A DNA stretch of 63,995 nucleotides, counting the filler, from Piedraia hortae CBS 480.64 (taxonomy: Eukaryota), in NCBI GenBank assembly GCA_010093745.1. It is 14 parts of 13 records of this genome, joined end to end, with 100 filler letters (N's around TTAATTAATTAA, not from the genome) between each part and the next. Parts side by side here need not be neighbours in the genome. Positions count along the whole stretch, not along the records: positions 62,337 to 63,995 come from MU006088.1; 13 more parts are not named here. One strand, given 5' to 3'. The notes beneath the pieces are model-generated. The model worked only from the letters and a program-made list of their open reading frames with translations, had not been told where the DNA came from and searched no databases. The position numbers and the translations under genes are program-made. Each line of letters begins with the position of its first letter. The first letter of the stretch is position 1. Positions 1 through 63,995 of the stretch are shown piece after piece.

Positions 1-34
1 AATAATGCGCGTAATATACCGCATATTCACAACA
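1..34 (-). repeat. Partial Copia LTR (5' end of the 124-bp LTR)
   Basis: Identical to the last 34 nt of the full copies at 19074-19197 and 39753-39876 (...CATATTCACAACA). Confidence 0.93.
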
Positions 35-949
35 GAAAGCTTTCCGTGTTTTTGGGCTGCAGCCGCCCGTACCTGCATGCAGGTGAGGGGAAGATTTCAC
101 ATTTGAGACAAATACACTATCTTGCGCGGGACTCGCAAGTTGGAGGGAGTATCGCAAAACGCTGTAAGCGGTCATTGTTCGCGCACAATGACCTTCCAGC
201 GATAAAGTGCTCAAAGTCTACTTGGATTCAACGGGGGGAAGATGGAATTGTGGCTCTCAACAGGGGAGTGTGCGTCTACAAACACTGTAGACGAGTGACC
301 TAGTCAATCATTCCCGCCTGAAATATTACCTTGAGTGGCCCTATTGTGACTCAAGAGCGCGATGAGTGTCATCTCGTTTGGTGACCAAGCTGACAACATC
401 CTTTGCGGAGGAGACTCTACTTGTGGAGTATGACGAGATACTAACGCCCTACACCCATCTCTTACCCAATCCTAGACGGCAAGCCCACCCACGAATCAGT
501 GGCTGGCTCTGAAGCAAGATGAAAACTCAAAGGAATATGCTTCAAAATAGACATGTGAGCTGACTCGGTGCATCCAGGCTAGCATGGCTGGCATCACACG
601 TGAAATCCAATGAGAGCACCATCCATTTACATTCAGCGATATTTGAGGATTCCTGGTACACTTGCACCGGATATCTACAGGGTCTCGATGATTCGGAGGA
701 TCAATTGCCACTGAACAGACTAGGAAGCTGTCTATCCGGCGGCCCAGTCCATATCGTGGAGGTTGCCTGACGAAGCTAAGTCCTTCAGAGGCTTCTATCT
801 TATCCAGGGGCATGCAAACAGACAACGTCATCCGCTAAGAGTTCCACGTAAACAAAGGCAAAAGGCGAATCAGATTTAGGATCTGCAAAGCACTTGGTCT
901 CGTCAAAGAGCAGTTGCATACTCGTACGTTTGGCGACTACAATATTACA

Positions 950-2337
950 CTACTCTTCCTCGTCACACTTCAACAATTCACACCACATCCCCGGCAATTC
1001 ATAAGGGCATTTAAGCAGCGTGTCGATCGTTTTGGTCCTATCCCATCTGGGCAAGGGGGCCACCCTTGACAGGATATTCCACATCGCGTGCGCGGCAGAC
1101 ACACGGGCCTTGCGAACTTTTTTGGCATTTTTACCAGATTTACCTCTTCCCGAGGCGGAAGTCGGTCCTGCAACAGAGCGCTGAAGCTTCCGAGGTGCAC
1201 GGTCGGGATCCTGAACCCCGTCGTTCGAAAGGACCAACCCCAGAGGGGCCTTGGCCAAGACCTGCAACACATTATTCTTCTCCACAAGTAGGCGGACTTG
1301 CTCATGCGAGCAGCGAATAGACAACAACTCAATCAAACGGACCGCATGGAGCATGACAGCGGGCTCGGAGTGGAGTAGCAACCTGACAATAGACCCGGGA
1401 TAGTGGTCTTACATACGAGAGCAAGCCTATGATCCGTACGGCAGAAGTCATTAGTGGCCACGCACGCATCATACAAGAAGTCCGCATTATCGTAGCGCAG
1501 GATTTCGGCGAGCAGCGGCACACTAAAGTGCAGCTCTTCCACTTGGACATAGCGGCATTCAAGAAAGGATCTGATCGAAGAAGCGGTGCCTATGCGGATC
1601 AGATCCCTGGCAGATGCGATTTGCAGGCCTGCATCACGCAGAGCGACATTCCAGACAACATGCACGATGCCAGAGTCCAGGATCCTTTCCATGTATTTGC
1701 GGCTCGATATGGCCAGGTATTTCAGGAGTACAATCATACCCGCAAGCCCAGGCACGAATGAGTCATTGTATACTTTCAGTTGGCGCAAGCGACGCAAAAT
1801 ATTGGCCGCAAAAAACTCGTCCGCCAGAGCGGGCGTGTTGATAATGAGAATGGTGAAGATGGCAAGCAATTGCGTCTCCAGATACAAATGCGTCTCCGTA
1901 TCAGTGTCAGAGATCTTGGACAGCTGATTGAACAATTGAGTGATGGCACTGGAGGTGAGACGGGTTTCAATCACCCCATTAACCGTTGTGCGACACTTAT
2001 TATAAGTGAGCACACCGTGCATGGCGGTGAGGACGCTTTGTACCTGCTCAGCATGCTGAACTTGATCACCTTTTCCAGGTTGCGCTCCATAGCCCTCCGA
2101 TGCATCGTGATCCTCTTGCTCGGAATATTGGTCCTCATCAGCAAAGCTATCATGGTCGGACAAGTCATCCTCCCCATAGTCGGCATTGTCTTCGAATTCG
2201 TCGTCCTCATGTCGTGCAAAGAAGCCTCTACGTGGAGGCATATATTCAGCAAACAGCGGCTGCTTAGGTTGGCGCAACGACATTTGGTAATCCAGATGTT
2301 GGAACACGAATGGTAACATACGGTCTTGACTTTCCAT
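950..2337 (-). pseudogene. ARM/HEAT-like helical repeat protein with acidic N-terminus, one frameshift near 1390
   Basis: ORF 1333..2493 (first ATG about 2337, MESQDR) continues into ORF 950..1381 in another frame. Acidic tract followed by amphipathic helical repeats. No usable intron found at the junction. Confidence 0.5.
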
Positions 2338-3058
2338 TGTGCGTGACGAATGGATCTGTAGGCTTGTCACACACGGTGGCTTCAGTAAGTAGGTAGCACT
2401 TGACAACCGTCTGTGGCCCCGCTTGCCCAATGGAACGCGGAAAGCCCCCGCCGTTTTCGCCCCACAAGAAATATCTATTGACGCGGACGACAAATATATT
2501 TAGGTAGTGTTACTGCCCCCTCATCCTATGTTGAGCACATTTGCACGACAATGTGTGAAAATGCAACCGCTTATCGAGACTGATGGCGCTCCGGGTGTTG
2601 AGCATTCGCTCCTCTCATTCTGATGTCATCTCCGCATTATTACAAATATTTATCAACTCTCGTTCTTTAGCTAGCTGTATGCAGCTGCTTTCGAAACCAC
2701 AAGCTGGCGATGTTCATGTTCAACCAGCGTAGTCGCGCCCGGCAACAGCTGGCTTAAGCGCGGTATTTGAGCTGCCCTGGTGGCAGCGTGATACTCAGCA
2801 TGGAGACCTTACAGTATTATCGCTACTCCAATTAGTATATGTAATAAGTTTACACACACGCCTACCGCCTGCGATCTCTACAGCGCCGCCTCGAAGCGTT
2901 CATTCGTCGCATGACGTTTGGCGATCGCGCCAAGAAACGGAAATAATTCCGCTGCCACCGCACCTCTTGCGCTGAAAAAATTCCCCACGCACTCGACACT
3001 GCACTACGCACAGCGAACCTATCCCACCTACACAGCCGACGAAACAGACAAAAACATC

Positions 3059-3678
3059 ATGGGAGGAGGTGTCTGCGTCCGTGACGTTCCGGCGGATAAG
3101 TTCATCGAGGCCTACGCTGCGTTTCTCAAGCGCCAGGGCAAGCTTCCGATTCCAGGTCCGTAGATCAGCATTCGTACCGCACACCCATGTCAAGAGGTGG
3201 AGTCGTGGAAAGAGGAGGAGAAAACCTGAATCCCGTGCAGAACGGGGGGCTGACAGTGTATTGCCTACAGGTTGGACGGACACCGTCAAAACGAGCCACT
3301 CAAAGGAACTGCCTCCGCAAAGCATTGACTGGTGAGCCTCCTCTGACTGGTCAGAAGGCTGAGAGACTGACAATTTTCAGGTTTTACGTTCGTGCCGCGT
3401 CTGTCGCCCGTCATGTCTACATGCGCAAGACCGTCGGCGTTGGCCGTCTGCGCAAGGTCCACGGCTCCACGAAGAACCGCGGCTCACGTCCATCGCACCA
3501 CGTCGATGCCTCTGGTGCTGTTGACCGCAAGGTCATGCAGGCCCTCGAGAAGATTGGCGTTCTAGAGCAGGATGAAGAGAAGGGTGGCCGTCGCATCACG
3601 CAATCCGGTCAGCGCGATCTGGACCGTATTGCTCAGACCACCGTCGAAGAGGAAGATGAGGACGAGGAAGAGGAGTAG
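3059..3678 (+). CDS. RPS19: 40S ribosomal protein S19 (eS19); exons 3059-3155, 3271-3331, 3381-3678
   Basis: MGGGVCVRDVPADKFIEAYAAFLKRQGKLPIPGW...KELPPQSIDWFYVRAASVARHVYMRK...GGRRITQSGQRDLDRIA. Two GT..AG introns with CTGAC branch points. Confidence 0.97.
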
Positions 3679-3764
3679 ATAGCTTCGCTCTTGAAACCGT
3701 TTTCCGTCATGCTACCTGAGTCTCACACAAACGCCTTTCGCTATGCGGCTTTCGCTATGCAAAT

Positions 3765-5531
3765 CTACGAGAAGAGTTTCTTTTCGTGCCCCAGCATGCC
3801 TTGGACGTTGCCCTCGGCCTGGGCGCTGACGGTTCTATATTCAAAACGAACTTCGCCGCTGTTGACGCCGCGTTGCAGCTCCTGCACGCTCTGCACGCCA
3901 ATGTCCTGCAGAGAATGCTGCATGGCGGCCATCAGGTACGGAATGAACTTGGTGATGGAGCCGCGGTCAAGCACAGGGCCTGCAACGCCTTGAGCGACAA
4001 GGACCTTATCCGTTTCGGAGAAGTAGCGTGCAGTGCCAGCGTTGGCCGTCGAACTCTTTCCAGCCTTTTTGTCCTGCATGGCATCAATGGAACCCATGCC
4101 ACGATAGATCTTGCCCCTTTGGCCATCGGGCCGAACAATGTATGCACCCGGCGACTCTGTCGTGGCCGCCAGTAACCCGCCCATCATGACGGTGCTGGCA
4201 CCCAGACAAAGCGCCTTTACAATATGGCCAACGTTCTGGATTCCGCCATCGGCAATGCAAGGGACGCCAAAACGAGCTGCAAACTCACACACACGGTAGA
4301 CGGCTGTCGCCTGCGGCCGGCCTACCGCCATGATTTCCTGAGTGATGCACGCCGAGCCGGCCCCCATCCCGATGCGTAGGCCGTCAACGCCAGCATCAAT
4401 GAGGTTGGCCGCTTGTTCGCGCGTAACGACGTTACCGCCGATGACTTCAAGGTTGGGGAACGACTTCTTGATCCATTTAATCATCTCAATCTGGTACATT
4501 GAGCTTCCCTGTGAGGAGTCAAGGATTACAACGTCCAGTCCCGCATCTACTAGCAGCTGCAGCCGCTCCTTATCCTCCTCGCGGGTCCCAATGGCCGCAG
4601 CAGAAAGGAGCTGCTTCGTGCCGGGGACTTTGGTAGCAAGAGGGTAGTTGTGGTTCTTCATCAAATCGCTGCGCGAGAGGAGCGAGACCAGGTTGCCTTG
4701 TTCATCTACAATGGGCAACTTACCCTTTTTGCTCAGCCTCAGGATTTCGTTGGCCTCTTGCAGACTAACGCCCTCCTTGGCAGAAACGAGGTCAATGCTC
4801 ATGACATCGGTTATGGGAGAGTCGGGATTGGAATGAAACTGGGTGTCGCGGTCGGTGATAATGCCCAATAGCTTAGAGCGGAGGGTGCCGTTTTCTAAAT
4901 GCTGTCAGCGTATTCCCTTGAAAAGCAATTCGCGCAAAAGTTGCCAGTCAGATGTTTAAGATTCTCACCAGTGCTGTCATCTTGCTGGATGGGCGCGTGC
5001 GGTAGAACGAAAGTTGTAAAAGTGCATCATTTGAGGGGAAAAAGTAGGACTCGACTTACCCGTGACAGGAAATCCGCCAAACCCCCATTTCTCTTTCAGC
5101 GCGCGTACCTCGGCCACGGTGGTTTTGGGCGAGATGACTACAGGGTCAACAATAAACCCGTTCTCGAACCTTTTGACTTTGCGGACCATCTCGGCCTGCT
5201 CTTCTGCAGTGCAGTTGTGGTGTATGACACCCACGCCGCCTAGCAGCGCCATGTGGATGGCCATGTTTTCCTCCGTCACCGTGTCCATTGGGCTGCTGGT
5301 GAAGGGCGTCTTGAGCACGATGCGCTTGGTGAGGTGAGAGGAGAGGTCGACTTGACTAGATGGGAAGCCGATGTAGCCGGGAAGGAGGAGGAAGTCGTTG
5401 TATGTTAAACCGCCCATCTTGGTCTCATCCATCAATTCTTGCACGCCAATGCCATCCTTGCGGCAGTATTGGCTCTTCAACACTTCCGTCGCCGATGGCT
5501 GCTTATTGCCGTTGGTCATAGAGGTATTCAT
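3765..5531 (-). CDS. IMD: Inosine-5'-monophosphate dehydrogenase with CBS subdomain; intron 4895-5059
   Basis: [28 protein letters not shown], catalytic [22 protein letters not shown]. Splicing restores the conserved FPVTENG. Confidence 0.97.
4944..5034 (-). ncRNA. snR54: Intronic box C/D snoRNA, snR54-like (guide for 18S rRNA 2'-O-methylation, yeast Am974)
   Basis: Inside the IMPDH intron: box C ATGATGC (5030-5024), guide AACTTTCGTTCT (5015-5004) complementary to 18S AGAACGAAAGTT, box D CTGA (4951-4948). Yeast snR54 is hosted in the IMD4 intron. Confidence 0.85.
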
Positions 5532-5770
5532 GGCGCTTAGGAATAAGGCGACTGTCGGAAAATTCCACGCGACGCAGAGAAAAAGTAGTGGGTTGGGTGA
5601 CGTTACCGCCAAGAAGCAGCGAAAGGCTCGGGCCGCGATCGGCATCAGGGTTAGGATACCAACACATCAACTCAAGTCACTTCACTCCGAGTCAAAGTTG
5701 ACGCAGCACCACCATAGCGGCTACATACATATCGACAACATATTCTATCCAAATTAGATGCAAGCTCTTC

Positions 5771-7495
5771 TCAAACTTCCCCGTGTGGGGTTATACCCTT
5801 CTCTCCAGTCGCGGAGATGACGCTCTGGCGTCTCCTGTGCTCCTCGGTGTCGAGATAGGATATCTTGAGCTTGCCGTCATTGTCGTACCTCCTTGGCGTG
5901 ACGCTCGGCCTTGCCTGATGTACAACATCGAACCAGCCATGAGATTTGTGGAAGATCTCATCCATTTCCTCCAAAGAACGGTAGGCGGTCTCTGGGTAGA
6001 AAAAGTATACAGCAGGGACGATAAACGCGTTGATGACAGCGAAGATGATATATGTTCGGTATTTGATATTGGCAAAGGCGATTGGAGTGATCATGACCAC
6101 CATGAAGTTGCTTTTGAATTCACATGTCAGTTGCAATCTAGTCTAGGGGATAGGGGGGCCTACAAGATCCAGTTTGCCGAGGTTGATAGTGCGGCCGACG
6201 GGGCTCGAATGCGAAGTGGCACGATCTCAGCAGGATACAACCACGTCATTCCTAGCCATCCAATAGCGAAAAATGTGTTGAAGACGAAGAGGAATGTTGC
6301 GGCAACGATTCCAGCTTTCGTATTACCAATGAGGGATGTTGTTCCAGCCAAAATGGCCATGGAGGCAGCCTGTCCTGCAGCGCCGAATATCATCAGTTGT
6401 CTCCTACCAAATCGCTCAATGGTGAAGACTGCAATCCAAGATGCGAGAAAGTATTCCGTTCCGTTGCATGCGGCCAAGAGACGGGACATGAAACCGCTGA
6501 GGCCGATGCTTTGCTCGTATATCGTGGCGGCATAGTAGGCTGCGATTGTTAGCAGAAGTCTAACAAAGACGAGGGACCAATACTAATGAGATTGATTCCG
6601 CTGATTTGTTGGAATGCTTGATTCACATAACCCAAGACGGCTCGATGAAAGTTGCGATCCCTGTCCATGGTGAAAAGATCCTTGAAGCCACCCTGCGATG
6701 TTTCAATGACCGACTCTTTGATCGCAAGGAATTCACTCTGGATATATTCATCTTCAGGTGGCAGATTGCTGAGGGCGGCTAGAACTTGGACAGCCTCATC
6801 CTCCCTACCTTTGAGAATAAGCCAACGCGGGCTCTCCGGAAGAGGGAGTATAAATATCAGGATGATTATAGCAAACACGATCTGGAAAGCAACGGGGAAT
6901 CTCCAGGACACGCTACCCTTGGCAAACGAAAAGCCGAGATCGATCCAATACGAGATCATGATGCCGCAGGTGATCATAGCACCTTCAATCATGACCATCT
7001 GACCGCGACGATGGCTCTTGCTCGTTTCCGACTGCCAGGCGGGGACGGTGGACGTGTTCAGTCCATTGCCAAACCCGGTTATCAGACGGCCTGCAATGAG
7101 TTGACCCAGACTGAATGAGGAGGCTTGGATGGCGGCCCCGATGATCATGATGGAAGAACCAGTGAAAATGGTCCACCGGCGGCCCAATTTGTCGCCCAGC
7201 CAGATACAGGCAATAGCGCCGGTGAAGCAGCCGAGATTGTAAGATCCGATTGAGATTCCCTGTTTCGTTGCGCTTGCAGATGTTCCAGTTGCACCACGCG
7301 TATCGATTTCTGGGAAAACGGCCACAAACGAATCCAACGTTAGCAAACCCCCCATTACGCCTTGATCGAAGCCGAAAAGGAGCCTTATAGGAGTCAGAGG
7401 AAAGAATCTGAAATGAAAAACAAAACGCACATGTCAATTGAGCCAATAACGCCAACGGCGATATTCAGCGCCGTTCCCTTCAATCCATAAAACAT
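5771..7495 (-). CDS. MFS sugar porter (STL1-like), three short introns
   Basis: LFGFDQGVMGG, DKLGRR, PESPRWL, QQISGINL, ERFGRR, WLYPAEI, PET motifs across ORFs 6549..7430, 6160..6489 and 5771..6136. ATG at 7495 (MFYGLKG). Confidence 0.92.
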
Positions 7496-8104
7496 CTTGC
7501 CGGTTATTTTCTGTCGAGGTTCGGATGGCTTGAAGGGCGCGTTATAAAATCCGGGGGACGCGTGCGGGGAAGCGGTACCGTTCCGCACTTGACCCCGCCA
7601 CCCTTTAGCAAGGGGCCGTTATGTATCAAGTTGAACAGATGAAAAACTTGTCGTAGTGTACTAAACTTTAAGCGAGGAATACTGCGTTCTCTTAAATAAT
7701 TTGGGCAGATGTGAACCTACTAGGCGGTGGATCATGGCGCAATGTCATGAATGCATGCTCAAATCGGGATACGTTTCTTCGTCCTGAAATGGGTAAAAGA
7801 GCTTTGGTATCATCCTTGGGCGATCCTCGTTTATGTATCAATCTTTTACTGGAGAGGTAGCAGCATCCAAGTACACGCTTTAACCCACAGCATCTCCCGC
7901 CGATACCTAATGGCAATTCGGCTTCAATGGCAGAGCAGGGCATCTTTGCGCGATATTGTAGCACACTGCAGCTGCAGGGTGTGTGTTTTACATAGGATAT
8001 TGCTCGACTTGGGCGTGTGGAGTTTAAGCGCCTTATTGATGCCCCTAGCTGCACTTTATGCCAAAATGAGCTGTATACACAAAATTAGCAAGGGTTTTTA
8101 CTGA

Positions 8105-8600
8105 AGTCCACGATCCAAACTTACGCTTGCGATATTTGGCTAGGAAGAAAGCTAGCAACTTTGACGAATGTCAGACAAGGGGAAAAGCGGGCAAATCCGA
8201 CCGGGTGACAATTCGTGTGTCGGGATCATCGGAAGCTTGCGCAAGTCGGCAGTTTCCGTGAGCACGCATAATCTGAGCTTTCGACATTGCTTCCCCAGCT
8301 CCACCATCCACTTGATGCGTATGTTAGACAAATCCACTCCCAGGCGCAAGTCTTTGAGTTCGGTCCAATTGGCAAATATTCTGCACAAGTCTTCTTCGTA
8401 AAAATCGGTCCTCGCATGTGCAGCCTAAGCGGAACAGCCAACATGAAAGACCTTCAGCTTTTCCAATTCCTCCAGTTCCTTGACGTCTTCTCGACTTACC
8501 ACCAATCCTGCGTGTAATATCACTTGCAGATATTCCAGCCTCGTTATCGAACCAAGGATGCGAAGAAATAAGTCTGAGGCGCTGTTCGTGTTGGGTTACT
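8105..8600 (-). pseudogene. Degenerate LRR (F-box/RNI-like) gene fragment
   Basis: Interrupted frames such as IFANWTELKDLRLGVDLSNIRIKWMVELGKQCRKLR, resembling the fragments at 11267-11617 (VEELGKRCRRLE). Confidence 0.45.
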
Positions 8601-9083
8601 GATTTATGCGGGAGGCGTCTATTGAATCCTGGGAAATGAAAAACGTTGGTCAACAGAATACGTGTATGTATGACTACAAAGAAATGTGCCCTCATGCCAA
8701 GGCGCTAACCGCGCACCACTGGCCAGGCATGTGCGTCACGTGCGACGGAACTCCATCACTGGTCTCAAGGCCTCTCGCTGGCACGCAATGTTTTGCACAG
8801 TCAATCCCTGTATCTCGCAATCATGCGACCCCAAACAACACGCTGCCAAATTTAAGTTTGAATTAGATGGTATGTGCGAGTGAGAACGATGGATGGAGAG
8901 TAGAGGTGTGTGTACAAGTGAATATAAGTGTATCTATGAGGGGACATCAGAGATTATATTCTGGGCCGGTAGGCCAGTGCGAAGCCTTGTATGAAGAGTC
9001 ATCAATCGTATGACCGTAAGCAAGTTGTCATACATGCAGTAAGACCGTCAGCATGCAGTCTAACTCCATGACTCACCTCAAGC

Positions 9084-9184
9084 AGTAGCAGGGCGCATTC
9101 ACCATGTCGCATGCAACATGACCCTGAGGAAAACCTCTGTCAGGACAGGACCCATGGTGCAGCTGCTGGTGTAAGAGGTGTCGC
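9084..9184. repeat. Dispersed repeat of about 100 bp, second copy at 58492-58593
   Basis: Shared core ATTCACCATGTCRCAT...ACATGACCCTGAGGRAAACCTCTGT...GGTGC.GCTG.T.GTGTA.GAGGT.TCGC. Confidence 0.7.
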
Positions 9185-11039
9185 GCAGTGGCATCATACG
9201 CTAATAGCAACGAGACTTCATGCCAACAAAGTTCAAGGCAAAGAAGGCTCTACTCCTTAGAACTTAACCTACAGCGTTCCTACTCAGGCTTGTGTGAATT
9301 TCTACGGAGTTCGGAAAACTTGTCATACAGTTTCCTGGCATAGGAGGATAGCTACAATTTCACATACGCCAATATACAATATCAGCCCTCTTCTTTCTCA
9401 TGCTCCTACGGTGGCATGTTCTTGATGAAGCAGGATCAATGGTGGAATGTAGTGTGGTATGCGAAGTGTGGCAGATGCGTTTGCGTGTGCGTTTGTCTGC
9501 TGAAAGCTAGCATTGAGTACATGCCCAGGGAGCCCATTCTGAATCGTAACGTCTTGCTAAAGATACGCGCTCGCATTACCTCACCGGCAAGGAAGACTCC
9601 ACTGTAAATTAGAAAAGACTGTAAGGCCCTGGACACCAGCTACTTGTCAGTGAACCAACCAATCTTTCACCGAGATCCTCATGCTATCATACATACCCGC
9701 GAGTTAGTCTTTTTGAGAGTTCAGCAGAGTCGACAAGCGATTGGCAGTTGGATTCCTTCTCACAAATCACTCCTCTCACGCCTACCGCTTTCTTGTCTCA
9801 AGAGATTGGATTGACACTCTATCAGTGCAAGTGATAGGTCACTATTAAAAGATTCCCGATGGTTGCGATTCGAGTCATGGCATTGGATCAAGATTCAGGG
9901 CCTTGTCCGTAACGTCCATATTGTCACCTGAAGAAGATAGACATCCTCGACAAACCGAAGGGGAAAGATAACTGAAGTGGACTGGTGAATATCCGCAACA
10001 CAGTAGTCCCGAAACAAAGGACAAAGCTATCATATGCCCTCACATCTACAATCGCAAAATTAGCTTAAAAACACGTGTAAGCCATTAAAATCAAACTCAA
10101 AGACAATATCTGACAAAAAAGAACTCAACGGCCGTTAGCTCAATCTCTCATACGTCCAGCAACCCACCGATCCCTTCTATCATGCCATCCCAAGCAACTT
10201 TCCCCCACAGTCGTTTCAATCAACCCCCTCTCCCAAAAAACAGGATCGCACCCCCTCACCCCCCTCACTCCCGAGCATGGAACCCACAACCCCTACTAAA
10301 CCCCATTGCCAACATACCTCCTAGTAATCCCACCTACCTCTCGGATAAACCCCAAACACAAAGATACAGCGTGCCACCCGTATTCAAACTCCCCACCAAC
10401 CTGCCTGCACAGACTTTTCATCGAGTGCAACACGCCCAGTAATAACTCCAGATATTCAACACGTAGCTATATCCAAGCTTCTTAGACTTTGTGCAAAACC
10501 GATCTGAGCCTGCTCCGCGCGGGTTTGGTCGTTTTTTGGCGTGATGAGGGTGTAGGATCATACAGGGAAGGAGCTTCCACGGATTCTATGCGCTTTGATG
10601 TTTGGATAGAACAACGGTATGATTTGCATGTGTGTTTTACAGGAAGGGTTGGCGATTTGTTGATGGATTTTGAATGTTTTTGAGCTGTGGAACGGATTTA
10701 GCGTCCTGAATTGGTTACATGTTTATGGGTTTACTGGTCTGACTAGTTGTCGATCAGGGGGAAGGACAAATAAGCTGAAGCTTATAGTAGGAATGTCGGG
10801 ACATGATACTCCTTCGTGATGACTGTGCACTGACAGGAAGTGAGGATAGTCAAACCCGATGGTTCATTAATCTATCAATGATCAGTCGAACTGACGGAGT
10901 CGCTTTACTTAACCTTACGCAATAGTGTTTGTACCTATTATTGCTCACACGCAGCAGGGCCTTTGAACACAGTGGACATTAATATTTTGATAGAAGCAAG
11001 TTGAATCCGCACCAATCGCCTCCGTAAAGGTCATGATAA

Positions 11040-12479
11040 ATCATCGCAACCCGTTTGCAAACCGCAGCCGTGACGAATGTAGGTTCAAAGTTGTAATTTC
11101 TTAATTTTGGCGTATGAAGAAGAAGGGCGCACACATGCCGGGCAGTGATTTTTTCGCTCTTTTCTGAAATAGACATCCATGTCAACAGAAGCGCAGGTTA
11201 TTTCTTCATGCTCAGACATGCTATAGGACTACTTCGAAAGGCGAAACGCTTCTGGCGTAAACCTCCTTAGATGGGGAAATAGCGAAATAGCGGGCGAGTC
11301 CCATCTAGAAAGAGCTCATGCTGATCGAAAGGTATGAGAAGGCTGCTTTCCAACCTGCGACAACGCTTACCCAGCTCTTCCACCGGCTTGATGCTCAAGC
11401 ATGCGTGGCTCAGCTCGAAATGAAAGACTTCCACGTCGCTGTAGGCCAAAAATAGGTCGTACATATCAACTTCCTCGAAGGAAGTGTCTGCTACAATCTC
11501 GAACTCGTTGACATCATAAAGGTGGAGCTCCTTCAAATTTTTCAGCTTCGCAAGGCTTTTCATATCTAAACGGCCGATTATCACTCCATCGTAGAACTCC
11601 ACGATTACAGACGTCAATCTCGTTACAGGGCCCTAGGGAGAAAGTGCCTTATCACATGGCTCATACAGGCCCATGTAAAGACTGGACAAGTTTTTAGCGA
11701 ATCGAAGAATGTATTCAAGGTTTTCAGAGATTGTATGAATGACCAGTCTCGTGAGATTCAGGCATGGGGACTTGATGCCATTGACGATTTTTGGCAGCGC
11801 TCCAGATTCGGGATATTCGCAGCTAAGAAGCCGGAGATTGATGTTTTAAGCCACAAACCGTGATAGGTCAAATGGCACGAGGTCGTCGGGGTGGATCAAT
11901 ATTAAATATACCAAGTAGGGAAGCTTGCGCAACACTCCAACAAAATCAGCCGTAGTCCAGGAGGAAAAAGTCCCAAATTTCCTGAAGGTTTTCACACCGG
12001 GACATATTTCCGGGATGTGAGACAGAAAGTTCTCTGTGTTGAGTGTTACTTCAGACGTCACGACCTTTAGCGTTGCTCGAGGATATTGGAAACAAGGGTA
12101 GGGCTGGAGGTTGCTAGTTCCCCTTTTCTTTTCCACCGTCAATTCTTTAAGTCTCGAAAATAACAAGTTCTTAGTGACATGGTGATCTTGGCCCAGGAAA
12201 ACTGTTATCTGTTGGACCATTTTGGAGTAATGCTGCCTTCGAACGTCTTGATTAGGGGTCCTTCCAAAGCACTTCCATGGCCACGTCGGCCCACTTCCTG
12301 CAGACCTGGACTGAATTTTAGAGAGTTTTTCTGTTCTAGTCTAGTGACTTAAATATCGCCCTAATTAGCTCTGTAGAAAGATGATTGAAATATCGGCCAT
12401 CTGCATCCTCTTTTTGCTCAACGTGCACGCGCTTGGGTCCTTTAGATTCTAAGCTGTCAGCGGCGCGCTTGAGATGCAT
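11040..12479 (-). pseudogene. F-box/LRR protein pseudogene
   Basis: F-box-like FNHLSTELIRAIFKSLD*...QVCRKWADVAMEVLW followed by LRR-like segments (LKNLKELHL, LPYLVYLIL) broken by stops and frameshifts. Confidence 0.65.
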
Positions 12480-12884
12480 CCTGGACATTTGATTATCTGA
12501 TTCGGATGCTAAGCAGTTCATTATGATTGGTGTTGTAATCGAAATAGTGTTGGGGAAAATCTACGCGCATTTCGTGGACGCCGCGGGTTCATCCAATGAC
12601 GAACTAGTGCTAGTTCAAACGTGGCTGAATGATGGAAGACAAAACTAACTGGGGAACGCGACAGGAGAATTTGTGTGTGAAACAAAAGTGCTGGGCACGC
12701 CCACTGCGCGACAGACTGTTGACGCCGGGCCGTCGGAACTGACATCACGCAGGATGGGGCGGCGGAAAAGTTTGTGCCGAATGTCAACTGTCCCTTCTTG
12801 GCAAATCTCAACTCCTCTCATCTGTAAACGATCCTCAAGTAGATAATACTGCACAGTTTAAGCAATGATCTGCCAGCAATGGCA

Positions 12885-15800
12885 TTAAACACCTCTAAAC
12901 AGCCTGGTGACCAGAAACCAGCAAGCCCCAATGAATCTGATAGCCGCAAGAACGGCTACAGAGTACAGCACCACTGCCATGTAGATCGTGGCCTTTTTAT
13001 TATCCACATCTTTCTCCGTATCCCTCCTTGTATTGCTCGCTGCAGAGCCAGAATTGGCGGCGGCAGCGGCAGTAAAATTATCGATTCCACCCGCACTGAG
13101 TACGACAGCAGCAAGCGCAAGATTACAAAACATCCAAGCCAACACAACAGCCGATCGAAAACCACGGTAGTAGTCTTCGTGTTTTAGTTGTTCGGACACG
13201 ACCTTCTCTGGGGGCTGCCATTTGACGCTGAAGGTGCGCAGTTCGGATTCGTACTGCGTGTTAAGGTCCGCATCGTCTGTGGGGATTGCAACGTCGACTT
13301 TGCCGTCCGACTTGACATTAGCGGCGGGCAGTTTCTCTGGCTTGTCGTCACCCTTTGTGCCCCATGTGATGTCATGCGTGTTGCAGAAAGCATAGACGTT
13401 GAGAATGTTCAGGTATGTGGGCGTAAGAAGGAGGTATTGAATGAATGAGGTAAACATATGCCAGGGGTCCAGGAAGAGAATGGAGCTGACGAGATATAAA
13501 AGCCAGGTTGATGCCATGCTTACTATCAGCGTGAAGAAGAGCCGATTGGTGAAGAGCATGGCAAAGCTAAATCCTTTGTTGTGGACCTGCTGCTCCACAG
13601 ATTTGACTGTAATGAAGATGGAGGCGAAGAGAAGGTAGGCCATCAAGATGGCCCAAAAGTATACTTGGGTCAGGTAGAACTTGTTGCTGCCTTGTGGTCG
13701 GTTGCCGAGTGCAAGCACAAAACAGGTCACTAACGTTGCAAGGTACAGCCATTCGAACACGACGCCGAGTATCAATCCTGCTGTGCCCAGCAAGTCCTTA
13801 CCAGACAGCGAATTGGTTAGAATCTTGAATACGAGGAAGAAATTGCCCTATCGTCGTCAGCGATCCCCAAAGGTTAAAGCAACAGCACTTACAATAGCAA
13901 ACCATGCAAATAGCATGTTGACTGCCTGGTATAAGAATTCAATGTAAAACATAAACGTTCGTAAGGCCGAGTGAGAAGAGCGATGGATCTGGTAGAAATG
14001 TGCCAAGGCGTATACGGCCGCAAAGAAGGAGCCATTGAGCCACCGTCTTCGCTGCATGATAAAATCGGCCATTTCTGTTGGCACATCAGTCTCACCAGAG
14101 GCAGACTTTACATACTGCAGGATCCACGAGCAGTTTCGCTTTGCGACCAGCTCAAAACATAGGATCCTGTCTTCAGCGAGGTACATGTTCGCCGTGAAGA
14201 TACCCGCATTGGCGCCATGCATCTTTTCGCCAGCAAAATACTTCTCCAGCGGGCCCTGACCGTTCTTGTCATTCTGCAAAGCCACAAATCGGTAGGCAGA
14301 AAACGCGCCGGGAAGCACGGTAATGAACCCAAAAGCGCTCTCAAGTGGTTTATCCAAGATGTTGCTCATTTTGTACTCAAAGTTTTGAGCAGCTACAAGA
14401 GGGTTCAAGAGATTCTTTCCACGTTCAAGCATGGCTTTGATCTCACCACAGGCACCAGCGCACATCGGCTCCCTATCGAAAGCCTTCCAGAGATCGTAGA
14501 TGGACGTGCGACCTGGACGCGTGCCTGCATCGATCAGAACACAGATATTTGGATTCAGCACTTCGCCAAAGGCCTGGAAGAACCAGCGGTGAGAGTTGAT
14601 TTTCTTCTGGTTCTTTTCCTTGAGGCAGAAGAGCATCTGCACCGGAGTGGTGCCCTTCTTGAGGCCTACGACGCCCTTTTTTATTTCAAGGTTCATCTGA
14701 GTTGTGTATTCGTAGATATGAGCGGTCACGTCCTCACCGTTAACCTGCTGCTTGGCTATGCCGTCCTGGTACACGCCCAGACCGGCCAAAACAGCGCGAG
14801 TGCGCGGATTGATCTTGGCACGACCGTCACTAACTACGCACACTACGATTTTCTTCCAGGCATCCTTGCCCCACGTCTTGCTGCTAGTGCGGGAGTTCAT
14901 GTATTCAATATTCTTGATGACACCGATCATTGTGCGCGCAAAAAGCTCGTCCTCTTCGTTGTACATGGTGATGACGATGAAGAGTTCCGTATGCCGCGTC
15001 TTGGCAAACAGCTGCTGACGGAGAGTGAAGCGTTTCTTGTAGAATTCGGAAGGATCACAGGTGGCAGCGCTGTAGCGCATATGGGTAAACTCATCGCGCT
15101 CAGGTGGTTGCGCGTGCGGTACCTGGTTCAGCAGCCGCGGCGGAATTGGGCAGTCGAGCACCAGATTTCCATTGTACAGCTGCACCTCCTTGACCGTCTT
15201 CCACCGCCGAATGGGCGCTGTGGCCGGCCGTTGCTGCGCGGCCCCGTAGCCGGCTTCCACGTCCTCATCGAGGCTGTGAGGATCAGGCCCGTAGGCAGTG
15301 TCAGGGTTCAGCACGGGACGGTGGTCGGCCTCGTCCTGGTAGTAGGGGTGTTGTGGCTCATCGTAGGCGTAGTCGTGGCGCTCGCTACCGCCGTAGGCGT
15401 CGGGTAGTGGCAGCGAATACTCGCCCGTGCCGCTGTGTGCGGCCTGCTGGAACGGATTTGGCGTGTATTGGTGCGCGTGGGCATCTTCGTAGGCGTCGTT
15501 GTGGCCGTGCGACTGCGGCAGGTTGGCGACCGAATACGTTGGCTGCGGCAGCAGACGATCGTGCGGGCCCAGCAGCGCTGGATGGTCACCGTATGGGCCC
15601 GGCCCCACGGGAATTTCTAGCGGCTCATCGTGCGCGAACGGCCGGTCTTCCAGCTGGTAGGCTGGAGAGTGCGCGCGCGGGTCCATGAAGGGATTCTGCG
15701 GATTTTCCTCGTCCTCGGCGTAGCGGCCGTAGCGGCCTTATGAATCTCAGCCAATGATCGCCAGTGCATGTGTCAGCTTACCTAGCGGATTGTAACTCAT
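12885..15800 (-). CDS. CHS: Chitin synthase, division 1 (class I-like)
   Basis: [54 protein letters not shown]-terminal TM helices. Short first exon MSYNPLG at 15800 with intron about 15737-15781; second intron about 13849-13892. Confidence 0.96.
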
Positions 15801-17091
15801 ATTCAGTTGTTCGTCGTCATCAAACGTGTTGTTGTTATGGCAGTTTCAGCTTTGTTTACGCAGCCCGTGGCTGTGCGGCAACGGTTGCGGGGCAGTACCC
15901 CTCGACCGTTAATCGTCTTAATCAATTGTGTAAATCAAAGGGATTGTCATGCTGCGGAATGTGTTTGACATTGATCATACTCTTGTGATACCATATGACG
16001 GCGATGACTATCAATTGCGTATATAACTTCCCGTACGTTCCCAAAGGTCTTGTCGCTGCAGCCTGACTATTTAGGGTTGCTCCCGCATGGAAACGGCTTT
16101 ATAAATAAAAAAGCTGGTCTCATTGGCCGACCGAAGGGCCTCTGCTAAACCCGAGCGGGTTAGCGTGGCAGTCGTTCCAATCCCACAGTGAAGGCAGACG
16201 AGCAAGTGCATGGTAAAGAAATCCTCTACCTGCCGCTTCCTTGGGTGGGGCGCAAGTCAGAGGAGCCATCAAGCCCAACCAATTTGCAGTGAAAATTGAC
16301 CGGCCTTGATGAATTGAATTTGGATAGCAGGCGAAGGGGTTGTGGTCGGATTCGTTATCAATTGCCTTAAGATAGCAAATATTTCAGAAAGGTATGCAGT
16401 TGTTCAGACTGTTGCTCACATCACTGGGTAACCCTAGGGTTCTGCAAAGTGTCAGTTGATCTTGCCAAGGATCACAGACGTTGACTCACTTCTTCCCCAA
16501 CTCAGTAGCACAGCAACCGCAGAGTAGAGCTGCAGGCCAGCAAAAGATCTGGCACAGCGAGTGTTAAGAATGTGGGTACATGTACATTGGGACTCGCTTT
16601 ACCGCCATAACAACCAAGAGCACGAAGCCGAGCGTTGGTCCGACGATCTTAAGGTGACATGGGTTCTGATCTGGATGCACACACGACTCAGTAACTGGGG
16701 ACGGCACGCGTGGACATGACTCGAACTTACTCGTGCCACATTGGATGCACACCGGCATCGGCAGGAAGTCGCAGTCTGCCATTCTTTGAATGTGGAAACG
16801 ATTGTGTTGGGTGAGCGCGCTGATGACGAGTTGGCGTTCCGAAATCCAGTGGCGTCCAAGATTCAGGCCGTTCTCGCCACACCGCGAACGCGCAACGAGA
16901 TTACGTGTGCGGATAGTCACTGCACATAGTCGGCCGGCGCGTCAGCCCGTGGTGAGCATGCATCACATAGCCGACATTATGTAGGCTGTGATGACGCATT
17001 CCCTCTGGTAGACTCACCACGCCACAAGGGTGTACAAGGTGAGACCTGATAGTTATATAAGTGGCTGCTTTCGTTCTCCTATTTCATCACA

Positions 17092-17922
17092 ATGAACTCA
17101 CCCTTTGAACTCCGTTCTGCATCTCCTCGCACTGGAGCCTTTCCAGTGCACATCTATCCAGGACCCCGTCCTCACGGCCCTCCTCCATCACCTCCTCTTG
17201 GCCCTTCTCCATCACCTCCTCCCGGCCGAGAGCATCACAAGGGTCATCATGGCCATGAGCATCACCATTACGATAAGTCTGACAGAAGTGAGTCAGGTTT
17301 GACCTTTGGGCTACCTTCACACCAATCGCATTGTCAGCGCCCTCGACCAAAGCCTCAGCATAAGCGCAGCATGAAGACCCACCGCCACCACGCTCGTCCT
17401 TTCCCAGGTCCCCAGTTTACATCGGGGCCTGGCTCTTGGAACAACCATCCAGCATTTGGTCCACGTCATGGTCGCCGCGGGTCATTCCACCATTACCCTG
17501 TCACTTCTGATTCCTGGGAGCCTCACCACCGCGGTCCCAGCTTTTACCCTTCAGTCGACCTATTCGAATCGCCAGATTCCTTTCAAGTCTATGCCCACCT
17601 ACCGGGTGCCCAGAAGGAAAACATAAACGTCACATGGTGCGATGACGACAGGGGAAACCTGTCCATCTCGGGGACAGTATCTTTGCCTGGTAAACATGAC
17701 CCAATTGACTGTCAGGGAGCCTCTATGCGTCCTATATCCATTGAGAGTGCACACGGCCGGTTCCACCGCGAGATCTTCCTTTGCGGCCACTCGAGGGGAA
17801 GCTCTCCTCAGATCGACGCAGCTGGCATCACAGCTAAACTTGAGGACGGTATTCTGGCTATTGAGGTTCCAAAAATCAAGGGAGGTGATGATGCAAGGGT
17901 CATAAAGGTTGAGATCAAGTAG
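17092..17922 (+). CDS. Small heat-shock protein (Hsp20/alpha-crystallin) with long Pro/His-rich N-terminus
   Basis: PSVDLFESPDSFQVYAHLPG...GRFHREI...AKLEDGILAIEVPK...VIKVEI. TATATAA at about 17054. Confidence 0.9.
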   Translation: MNSPFELRSASPRTGAFPVHIYPGPRPHGPPPSPPLGPSPSPPPGREHHKGHHGHEHHHYDKSDRSESGLTFGLPSHQSHCQRPRPKPQHKRSMKTHRHHARPFPGPQFTSGPGSWNNHPAFGPRHGRRGSFHHYPVTSDSWEPHHRGPSFYPSVDLFESPDSFQVYAHLPGAQKENINVTWCDDDRGNLSISGTVSLPGKHDPIDCQGASMRPISIESAHGRFHREIFLCGHSRGSSPQIDAAGITAKLEDGILAIEVPKIKGGDDARVIKVEIK

Positions 17923-18653
17923 TTCAATAGTGTGATTAAAATACATATCTTTGATGAGACATCATCAACAAATGTGTCAGGGAAGCAATTCTCTCATCTT
18001 CTCAACGTTCGTCATATTGATGGTTGCCCTGGTGCTTACAAGATGTTTGGGAGAAGTTAGTGCCCAAATCTGACTCTAGGGTATCTCACCAAAGCTGTTG
18101 GGTATCGATGAGGATATCGCAGCTTACCCCGCCTGCGGGGCCACACAGCCACAAGAATAATTTATTGCGCGTGAACAGAAAAGCAGAATATCATAGTTTA
18201 TCCTCATCTGAGAGTAGAAACTATACGTAGTGCTCAGTGTTTAATCCGAAGCGTTCAAATATAGGCAGAGCGCTGTAGTTCTCCCGCAGATTGAGGTAGC
18301 ACCCCAATATCGTAGTGGAATTAAATTGGGCACCCATTCACATATGAGGAAGTTGCAGCTTACGCTCAAGGCTGAGCTTACCCCAGACTATCGAGGCTGT
18401 GAAGGCCGCCCGTAAAATGGTCTGCTTGCTCTGCTCCATCCACTTGAGCCTTATCACGCAATTCCAAAGCCTAACAGCTCTGATGTCGGGCAGCCTTGGC
18501 TGAAGCACTACCCCAGTCACCAGTGTCTAAAGATCTCCGGAATCCACACCAGCTGCAGGAAATGATCCTGACCTAAGTCGAACCTAATCAGACGCTTGCA
18601 AGAGGAGTTACATAGGGCACCGGACTTCCCAGAGTTTTAACGTCACTGAATAG

Positions 18654-18746
18654 TGTTGTGAATATGCGGTATATTACGCGCATTATTAGTAACCGTCGCT
18701 CGGCTCTCGACTTCACGCGTCAACTAGTTTTCCGTAGAGATTTGTA
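18654..18746 (+). repeat. Partial Copia LTR at contig end
   Basis: TGTTGTGAATATGCGG... matches LTR consensus, cut by the linker. Confidence 0.95.
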
Positions 18747-18846
18747 NNNNNNNNNNNNNNNNNNNNNNNNNNNNNNNNNNNNNNNNNNNNTTAATTAATT
18801 AANNNNNNNNNNNNNNNNNNNNNNNNNNNNNNNNNNNNNNNNNNNN
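18747..18846. other. Artificial contig linker (N-run + TTAATTAATTAA + N-run); 13 in total
   Basis: Same 100-bp spacer with stops in all six frames at 18747, 23039, 34966, 36356, 37575, 39518, 49076, 50204, 54887, 57207, 58392, 60739 and 62237. Sequences either side are not contiguous. Confidence 0.98.
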
Positions 18847-19197
18847 CGAGCCCGAACCGCTGGGATGTCGTGAAAGACATGTCCGACCAAGGTCTTGTCT
18901 GTTGCCAGGCTCAGAGCGCCCTGCAAGTCAGCGTTCCATGCCTCGAATGGCGTTCCAGCCTTGAGAATGACAGCTCTTTTTCTTTCGTAGCTCATGGTCT
19001 CTGGAAGCTCCGCTTTCGCTTCGAGACTCAATTTGAATAGCGCTTGTTAGCGGTAGAGCCCGGGCTCATAACCTATTATAATTGTGAGCAGATGTGTACC
19101 TGCATACAAATCTCTACGGAAAACTAGTTGACGCGTGAAGTCGAGAGCCGAGCGACGGTTACTAATAATGCGCGTAATATACCGCATATTCACAACA
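18847..19197 (-). mobile_element. 5' end of Copia/Ty5-type LTR retrotransposon: LTR 19074-19197, PBS 19062-19073, start of gag-like ORF
   Basis: LTR TGTTG...TAATA immediately followed by GGTTATGAGCCC (complement of the tRNAiMet anticodon arm), then ORF MSYERKRAVILKAG... Same internal sequence at 39618-39752. Confidence 0.9.
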
Positions 19198-20110
19198 AAG
19201 GTCCGCCTAATCACCGAGGTCTGGGAAGAGGCAATTGCGGCCAGTACAGCCCACACGACCCAAATGCTGGCGTGGGAGCATATGGGAAGGCTATTCAGGC
19301 AGGGAAAGCAGAAGGCCGTGAACGCGGCCAAGGTATGGCTTGTTTACCCATTGCAAACAATACCATAGAAGTCTTCCCCACTGTGTGCACATCCCCACTG
19401 CGTGCACACTTTTGATCACCGCTTCAAACTTGAATAACATCTCACACAACCATGGTACACAGCTATAGGTTGGCTTTTTCGAAAGCACATGTTCTAGGGA
19501 TTCGTACGGTTCAGGTTTTGTATGTTCATGCTCCCTTCCGCGATCGCTATACTGCGATTCATTTCAAATGGCACCCTTGCAGAGATAACGCCAGTACAGC
19601 ACCAGCTAACATCTTTTACATACTTTGTGCTCATAAACGTACTATCTGAGGTCTCGCGTCTCTAGTGCACTTTGTCTCAGGCATGCGCGAGGTCGGGTCG
19701 CTGTGTTCTGTCCGTTCAAAGTTGGCGCGTCGAATGTGCGACATCGTTTTCAGCTTTGAATCGACCTAACACAACGTATAATTGCCGCAAACAGTCGTGA
19801 GCAATCTCATACGGTAGCTTGCATTGTATAGACTCGAATGGTATGCAATTTGCATGTTAATGTCCTGTTTTGCTTGTTATCTAGTCAGGTTTGTTTCGAT
19901 CGTTAATGGCCCTAGAAACCCGCAAGATTTCGAGCAATAGCCCTGTGAATACTAACATGAAAAGCAGTTGAATATAGATTTAAAGGTATGGACTTTTGTC
20001 TAAATCAATCATCAAGTGTTTGAGACGGTCAGGTGTCGCGCTACATCGCTCGTTCAACGACACGCCAACTCGACGTTCAATTGCTTGTGTACTACACGGA
20101 TAGGAATACA

Positions 20111-21837
20111 TCAATACTGCCTACTTACTGATACAAAGCTAGCTATTCTTACCGATCGTCTGCCTTGCGGATCTCCTGGGTTGCCACTCCTCAACGTAGT
20201 CGTCGTCGTCATCGTCATCGTCCTTGCGCTGGGCGGCAGCTTTCCTCGCTGCGACTGCGGCCTTCTTCCGTGCCTTTGCTGCCATACGGGCGTCTTTAGC
20301 GGCTTGTCGCTCCTGTCGCTTCCGTAACGTCTCCGCAGCCTTCGACGCCTTGGCCTCCTCCCTTTCACGCGCCCTCTGCGCTTTCTCTTGTTCCTCCCGC
20401 TCCTTCGCATCTGCCTGCTGCTACTCCAACTCCCGAGCCTTCTGAAGGACCCCAGTGTCAACAAATATCGCCCCTCCATACCCTTCCATACCCCTAACCT
20501 GCTCCACTAACCTGGACTTGCGCTTCCTCTTCCTCCGCTCCAGTGCCAAAGATTTCTCAAGATTAGAGCATCCATACTCCGCCAGCGTCAATCTCGCGGC
20601 TGTGTTCAGAGCAATTTGGCTCAGTTCCTGTAGCACCTTCCGAGTTTCAGGACCTGCCCTTCGGGAGACCATTCCCACTTTCAAGCGTAGTTGTCTTGTG
20701 GACGTGCCTAGCTCTGCACTGCTCTGGACCGCCACAGGTTAGGCAGCAGGCAGCTTGCTTAGGACCAATTCTGGATCGAAGGGGAAGATGCCCGTTTTCC
20801 TCCATGCCGACAGTACATTCTCCTTGGTGAAGGCCTTCTCAAAGGCAGGCCAAAAGATACCAAAGAAACTCCTCTTCGTCATCGTTGTTTGCCCCAGCGA
20901 CATATTTGTGAAGCTATTCAACCTCTGGCTGTAGTTGTTCCCCAGAGGGAAGAACAAACCCACATCCAGGGGCTGAAGACGGTGGGTTGCGTGGGGGGGG
21001 ATAAAAAGCCACCAGAATCTTGTGGGCGATGTAATACTGCAGAAACTTGAGATTAAGGTGCGACCCGTGGCTGTCCACGAACAGCAACAGCCACCTACGC
21101 CTGGCTCGGCCACTCGTCGCCTTGTCAAAAATATGGACGAGCCAGTGGCAACCTAGCTCGTCGTTTGTCCAACCGTTCTTCCTCGCCGCAGAGTACGCCG
21201 TATGCTTGCCGGCGTCTACCTCTTCCACTCAACTGTCTTGGAGGGTGCCCGAGGCCGAAGCATAGATGACAGCCGGCGGCAGCGTGCTGCCGTCTCCGCA
21301 AGTGGTGGCCATAACAGTAACCCACTCACGGTTACCATCCTGGCCCTTGCCAATGGGAAACCCCTTTTCATCCATGTTGTACACGTTCTCCGGTTGGATT
21401 TCTAGCTCCTGAATCTTCTTCTCCAGCACCTCGAAGTAGGCCCGGTAGCTCTCGCGAGAGCCGGCTTTATGACGCAAGAGGTCAATATCATTTAGGTACC
21501 GACAATCAAGGTTCTTCCGGTTTCTTTCCACAAACCGACCGGGCCAGTTTTTTCCAAGATCTTGCTGGCAGATGCTTTGCGCCAGCTTCAGCACGATGGC
21601 TGGCGAGGGAGGCAAGCACCAATCACACATGAAGCTGATGTACTTGATCAGCTCCTTCTCTTGCTCCTGTGACAGGCTCCTGCGCGCCTTCAATGCGGCG
21701 TCTCGATTCACCCTAAGGCCCTGGAACCGTTTGTACGAAATTGTACGATTGACCAGATGCTTTTTAGCGGTAGCCGCGAAATTTGGCTTGGTGCCATTCT
21801 CGACCAGAGCATGCAGTTCGCTAATGGCAGCGTCCAT
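20111..21837 (-). mobile_element. Pogo/Fot1-like (Tc1-mariner) transposase, frameshifted
   Basis: HTH/CENP-B-like N-terminus, NVYNMDEKGF, REWVTV, NGWTNDELG, LLFVDSHGSH, PPHATHRLQPLDVGLF split over several frames. Confidence 0.92.
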
Positions 21838-22216
21838 GATGATAAGAGATGGGAAGCGGTATGAACGAGAATGCGGAGTGGGAAAAGAAGAACAGACCGT
21901 CTATACAGAACATGGACCGGCGGGAATGGCTTTATATGAACATCTACATGTATATACGCGTCCTGGCAACCTTATTCTCTGTTACAGATATAGTTGTTTG
22001 TATGACAAACCTGGAATAGGCAATTTATCCTGTCCCAATGTTATGGTCACTCTGGACGCGTCTAATGCTAGTGGTTTAGGAGTTGCCATTCCACCAACTG
22101 CCTTCCGCAGGACTCTAGAGGCACAAAAGTAGCAGGTTTGACGTATTTGAACTGCCTACAGTGTCGGAGAGACGAGAGTCATCCATGTAGCGCACAAGCG
22201 GTTGGACGTGGGGGAG

Positions 22217-22340
22217 TATTGTAATTGTGAGTAGATATGTACCTGCATACAAATCTCTACGGAAAACTAGTTGACGTGTGAAGTCGAGAGCTGAGCGCCG
22301 GTTACTAATAATGCGTGTAATATACCGCATATTCACAACA
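22217..22340 (-). mobile_element. Solo Copia LTR with perfect 5-bp target-site duplication GGGAG
   Basis: 124 bp, GGGAG at 22212-22216 and 22341-22345; 7 differences from the young copies. Confidence 0.93.
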
Positions 22341-22669
22341 GGGAGCCGCCTCGAAATCGCTCAAACTTGCCGATTTTCGAGCGATGTAGCGCGACACTCG
22401 AACGTCTCCAACACTAGCTGATTGATTGAGGCAGAAGAACATGCCTTGAGGATCATGTCCCACCGGTTTTTACGTAGATTTCCGTAAGCTTATGGCCCAA
22501 TTTTTCGCGAGTTTCGGAGACCATTTCGCGCATGATCAAACCTCGCAAAATGGCACAATGAAAAACGGATTCAATCGAGCAGCAGGGCACACTTCTCTGC
22601 ATCGGCCCACCAAGACACTTGCATGGTGGCATCGATTGACATGGGTATGTACATCTTCAACAAGTACTA

Positions 22670-22830
22670 TGCCATGGCAAAAGCACGGCGAGTTTGCCGA
22701 AAACCATCAAAGGTTCAACCACCACCACGCCGAGCTCCACTGCTCCTGGGGCTCCCGCAACAGCGAGCGAGAATGCCTTCTATGCAGCAGCGCTGTTGCT
22801 GCATCCCTCCCTCAGGGCTGCATACGTGAA
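22670..22830 (+). mobile_element. LINE (Tad1-like) C-terminal fragment
   Basis: KHGEFAENHQRFNHHHAELHCSWG, homologous to 61868-62128 (KHGNFAEYHQRFNHHDAELHCSC). Confidence 0.65.
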
Positions 22831-23138
22831 ACAAAATTGGCCGGAGGACTAGATTGCGCGTGCGATAGAAGGAAGCACTAAGCTTTGGGAGGACGAGCAT
22901 CGCGGTGCCTTGGAAACACCTATTGATTATCTGAGCAACATGGAGCTACAGATGACCCTCCATTGCGAATTTACCAAGGTATCAGAGGTTGACTACCAGT
23001 CCCTGACCTCTGATTCAAACAACGAGGTTATCAAAAGGNNNNNNNNNNNNNNNNNNNNNNNNNNNNNNNNNNNNNNNNNNNNTTAATTAATTAANNNNNN
23101 NNNNNNNNNNNNNNNNNNNNNNNNNNNNNNNNNNNNNN

Positions 23139-23230
23139 ACAAATCTCTACGGAAAACTAGTTGACGCGTGAAGTCGAGAGCCGAGCGACGGTTACTAATA
23201 ATGCGCGTAATATACCGCATATTCACAACA
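23139..23230 (-). repeat. Partial Copia LTR at contig start
   Basis: Matches LTR consensus, ends ...CACAACA. Confidence 0.95.
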
Positions 23231-23613
23231 CCCTTCCAAGATACACAGGGGTATTTTCGCTGTTGGGGCTTTTGGTGTGCTAGTTCCAACATTTTTCCAT
23301 CAACAATGTCGAACAAGATATTCCGGAGTATAGATACTTCAGTTGGAATGTCTGCGTGTTTCAATTTGCGTTTCAAATGACATCGGAAGAAGCGAGGAGT
23401 CCTCTGTTTTATATTCCTTGACCCCTCTTCCATCTCCTCAGACAGGAACTCTCGCTCTTTTCGTTTCGCGTATCCTTGCGTTCTCTCTACAACAGCTTCC
23501 GTGGCGAAGTGTTTATGGACCAAATCTTCATCCGATGTCTGGGCGTCAAGCGACATGATCAAAGATGTTTTGAAACAAGTCTGCGTGCGGAAGTTCAATG
23601 AGGTGAAAGTGGT

Positions 23614-23666
23614 GAAAAGGGAAAAGGGAAAAGGGAAAAGGGAAAAGGGAAAAGGGAAAAGGGAAA
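23614..23666 (+). repeat. (GAAAAGG)7.5 polypurine microsatellite
   Basis: Seven perfect heptamer units plus GAAA. Confidence 0.95.
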
Positions 23667-24027
23667 GAGAGTGGCATGCCAAATAAGCCCCATGGCGAAT
23701 CTGCCCCGCTGCGATTTGACAGGTGCAGAAAGCGGGAACAGCTGGTCGTGTACAAAGTAGAAGTAATCAGGGCATCGTCGAGGGCCGAAGGCGACAAGAG
23801 GTGAAGTTATGTTGAAAGGGGCTGACTGTTCACAGAGCGACGACATTTCTAACGGCAATGCTACGACGAGCATCTCTGTTAAGACAGCCCCAGAGAAGCA
23901 CCTCCACAACCCCTTTTAGCTCTTGCTCACTAGGCATCCTCCAACGGTATCCCCGTCTTCTACACGACTAGCCCACTTAACGACGCTTGGATCTGCAAGA
24001 TGCCTCGGGTTGGCTTAGTATTACACA

Positions 24028-24435
24028 CTACTTCTTCCTAATATCCTCGATGCCATCGTTTCTTGTAAACTTCTCCCACTCATCTCCTTTTGGCTTCTCC
24101 GCCTGTGCACTTCCGCCGCCCGCATACAGCATGTGCCCTTTCTCACCCTCAAGCTCTTTGGATGTGGATCCGATGGGTTTATTCCCCCTAAATCGCTTCC
24201 TCATATCAATCTGCCCCCTCTTACATTCCGCATAACCTCTCTTTAGTTGCAGACATTCGGTCGGTAGGGACTCGACAAGCGGCGGTTTGAGACAATCGGC
24301 GGGTGTGTTGCGCTCAATCAGGACACATGGGGAGTACTGCAGGCATTTTGCCAATGCATCGCCTGTGCACAAGAGTCAGACAAGCCAAGCGAAGCCTTGA
24401 TTTAACCCACGAATATCTTGGCAGGACGATGGCAT
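24028..24435 (-). CDS. PET191: Cytochrome c oxidase assembly factor Pet191/COA5, one intron
   Basis: MPSSCQDIR|DALAKCLQYSPCV...C...PTECLQLKRGYAECKRGQIDMRKRFRGN, twin-Cx9C pattern. Confidence 0.92.
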
Positions 24436-24565
24436 GAGATGAAGTGGCTCGACCGGAAGCGGGCGGGGCGCTAGGGCTGAACCGGTGCGGACCGCTCCGT
24501 AACAGTGATCTACAACATCACATGTCACAACGACGAGGTGACAGATTGATAGACGACGGCCCTCC

Positions 24566-25945
24566 ATGGCCTGCTGTCTTCGTCTACGACTGCGACTGGG
24601 CCTGTGGCTGTCCATCTTTTTCATACTCCTAGAGCTGGTTGTGCGGTCCATCATTCTTGTGCTCCCTGAGCCTGTAATCAATCTCTTTTACCGCCTCTCG
24701 CGCCGCGCCTTCCATGCCTTGTCTCCTCGATGTTCGGCCAGCCCATCGTCCAATCCCATGGCCTCGGCGCAAGACTTCATCGATCTCTGTGCGATCTTCG
24801 ACTGTCCTGCCGAGGAGCACATTGTTCAGACCAAAGACGGCTACCTGTTGGGCCTCCACCGGCTGGGCAGCAACAGAACAAGTGACCGTCCAGTAGTGTA
24901 TCTTCATCATGGCCTCTTGATGAACAGCGAAGTGTGGATGTGTGCCACGACGCGGGAGCGTTGTCTGCCCATCCAGCTTCACGAAGCAGGCTACGATGTC
25001 TGGCTGGGAAACAACCGTGGGAACAAGTATAGCAAGAAAAGCCTGTACTCGGTGCCCACCGAGGCCAAGTTCTGGGACTTTAGCATCGACCAGTTTGCGT
25101 TTCACGATATTCCGGATTCGATCGATTACATCCTGTCTACCACGGGCGCCGCAAGCCTCAGCTATATCGGCTTCAGCCAGGGCTCGGCACAGGCATTTGC
25201 TGCTCTGAGCATCCATCCGGAGCTGAACAAGAAGGTCAACGTCTTTGTAGCTCTGGCGCCGGCCATGGCCCCGCCCGGACTTTCCTCAGGCGTGGTAGCT
25301 TCGCTATGTCAGTCCAATCCAGAGGTCTTGTACCTTGCATTCCGCCGAAAATCCATCCTAGGCTCGGCACCAATGTGGAGCGCACTTCTCGACCCTGGCA
25401 TATTCGCCTACTTCATCGACAAATCACTTCTTCACCTCTTCGACTGGCACATGCACAACATCTCGCAAGAGCAAAAACTCGCCGCGTATCCGCATCTGTA
25501 CTCCTTCACAAGCACGAAATGCGTCGTGCACTGGTTCCAGATTATCCGTAATGGAACGTTTCAAATGTTCGACGATGAATTCACCGCCACGCCGTGGCCG
25601 TGGTTGCACACTGCAAAGTATTATAAAGTGCCAAAATTCCCAACGAAGAACATATCCACGCCAATCGTACTTGTCTATGGAGGACGAGACTCCCTCGTCA
25701 ATATCGATATCATGAAACGTGAGCTGCCAAGCCATACGCTAGTCCGCAGAGTGGATGATTACGAACACTTGGATTTTCTCTGGGCGGACAGTCTCCATCT
25801 TAAGGTGTTTCCGTTTGTGCGTGAGGCCCTGCACAGGTTTGCACGGCTGCATAGGGAGAGGCTGGCAATTGAATCTTGTGATGCCCGTGTTGATTTTGAT
25901 CATATTGATTCTTATCATGTTGGACCGCAGGAGGCTGTTTCTTAG
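24566..25945 (+). CDS. Alpha/beta-hydrolase lipase / sterol esterase (Tgl1/Yeh-like)
   Basis: EEHIVQTKDGYLLGLHR, HHGLL, YDVWLGNNRGNKYS, nucleophile GFSQG, YEHLDFLWA; N-terminal hydrophobic helix. Confidence 0.93.
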   Translation: MACCLRLRLRLGLWLSIFFILLELVVRSIILVLPEPVINLFYRLSRRAFHALSPRCSASPSSNPMASAQDFIDLCAIFDCPAEEHIVQTKDGYLLGLHRLGSNRTSDRPVVYLHHGLLMNSEVWMCATTRERCLPIQLHEAGYDVWLGNNRGNKYSKKSLYSVPTEAKFWDFSIDQFAFHDIPDSIDYILSTTGAASLSYIGFSQGSAQAFAALSIHPELNKKVNVFVALAPAMAPPGLSSGVVASLCQSNPEVLYLAFRRKSILGSAPMWSALLDPGIFAYFIDKSLLHLFDWHMHNISQEQKLAAYPHLYSFTSTKCVVHWFQIIRNGTFQMFDDEFTATPWPWLHTAKYYKVPKFPTKNISTPIVLVYGGRDSLVNIDIMKRELPSHTLVRRVDDYEHLDFLWADSLHLKVFPFVREALHRFARLHRERLAIESCDARVDFDHIDSYHVGPQEAVS

Positions 25946-26208
25946 CTTACAAGGCGTTGGTTTTTCATACTTGTTCATTAAGAGTTGTAATGTGTTAACA
26001 CGAAATCTAGAAGGGTCTGGGCGTTGTCTTGACAGGAAGACTGCGAAGAGGTTGCATCTATGAATGTGAAGATCTGAAAGATGAGATGGAAAAGTCTGTT
26101 TGATATGACCCAACGTCAGGGATGTTAGATCGACAGACACTAGCACCGACATGGCTAGCCTCGAGAACACAAACAGCAATGAATTACAGGTCGAAGGGCT
26201 ATGTAGGT

Positions 26209-27438
26209 TTAGAAATCGGCAAACATACTCTCGTACTTTGCTTGCATTTCCTGTGCCCCGTTAGCCAGCTTCCCCATGCAATGAGTGAAACGTACCTTTG
26301 TATAATGATCCTTGGGCGTAGGCTCAGGAGCGTATTCGTCAAAGTTGCGCGTATCGTCTGGCCCGGTCAAATGGGGCACTATGGGCCCTTGCATCTGCCG
26401 ATGATAAAGAGCATCCCAGTCGATTCCCTCGAACCATGGGTGTGACCGCACGGTGCCGGCGCCGCCTTTAACGTTACCCAGCCGCTTGCTAACGTCTGCC
26501 TGGCACAGTTGAGAGATGATGTCGCGCGCCAATTCCGGCATTGCCGATGGGAATCGCAACTTGCCTTGAACGATTTGTTCGTAAATCTTCATCGGGTTCT
26601 GGTCCCAGAAGGGAGGTTGGCCAACGAGAAACTCGTATATCAAGATGCCTAATGCCCACCAGTCGACGGATGTGCCATGTCCAGTGTTGCGGATGACTTC
26701 TGGTGCAAGGTATTCGGGTGTGCCGCAGAGCGTATATGTCTCGCGGTTTATTCTCTTGGCAAAACCGAAATCAACGAGCTTCAAGTGTCCCTCGGCATCG
26801 ATGAGGATATTTTCCGGCTTCAAGTCGCGATATGCGATTCCTTCCTTTTCGTGCAGAAATTCGAAGATCAGAACAACCTCGGCGGCATAGAAGCGCGCTG
26901 TGGGCTCGTTGAATCGCTTGGCCCGACGTAGATAACTAAACACCTCTCCTCCAGGACAATAATCCAACAACATATACAGCGTTTCCGGATCCTGGAAACT
27001 TGTGACCATTGTGGTGATGAACGGGTGGCCAGCCACCTTTGCGAGGATATTCCTTTCATTCCTCACATGTTCCACTTGCTTGAGCCGCACGACGTCGGCT
27101 TTCCTCAGGATCTTGAGCGCAAACACCTTGTCACACTTTTCGCTGCCCTTCTTATCGTTCAACTTGACCAGCCAGACGCGCGCAAATGTGCCGGTGCCAA
27201 GCGTCTTGATTAGGTTGAAGTCGTCTCTGCGCAGGTACTTTGAACTATGACCGACGGGCTTCTTCTGCGGATCAACCATGACTTGTTCAGGCTCCAGCGG
27301 CTCTTTCACCCGTTCCCAATCGACCAGCTGCTGGCGCTCCTGTTCATGCGCCAGCGACCCCATTCGCGACTCCCGCTCTCCATTGCTGTGACTATGGCTA
27401 AGCCGGTGCATCAGCTTGCTAACCACTGCCGGCGCCAT
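26209..27438 (-). CDS. cAMP-dependent protein kinase catalytic subunit; probable in-frame 45-nt intron near 26251-26295
   Basis: GTGTFARV, VRLKQVEHV, YRDLKPEN, DFGFAK, TYTLCGTPEYLAPE, DTRNFDEY, C-terminal FADF. Confidence 0.95.
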   Translation of the reverse strand: MAPAVVSKLMHRLSHSHSNGERESRMGSLAHEQERQQLVDWERVKEPLEPEQVMVDPQKKPVGHSSKYLRRDDFNLIKTLGTGTFARVWLVKLNDKKGSEKCDKVFALKILRKADVVRLKQVEHVRNERNILAKVAGHPFITTMVTSFQDPETLYMLLDYCPGGEVFSYLRRAKRFNEPTARFYAAEVVLIFEFLHEKEGIAYRDLKPENILIDAEGHLKLVDFGFAKRINRETYTLCGTPEYLAPEVIRNTGHGTSVDWWALGILIYEFLVGQPPFWDQNPMKIYEQIVQGKLRFPSAMPELARDIISQLCQADVSKRLGNVKGGAGTVRSHPWFEGIDWDALYHRQMQGPIVPHLTGPDDTRNFDEYAPEPTPKDHYTKVRFTHCMGKLANGAQEMQAKYESMFADF

Positions 27439-28798
27439 CTCTTCACCTTAACCCCCCGGGGGGATAATAGGTAGAGTTGCGTAATATATATGCACCCAGG
27501 TGGCTGATAGGTAGCCTCATCACGTCACCATCCAGGGCTGGGATTGAGATGACACATCACGTGCCCCGCCAGTGATTGCCGACGCTTTGCCGTTTCCGAC
27601 GTCCAAATCCCGCGATGTCAGCGTTCCTTGCTATGTTGCACCCGTTTGCGGCGTGGCAGGGCGCTCGCAGCTGTCCTTGCTTGGGGCAACGGGCTGGGAT
27701 GGCCTCGAAATAGATTTCACTTCTGTTTCATGACTCGGTGACGCTGTTAACACGCACCGTCTGACTCCTTTAACCTCCTTTTCACCGACGTCAGATCGTA
27801 GGTCGTCATCGTGTTCCGCGCCGTTGTTTCGCCCGTCGATCAACGGTGTGCAGCAAATGGCTTGGCTCAGCGTATTACATATCTTCCTCTTTCACAGTCT
27901 CCCATAAACAGCCCGACGTTGGCATTCTGCAACGTCAGGCAATACAATTCGGATATGAATCTTAAGATAGGGTACTGAAACGTTATTGAAGCGTCTGACA
28001 AGGTTGAGCCGTTGAACCATCTGCGTTCGAGCAAACTGTCAGCCCATTCTCGAAGCATTCGTTAAAGCTGTCTTCTTTCTGACACAAGTCATCTCCAGTT
28101 GGTAGTGCTTAGCGGCTTTGGCGAGAAAATAACGCGCACAACATAGCTGTTGTGGACGGACAAAGCACCACAGAGTTGCAAATGGTTGACTCAAATGGTT
28201 GACACAATTTCCTTTGGAGGGTCGTGAAGCCCCCGTTTCCACCCTCTTGCGACATATCCGAGTCTCATCATCTGGATATGTCAGATGAAGCACAAGAATG
28301 GTTGACAGTTTGCTACGGTGAAAGTGACTGCTCTCATCCACCACGCTAAAGCAAACCTGGACACAAATGTGTGAAGGGGGAGGAGAGCCATGCTCTTCAG
28401 CCCAGACAAACCAGCGGAATCACTAAACGGTCCAGATCTATCAATTCTCAGCTTGAGTTGAAGAACTAGCCCAGCCAGTCTTGCGATGACAATATGTCCG
28501 TGTATGAGCATCAGACCAGCAGGGTAACGGTGCACACGGTCGTTACTCCGTGGGGAGCTGTTGAACGGCTTTTCAGCCACCATGGGCTGCAAAATCCAAA
28601 CATCCCCAAGAACTAAGAAGCTAATCCCACCCGATATCTTGGTACCCCAACTCCCAACCCATACTTTAATCCCCACGTAACCTCCCCAAACATTCCCAAA
28701 AATCACATGCCCTACCCATCGATCATGAACCTGTCAACGCTATATATAACCACCCCCTATATAACCACCCCCTTTAACGAACCCAACAACAGCTCGAC

Positions 28799-29353
28799 AT
28801 GCAAGCAGCATTCCGGCCCAAACTCCGGGCACGGGGTTTCATCCTCCTCACAGACGAAACCTTTGAAATCCGCACTTCTCGAAACCGCATCCACCACCTA
28901 GCCCGCAAACTTCAGAAACTCCTCCTCCCTCCTCGTTCCTTGAATCACCCACCTTTGGACGATAGAGCCCACGACATCGAACTCCTCGACCTCGGAAAAC
29001 AACGTCCCGGTGTATCCACCCTCAGAAAACTCGCCTCCATATCTCAACGATCCTTGGATATCTCCCTCCGCCTCGCAAGAATCTCGGCGGTAGCGCAACA
29101 GAAACCGCAGAGTCGCGATGATTGGAACTTTGTCCAAGCAAGTACGGATCTTGTAGATGCTAGTCATAACCTCGTGGAAGCGAGTAGGGATTTGGTCGAG
29201 ATTAGTGGGACGCAGATTAGGAGTAGCAGGGAGTTTGTGGATGCAGTGAAGGTCCTGGCTAATACGAGATTGGCACTTGCGGAGGCGATGAGGGAGCTCG
29301 CGGAGGTGAGTAGAGGGATTAGTGAGGGGATGGGGGTTGTGGTTCTTGATTAG
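28799..29353 (+). CDS. Hypothetical protein with heptad coiled-coil C-terminus
   Basis: 184-aa ORF with repeated LVxASxD heptads; TATA-like sequences upstream. No recognised family. Confidence 0.45.
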   Translation: MQAAFRPKLRARGFILLTDETFEIRTSRNRIHHLARKLQKLLLPPRSLNHPPLDDRAHDIELLDLGKQRPGVSTLRKLASISQRSLDISLRLARISAVAQQKPQSRDDWNFVQASTDLVDASHNLVEASRDLVEISGTQIRSSREFVDAVKVLANTRLALAEAMRELAEVSRGISEGMGVVVLD

Positions 29354-29732
29354 AAGAGGGGGGGTAATGTTTTTTTTCCTGGGGGGTTGGATGGGTGAGT
29401 GGGTGGGTTGGGGATGTACGTGGAGGGATGGGTGTCGTGCTTGGGGTACGATTTGGCTTTGTATGATGGGTGAGATCTAGAGGATATACTTGAGAGGATA
29501 GTAGAAGGACTGGTACGTTTCACAGGGGATTGTATTCAAAGCCTCGAGACATGTCACTACTGGTTTCCGAGCTATGGACCACCCATTCCTCACGTTCATT
29601 CGCGGCTGCCATCTCACGCAAGGAAGAGTGAGATGCCTTCGTTTCGGAATAACGGAGGGTAGAGTCCATGGGAACTTCTTATTCCATGCCCTTAAAAAGT
29701 TTTCTAGTGGGTTGAGTAGTTATATCTTATAC

Positions 29733-30778
29733 TTTGCTTTTTTGTTTTATTGCATTTTATGTCTATATATGTCCCTATTGGGTGCAAGACGGCGGGGTTA
29801 AACCCCGCCGTTCAGGGTATAAGCCACCTAACCGATCCCACCTGTCACTTTATGAGCTTAATATATTCTGTGTCTTCTTATGCGTTGCGGCCGGTCGTCT
29901 CGTCTTGACTTGGCAGCTGGCGCTGTGGGCATATAGAGTTGAAGAAGTTGGTGTGTTTGAGGAAAAGCTGGAAGGCCTGAGCTCCGTCTGCGGTCAAAAG
30001 GACCCACGAAACGCCTAGACGAGGGTCTGAGCATCTCAGCGCCCCTGACTGCCTGCGGCCCTTTGCGAAATTTCCGTTGCCGGTTCTGCACGCAACAAAG
30101 ATGAGACAGGATGGGGCGAGAGAGTTATAGCTCTTTCGGCGGCTTGGTCGATATACCAATTGCGAGGTCTTGGTATGACCTAGGCGCATTCCCTGCCCAC
30201 CATGTTCGCATAGGTCCCACGTGCGATGCCCGAGCAATGCGCCTAATGTGAGGGTGTGAAGGTTGTCTGAGGCCTGGCCCTCTGCTGGGATGTCTCGCCG
30301 CTCCGGCTTTGGCCACAGAGTCGGCTACCTCATTCCCTGCTATGCCTGAGTGTCCGGGCAGCCAGTGTACATTGATTTTGCCGGGTTGGACAAATGCCAT
30401 CCTTTCGCGTGACTGCCATCTTTCGGCGAGGTTACGGAACTCCAGGATTGAGGCTTGACTGGTGTCGGAGGGCATCGCGAGGCCCCGGAGGCAGTCTGCC
30501 CCTCCCTGCTTGTCGAGTAGGACGTGAGCATTGTCGGCCAGATGCGTGCAGGTGCGGCCCATAATGGCGTACAGAGCGGCCAGAGCGTCCTCTACCTCTG
30601 TATCATACACTTCGCATTGAGTGCCTAGAGGTTTCGCCTCGGTCGCGACTCTGTGGCCACCCTGGTAGACGATGAACCCGTATCCCGTCCTGCCATCTTC
30701 AAGTTTCGAGCCGTCTGTGAATGCGAGAATGTCCTTGGGACTGATGTTGTTTAGAAATGGGAGGGATGAGGGGTCCAA
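29733..30778 (-). mobile_element. 5'-truncated LINE (Tad1-like): RNase H domain, C-terminal region, 3' UTR and A-rich tail
   Basis: AFTDGSK, EVYDTE, VHWLPGHSGIAGNEVADSVAK, ACRTGNGNFA; hairpin at 29789-29811; A-rich tail about 29733-29760. Confidence 0.88.
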
Positions 30779-31031
30779 TTCGGCTCCAAGGTTCTACTTG
30801 TAGGAGATGGGAGAGGGATCAGGTCCAAGAGGAGAGGTCTCGGGCAAGGCGGGACGAGATCCACAGTTCTGTTACATCTTATGCGTCTTGGATGGATTGG
30901 TGTGAAGAATTTTCAGCTTCACGTGACTTGTATCAAAATCGGGTGTACAACGAGCAGAGTCAGCAACTCAGAGACGCCTCAGCATCGCACATTATTCATT
31001 TATAAACAGACCATCAGTCCTTTACAGCCAT

Positions 31032-31677
31032 CTACTCGCAGATGCCAATGACGCCGCAAGCGGGACGCGTGCCAGCATTGCCCGTCTTCTTGCTCTCGGC
31101 ATTGCCGCCCTTGCCCAGGTCGTCGGTGCCGGCATGAACGACAACTGTGCGGCCAATGACGCTCTCCGGGCCAATCAATTTGACAAACTTGTCCGTAGTC
31201 TTGCCCTGCGCTGTTCCCTGACCATCGGTCTTGACGTTGCCAAGGTCACCCACATGGCGGTCCGCATCGGTCGGCGCGCCGTGCTCCTTGTTGTGCGGGT
31301 TGACTGGATTGGTAAGCTGGATTAATCGATGCGATGAGAATAGACGACGTACAGTGAGGTCCGGCGGAGGTACAGCCGTTGGTGTTGTCTCCGTAAGCAT
31401 GAACGTGCATGCCCCGCTCAGCGTTGGGATCATTTCCGGTAATGTTCCAAGTGATGGTCGTCAGGGACGACTCGGACTCCTGCTCAAACTGAACAGTGCC
31501 CTTGACGTTGGAATCGCCACGAACGACAGCAACTGCGAACGTTAGCCATGACGTTTCGGCAGTAGTGGATCTACGTCGTCGAATAGAAAGCCTCGCGTCA
31601 GGAAAACTTGCTCAAGCCGGCAGGGGTAATGTGCTCAAGTGATGTGGGCCGGGGCGCCACGTACCTGCTTTGACCAT
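31032..31677 (-). CDS. SOD1: Cu/Zn superoxide dismutase, two introns
   Basis: [11 protein letters not shown]...[24 protein letters not shown]...RHVGDLGNV...[14 protein letters not shown]...[14 protein letters not shown]. Confidence 0.97.
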
Positions 31678-31800
31678 CTTGACTAAGTGTTTGGCTTCTG
31701 TTCCGTTGGATTAGACAACTCTTGACAAGTGTTACAGGTGTTACAGGTAAGAGGGAGAGGAAGAGATGGAAAAGCGTCGGCGGGGTAGAGGCCCCGCCTT

Positions 31801-31808
31801 TGACGTCA
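31801..31808. promoter_or_regulatory. CRE/ATF site TGACGTCA upstream of SOD1
   Basis: Perfect palindrome about 125 bp upstream of the SOD1 ATG in a 171-bp intergenic gap. Confidence 0.5.
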
Positions 31809-31848
31809 TCGATGATAAAACGGATGTATCGGAAAGGCTAATGACAAC

Positions 31849-32870
31849 CTATGACTGAATCTTCTGCTTCAAAATCCCTTTCAGGGTGATGGCGTCAGCA
31901 GCGAATTTGCTAATACCCTCCGACAGCTTGTGCACTGCCATCGGGTCTTCATTGAAATCGAAACGGAAGAGAGCCTCATCGTTGATGTAGCTCTTCTTTT
32001 CAATGTTCAATGACGAGGCTTCCGCGGCCTTAAGCTTCTGAGGCACCGCGTCTTGGCTTCCATAGAGCTCCTCGAGGAGGTTGGGAGAGATAGTAAGATA
32101 GTCACAGCCCGCGAGCTCAGTGATCTCACCGATATTGCGGAACGAAGCCCCCATCACAATGGTCTTGTAGCCAAACTTTTTGTAGTAGTTGAAAATTTCC
32201 TTCACGGACTTGACGCCAGGATCATCTTCCTTGCTGTATTCCTTCTTCTGGTTGGCCTTATACCAGTCAAGGATACGACCAACAAATGGAGAGATGAGGA
32301 AGGCACCAGCCTCGGCAGCAGCAATAGCTTGGGGAAGTGAGAACATGAGCGTGAGGTTGCAGTTGATGCCGTGCTCCTTTTGTAGCTTTGCTGCGGCTTT
32401 GATACCTTCCCAGGTCGATGCCAGCTTAATCAGAACGCGGTCCTTGGAGATGCCCTTCTCCTTGTAAAGGTCGATGATGTGCAGCGCCTTTTCAATGCTG
32501 GCCTTTTCATCAAACGAGAAGCGGGCGTCAACCTCTGTCGAAACTCTGCCAGGCACAATCTTCAAGATTTCGCTTCCAAACTGCACAAGCAAGTTGTCCA
32601 GAGCTGAATCGACCTGCTCATCAATCGACTTGCCGTGCTGCTTGCCATAGGTGATGGCATCGTCAATCAGCTTTGCGTATTCACTCTTCTTGGAGGCAGC
32701 AAGAATCAATGACGGGTTGGTCGTGGCATCTTGGGGCTTGTACTTTGCAATCGTGGCAAAGTCACCGCTGTCGCAAACAACGGTCTACAAGAGGTTAGCA
32801 GCGGTTGGCTTCTGTAATCAGCGCACACACTGTACCAGCTGCCTTCAACTGATCAAGGGACGAAGGCATG
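31849..32870 (-). CDS. TAL1: Transaldolase, one intron near the 5' end
   Basis: [22 protein letters not shown]...[55 protein letters not shown]. Confidence 0.97.
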
Positions 32871-33641
32871 ATTAGTCGTGTCAAAGGAGACAGAATCTTC
32901 TCTTCAGCTGGACATAGGCCCCGCGCGGGGTTATGACGTAGATAGAGGCAGAGTGGATCACTAATGACGCAACCTGGAGAGGTCGAGAATCTTTTCGGCG
33001 CAATGATTTCGCCGAAATCTATCATGCAACAGCGCTGGTAGCGAAGCGCAGAAGAGCGGCAACGCATTTTCTCGCATCTAGCTTCCAGATTTCAAACCGA
33101 TCAATCATCATTGTGTACTCAGAGAGGCGAGAATGATGGACTCGTTGTATCAAAAAGGCAAGAAATCAAATCTGTCTAATAACGATTTGCACTGTGCAAT
33201 GCTGTGGTGATCTTTATGTATCCTGCTCGTGTGTCACGATAAGGACGAGGGGTCCGGGTCGAGGGATCGATGAGGGACAAGGGTGAAGGGCTCAAAGCAA
33301 TGGGCTATGGACGAGAGGACTGCGTAGACCCTATGTAGACAGAACAAACGCATGAAGAGGAGAAGAGAAAAAGTCAGTGCCGCTTGAGTATGTGCTGCAG
33401 AGTGGGGCCACTAGACTCGGGCCGTGGACGGACCGGACTCTTCCGCATGAAGTAGGCCCTGAGTTCCGACATCGTGCAGGGTTTCTGAAACCGCTTCTGG
33501 AATATCCCTCTATGGCACCCAACTTCTTGCTGGAGTTTGAATGTTTCTGTAGCAACACGATTGCTCCACACTGCTTTAGGTTCTGTGTAATCTTGGTTCA
33601 CGAAGGTGGGTACGGAATATCATACACCACTATACAGCAGA

Positions 33642-34340
33642 ATGACCAGCATTTCTACGAACGTTGATAAGTCTCCGGTCAGAAAAATGATCCAAACGGG
33701 CGGCAATTGTAGAATTAGAAGGATAGATAATATTACGTTTAAGACGCCTTTGCACCTCAGCGGGGATAGCGAATGCGATGGCGGTTATATTGACCATGTA
33801 AAGGCTGGACATTTTCGAGCAATGAAGGATGCGATTGCAATCTACCAACAAATTTGGCCTCATCTAGGCTTGCTAAGTGGCTTTGAGGCTGTTGAGGATG
33901 GATTCAGCATGGAGTTCCTCCCGCGAGGGTGCTTGGAAAAGTTCATTACCAATCAAGATAGCCAACGTCTCAATGAGGTCCAAATGCACAACTGGTTCTT
34001 GCAATTAGCGACGACTTTTTTCCCCACGTTCACAAGTCAAAACTCCTCGTTATCGACATCGCGAGACGCAACATCCTGGTCGCAAATGATAGCTCTCTCA
34101 AACTCATCGATTTCGGTCAATCCGACCTTTTTAAAGAGGACCACGAGAAACCCCTGGTCATTCACGATAACTGCACTGTCAAGATCGACATATTTCACCT
34201 CGGAAACCTCCTGCACATGATTGCAACGTTAAAAAAGTTTGAGCGCAATCTATTACATGGAAAATGTCGGATCCCAAAGCTGGACACCATGCCAGCCCTT
34301 AGGGGTGTCTTTGGTGTTGTTGAGAAGTATCGGTGCCATA
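33642..34340 (+). pseudogene. Degenerate protein-kinase-like gene (frameshift near 34020)
   Basis: MEFLPRGCL, then in another frame HVHKSKLLVIDIARRNILV...LKLIDFG...KIDIFHLG. Confidence 0.7.
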
Positions 34341-34902
34341 CCTCGGGTCTGATAGCAAAGACTATACGAAAAAAACATCCTGTATAGCAAAATACTCAAA
34401 GAGCATAATAAAGAGGACAGTGGGGCAATGGAGTAATATTTGAAATTGTTTGAACAAAGAAGCTACTTGTATATAAACTCGCTGCTGAACATCAGAAAAA
34501 ATAATTTTGTAAAAACTCAATTTCCAGAACGATTACGCTATGCAACAACTATCTTCCAACGTTTGGTAGGAAGTACATTCAAATATATCGGACTAGTCAG
34601 TATGAGAGCACGGACGATCTTGTGACGGAGTTGAAAAGCTGCGGACATATCAATTATCTCATGATTTAATTATCGGTATTCTTCGAACTGAATGCATCTT
34701 CCTTGCCGTTTTGATTGAACGCAAACTTTCAAAGTTTTCAGGCTTCCGTTAGCAATTATATGAAAGCCAAGACCACGGATCAAAGCTCAACGTTGAACCG
34801 TCGAGCAGAAAGTTGAGCGATCGATTCGCGATCCTCCTGATTGGTCAAGGCGGAACAATTCAGACTTTCTTCCGGGACCCTACGGGAGGACGAGAAAGAG
34901 TT

Positions 34903-34965
34903 TATTATAATTGTGAGCAGATGTGTACCTGCATACAAATCTCTACGGAAAACTAGTTGACGCGT
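34903..34965 (-). repeat. Partial Copia LTR (3' end) at contig end
   Basis: Matches LTR consensus. Confidence 0.95.
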
Positions 34966-35065
34966 NNNNNNNNNNNNNNNNNNNNNNNNNNNNNNNNNNN
35001 NNNNNNNNNTTAATTAATTAANNNNNNNNNNNNNNNNNNNNNNNNNNNNNNNNNNNNNNNNNNNN

Positions 35066-35124
35066 GTCAACTAGTTTTCCGTAGAGATTTGTATGCAGGT
35101 ACACATCTGCTCACAATTATAATA
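35066..35124 (+). repeat. Partial Copia LTR (3' end) inserted into a Gypsy relic
   Basis: Matches LTR consensus, ends ...ATTATAATA. Confidence 0.95.
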
Positions 35125-35270
35125 CATGCGTGTGTACACCGATGCTTCAGGATTTGCCACGGGGGCCATGGCCTTCCAGGACTCTCGCCCCATTGCCGTC
35201 CTTTCCAAGGGCCTCTCGGCTGCTGAACGGAATTACAACACATCCGAGCGCGAACTTCTGGCCTGGATGC
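35125..35270 (+). mobile_element. Ty3/Gypsy RNase H fragment
   Basis: VYTDASGFATGA...RPIAVLSKGLSAAERNYNTSERELLA. Confidence 0.88.
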
Positions 35271-37325
35271 CGCGTGCATCTCCAGTTTCGTGGGCTGGCC
35301 ACCCGTTCAATCTTCCACACTATGATCCAACCGATGAAAAGGCTGACAGCAGAGCCAAATAGCACGTCAGGGATACCAGACAATTGAGGCAACCTTTGCG
35401 GAACTAGGCAAGCCTTTTGCACCGTGAGCAACTAAAACCCAATGGCGTCCAAAACACTTCCCAGTGCAATGACAAGCTGAAAAGCGGTTGTACAAGAATT
35501 TACGTTTACTGGCATAATCCAATGAAAAGTCTGTGGCTGCAAAAGTCAATGCTGAAGCCCAACGGCAGACTCGTCTCTTGCAGGCCATCGGAGAACTTGA
35601 AGTTACACCCCCCCGCCCTCCCTTCTCTCTCTCAAGAAGTTTCCGCACAAGAGGAAGGGTACGTCACGATGGAATCGGTTCTCCGTCAGAATTGCCGACC
35701 ATTCCTACCACAGGGATCGCGAATAAGTGTTTTGAATAGAAAGATTGGGCGACTGTGGAGGGGTGAAAAGATAAATTGTAAGTCACTATTCTTCCTCTCA
35801 AGGACTGACTTTATATACAATAAATTCCGATGCTCCCAGCCTTCCGTTGAGGAGCCCAACCTCTTTCCTACCTCTTCACCAGCCTTTTCTCTAACCACCC
35901 CAACCTCTGCAGATTATTTGTCTTAGTGCGTAGGTCAACTTGGTGCTGGAAGCTACCGAGGAGCAACATGACCAGCGTCAGCTTAGTCTCAACAATAAGC
36001 CAGTCAAAACATCACACGTCCACGAATACAAGCCTGGGCAAAGAGGCCGTTCGCACGTCTAAGGGGCAAGTCAAGGGCTACGAACCGACTGAGAGAGACC
36101 GCCCAGTAGTCAATATATCTCTCTGCACCGGCTCACATTTCGTATGATGAACGAAGAGCCCACGGCGCCGGAAGAGATTTCTCGCGCCATGACAAGGCGG
36201 CAAGTCGTTTGGGAGAGGGCTGTGTCCTCCGGGGGGGCGTTTGGACAAGTATCTCTGCGTGCAAGAAATTCGCCAGCGAACTAGTCTCGTAGTATAGGGG
36301 AAGACTCGTCTCGGGCTTGCAGTTTGGACCATGGGCACTCTCCTTCATCCTAAAGNNNNNNNNNNNNNNNNNNNNNNNNNNNNNNNNNNNNNNNNNNNNT
36401 TAATTAATTAANNNNNNNNNNNNNNNNNNNNNNNNNNNNNNNNNNNNNNNNNNNNCATTACCCCAACTTTGCACAGAAGACCGGGTCTTGCGGAAACGGA
36501 ACCCATTCCGGTGGAGGATTTCCTCTGCCATAAGCTCGGTGACTTCATTCAGAGGGCTGCGGCAGACCATCGCCAAGCCGAGCAGAAAGTTCATCGAGGT
36601 TGAAGTAGCCCGAAAGCGTTGCTTTGCGCTTGTGAGCAGACAGTTTTATAGAGGCAATTGGTTTTGTGAATGCCTACTGGAGTGTTCCATTCTTCGATGG
36701 CCTCTGAGAATCGGTCGAGGTTGTCAGACTTCCAACGCTCGATTACTTCTTAATGCCTCTTGTTGCTATACGTGTTTTCTGTTATACTGGTCTTTTTCAC
36801 ACCGGAATTTGAAGTCGTCGAAGTCACTACAATCACGCAGCACACCAGAGGTGCGACCAGGAGTTAAGTGGAAGCTGCTGACATGTCACATCTCGTCTTT
36901 CCAAGCGCGATAAGGCAACGAAGGTGTGCTAATGGTGAATAGGGTTTTGCGAACGCGTTCAGAATACACTGTTATAGGGTAGGAGTCGGTAGGCGGAGCG
37001 GCCCATGCCGCTGATGCGTTCACGTTGGCGGTAGATAGTTCTAGGAAGATATCTCAGTCTCGTTTCCGCCGACTTGATCTGAGAGTCACCTTTTTACTGA
37101 AAACCTTGTTCCATTGATGGCGCGATGATATAATCACAGGCGAGCTGATGATTGCGATGAAAGATCGAGGCTTCGCTCCACCCACTAACAGATGCAACAT
37201 GAGAACACATTATGACTGGTTAATAGGCTAGAAGACAAAGGTATATGTTAAGATCGAGTTCACGCTGCTCACCATGCACTTGAATAACAGGGCCAGAAAC
37301 AAAATGTATCAAGTACTTACAAAAT

Positions 37326-37574
37326 CTACTTCTTCGGCGCGACACCAAACTGCTTGTTGCCACCATCAAACACAGCGAGGAAAGGCTTGAGGAAGACATC
37401 ACCCCAGATCTGGACATCCTGGCCCTTGTTGCCTTGCACACCACCGAAGCACTTGTCACCCTGCTGGGCGTAGGTGATGGCCGAGCCGGGGATGACGGCC
37501 ATGTAGTCGCCGATGGAGACGGCGAGGTCGGGGAGCTTGGCGTTGCAGTCGTAGACGTAACCGCCCTGGGACTG
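37326..37574 (-). CDS. C-terminal part of a pepsin-like (A1) aspartic protease, cut by contig end; absent from the ORF track
   Basis: GGYVYDCNAKLPDLAVSIG...CFGGVQGN...IWGDVFLKPFLAVFD...FGVAPKK*. Confidence 0.88.
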   Translation of the reverse strand, partial: QSQGGYVYDCNAKLPDLAVSIGDYMAVIPGSAITYAQQGDKCFGGVQGNKGQDVQIWGDVFLKPFLAVFDGGNKQFGVAPKK

Positions 37575-37688
37575 NNNNNNNNNNNNNNNNNNNNNNNNNN
37601 NNNNNNNNNNNNNNNNNNTTAATTAATTAANNNNNNNNNNNNNNNNNNNNNNNNNNNNNNNNNNNNNNNNNNNNTGTATATATTAATC

Positions 37689-39435
37689 TCAAACAGCCCA
37701 GCAGGATCGATTATCTTGCGTTAGCATGTGGATATTTTCAATCCAGCGATTGCCATATACGCCGTCTGTGGAGTGTCTCCAAGCAAACCTTTCAACGCTT
37801 TCCCATTCTCTCCTGGTTGCATCAGGCACCCAAACATTTCGGCATTCCACAGTGCAGAAGTGTTGTACGTTTAGGACATTGGAGATCGAGCCCACATGCA
37901 CTGTTGTGAATCGCTCACGGGAGGCCAACAAAGGAAATCTAAAGGTGCCACGCTGGTTTCCTAATGTGGTTGTATAAAATTCCCCAAGATGGGCGACGTG
38001 ATTGGCTGTGCCCAGCTGTCTCAAGAGAAATCTGAGCCGGAAAATAGCCTGACCACCACATTTGACAAACGACCCAACACTGCATTTGACAGGTGCATGC
38101 AAGCGGGTAAATGCATTGTGCGAGTTTTCGGGACCAGCCCAAGCCAAACTTCGTAAAAAGCCCATCATGAGCTGGCAAATCTCCTGGCGGCAATTGTATG
38201 CTCACCGTGTGGGTCGGTGCAGCCGGTTCAACGGGAAGGCCCAGCAGACGTCGCATCCTCGGCTGGTTGAGAGCCTCGATACACTTCTCCCCGGCCTGAG
38301 TCATATGTGTGCCATCATGACACCACCAACCCCGGTTGGCAAGATAATTTTGAGCCGCTTCAATTGACGCATAACCAGCGGCATCAAAGGAATTTGCTTG
38401 ATGGTTTGAGTGCCGTACATAACTCCGCAGGTGCTGATAGAGCGACTCTGGGGTCTCCGAGGATGTTCCGCGGTGGGCCAAATCTGCGCACCATTTCAGG
38501 CACATGAACAAGCATATGAAGCTTTGTTTTCTTTCTGATGCTGTCCAGACCCCAGACGTCGGTCCATAGCTGAAGCATACGTTCGTAACGATGCTTGAAC
38601 GGTGCTTCCCACCGGTTAATGTCTTCGATCTGTCTAGAATATATCATCTTGGCAAGATCGGCTGCGACGCACCACAGCAGCAGGAACCTACTGACCGGAT
38701 CCGTCCGTCCCCTTGAGGAATAGAAGGAGACCAAAGTTGCCGGCCAGATCTCGATCAAGGCCCGAAAATCCGAGCCCACAAAGGACTGGCTCCAAAGCAG
38801 GATCTGTTGCGCGTCCAGAAAACTGTTCATCCCATCCCGGCTTGAGGAGGCTACGCAGAGAGCCAACTCCTCAAAGTCTGACTTAATCGTCGGGTGATCC
38901 AACGACTGGTGCCAGAGGCTTCTGACAAACCCCAGTGGCACACCATGCAATATTTCAAATGGAAAATCCTGGTGCGGATTAAATCCTTCCAAGTGGTATA
39001 GTGAGGAGATTGGTGGCTTGATGCCATTCTCAGTTCTCTAAAGTGCCCGAGAGTACTCTTTGAATCTGGGTGCTGCCACCGAAACCACATCTTGCCACGA
39101 CGTAGCACTTGCTTTGTTGAACAAGCAATTGCGACAAGAGCAGTTACTCGTGTGCTGATGGGAGATCACACCAGAAACTGCAGGAATGTCTGCGAACGAC
39201 CTGCACTCTCTTACGCCGAGGATCAAAAGCTTCGATTCCCCGTTGGAGCCGGACGAACTCAGGAGTGAGGCTATCAATCATTGTATTGCCCTTCATCCTT
39301 GCCCCAACAGCCACGAAATGGTTGGCAGAGGTATGAAAATTTTCCCTGAAAGTCATTAGTGACCGTACCGCATTGGTTGCGAATGCAGAATAGCACTCAC
39401 TGCACGTGACTTCCCGGAAAAGGTAAGTGACCAAA
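37689..39435 (-). mobile_element. CACTA/Plavaka-like transposase, frameshifted
   Basis: ADIPAVSGVISH...CRNC, FNPHQDFPFEILHGVPLG, KLHMLVHVPEMVRRFGP, SNHQANSFD across frames. Confidence 0.7.
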
Positions 39436-39517
39436 TATTATAATTGTGAGCAGATGTGTACCTGCATACAAATCTCTACGGAAAACTAGTTGACGCGTGA
39501 AGTCGAGAGCCGAGCGA
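39436..39517 (-). repeat. Partial Copia LTR nested in the CACTA-like element
   Basis: Matches LTR consensus and abuts the transposase frame. Confidence 0.95.
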
Positions 39518-39617
39518 NNNNNNNNNNNNNNNNNNNNNNNNNNNNNNNNNNNNNNNNNNNNTTAATTAATTAANNNNNNNNNNNNNNNNNNNNNNNNNNN
39601 NNNNNNNNNNNNNNNNN

Positions 39618-39876
39618 TGCCTCGAATGGCGTTCCAGCCTTGAGAATGACAGCTCTTTTTCTTTCGTAGCTCATGGTCTCTGGAAGCTCCGCTTTCGCTT
39701 CGAGACTCAATTTGAATAGCGCTTGTTAGCGGTAGAGCCCGGGCTCATAACCTATTATAATTGTGAGCAGATGTGTACCTGCATACAAATCTCTACGGAA
39801 AACTAGTTGACGCGTGAAGTCGAGAGCCGAGCGACGGTTACTAATAATGCGCGTAATATACCGCATATTCACAACA
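39618..39876 (-). mobile_element. 5' end of Copia element (LTR 39753-39876, PBS, gag-like start), inserted into a kinase gene
   Basis: Matches the copy ending at 19197. Confidence 0.92.
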
Positions 39877-40629
39877 ATGTTTCAACTCCTGACAGGACTG
39901 CTGTATCTTCATCAAAGCTGGGTGATGCATCGCGATCTCAAGCCGGCAAACATCATGGTTACATCTCAGGGTCAGGTCAAGATAGGTGATCTGGGCCTAG
40001 CGAGGATTTTCCGTCAACCTCTTCAGCCGCTGTCTACAGGCGATAAGGTCGTTGTCACTGTCTGGTATCGCGCGCCAGAGCTGATATTGGGCACGCGTCA
40101 CTACACGCCGGCAATCGACCTCTGGGCCGTGGGCTGCATCTTCGCCGAGCTGATCAGCCTTCGGCCCATCTTTAAGGGTGAAGAGGCAAAGCAAGATGGT
40201 AAAAAATCCGTTCCCTTCCAAACGCATCAGATGGCCAAGATTGCTGAAATCTTGGGTCTCCCTCGCGCATCAGAATGGTCACTTCTGACAGCCATGCCCG
40301 AATATACGCAGCTGAATGAAGTAGCCCTCCAATACCCTTCGGTTGTGAAGCCCATGGGCTTGGAAAAATGGTTCAGCGAGACTGTTGAGGATAACAATTA
40401 TGGGGACAACGCACCCGAAGACACAGCCTTGGATCTGCTAAAATCTCTTCTGACGTATGACCCTATGCGCCGTATCACTGCAGAAGAAGCACTGGCCCAT
40501 CCTTACTTTGCATCCTTCCATGTTAATGGTGAAGACTTGGGTTCACCACGCAATTGCTTCCATGGGATAGACATGCGTTATCCAGCTCGGAGAGTCAGTT
40601 CGGAATCCGACATTGTGACAAGCAGATAA
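39877..40629 (+). pseudogene. SSN3: C-terminal lobe of Mediator kinase CDK8/Ssn3, N-terminal part separated by the retrotransposon
   Basis: MFQLLTGLLYLHQSWVMHRDLKPANIMV, KIGDLGLAR, GDKVVVTVWYRAPEL, PIFKGEEAK...KSVPFQ. Gly-loop and VAIK lysine absent from this contig. Confidence 0.85.
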
Positions 40630-40880
40630 CAGGTGGCCAAGGGCGTTGATATCCTACCTCATTGGAGATTCTGGGGAGGTTCAAGATGTAAGACCGCGAT
40701 TGGGCATATGTGCATGGAAAAGCAAATAAATATGCACAATGGATTGCAAAGGCAGTGAAAACAGTGACAAACAGCAGCTTCGACATATACACGCAAGTTT
40801 GCGCATCGTTCTCTTCGATGGCACAAATGCAAACTCAGCCAAGAAGAACAGCCCATTACACACAAGTCTATGCTACTGAT

Positions 40881-42278
40881 TTACAACAAAGCGCCAACCA
40901 AAGTGCCAGCGAGGACTACGGCAGTGCAGACAAAAGGTCCAATGCTGATGTCGCCCGGCCTGAGAGTCCCGGCGGCACCAGAAGCGGTAGACGAGGAGTG
41001 TGAACCGGTAGAGGATCCCGAGCCAGCACTGTCCGAGCCGCCCGTGCTGGACGAGCCACCGTGGGCGCCCGAGTTCGTGGCCGTCTCCGTCACTTTACCG
41101 CTGCCAGCAGAGGCGGTGCTCGAAGACCCGCCGCCAGCATTCTGAGAGCCTTCACCAGTGAATCCAGGGCCCTTACCAGCACCCTTTTTCAGGTACTGCT
41201 CGGCATCCTTGGGCATGGCGGGCAGAGAATTGCCGCTGAAGCTCGTTACCTGCCACGTCTTGCTGTTGGGTGGGCAGTTGCTGGCTTTGCCGTTTGACTG
41301 GTAGCCGCCGTCGCCTTGCGGGGGCGGCGTATTCTTCAGGGCAGACTGCAGCGCCGTAAAGTCCTTTTGCTCCGACACGGATTGGCCGTTGATTTTGACC
41401 AAGCCGTATCCATTATCCTCAAGCGAATATTCGTACACGAGACCGCCGCTGTACACGGGCGTCATGTCCTTGCCGTACAAAGCCGCGACCTCCTGGAACT
41501 GGCGCGTGTTGGTGATGCAGCCGTACTCGGACAGAAACAGCGGGAGACTGTAGTCCTGGAACTTCTTCACCTTCTGGTCCCAGCCGGACTGCTGGTAGCT
41601 CGAGGGATCACACCACGAGTAGTCGTTGAATGCAAAGAAGTCACTGCGGGCATCGTCGGTGCCGCAGTTCATGTACTGGGCCATTTCATAGCGGTTGCTC
41701 TCAACATCGGCGGCCGAGTAGCCGACGGGGATCTTGCGGTAGCCGCGACTGCCAATGTACTGGCGCAGATCACGCGTGACGGCCTTGACGTAGGGCGCAG
41801 CGTTGGTCGTCTTGTCATCGTTGATGACCTCGTTGCCCGAGAAAAAGAGCAACGTGTTGTCATAATTGGCAAACGCGTCGACCGTAGCGAACAACGACTG
41901 CAGGTACTTTGCGTTATACGAAGGGCCCGGATTGGCGCGGTTCAGCGAGTACTTGGGCGTGTTGACGTCAAGGGCCAAGTAGATGCCGGCGTCCGACAGA
42001 GCCTTCATGCACTCGTCGTGATTGGCCGAATTGTCGACCATGTACACGCGGATCGTGTTGATGCCGAGCTTCTTGAACTCTACAATGTCGCGCTTGCATG
42101 TCTTGGGGTCTGCAATCGGATCGTACAGCTTGGACGAGCCACCGGGCTGGTAGTCGACGCCGCGAATGTAGAAACGCTGGTTGCCGGCGAAGAACGCGTT
42201 TCCCTTGACCGTCACCTGAGGCGTGGACGCCGTGACGAGAGCGGCCGACGCGGCCGTCAAGACAATGACACCCTTCAT
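40881..42278 (-). CDS. GPI-anchored 1,3-beta-glucanosyltransferase (GH72, Gel1/Gas-like)
   Basis: Signal peptide, FYIRGVDYQPGG, FSGNEVIND, FLSEYGC, YSGGLVYEY, Ser/Gly-rich linker, hydrophobic tail. Confidence 0.96.
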   Translation of the reverse strand: MKGVIVLTAASAALVTASTPQVTVKGNAFFAGNQRFYIRGVDYQPGGSSKLYDPIADPKTCKRDIVEFKKLGINTIRVYMVDNSANHDECMKALSDAGIYLALDVNTPKYSLNRANPGPSYNAKYLQSLFATVDAFANYDNTLLFFSGNEVINDDKTTNAAPYVKAVTRDLRQYIGSRGYRKIPVGYSAADVESNRYEMAQYMNCGTDDARSDFFAFNDYSWCDPSSYQQSGWDQKVKKFQDYSLPLFLSEYGCITNTRQFQEVAALYGKDMTPVYSGGLVYEYSLEDNGYGLVKINGQSVSEQKDFTALQSALKNTPPPQGDGGYQSNGKASNCPPNSKTWQVTSFSGNSLPAMPKDAEQYLKKGAGKGPGFTGEGSQNAGGGSSSTASAGSGKVTETATNSGAHGGSSSTGGSDSAGSGSSTGSHSSSTASGAAGTLRPGDISIGPFVCTAVVLAGTLVGALL

Positions 42279-42873
42279 GGTCGGGGTGGATCTGGGGAAT
42301 GCTAAGAGTGATGGGGAGATTCTAGACGTGAAGGGTCCGAGAAATGCTGGACGTCACGTAGAAAAGTACTGGGCAGGTACAGGCGTCAGGCCAAGAAAAA
42401 CAAGAGGTCAAACGAGTGTAACAAAGTGAGAGTCTTGACAGTGTGGAGGGGTGAAGAGACAAAAAACTGCAGGAACGCGGACGGAACGCGCGTTACATAC
42501 GCCCCCCTGGGCATTAGTGGCGCAGTGGCCATGGGTCCCGGGTCCAGGGTTATTTTCGCGGACGGACCCCACGGAGCCGCGCGCCCCACCCATTTCCGTT
42601 ATCTCAGATGTCGCTTGGCTGTGGCTGAACGACGTTCGATTGGCCCGTTACTCGATGAGATGAGGGTTTACAGCCGATTAAGGGTCTCCTGACCGATTAA
42701 GGGGCACATACGGACACGGCATATCATAGGTGACTGACCGGGGGAATAGTTGAATTATCTTCATGACGGCACCCATATTTCATCATAAGCTACATACACA
42801 CCCCGTTCGCTATGCACCAATTAACTCAAAAGTGCCGTATCCCATCATAAGCCATAATTTTGGGCCGAATATA

Positions 42874-44805
42874 TCACATAGACCGCAAGGATTGCTTGCT
42901 TTTGGAACGCCAAAACATCAACTTCTTCAGCCCATGCTCGCGCGCCGACTGAGATGCTCCCAACGCATCGCCCGTGACTTGCTTGTCAGACTTTGGCCGC
43001 ACTCCAAACGACCCACCCATCAACTGCGATAAGCTCTGTATGCTGGATCGTTTACGGCGTCGTTCCTGTGAGCTGTCCCCGCTAACATCCCGTCGTGAAG
43101 CGTTGACGTGTGTCGTGTTCGTCATAGTAGATAAGGTGCTGCTTAAGGACGGAACCTCAACCGAGGAACGGTGGCCGTCACAGGCCGAACTCGCCGTCGA
43201 CTGATTGGCCACAGAAGACGCTGGGGTGCATAGTCGCAGGGCTTCGGAAGAGCTGGTGCGGCGAGTGGGAGGAGAAGGCCAGGGCGAGGAGCACGTTTCG
43301 GGCGTCGATGGCAGCGGCGCTACGCACTCTATCGGTACTCCCGAAACTGTGGACGTACCGCTCGAACGTGACGACTTGGTTGCCGTAGATGTGGGTGGTT
43401 CTTCGTGCGCCTCGACAACTTGAACCAGCACAGGCGCTGTCTCTTCTTGTTCTTGTTCTTCTTCCTCCTCGTCCTCGCCCTCAAACACGTCAGCCAACGA
43501 ACATTGTGAAGATATTCCCCGAAAGCTCGTCATGGGCAAGGCCGGCGCACTCTCACTGCGGCGATGAAGGCGTGGTTGGAAATGCTGCCCTGGCCCAGAG
43601 AAGTCACAGTTCAGTCGGCTGCTGTGCAATTCCCGCCTAGGGCGGTGTTCGGCAAGTTCCGCAGGACATACGGCCCAGTCCAGGTCAATCATGTAGCACT
43701 TCTCGTCTTCGTCAAATACAGATGCCCCGGTCGCGGCACTTGTTGTGCAAGGCGTGTACGAGTGTCGGTTCGGTGTGGGTCCAAAAGGGTCCTGGTTGGC
43801 GGCTCCATGAAAAGAACTACCACCCGCTTGTGTGGCATTCCGCTTTCCAACGTTCGTTCTATACGTCCTGTTGCTTTGTGGATATGTAGAGAGCTCCCTG
43901 GTCGTAGGTGGTGATCGAGCCTTTTCGGTGTCGGGATCAGACAGTCTACGGGACAGATGTGCACGCGGTGACCGCAAAGGCACCGAGACAGCGCTCGCCT
44001 CTGATAATAAAGCGGGCGGTACACGAGCAGCAGGCGACGATGAGGTGTTGAGGCTCAGCACCGAGGAAATGCTGTTCGAAACCGAGTGATGGCGAGGAGA
44101 AGAGAAGGAGCTCCCAGTGTCGGAGGAAGTGATCGATAGCGGTCGTGGGATGTACTCCACATTCTCTGAGAAGCCAACGCGTGCGCGAGTGGGTGGACTG
44201 ACCGGCGGTTCAGGCTGGGTGTCGGTGTCGGGACCGCCGGGTGGTGGGACAACAGGAGACGAAGGTAGACTAACGCTCTTGCGATTACCAATCAGTGGCA
44301 CCACAATCATATCGCCGCCATCAAGAGCGGCAGAGCGTCGATGGGCGTGTCCACGGCCGGAAAGAAGCGGTGCAGAGAGCGAGCTGACCGCCGCTGGTCT
44401 CTTGAGCGGACTTGAGCTGATCGAGTGCCCAAGCCCTTGCCGGGAGTCGCCACCGACAAACTCGCTACCGTTGCGTCTATGACCTCGGTGCGATGGCGTT
44501 GACGGCGCGACCGCATCACTATTAAGCTCCGAAACGTCATCGCAGAGGCCGGACGCATCCGAGGCGTTGAAAGTGAAGTTGGGCAGAGCTGAGGCGGCGC
44601 GAGTATGCGAAAGCACGATTGACGGACGCAACACCGGCGGAGCGTGTGTGTGCACCGAGGCCGGGCGGCGCGGCGGGAAGGAAAAGTCAGGGTTGCGAAC
44701 CATTTCCACCGAATCGCGTGGATCCCGCGCGTGGCCAAGGGCGCCAGCCATGCCGCGACCGTAGATGAGGTGTACAGGTAGGTATTGATGCTGTCTGTGG
44801 ACCAA
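42874..44805 (-). CDS. Conserved fungal Ser/Pro-rich low-complexity protein; start uncertain
   Basis: 643-aa ORF with motifs LPNFTFN, HRRNGSEFVGGD, HAHRRSAA, RVGFSENVEYIPRPLS, HRRSESAP. Confidence 0.75.
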   Translation of the reverse strand: MVHRQHQYLPVHLIYGRGMAGALGHARDPRDSVEMVRNPDFSFPPRRPASVHTHAPPVLRPSIVLSHTRAASALPNFTFNASDASGLCDDVSELNSDAVAPSTPSHRGHRRNGSEFVGGDSRQGLGHSISSSPLKRPAAVSSLSAPLLSGRGHAHRRSAALDGGDMIVVPLIGNRKSVSLPSSPVVPPPGGPDTDTQPEPPVSPPTRARVGFSENVEYIPRPLSITSSDTGSSFSSPRHHSVSNSISSVLSLNTSSSPAARVPPALLSEASAVSVPLRSPRAHLSRRLSDPDTEKARSPPTTRELSTYPQSNRTYRTNVGKRNATQAGGSSFHGAANQDPFGPTPNRHSYTPCTTSAATGASVFDEDEKCYMIDLDWAVCPAELAEHRPRRELHSSRLNCDFSGPGQHFQPRLHRRSESAPALPMTSFRGISSQCSLADVFEGEDEEEEEQEQEETAPVLVQVVEAHEEPPTSTATKSSRSSGTSTVSGVPIECVAPLPSTPETCSSPWPSPPTRRTSSSEALRLCTPASSVANQSTASSACDGHRSSVEVPSLSSTLSTMTNTTHVNASRRDVSGDSSQERRRKRSSIQSLSQLMGGSFGVRPKSDKQVTGDALGASQSAREHGLKKLMFWRSKSKQSLRSM

Positions 44806-47228
44806 TATGCGGCTCGTGCCTGATGCGGGGGGTTTGGTCGGCGTGGGGGAAGCACGCGTGCGAGACGCGACTTTCGCTGCCGGAGCGAGTGGGCGTTAGC
44901 AATTAAGGAATGGACGGCTCTCGCCAAGAAGAAGAGTGCGGCGTGGAAGGATGTAGCAGAGGCGGAGAGGGTGCGAGAGCCAGAAGGAGCGACTGAAAGT
45001 GAGTGAGTGGGTGCAAGAGCGTTAAGGAGTGAAGCGGGAGATGCGATGGCTCTTTCCGCAAAGTTAAGCTTTCTCTTTTTGCCCCTCCAACAGGGATGCG
45101 AGGCCCGAGCGTGGGAACGCTGATTTGACGCAATGACATGGCAGCGTTAGGGAATGCTGGCGCTGGCTCGCTTCCACGTCCTCTTCAGTTGGTAATTTAC
45201 CCTCATAAATTGCTCTCATCAGTGCCTCCCATCTTTTCGTCCCTATGTACATTTCATCTTCCTCTTCTGCTTCGCGCAGGTCCCTGCGTCGGGCACAGCG
45301 ATCAGCCGCACGCGAACAACCTTGATACGCACGTGATCCGATGATGTGCATCGCCAATCTAAGTCAATTAAATCCCCCGCAATACCATGAGGAGTTGAGG
45401 TGGCTGTCTCTTGAGAGAACGTTCTGCATCTGACATGTGCTCAGAAGCTGTTGCTCCTATTTTCATGCGCTCCTTACAGAATTCACAACTGCAAGCCTCT
45501 GGGCCGAACTTGCCAACTAAATCAGCCACCTAAAACCTGCATTGTTCATGTCGAGATGTTCAAAATTTACTCGTCCTCAGATTGCTACCGCTTCCACTGC
45601 CCCACCCGCGTTCCGCTCCGTCCCGTTCCCGTTCCCCACAGTCCCCACATGTCATGAAGGACCCACTTGCTTCCCCCGGCAAAGACACACTAAGCTCGTT
45701 TCATTCGCAATCTAACCTATCTGCAGGCTATGATACGTCCTTCCACTCTGTGTTACTGCGCAAAACCACGTGCTTGTGCGCGACAACACTCAGCCTGACT
45801 ACCACATAACCAACAATCGCCCGAAACCAAACCTTCGGACTCCGCAACATCTTTTGCTTCTGCCTTGGCTAATGGGCCTAGGTAGAATAGTCTGATAGTT
45901 CACGGCGCTCGTTGTCTCGCCTCCATCCATTGCCCGTGATTCCGGCCGTCTATAACTTAATGCACCCGTCTATTAGCTCGCTTAAGTATGTTGACTCCAC
46001 CTGCACATGAATTCTGCGGGCTGTACGATCCATGTGCCGCATTGTGCATGTGCCACCCTTACCTCCACCATGTAACCTCGAATGGATGCGAAGAAATAAA
46101 AGGCACCTTATTTCGAGCCTGATATCCAGAGTGGGCCAAAGGATGTTAGGAGATATTTGACGATACTTGCGGCATAATAAGGAAAATCTACAAAGTCCGG
46201 TGCCTGAAAATATTGCCAGTGTTCAGCCACATCGTTGAGTGATGCGTAAGAATTCAAATTCGCCACAAGCTTGTCAGTAATGTCTTCGCCAGGGTAGTAG
46301 CTTGAAAGTCGTCGTCGCGATCTTTAACGATGTTTCAAGAGGTCAATCTGCTCAGCTTCGCCAGTTGCCAATTTCGACAATCATATCCTGATATCTGGCC
46401 AGGCATTAACATAGTCGCGGTGGGTTACGAAGTGAAATTCTAGAACTAAACCGCCCCACAAATGTGGATCGAAGAATCCTCCTCGTATGCGCAAGGCATA
46501 CTAGGTGGATACTTGCAAGAAGCTTAGATTCCATACATCGCTGTAACAGCGAATGAAGAAAGTCACGCAAATCCTTTTAAATCCATCGGTTTGTAAAGCC
46601 TCTGTGTTAGTTGATGCGTTCTTGGTATGAGCGGTGATTTCTTAATGAGCGTCATTTTCTCTGGCGCACACGCCCCTGGATCAATAGCTTTTGAGTTGCT
46701 AAGGCGGCGTAATCAGCAGAACAGAAGCTCTTTTGGTGAGTCCTGCTCCGTTTGGATGATGCGTGCCTAAATGGCATCCAATGAGGGCTGCTAGTCGGGA
46801 AATATCGCCAAGATTAGAAAAAGACAGTGCCGATACTAAAAGGGATTTTGGAGCACTTCACCGAGTCGATCAACAGCTTGGCGTCTCAGAGGCCGAACTT
46901 GGGCCCCTACAGCCTCTATGTGGTTCTCTCTGACTATCAACAATAAAGGCATAGCGTTAGAGAATGTCATTCCGTGTTATGATCATTTGGGCCTTTGCGT
47001 GTGCAGGCAATTCCGTCTTTGTAGCCCATGAGCATAATTGTTTCGAGGGGAGCTCGATAAATCTTCTATAGCGCTTGATAACAAGACAGACCCTGAGACC
47101 TAGAAAGAACTCAAGGTGTTGTGAAGCACAGGTGATGTTGCCTATGGCACGTGCGTTATACCTGTCTCGCGCGGAAAGCTCCGCAGTCAACCGACGTCAA
47201 CGTCGAAGACAATAGGCGCAGCCCAGCC

Positions 47229-48028
47229 ATGTCGACCATGATGTCCACTAGGCTAGGTCTATGGCCACAGCGGACTGTAATATGCTCGGCGGTTTCAGCA
47301 GCTTCGGCAGCTTCGGCGTCTGCTCACTGCCTGGCTCAGCAGCGCCGACTGTCCAGCAGCAAAGCATCCTGTCCACCCGCCAGCAGTAACGGACCGCCTG
47401 CAAAGGCGCCTTCGGCTGCTGCACCAGGCAGACCACGGACAAAGTATGCAGCATCGCTACCACGAGCACCTGATGTGCAGCATCTAAACCGACATCGTGA
47501 GTTCTTTGGTCGTACAGTCATGGGCGGCGGTCATGGCTAACGTGCGCAGAAATCGAAATCGCTTCTTTCTTTGCCCTCCACCGGCCAATCTCGGTCACGT
47601 CGGCCATTCCGGCGCCGGCGTCAAATGAAACTTTCCACAGCATTTTCAAAGCCCGCAAGCGCTCGGCAGTAGCCGGGACCGGCGACGAAGCACCCCAAAT
47701 GCATAGTCGACAGGTGGAATCATGGGTCGCTCAGCTGCCGCCATTCCAACCGCCGCATCCCCCGTTGCCGGAGTCGGAACTTGTGCAGCTTTCGCCGGAG
47801 GTCGAAAACAAGCAACAGCAGCAGAGGCGCTTCCGCGCCACTTTTGAACTGGTGGAAACGACCAGCGAAGACGGCCACACAACATACACTGCCACATCAT
47901 GGCCAACCGAGGTAGACATGCAGCTCATCTCGGTACGAAGGCAGCGTAAGTTGAAAATGAAGAAGCACAAGTTCAAGAAGTTGAGAAAGCGCACACGCAC
48001 GCTGCGCAGGCGGCAAGGGAAGACCTAG
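47229..48028 (+). CDS. COX24: Mitochondrial small-subunit protein mS38/Cox24; intron 47497-47549
   Basis: Mitochondrial-type N-terminus, ASFFALHRPISVT, basic tail ISVRRQRKLKMKKHKFKKLRKRTRTLRRR. Confidence 0.88.
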
Positions 48029-51000
48029 TAGAGCTATTGGAGCAGTGATATTGCCTATAGAGAAGTTTGACTTTGGTCAGGCAACTGTCTTTCTGGACTT
48101 TAACTACCGAAACACATATCAATCGGACCGAAGGGGCTGCCGGTCATGACCCTGGCAATTAGCTTACTAACTTCGACATGGAAGACGAATGCAAAGACTC
48201 ATGCAAAGACTCATGAAGCAGTGCCAATCGACGTCTCAACTCTCTCCAGGTGACTGACATGAGACATAGGGAACTCACTCAGAGACAACGGGCGCAGGGA
48301 TGCTGGGCCGCTGGTATTGCACATGAGCTTCGATCTTCCATCCTGTCCGAATTCACTCGCTGTCCGAGTTGTCTAGCTCCTCATAATCGTCGTCGCTAAT
48401 AACAATGATCTCCACAAAGTTTATTGATGGCACAGTTTCCGCCTTGTGATGGCCCCCCTGAGGGTCCTGGCTCATGTGCTCGTCATCAGTCGATTCTGAT
48501 TCATCGGTCAAAGCAGTATTGGCATCGTCAGTCTCGTCATTCGAGGTCTCGCTCCGTGTAGGCGACGATGGAGCTTTGTTTGCCTTTTGCTGCTTAGCAG
48601 ATGACGCTTTAGCCTGGTCCTCTTGGGCCCGTTTGCGCTTATGCTTCCGCAAATATGTGACGCGGTTGCGGTTCGGACGCTTACGAGGCTGGCCGTCTTT
48701 ACGAGACCCGCGCGGTGGATCCGGGCCCGATGGGGCGTTGGTCCTGCCAAAGTCATCACCTGTCCCTCAGATCCCATGAATACATCGTTGAATCAGCTGT
48801 ACGCAACGACGTCTGAGCTGGGCAGTGTTTAACCTATACGAAAACTGTGTGATGGATCGCCATGCACTGACAAGACGGTTACACCAATAACCCAGCGGGA
48901 TCAGACCTGCATGTAACCATTGTCACTTCACGTCGACCCATTGACGTGACACCGATGGATACAGCAGCTGCAGGTTGCTCGCTCTAATCTAATCTCATAA
49001 AACACCAATTGACTTATGGAACCGGCTTCCTCTGCTTCTGTCCACGACCAACAATCCCCCATCGAATCTGATTAGNNNNNNNNNNNNNNNNNNNNNNNNN
49101 NNNNNNNNNNNNNNNNNNNTTAATTAATTAANNNNNNNNNNNNNNNNNNNNNNNNNNNNNNNNNNNNNNNNNNNNCTGTTTGAAAACCTTCCCGTAAAGC
49201 TAGATACGATGAGCCATCACAGTGTTATCATTGGAACTGAAGTGGTAGAGGTACTCCAAGCCCCACATTCACGTCTTGTCACAAAATACATCACGAGAGG
49301 TAAGAGTACAAATGCCAGAGTTTCAAAAGGCGTTGTCGATCGCTATCGACCACTTATATCGGATGGATGAACGCCCTTGGCATTGCATGCAGTGTCGAGG
49401 CAGGCACGGCTCCTTGTGCCACATGCCAACGCTCGTGCCTGACGTGCGCCTCGTGCATCATAAAGCTGCATTGGGCAAAGGCAGACAACGAACGCATTTC
49501 GTCATGGATGCATGAACCAGGCTGGTGTCGATCAATCAAAGCCGATTAATTGGGCGCGGTCAAGTCAGTAAGCTTTGCAGCGATGCGAGGCAAAAGCTAA
49601 TGGACGTATGACGTGCAACAGCAGTCGGTTCAGCGTCACAGCCGGTGGTCAAACTTTACAAGCGCCGGGATGGAGGTGGGGCGAAGTGGGGCTCAAGTTG
49701 ACTGGGGGTCGGCCGCATTGGGCCGCGCGTGGGGAGTCGCCGAAAACGGAGGAACGACGACGTCGCCCCCACCGCCTCGCACCTACGCTTCGCCGCCGTT
49801 TTCTCCACGACATGTATAGCGGCACCGTAGCCTGGCGACTGACTACGCGCACTTTGACCGACTGCGGAAGCTGGCTGACCGCCGTCTGACCGCCCCCGCT
49901 GAGCCAGCTGACTGTCAGCGGAGCGGACAGGGAGACGACGCATGGATCCACCCACGAAACTGAAATGGCCCGACCCCAGGCGCATGCGAGTACCAAACCT
50001 TTACGACCAATGGTTGAAGGAAGAAAAGCCTGCCGGCCGCCACGACGAGCACGATCACGACGATGTTGGCGACGCTGACATTGAAGAGCAGGAGCAGCGA
50101 GGCCAGAGCCAGGAGGGGGGGTCGGAGCGAGCTCCAACGAAGGATGCGCCCTCACGCAACCACCCTGACCTACCTGTTTCTCTCGGAACCACCACCACCA
50201 TTGNNNNNNNNNNNNNNNNNNNNNNNNNNNNNNNNNNNNNNNNNNNNTTAATTAATTAANNNNNNNNNNNNNNNNNNNNNNNNNNNNNNNNNNNNNNNNN
50301 NNNGCTTCATCAAATTTTGGACGTTCGTTGGAAGCTGAACAATAACCTTTTTGTATTCGTTGATCGGGACTGTGGTTATAGACTCTGCAGTCCGCTTTCG
50401 GGGGTTGGAAGGTTCGCCCATGCTGGATGGCCAGTTGGATGCTAAAACCCAATGAGCAACGGGGTCATCCGGACCGCTTATATCAAAAGAACGAATCGAA
50501 AGACTTGTAGCAAAGCGTTTCGGGGATCTGTCCGACTCTAATAATGCGTCCCCATCGCGCTTCCGTTTGGTACCGACGATAGCAGCTATCTGGTCGGATC
50601 CTTCCATGCGATGTGCCTATTAAGATTTGGGCGTTTAATGATAGGCCACGAGGTTTCGCTCAGGCGCGCACTCCAGCACGTTTGGATCAGATGAGATTGA
50701 ACTGCGACGCGCCGATCGCGCGCGGGTAAAGTGCGCAGCCATTCCAATTGGCGGATATTAATAAAGTCGATGCATCGTAGCAGCTCAGACAGCAAACGGC
50801 CCGAACCTACTCCACACTACCCCGCCTTTATGGACCGGGATCAATCGGGCGCAGCTACAGTTATTCCCAACTGGAGGGGTTGGCAGGAAGCACAATTGCG
50901 GCGTGGCATTCAGCTCAGCCTGATGGCTTCGGGTCTAGGCCTGCCTTTCAAGTAGCTCCGTAACCTTGATCACATTATTATCTAAACTGCACCTGATATT

Positions 51001-51642
51001 TGCTCAAAACACTGACAGTACTGGGGTGACAGTACTGAGGTGTTCTATGTAGGGGATAACGTTTACACTCCAAATGACCAACCCATTGCTCACCGTACCT
51101 ACCATCTTACGCCATTTATTCGTGGCATTCGAGACGCAATGAGCAACACACTCATGAGAATCTCTGCCTTGTTTTCTCAGCACCCTTCCATTCCGCCCCA
51201 CCACCCGCTATGTCGCAGCGTTTATCCACTCTGCCCCGCCTAACGCCACCTAACCAACTCCCCCAACGTTCCATTCTCCGCCAGGACACGTAACCAAGTC
51301 CTTACGAACCCCTCAAAATCGTGTCTCCGATTCCTCACTTTGATCATCTCTTCCCTTTCCTCCCTCTTCAACTCATCACGGTCAAGAAGGCGGGTTCGAA
51401 TTCCAGTTCGATCCAGCTGGGGAAGGCGGAAGGAGTGAAGGGGTGGGAATTTTCGTTTGAGGGGGGTTGCGTTTTTTTGGAGGCATTGAGGGCCGACGTT
51501 TTTTTGGGGGGAGGGACATTGTTGATTGCTGGGTGGGTAATGTTACGGATTGCCATGTATTAATTGTTACGGATGGCTGGTGGACGGGTCAATCGTTACG
51601 GTTTGTGTGACGTCACAACCTAGGCCCAATTGGGTAGGGAAG

Positions 51643-51766
51643 TGTTGTGAATATGCGGTATATTACGCGCATTATTAGTAACCGGCGCTCGGCTCTCGAC
51701 TTCACACGTCAACTAGTTTTCCGTAGAGATTTGTACGCAGGTACACATCCACTCACAATCATAATA
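51643..51766 (+). mobile_element. Solo Copia LTR, imperfect TSD GGAAG/GGGAG
   Basis: 124 bp TGTTG...TAATA, 6 differences from the young copies. Confidence 0.9.
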
Positions 51767-52584
51767 GGGAGGACTGTTAAATTCCTTTCAACTCTGAAAG
51801 ATTACGTTTAGAACAACACATATCGTGTCCATTGTGAATGCTAAACGAAGAGACGCGAGCTGTGGTTGTAGTGGATGTTACGCAATGATGTCATCGCGCA
51901 GGATCGCAGCTTCGGTCATTGGAATTTCTAGTTTCCAGCAATGCGGTTGGGTGTGGGCACCAAAGTCCCCGACACCGTGATAAATTGACGAGGTTACAGA
52001 TTAGTATGTGTTGGCATGAAGCCTCGTTGCTATGAGCACGTGGCATGCACCGCGGGAGTTCCCTAGATTTTCTCCCATCTGATGTTTTCCCTATGGATCA
52101 CGATCACACTTGCATCGTGGCGAATGTGCTCCCAAGGACATGTCATAGGCATTGTCGCAGTCCATGGCTTGTTCGGGTAAGACCTGCAGGATGACAAGGA
52201 AGGCCCCCTGTCACTGCAGCGCCGATTATGCCGGTGAGATGCAGGATCTAGCTCCGATTCCCTTATGCATCCTAGAAGTTCCCATAGAACCAATTCACTG
52301 AGATTAGAACAGCGATTCCACGCCGTTCTCACTCTCACTCACACTCTCTGCTTCCCATTAGTGCACATCATGCTACGCATCGAACAGCACACATATTAGA
52401 CTTCAGTATGTAGTGCAATCTTCCCAAAATCTGCTCGCTGTTGTAACTTCACACGTCATAGGTCGACCGTCTGCATGCACGCCACTTTTACCCCTCATCA
52501 GGCATCAGCCTTGAGCATGGCAAAGCCTTTGCAACAGCTTTCTCCATCCCAGGTCTTCCTCAGTCTTTCTCCTCGCTACTTTCT

Positions 52585-54886
52585 GTGCCCGCCATGGGCG
52601 CAAGGGCGAAGCATTGGAAAGACAAGGTCACGCATTGGAAAGACAAGGCGAGGGATTTGGAAGAGAAGGTGATATCGAAGTTGTCAACTTCACCCACGCC
52701 GCCTCCTGTTCCCACGCCACAACCCTCGTCGCCACACAGTGCGACTACCCAAGCCGCAGGTCTAGGAAAAACACCAGAAACACCCTTCAAGGACAGGGAC
52801 AGGCTACTGCATGATGCTTTAGACTATCTTCCAGACGATGATCGAAATTTTATTAAAGAGCAACTTTATTTGATGAACGATCCTGCGCGAGACGAGGCCG
52901 GACTCCTGGCTTTGAGAGAACGATGTCAGAAGAAAAAATCTGACTCGTACTGTGATAGGATGAGGAAAATCACTGGTCAAATTATGCACTTCGCGCCGGT
53001 AATTGATGTGGCGACGAATGTTCAACCGGAGGTGCTCAGCCTGCCGTGGGCCGGCATTCGCTTTCTCTTGATGGTAAGCAACTGTTCTGCGATGACAACT
53101 AATAGTAACCCCATTCCTCCAGGTGACTCAGAAGGCCCATGAACATAGAGAGGCGCTTTTGGAGGGAATCGAAACGACGCTGGACACTGGCATCCTCCTC
53201 GACGTATACTTTGACGTATATGGCAAGCTCACTTGGACGCCGGCGATTGGGGGTTTGTATCGCAGTATCGTCAAGCTATACGGCCACATCCTTAAATTCG
53301 TGGCACACGCCGAGCACACTGGCGACATGCCCGCATGGGAACGCCTGATACAATCTGTGGCTAACAACCTCATTCCAAACTTCAAGGAAGGATACAAGGA
53401 CCTTCTGGAGGACGTTGAGCACTACAAAGGGGCTTGCGATAGCAAGCTGGAAAATGACCAACGGCACCGGGTCGACGAGCAATTGAAGTCACTGAAAGAT
53501 GACCTGCAAGCGATAGAGGAAGGGGTCAAAGGTGTCCAACAAATACTAGACCTGAATGCTCTCAAAAGTGCTGCTGAGGCGACCTATGATTGGACAGGCG
53601 GCTTGGAACTAACTTTGTGTCTAGGCAAAACCAGGGAGGATATCATTAACGACATAGTGGACTGGGCCACCACCGCCGGAGAACAGAGGGTATACTGGCT
53701 ATCCGGTAAGGCAGGGACAGGCAAGTCCACGATTGCTCGAACCGTTGCCCACGAACTGGAGAGCAAAGGGCACCTGGTAGGGAGCTACTTTTTCAAGCGA
53801 GGCAAGGGTGAGTTGAATCAAGCAAGTAACCTTTTCCCTACTGTTGCCCGTCAAATGGCCCACTTCATGCCTGAAATTAGCGACAAGATTGCCGCAGCCT
53901 GCCATGACTCACCTGCTGTTATTGGCAAGCCATTGACAAGCCAGTTCGACGCGCTTATCAAACAGCCGCTTTTGTGGTATAGCACAGGTTTTGTAACACC
54001 GGATGTTAGGGTCATCGTGATCGATGCTCTTGATGAGTGCGATGCCAAGGAAGTGATCGGTCAAGCCATGACACTTTGGCCTACACTTAATGACCACACT
54101 TCCATGCACTTGAAAGTTTTCGTGACGAGTCGTTCAGATAATGAAATCTCGGTTACGCTCGGTCGGTTAGAGTCAAAGGATCTCCGGCACGAGAAACTTG
54201 AGGACTTGCAAACGACTACTATCAAACAAGATTTGACTTCGTATTGCGAGTACGAACTCAAGAAGATTCGCGAGAAGCGAAACAAGGGTCAAATCTCTGC
54301 TGAACTAGACGATGACTGGCCAGGAGAAGACGTTGTCAAAAAACTCGTGGAGATATCTCAGCCACTGTTCATCGCAGCTTCCACCATACTCAAAGACGTG
54401 AGTACCAACCCACGACGACTACCACAGTGGGTGGCCCGGGTCAACTCCACTGGTTCGAAAGCATTGACCAAGATCTACATGGACATTCTGCAACAAGCCA
54501 TTGACTTGGATGAAGAGTGGCACGACTGGTTCGACCAAGTCATCAAACCAATTGCTCTTCTACGTTCCCCGCTCACCCTCCCGGCGCTTACTGATCTCCT
54601 AGCAGAAGGAAACATAGGGATTGTTGCAGATGCCCTCAACCCTTTGAGTTCAGTCATCGAATTTCCCAATACCGTGGAAATGGAAGCGGGATCTCCGGCC
54701 AAGGTCCAGATATATCACGAGTCTTTCCGGGATTTCCTTCTGGACCGAACCTCCAAGGACGAACCGCCGTTCTGGTGGGTTAACAAAGAGGAGACACATG
54801 GCGACCTCCTTGCCAGATGCTTGGAGTTGCTCCAAACCAAGCTTGGCCGCAATGTGTGCAAGCTGAAAGATCCAGCAACGGAACGC
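52585..54886 (+). CDS. Fungal NLR-like NACHT protein (HET-E/NWD type), intron 53074-53122, 3' end cut by contig end
   Basis: N-terminal LPWAGIRFLL helical domain, CLGKTR, Walker A WLSGKAGTGKSTIA, Walker B IVIDALDEC, VTSR, LFIAA, HESFRDFL. Confidence 0.92.
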
Positions 54887-54986
54887 NNNNNNNNNNNNNN
54901 NNNNNNNNNNNNNNNNNNNNNNNNNNNNNNTTAATTAATTAANNNNNNNNNNNNNNNNNNNNNNNNNNNNNNNNNNNNNNNNNNNN

Positions 54987-56760
54987 CGTGGCCACTGGCA
55001 TGACTAACGCGATGGATTTGCCAAAGAGTTCCTCCTGCTTCTGGCGCAGCTCCTCTACTGGAATGTGGTGCCGTTTAAAAAATTTCACAATCTCGGCTGC
55101 TTCCTTCATTAACCGGGAGAATGGCGCCAGTTTAAATTTGTCCATAACCATCAGATCGAACCGATGGGCGTTGCATCCAATGGGATACATGGTAGGAAAC
55201 TTGTGGACCACGCTTTCGACCGCACTCTTCACATTTGAGGCCGTGTCCGTGCAAATAGCGTTAATCCGCTCCGGACCAATCTCTTCGATGGCCTTGATTA
55301 ACTATGTGGCCAGATACGCACCGATGTGCGGATTAAACTCCGTTGCCACTGCCTTGTAAAAAAATGACTGTCCATCGGGAGTGGCCAGGAGATTGTTGCT
55401 GAGGGGCTCGTTCCGTTGGTTAGTCCAGGAGTCCGTTACAAGCGTCAGTCGTTTTCTCTCCTCCCCCTCGAACAGGACGTTGCTGACCCGTTGTTTGAGC
55501 CTTTCGTACGAGGCATTGGGCATGGGGCCAGCAAGCTGCTTACTATTTGGTAGGGAGTGTTCAGGATTAAGCGAAGTGATCCAATCACGGAACTTTGGGT
55601 TGTCGAACAAGACAAAAGGGAGCCCCAGCTCGAACATGATATCCGCTCCCTTTTGGTCTAGCATCAATTTGCGCTCATTGGCGAGCGGCTCAACGGAGGG
55701 CGTAGATGCATCTGCTTCCAACGGAACGTCGGCCGCTTCGCCAAACGCCGTCGTGGCGGTTCTTTTCTTCGATTCAAACTCCTTGGCATACACTTGAGTC
55801 AACGTGTTCGCATTCCTTGGTATGGGCCATCCTTCGCTTTCTGTTGTTGTTTGTCAATGACTTTTGGCAAAACTTGTAGGTCGCTGTGGGGCGTGGCACG
55901 TTTGGGACATCCCAGTAGTGGTACAACGGGTCTCTGTATGTTCGCGTAATTGTTAAAGTCGGAAGAATTTGGTGTGAGGTGTGTGCGTCAAGAGTTGGAC
56001 AAAAACTTAGCTGAGCAAGAGAAATGTGGGAAATCATACGGGAGGAGGGGGGCGTTAATATACCCATAATCTTAGGCTCAAGTTCGCGACTATCTACTGT
56101 TTGATACTATTAACTCTGTTTGATGAAGATCGCCATGTATCAAACGAAAAGTTTGGGCTCTATTTCTCAGACTTGACTGGACCAGTGGACAAAGCCTGGC
56201 ATAGTACAATGAAGTTTTGCGCTTCTCGTTTGTGCACCGATGACATGGAGCCTATCATGGCCATCGTGAGTATCGGTAACCAGGTAAATTTGTTCCTCTC
56301 TCACAAGTTTATCGGCACCTGTGGATGAAACGTGGCGTAGAGCCATGTAATTTGCGCTTCAGGCTTTCGGCACCACCAGTCTGAAGGCCATCACACGTCC
56401 GAGAATGACCATTGTGAGCATTGTTCACCAGAGAAGATATGCTCCTATCTCCAAGGTTTATCGGCAACTGTAGATACAGTCGGGCGTAGCACCATGCAGT
56501 TTGTGCTTCACGCTTTCAGCACCACCAATTTCGAACTTATCACGGCCCGGCAACGTCTGATCATGACCCGTTAGCAAGTCTCAACAGAGGTGAAGTCAGA
56601 TCCATCTCCCTTTTGGCACAAGCCAAGTTGGCTAGTGTGATCCGGCACGTGATCATTAGCGGTGAGAGCAGTAAATTTACAGGTGGTTAGCAGTAAATTT
56701 ACAGATAATTTACATGTCTCATCAGGTGAGCTGTAAATTTACCGTAAATGCCGATCCCTA
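54987..56760 (-). mobile_element. hAT transposon, 5' half: terminus TAGGGATCGGC at 56760, decayed transposase about 55900-54987
   Basis: BED-like finger relic, GLPFVLFDNPKF, TLVTDSWTN, TDTASNV, CNAHRFDL; subterminal GTAAATTTAC repeats. Confidence 0.82.
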
Positions 56761-57306
56761 CTCTTGACGCTCTTACCGGACCCTGCAAGCAAGGTTTTGG
56801 CACTGACACTGATTATGATAATGAAGGGATGCTTTGATCAATAGCTAGATATCAAACAACCAGGGATAAAGTACATCATGGTCATCATAACTTCATAAAT
56901 ATACAGCCAAACGCCGGTTACCGATTTCAACGCCCAGGGAACACTGCGAGGAGCAATCTCCTCCAACGAGGGGTATGTCTTTCTTCCTCATCTGGATCCA
57001 GCAACGCAGGTCCCATCAAAGAGTGTGCGCGTTGTCGCGCGCGTTGTATTCGGCCTACACGCCCCAGAGGCCCGGTCTTTTGCTGAGCAGCAGTAGCTGG
57101 AGCAAGCTCTGCGCCTTCTGGAGAAGGCAATGGGGCATTTTGAGCCACTTGCTGTGACTGTTCGGCCGACAAAGACGGAGGGCGATCGGGTTCGGGCCGT
57201 TCTCTTNNNNNNNNNNNNNNNNNNNNNNNNNNNNNNNNNNNNNNNNNNNNTTAATTAATTAANNNNNNNNNNNNNNNNNNNNNNNNNNNNNNNNNNNNNN
57301 NNNNNN

Positions 57307-57398
57307 TTAGTAACCGTCGCTCGGCTCTCGACTTCACGCGTCAACTAGTTTTCCGTAGAGATTTGTATGCAGGTACACATCTGCTCACAATTATAATA
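57307..57398 (+). repeat. Partial Copia LTR at contig start
   Basis: Matches LTR consensus. Confidence 0.95.
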
Positions 57399-58819
57399 GA
57401 ACCTCACCTAATGTAGACACAGACATCAACATTTCACTTTTTCAGTCAAAGTTGAGTGAAAACTTTTGTCCTCGATATTCGCTCCCTTTTAGTTCTCGGA
57501 GGTTCAACCCTCCGACACCCTGAAATAAGAATCCCGACCCTGCAAACCCACCTTACCACTCAATCAACAGAACCATTCATGCCTTCCCACCCGCCACACA
57601 GTGCCCTCCGGGTAAGGGTCTCTGGAATTAGCCTCCATGCGGATCCAAAAGTCTTGCATTTGTACTTTTTCGTTTTTCCGTGCTCGTAGCAGTGCCAGAG
57701 ATGTGCAGAGTCCATTGTACTCAGAATGTGGACATGGTCCGCCAAAAGCGGGGTGGCGGGCTGCACTCGTTTGTGTTAAGAGTTCTCGGACAAGAGCGAA
57801 GGACCAACCTGTATACATCAAGAGCCAGCTCCAGACGAATGAGGCCCCCTCTCATCTTCTTCCCGCAAAGCTATCGATGATGAATTAGACATTGCCTTGT
57901 GCTTATATCCTCTAAGCTTATTTTCCCAGCGCGGCAGCCGCCGTGAATGCACCATCCTTTTCGTTTCTCAGGAACCTCGTTAGCGGCTGTGCACCACACA
58001 TAGAGTAAACCGACAGAAGAGTGATAGGCTATCCCATTCCGGTAAATGAACCACCCCAGGACGCACCAATCAGGAACCCATCAATGCCATCCCATGTTCA
58101 AGCCTTGGCATTCTCACACTCCTGCAATGATTACACGGAGCACGCAGCGGAGCGACTCACCTTGCATCTTAAAGCAGTGCTTCATTCCCGGCTTCACTTC
58201 TCAAATTCTTAGTCGAAGCACCTTCTGCATTTTTCCGTGCTCTTTCCATTTCCCGTTCGCGGTTTCCTCTAGCAAATCCTCATAATCCTCTGTCTCGTGT
58301 AGAGATTTAGATCTCGTGGGTGAGAGTGCACAGCGACCCGAAGAGGACGGAGCGATAGACGGAATCAGGGACAGGAAAGATGTAGATGTATNNNNNNNNN
58401 NNNNNNNNNNNNNNNNNNNNNNNNNNNNNNNNNNNTTAATTAATTAANNNNNNNNNNNNNNNNNNNNNNNNNNNNNNNNNNNNNNNNNNNNACTAGCGGG
58501 GCGTATTCACCATGTCACATATGACATGACCCTGAGGGAAAACCTCTGTGAGGGAAAAACCTAGGGTGCCGCTGGTAGTGTAGGAGGTATCGCTGACTTG
58601 CTATGCAAGTGCCCTGCATACGCGCTAGCGGCGATGCTTGGATCCAACAGAAGATTCGTCATCAGTCAAAATCTCCTGGAGAACTAGCGCAAGTTGATTC
58701 TCCAGCCAGACTAGCTAGTAAGGTATTACATTTTGGATGTCTGAATCCATCAAGGTGCCCAAAAGTGTGATAACGTACGTACGTATAATCAAGATGTCCC
58801 CTTCTCTCGAACTTCCCTC

Positions 58820-60577
58820 CTATCCTCCTGCCTTCGTCCCGTTCCTCCACGGCCCGTTCCAGCCCTTCCAGACACCTTCGTACGTCAAACCTGTCACAAA
58901 TCTCACAAAAGTGCCGAGTAGTTTTTTAATTAATGGCTGAAGATAACTGAGTCCAACCCACGAAGTCTCGTGATTCGGATGTGGTTCTCGGCAAGAGACG
59001 TGTGCGAATTGCCTTGACCTTGTCACCATCGACGGCGACGCTGTCCTCACTATAATATTACCATCCCCATTCCAAACCTTGTAAGAAGATTGTAACATTA
59101 GCTTGTCCATTATGATTGTGCATCTTAATGCGTATCTGTGTGAAGTAAGGATCCTTGCCGAAGATGCATCGCCTCTGGAGAACGCTTCCCACTTCCCACA
59201 ACTAACCTGCAACCTTCCCACGACATAGCACCCTTAAAGAATCGGAAACCATCTCTCCCAAATTTCACAGGATTGAATGTCTCCAGGCATCGGCGCTTCT
59301 TGCTGCAGTTTTCGACATCTTTTCCATAAGATAGAATATGCCGACCAGCAGGCTCGCATCTTCGTGGTCCAGCTGTCCTTGACCTCCAAGTGGTATCCGC
59401 GATTCGCCCGAAAATACCTCCTTCTCACCCAATGTCCCCGGACATCTCTTCTTGGCGTGCCAAAGGAGCGGAACGCGACCATACCAGGCCGAGATCAAGA
59501 CCTGAATTCTAGAGTATCTAGGTTGCCAGACTCATGGTGTAGCCAGGAAGGCGTTCTTCCCACAACACGATGATAATTTCCGCCAGCGAACGGTTTGCGG
59601 CAAGAACTCCCATCAAATAGCCAAAACTCGGAAATAAGCTGTCAAGCGCCAGATGCAGGGCCCGCTCGTTGTCCGTGAGGAGCACCTCGATTGGAGCACC
59701 AACCGCGCAAATTGTTCGACTGCCTTGTTATATGCGGCTTCGTCTTCCTTTGCGATGAGGCACATTGTTGCTGTTGCGGATATACGCGATGGCATCACAG
59801 CCACGAAATGGATAAGTGGCATTTGGAACTTGATTGTGTTTTACGTTGCACCTATGAGGACAACGCGTGTGGTCATTCGAGAATTTTGCGCTGAACTGGC
59901 TGGCTTCCAATGGGATGGGATGTACTCCAGTGCAAGAGACGAGTCTCCACCCGTTGTAGACTTTCTATGGACAGCCGCAAGTTGGGCAGCTGCAAACATC
60001 ATCCGGCCATTCCAGCCCCGTAAGCACCTGAATAGCCTCCTTCCAACGCCGCTTCTCCTCTTGCCAGCCTTGTGCGTCGCACTTCCCAATGAGATGGATC
60101 GTTGCCAGCGACCGTCCGGCGACGGCGCACAAGAAATAGCATCCAATCCACCTGAGAAGCTGGTTCTCGATCTGGGTGATGAAGTTGACTTTATCCTTGG
60201 TCTTGGGACCGGTCATGGGTGCTGGCTGTTGGTTGCTGGGGCGGCGTGGCAGTTGCTGTGGGGGTGTTGTTAGATGTGGTTGCAGTCTTACGGTCCGCGT
60301 GTGCTGGCTCTGAAACTTGGGCAGCGTGTCCAGTCTTACCACCGGCACCTACTGCGGCAGTCTTGCTCGGCTGTGGCGGGGCCGGCGAATTTTGACGTGG
60401 CTGCGCATCGGCACTTCCTGCTGCCGGCGGGACATGGAGTCCAGTGCCGGATTGTGGGGTTGGTTGCTGTGGCCGGTGTGGCTCCTCGGCCGGCCTCAAA
60501 AGCTCCTCGTCCAGCTCTTGTGTTGGGCATGTGTGATGGGAAGCACTGGGAATGTGCACGGACCCAGGTTCGAGCAA
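58820..60577 (-). mobile_element. MULE-like transposase relic
   Basis: MPLIHFVAV...CLIAKEDEAAYNKAVEQF and RGYHLE segments, heavily frameshifted. Confidence 0.55.
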
Positions 60578-61867
60578 GATGTTGTGTCATATGGAAGCTA
60601 TAGAGGGCCAGAGGGCCTGCTATATACTCATAAGTTCCTGCACAGAAAGCGCGCGCCTGGTGAACCACACTCATGGAACAACCATGTGACGAAAGGGCTA
60701 GCCCGCAACAGTATGCGTATGGGATTTTTTTTTTTTTTNNNNNNNNNNNNNNNNNNNNNNNNNNNNNNNNNNNNNNNNNNNNTTAATTAATTAANNNNNN
60801 NNNNNNNNNNNNNNNNNNNNNNNNNNNNNNNNNNNNNNATGACCAAGGAAAGCACTACTCCTGCAGAGAGGCAAGTCAGCCAGATGATGGCATTCTTGGA
60901 AAGCATGGGAGTGGGGTATCGGCAATTGCTTCCGCTGCAGCAGTTGATGTCGAGGAAGGTCATTTTTCGATTTGAAAGAGAGAATTTGTGTATTGCTTCA
61001 GGACTGGCCTTGAACAAAAGTGTGTGTTTTTATGAGAGCGAGGGACGATCGGTTGACATACTTGTATTTGGACAAAGGGTGTTAGATGTTCAAAGAAGCT
61101 ATACTTTGTCCCCTGTAAGAGGTGAATGGGTAAATGAAATCCATTGAAACTGAAAGGAAAGACAAAGGATGGTCATATCTTAACGTCCCGTCCATGTGGA
61201 AATACTACAATGTGCATCCATAAGCTCTACATCCACACAGCGTGTGGACATTATAGCTTCGCGTACGGCACATCTCAGTGGTCTTGCGGGATGCAACCCT
61301 GCATAGCAGACTCTGCACATCCAAACTCATTCATCAAACGTGCACAGGTTATGCACAGGATGCGAATCTGCGCGTGAACAGTGCTTGTCACGATTGTTGT
61401 CCGTGTGAGATTTGTGACGGGCGTGCTGTATGACAGTGTCTGGAAGGGCCGGAACGGACCGTGGAGGATCGGGCCGAAGGTAGGAGAATAGGAGGGAAGA
61501 TCTTGGTACGTTATCACATCCACACTGGGAGGGAGCAATTTTAAGTGTTAGTTGTCGGAAACCTGCTTGGGTGAGTGAAGAGCTGTGCGCTTTGTTTGTT
61601 TGATTTCCATTTTACGTCTATGGATGGGTCATAGCTATTAATGAGCTTATGCCCGGACCCTAATGGGCGCAGGGTGCAACCCCATGCGGAGCTGACTCCT
61701 TCACTCTCCGTCCTCTCCTTCTGTCCCCTCCGACCGCACCTCTTCCACGTCAATTCTTCGGCCACTTGGGCCATCTTGGTTTCTGGTCAACTGCCTGGGG
61801 CAGATGTCCTCGTAGAACCTGGATTGTGCCGTATACTTCTCGAACAGTTTAGTCCCGGCCGCTGTGC

Positions 61868-62128
61868 CTAGAACCTGATCCAGGTGCCTGGCGAGCCATT
61901 GCGCAGTACGTTGCTGACAGCCATACCTTTCGGGCAGAAATAAAAGTGTACTGGGGTCTTGAGACTCCTGCAAGAGCAATGGAGCTCTGCATCGTGGTGA
62001 TTGAACCTTTGATGGTACTCGGCAAAGTTACCGTGCTTCGTTCTGCACGCGACGAGTTGCCCTAGGGCTTTTCGTCGGAGGCGCAGTCCCTTCGGTGGCT
62101 TGGAAGGAAAGCCGATGGCCAGTGTCAC
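61868..62128 (-). mobile_element. LINE (Tad1-like) C-terminal Cys/His fragment
   Basis: LVACRTKHGNFAEYHQRFNH...CSC...TPVHFYFC; related to the 3' part of the LINE at 29733-30778. Confidence 0.75.
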
Positions 62129-62336
62129 GTCGCGGGCTATCCTATCCTTATAACTGTGTTGTGCCTTACGGAAGAGCTAACTACGCTATGGGCTGGAGGT
62201 GAGGTGTCGGGTCACGTGGCTGCGATATGGTTCCGTNNNNNNNNNNNNNNNNNNNNNNNNNNNNNNNNNNNNNNNNNNNNTTAATTAATTAANNNNNNNN
62301 NNNNNNNNNNNNNNNNNNNNNNNNNNNNNNNNNNNN

Positions 62337-62562
62337 CCTTGGCACCATCGCCGTAGCCGAGCCCCTCGACCAGCCAGGCGCGGAAGTACTCGAAGTCCAC
62401 CGTATGCTGCAAAACCTCGAGCGGATCTCCCTCCTTGCCCAAGGCATCAAGATGGTCGCTCAGACTGAACAGGGACTTGGGATCCACCACGGCTCTCCAT
62501 CATCGCTCCTGATCAATGAATCACCATAGCCCCCGAAACGCCATCGGTTTTTGCGGGTGTCC
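62337..62562 (-). mobile_element. Bacterial IS5-family element, left end and transposase N-terminus (GTG at 62490)
   Basis: End GGACACCCGCAAAAACC; LFSLSDHLDALGKEGDPLEVLQHTVDFEYFR resembles IS5-group transposase N-termini. Confidence 0.82.
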
Positions 62563-63407
62563 AGCTCGGGAAACCCTGGGTCGTCGTCAGGATCGGCTCG
62601 AAAGATGTGCCACGAGTTCATCTTCGCGACATCAATACGCGACGGAATGGTGTTCCCGCCCCCGCCCTGAGACGGGCGCGTGCTAGCCCAGTCTCCAAAT
62701 GTCAGATCGGTTTGCTGAAATCGCTGGCGGGCCGCAGCGTAGAGCCTGCGCTCCGTACCGTCCTCTTCCTGGTCTCCGACAATGTGGGTGAAGCTGTCTG
62801 GAAAGGAACTCGACATGACTACTACTTCCGCTTCAGGAAGAGCTGCTACAACTCTTTCTATGACGGGAATCGCCCATGCCTCCAGGTCCAAATAATTGCG
62901 AGACCACCCCGCGTCTACAATGACCACCGTATCATGTGGAAGCGGAGGCAGCCTAGTTATCAAGCGTGACAAGGGAACAGTCGCATCGCGCCTCTGATGT
63001 ATTATCAGTCCACGATCAAGCCTCTCAGCATTTCCGATTTGACGAATGAGAACATCTGCATTGGCTGTTGGCAGCAATACAGGGGTGGCATTGGCAAAGG
63101 ACGCCACCACATCATAGTAATGTGCGTAACCGAGTCTCTCATCGAACAGAGCATCAAACTCGTCTTGAGCCGGCCTCTTACCGCCGTGCCGGTAACGATC
63201 AGAGTCCAGAGCAAATCCGAATGGATGGTCCTCTATGGTTTCTCTGATTTTCCGTAAGGTGAACTCAAAATGGGAAGCGTTTGGCCAAGGACGAGCGGAA
63301 AATACGGGGAACAGGCTACTTTTAACAGACGGGTACAATGCGCGGTAGGCTTCGAGCTCAGCGACTCCCGTCTTTAAAAGCGGAACATATTCCCTGAGCT
63401 GTAGCAC
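62460..63407 (-). CDS. Beta-family protein (P4 beta-like, PF14350-type); native C-terminus replaced by IS sequence after about aa 281
   Basis: N-terminal YVPLLK...E..A, DAGW, SSSFP, FGDWAS..P...P.RID motifs; GTG start 3 nt after the upstream stop. Confidence 0.7.
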   Translation of the reverse strand: MLQLREYVPLLKTGVAELEAYRALYPSVKSSLFPVFSARPWPNASHFEFTLRKIRETIEDHPFGFALDSDRYRHGGKRPAQDEFDALFDERLGYAHYYDVVASFANATPVLLPTANADVLIRQIGNAERLDRGLIIHQRRDATVPLSRLITRLPPLPHDTVVIVDAGWSRNYLDLEAWAIPVIERVVAALPEAEVVVMSSSFPDSFTHIVGDQEEDGTERRLYAAARQRFQQTDLTFGDWASTRPSQGGGGNTIPSRIDVAKMNSWHIFRADPDDDPGFPELDTRKNRWRFGGYGDSLIRSDDGEPWWIPSPCSV

Positions 63408-63410
63408 CTA

Positions 63411-63899
63411 TTAACTAAGCCTGATCGCCATAGCTTGCCGCGATACTCCAAACTGGCTGGCTAGTTCAGCCACGTCCTCATCGTCCGGGTTCCCTCCGGC
63501 GCGGGAAATAGCCTGCGAGACTGCTCCGCTGGGCATCACGATTTCAGCGCCAAGCTTATTTGCCTCTGCTTCAATCTTAGATGACAGCTTCGACCGATAA
63601 AGAACCGAGTCTACTATACCCGTGTTTATTTTATCTTTGTGCAGAAGATAATGGGCTATCTCGTGTGCTATCGTGAACCTCTGCCGCTCCTTTGACTCAA
63701 ATCTGTTGATTTTAATGACGTGCCCATTGCCGTCAGGCTGTATCATTCCCGATATATTCATCGGGAGGGTCGCTAGGACTACACGGAGACCAAGCGCCTC
63801 CGCTAGCGCTCCGACTCTCACGGGGACGCTCTCGGTAAACTTATTCAAGATGCCCAACTCATCTTCGCTAATTCGATGAGTGAAACTGAATTTAGTCAG
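63411..63899 (-). CDS. ImmA/IrrE-family Zn metallopeptidase (M78), no N-terminal XRE HTH; likely start CTG 63899 or TTG 63857
   Basis: ISG, RQRFTIAHEIAH (HExxH), EAEAN...MP, C-terminal LASQFGVS...RL. GAGGA RBS-like sequence 8 nt before the CTG. Confidence 0.92.
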   Translation of the reverse strand: MTKFSFTHRISEDELGILNKFTESVPVRVGALAEALGLRVVLATLPMNISGMIQPDGNGHVIKINRFESKERQRFTIAHEIAHYLLHKDKINTGIVDSVLYRSKLSSKIEAEANKLGAEIVMPSGAVSQAISRAGGNPDDEDVAELASQFGVSRQAMAIRLS

Positions 63900-63993
63900 T
63901 GTATCGATCCTCGTCGTTGCTGGGCTTTTTCAAGCCCTCGATACCGGTATACGCGATATCGGAGAACATCGACTCCAGCTCTTTACGGAGCGG
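63892..63993 (-). CDS. 3' end of an unknown upstream bacterial gene (not in ORF track)
   Basis: Open frame PLRKELESMFSDIAYTGIEGLKKPSNDEDRYTD* running off the window; stop overlaps the probable peptidase start (CTGACTAA). Confidence 0.6.
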   Translation of the reverse strand, partial: PLRKELESMFSDIAYTGIEGLKKPSNDEDRYTD

Positions 63994-63995
63994 AG

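Follow-up and report, generated by a model that had tools for sequence, protein, structure and literature searches.

We observed that the last 1,659 bases of the analysed window, a stretch of 63,995 nucleotides joined from parts of the Piedraia hortae CBS 480.64 assembly, hold a real but broken copy of a putative defence cassette of a type already predicted by others. The cassette encodes, in this order, a small two-helix membrane protein (2TM), a stand-alone ImmA/IrrE peptidase and a relative of the phage P4 beta protein (beta, also called TIM-B). It probably kills phage-infected cells and, whatever the polarity of its components, an anti-phage function is quite likely on computational grounds. 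The features of this part of the window are as follows.

62237..62336, no strand: artificial spacer between contigs (a 12-mer set within N runs), with unrelated fungal DNA to its left
62337..62562, minus strand: end of an IS5-family element; its transposase gene starts near 62490 and is truncated where the contig stops
62563..62566, no strand: IS target, the 4-base palindrome AGCT; the same 4 bases stand ahead of the element in locus L001
62563..63407, minus strand: native part of the beta/TIM-B gene (281 codons + 2 nt), PF14350, cut by IS5
63411..63899, minus strand: ImmA/IrrE (M78) zinc metallopeptidase gene, 162 aa, CTG start, PF06114 (E 4e-21)
63892..63995, minus strand: 3' end of the 2TM membrane-protein gene (33 codons + stop, 63892–63993), the remainder lying past the contig end

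Thirteen identical N-flanked spacers, of which 0 would be expected by chance, cut the window into 14 pieces. Sampled ORFs of the other pieces included fungal genes for a chitin synthase, a GH72 glucanosyltransferase and a NACHT protein. The final piece (62337–63995) has intron-free, overlapping genes and an IS5 end, as in bacteria, and its closest named relatives were Sphingomonas and Sphingobium (64–66% for beta, up to about 70% for the peptidase). Given the fungal genes elsewhere in the window, this piece is, as judged from its sequence, a Sphingomonadales-like bacterial passenger in a fungal assembly. In the sequencing runs of many unrelated organisms, small shares of its DNA also turn up, a laboratory-contaminant-like pattern, and either or both of the runs X1 and X2 may be the source of the piece. 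Single-protein scans of genome and metagenome contigs yielded no locus close to the window's cassette. A public record labelled fungal (P0200, 458 aa, on a contig of 1,659 bases) joins the peptidase and beta into one protein across a stop codon; we rejected this fusion as a gene-model artefact. The fungal part of the window has ordinary content, such as a NACHT/NPHP3_N gene (53123–54934), an RNase H fragment (30128–30793) and a transposon fragment with DUF659 (55302–55802), the last of which we take to be hAT-like.

The first-pass annotation had described three co-oriented genes with tight junctions, and we found this arrangement on the minus strand. The CTG start of the peptidase gene overlaps the stop of the first gene by 8 nt, and the GTG start of beta (63407) follows the peptidase gene after a gap of 3 nt. 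L002 and L003 share the first of these junctions, the start codon being CTG in L002 and ATG in L003, and the homologues begin at the same codon. A promoter scan of L002 returned 0 sites.

The peptidase scores 75 bits against PF06114, where the cut-off is 22, and therefore belongs to the ImmA/IrrE (M78) family; the HExxH (residues 79–83) and EAN (residues 112–114) motifs are intact, and the absence of an XRE domain was also noted correctly at first. Its relatives of solved structure are IrrE and CapP. From the domain scan and the sequence, we observed that it has neither a GAF domain nor any cysteine. The C-terminal GAF domain and XRE partner that go with the ssDNA-activated CapP/IrrE type are missing. 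In the accessible text of one study, the GAF domain was tied to activation by ssDNA, and ssDNA did not stimulate a GAF-less ImmA (PMC12828697); because the cassette peptidase also lacks GAF, we consider its activation by ssDNA unlikely by analogy. A CapP-type switch would require a cysteine, according to the available part of another report (10.64898/2026.05.16.725639). The earlier description of the enzyme as a stress-activated protease is hence unsupported. In PADLOC, the peptidase matched capP (3e-31, spanning positions 12–150 of a 242-position model) and RmrA (2e-12), and the third gene matched beta (1.5e-23, against 1.2e-6 for PD-Lambda-2_C); the 17 2TM proteins scanned had no match.

The third gene had been called beta by its motifs, and its match to PF14350 (E 1e-28; 101 bits against a cut-off of 27) confirms that it is a member of this family. 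It is 81% identical to an intact 348-aa relative, P0004, over 90% of the query, and P0004 in turn is 27% identical to P4 beta over 344 columns (E 3e-24). The structural model of P0004 (pLDDT 92) is a TIM barrel and its top 50 structural matches are all barrels (Z 10.8–13.0); no solved structure was matched by sequence, and Foldseek led to generic barrels. Among the rows listed, tRNA-guanine transglycosylases (TGTs) gave the longest alignments (259–270 residues, Z 10.9–11.1, rmsd 4.1–4.3), with Z-scores tied with those of other barrels (best Z 13.0). When the beta profile was set against those of five TGTs, the result was negative (probability 0.1), and the motifs D-x-x-x-P-T-R of TGT and D-W-x-S-T-R of beta are alike by eye only. 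Two aspartates of beta, D239 and D259 (P0004 numbering), are invariant.

The 33 visible residues of the first gene are 67% identical (E 4e-15) to the C-terminus of a 124-aa 2TM protein of L002 (Sphingomonas koreensis). The upstream gene, which the first-pass annotation had wished to retrieve, was thereby reached through its homologues and is, by homology, a two-helix membrane protein, so that its identification as an XRE repressor was rejected. Its identity rests on this 33-aa tail because the strain's full gene was not recovered, no close locus having been found, and the intactness of the gene beyond the tail cannot be read. We also rejected the gene as a Gop homologue (profile probability 0.4 for the 2TM family against Gop). 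The homologue model (pLDDT 86; helices 2–29, 38–87 and 92–110) combines a pair of hydrophobic helices with a cytoplasmic helix and a tail of acidic character. Across 52 sequences of the family, Lys and Arg make up 16% of residues ahead of helix 1 and 18% past helix 2, against 3% in the loop, and therefore both ends are predicted to be inside the cell. Asp and Glu account for a median of 35% of the last 20 residues. A tail motif, F/Y-x-G-I/V, occurs in only 17 of 67 2TM proteins, and a universal cleavage motif was accordingly discarded. The family is large (709 clusters at E<=1e-10). No match to Pfam at curated thresholds or to PADLOC was obtained for 17 of its members, and none to PHROGs for the three scanned; the 2TM protein had no viral fold match, and its Atlas matches were unnamed clusters only.

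The 315-aa product of the third gene had been taken as intact, and this proved wrong. Intact close homologues are mostly of 347–349 aa, and the window's gene ceases to match its relatives of 348 aa at about residue 282; from there the ORF runs on into the IS5 element to a stop at 62460, which makes its last ~33 residues IS-derived. Read from the sequence, the protein is a beta/IS5 chimera. Parts of 14 plasmid records, several of them annotated as IS5 transposase, are 74–87% identical to the DNA from 62562 downwards, and L001, the locus with the element, encodes a DUF772 transposase domain. In runs X1 and X2, the read depth of the element was 4–6 times that of beta (73 against 12.7 and 4113 against 915), and alternative flanks split off at 62566/62568 in three runs, as expected for a multicopy IS. 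We saw no uninterrupted beta in X1 and X2, where the contigs reach just 24 bases into the IS and the bridging threshold was 31 bases. The residues removed (~283–348) comprise three helices and the conserved W299, G300, R324, N326 and H328. With the C-terminal part incomplete, this loss points to a null allele, and the window's copy of the cassette is probably defence-dead. A contaminant fragment with an incomplete first gene and a broken beta is, in any case, a poor object of study.

The conservation of the gene order, which the first-pass annotation had proposed to check, was evident in other genomes. Of 73 genome loci anchored on beta, 68 have the peptidase gene immediately upstream of it; of the five others, four are at contig edges and one holds a beta remnant. 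A 2TM gene precedes the peptidase in 67 of the 68 peptidase–beta loci, and no locus had 2TM and beta without a peptidase. The complete HExxH and downstream glutamate motif is present in 68 of the 71 peptidase neighbours of beta. Judged from these sequence surveys, the cassette is common in Alphaproteobacteria, with a patchy distribution: among 401 genomes of the family to which L002 belongs, 18 had a beta match, 11 of them at E<1e-70, and all 11 of these carry the triplet (two are already part of the alignments used for the analysis). In the remaining seven the betas are distant and stand beside different partners, 422-aa peptidase-like proteins among them. As for multiple copies, we observed in L006 (7446–14251) two triplets that converge from either side of an integrase gene and a HipA-type gene, and tandem copies with three peptidase and two beta genes in L072 (5342–10136).

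Starting from the peptidase, we found that 21 of 80 loci have a related upstream membrane gene and no adjacent beta. These beta-less pairs come from Proteobacteria, Acidobacteria, Chlamydiae and Brachyspira (within L099–L148), and their membrane proteins, some of which have a single helix, match the 2TM profile at just E 1e-11 to 0.012. PF14350 was not found in 20 of the 21 genomes, which are mostly metagenome-assembled with completeness not given (two of the 21 loci have <500 bases downstream); in the remaining genome it is encoded convergently behind sce7726. Among 80 metagenome loci, 13 have the membrane gene and beta, 11 the membrane gene without beta, 36 an XRE gene and 17 other neighbours, while three have no room. 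In a quick tree of 137 peptidases, from which 12 duplicate loci were excluded, a clade of 105 mostly membrane-linked rows (SH-aLRT 99) is apart from all 24 XRE-linked ones, and five membrane-plus-beta rows fall among the latter. This separation suggests that the 2TM protein occupies the slot of the usual substrate. Two single cases, partly from metagenome assemblies, show partial loss or disruption: L027 retains intact peptidase and beta genes and has no 2TM gene, as if the putative toxin was lost and the putative antidote kept, and in L093 an insertion splits 2TM from the peptidase. Elsewhere, in L140, L143 and L146, an XRE gene and an ImmA peptidase gene are followed by one for a ~460-aa protein, possibly as a regulated defence operon; the start of this protein presumably resembles a DEDDh exonuclease, the motif having been compared by eye.

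The first-pass annotation knew of no characterised system with this combination of genes, which was too strong in view of two reports. The first concerns PD-lambda-2, a proven anti-phage operon of a toxin-like gene, an XRE-peptidase and a P4 beta relative (PMC9519451, as far as its available text goes). Like the cassette, it has the order X–ImmA/IrrE peptidase–beta relative; its X is HigB-like and its peptidase is fused to XRE, whereas the cassette has a 2TM protein and a stand-alone peptidase, and therefore does not classify as PD-lambda-2. The same text reports that the XRE-peptidase, PD-lambda-2B, has a toxicity from which the upstream gene rescues, and that PD-lambda-2C is required for defence and not for neutralisation. 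The second is a computational bioRxiv preprint of October 2026, which in its TIM-B section predicts systems built on PF14350, with '2TM-B' among the effectors, a metallopeptidase between effector and TIM-B, and TIM-B as a constitutive brake (10.64898/2026.10.19.760177). A PF14350 TIM barrel, a non-Gop 2TM effector and a metallopeptidase between them are shared with the cassette, and the 2TM family is likely the '2TM-B' of the preprint, the two being compared by description and not by sequence. The occurrence of 2TM and peptidase without TIM-B (20 of the 21 genomes) is not mentioned in that section and is new with respect to it; the figure or supplements of the preprint may show the pair or the triplet. 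An experimental study of the 2TM–peptidase–beta triplet was not found in the literature searched, which was mostly non-subscription.

The other known systems resemble the cassette in parts. In the gop–beta–cII locus of P4 (NC_001609), the first gene is small and hydrophobic and beta is present, as in the cassette, but that gene is Gop, to which 2TM is non-homologous, and there is no peptidase. The accessible text of PMC9122126 reports that beta neutralises Gop, which is toxic without it. A convergent sce7726/cII gene lies beside the triplet in some relatives (L082, L084, L089, L125, L142 and the plasmid locus L189), and beside four of 78 beta loci tested; none was called in the closest loci, L002–L004, and in the window such a gene is not visible because of the IS. 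With no similarity to Gop in its first gene and with cII/sce7726 beside few of the loci, the cassette does not qualify as gop–beta–cII. A P4 hybrid of PD-lambda-2 and gop–cII genes has been tested, according to the available part of 10.64898/2026.02.27.708500. As a separate observation, Pasteurella phage Pmp11 (L188, 2604–4896) has a gop–beta–cII-like layout after a CI-like repressor, namely a 131-aa gene, beta and a convergent sce7726-like gene, all annotated as hypothetical. RosmerTA of phage Kita, as described in the text available of PMC10440598, is an anti-phage pair in which an ImmA protease is the antitoxin to a toxin that depolarises the membrane; like the cassette, it pairs an ImmA-type protease with a membrane protein, one that is membrane-active, and no beta gene is described there, whereas the cassette has one. 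The PADLOC models of RmrA have 357–400 positions, of which the 162-aa cassette peptidase matches the protease part alone, and none of the 17 cassette membrane proteins scanned matched RmrT. With CapP/CapH, IrrE/DdrO and ImmA/ImmR the cassette shares the M78 catalytic domain with HExxH and the downstream glutamate; it differs in that the peptidase lacks both a GAF domain and a cysteine switch and has a membrane protein as its neighbour instead of an XRE repressor.

We propose, with a confidence that comes close to an even chance without reaching it, that the cassette acts by abortive infection. The 2TM protein, with both ends in the cytoplasm, a short outer loop and an acidic tail, would act as the effector and, on release, cause depolarisation of the inner membrane. 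The ImmA peptidase, a stand-alone enzyme whose translation is coupled to that of 2TM, would serve as the standing antidote by binding or clipping the cytoplasmic helix or tail. The beta/TIM-B barrel would be an extra module for sensing infection or for producing the trigger, and would be needed for defence and not for silencing the effector. Such a cassette would amount to a RosmerTA-like core joined to the predicted TIM-B class. We infer these roles of toxin, antidote and trigger mainly from gene content: the 2TM–peptidase pair persists without beta in 20 of the 21 genomes and 2TM–beta without the peptidase never occurs, which makes the peptidase, rather than beta, the likelier antidote; the beta-less pairs, L027 and L093 together fit a 2TM toxin, a peptidase antidote and an optional beta trigger. 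The first gene as a possible toxin or substrate, as originally suggested, is thus plausible. Precedents are RosmerTA for the core and PD-lambda-2C for the part of beta, whereas the neutralisation of Gop by P4 beta, the TIM-B brake of the preprint and the toxicity of the PD-lambda-2 peptidase protein speak against the model, each as given in the parts of those sources cited above. It is possible, and we hold it more doubtful, that 2TM and the peptidase form an undescribed two-gene core, in which a large unnamed membrane family would be under a stand-alone ImmA protease and beta would be a plug-in trigger and not an antitoxin. If this is true, an ImmA/IrrE enzyme would have a membrane effector as its partner instead of a DNA-binding repressor, and the role of beta would be reversed with respect to both P4 and the 2026 preprint.

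Alternatively, as in the model of the preprint, beta/TIM-B might be the standing brake on 2TM, acting through a soluble product or by modifying its target in the manner of a transglycosylase, and the peptidase would then provide a second, activating step once the brake is lifted. The toxicity of P4 Gop without beta, the P4-like convergent sce7726/cII gene next to the triplet in the loci listed above, and the TIM-barrel model with the long TGT alignments are in line with it. We nonetheless regard it as unlikely, though it is the best placed of the alternatives, since 2TM and the peptidase are retained in genomes in which no beta was found, the window's strain retains the peptidase and the 2TM tail despite its broken beta, and the TGT comparisons are negative or tied with other barrels. 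Next comes the polarity of PD-lambda-2, to which we give a low probability: the peptidase would be the toxic effector and 2TM its membrane-anchored inhibitor, whose acidic tail would hold the peptidase until membrane damage or a beta signal. Besides the toxicity of PD-lambda-2B and its rescue, the acidity of the 2TM tails favours this polarity, as does the peptidase being the best conserved of the three genes in 36 of 36 pairs (36–65%, against 23–47% for 2TM). L027, with an intact peptidase and no 2TM, and the insertion in L093 argue against it, single cases as they are, and so does the antitoxin role of ImmA domains in RosmerTA. Finally, a function outside defence, as a membrane-stress module, with the peptidase processing a membrane-bound signal, or as a trans anti-repressor for a mobile element, would agree with the 24 related peptidases behind XRE repressors in the manner of ImmR/ImmA and with the many triplets between housekeeping genes, but is quite improbable given that the cassette has no DNA-binding partner, that both experimentally tested beta-containing systems are anti-phage in the texts cited, and that the distribution is patchy, the GC content low and the uvrA site (see below) hypervariable.

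Beta/TIM-B belongs to two validated anti-phage systems in which its roles differ, being a brake in P4 and a required accessory in PD-lambda-2. A small cassette that occurs naturally with and without beta is informative about the identity of the brake and about whether an ImmA protease can control a membrane effector.

A mobile, defence-like nature had been suspected for the cassette, and its surroundings agree. The triplet was present in seven of seven IMG/VR viral loci; among the genes nearby, comparison of 54 ORFs from six of these loci with PHROGs identified integrases, an endolysin, a holin and a repressor. One plasmid carries 2TM–peptidase–beta–sce7726 close to an integrase. Many chromosomal copies are islets between housekeeping genes and not parts of large islands. 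In 12 of 221 loci, uvrA lies 0.02–2.1 kb downstream of beta; in L002, the GC content is 52% for the cassette and 65% for uvrA.

We surveyed the uvrA 3' side in 20 (L270–L289) of the 32 uvrA-positive genomes of the genus of L002 (41 searched), scanning 68 of 95 ORFs. The first ORF was of defence type in eight of the 20 genomes, namely PDC-S60, PDC-S19, DUF6414, two OLD/AAA, two NACHT and GmrSD/NsnA; NACHT genes are counted here on our assumption that they are defence-type. A ninth encodes a ParA-type ATPase. DUF6414 is a component of Dodola, according to the accessible part of 10.1101/2024.10.26.620412. As the control site we used recA and not tgt, because tgt is about 7–15 kb from uvrA in several genomes. 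The recA 3' flanks of the same genomes (56 ORFs) gave defence-type genes in 0 of 20 and consisted of GSTs, methyltransferases and transporters (Fisher p 0.003 for 8/20 against 0/20, with the classification made post hoc after seeing the hits and the genomes being related). Raw PADLOC counts tie at 5/20 for each site, those at recA being one generic methyltransferase family, mad2, in 5/20. Within 1.5 kb, 39 ORFs fall into 35 families at uvrA, against 11 families for 39 ORFs at recA. A literature search on the uvrA 3' site as a defence locus found no paper. For most of the remaining ORFs at the site neither Pfam nor PADLOC gave a match, and these are candidate new systems. In Sphingomonas, the site looks like one from which more candidate defence genes could readily be drawn.

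Two further observations concern sites of insertion. The thiC gene is present in five triplet loci (L007, L015, L018, L021 and L032) and may mark a second insertion hotspot. In L003, the 3' end of uvrA recurs as a diverged second copy (~310 bases, 9083–9394) flanking a small gene beside the cassette, which suggests turnover of the cassette via recombination at the uvrA end.
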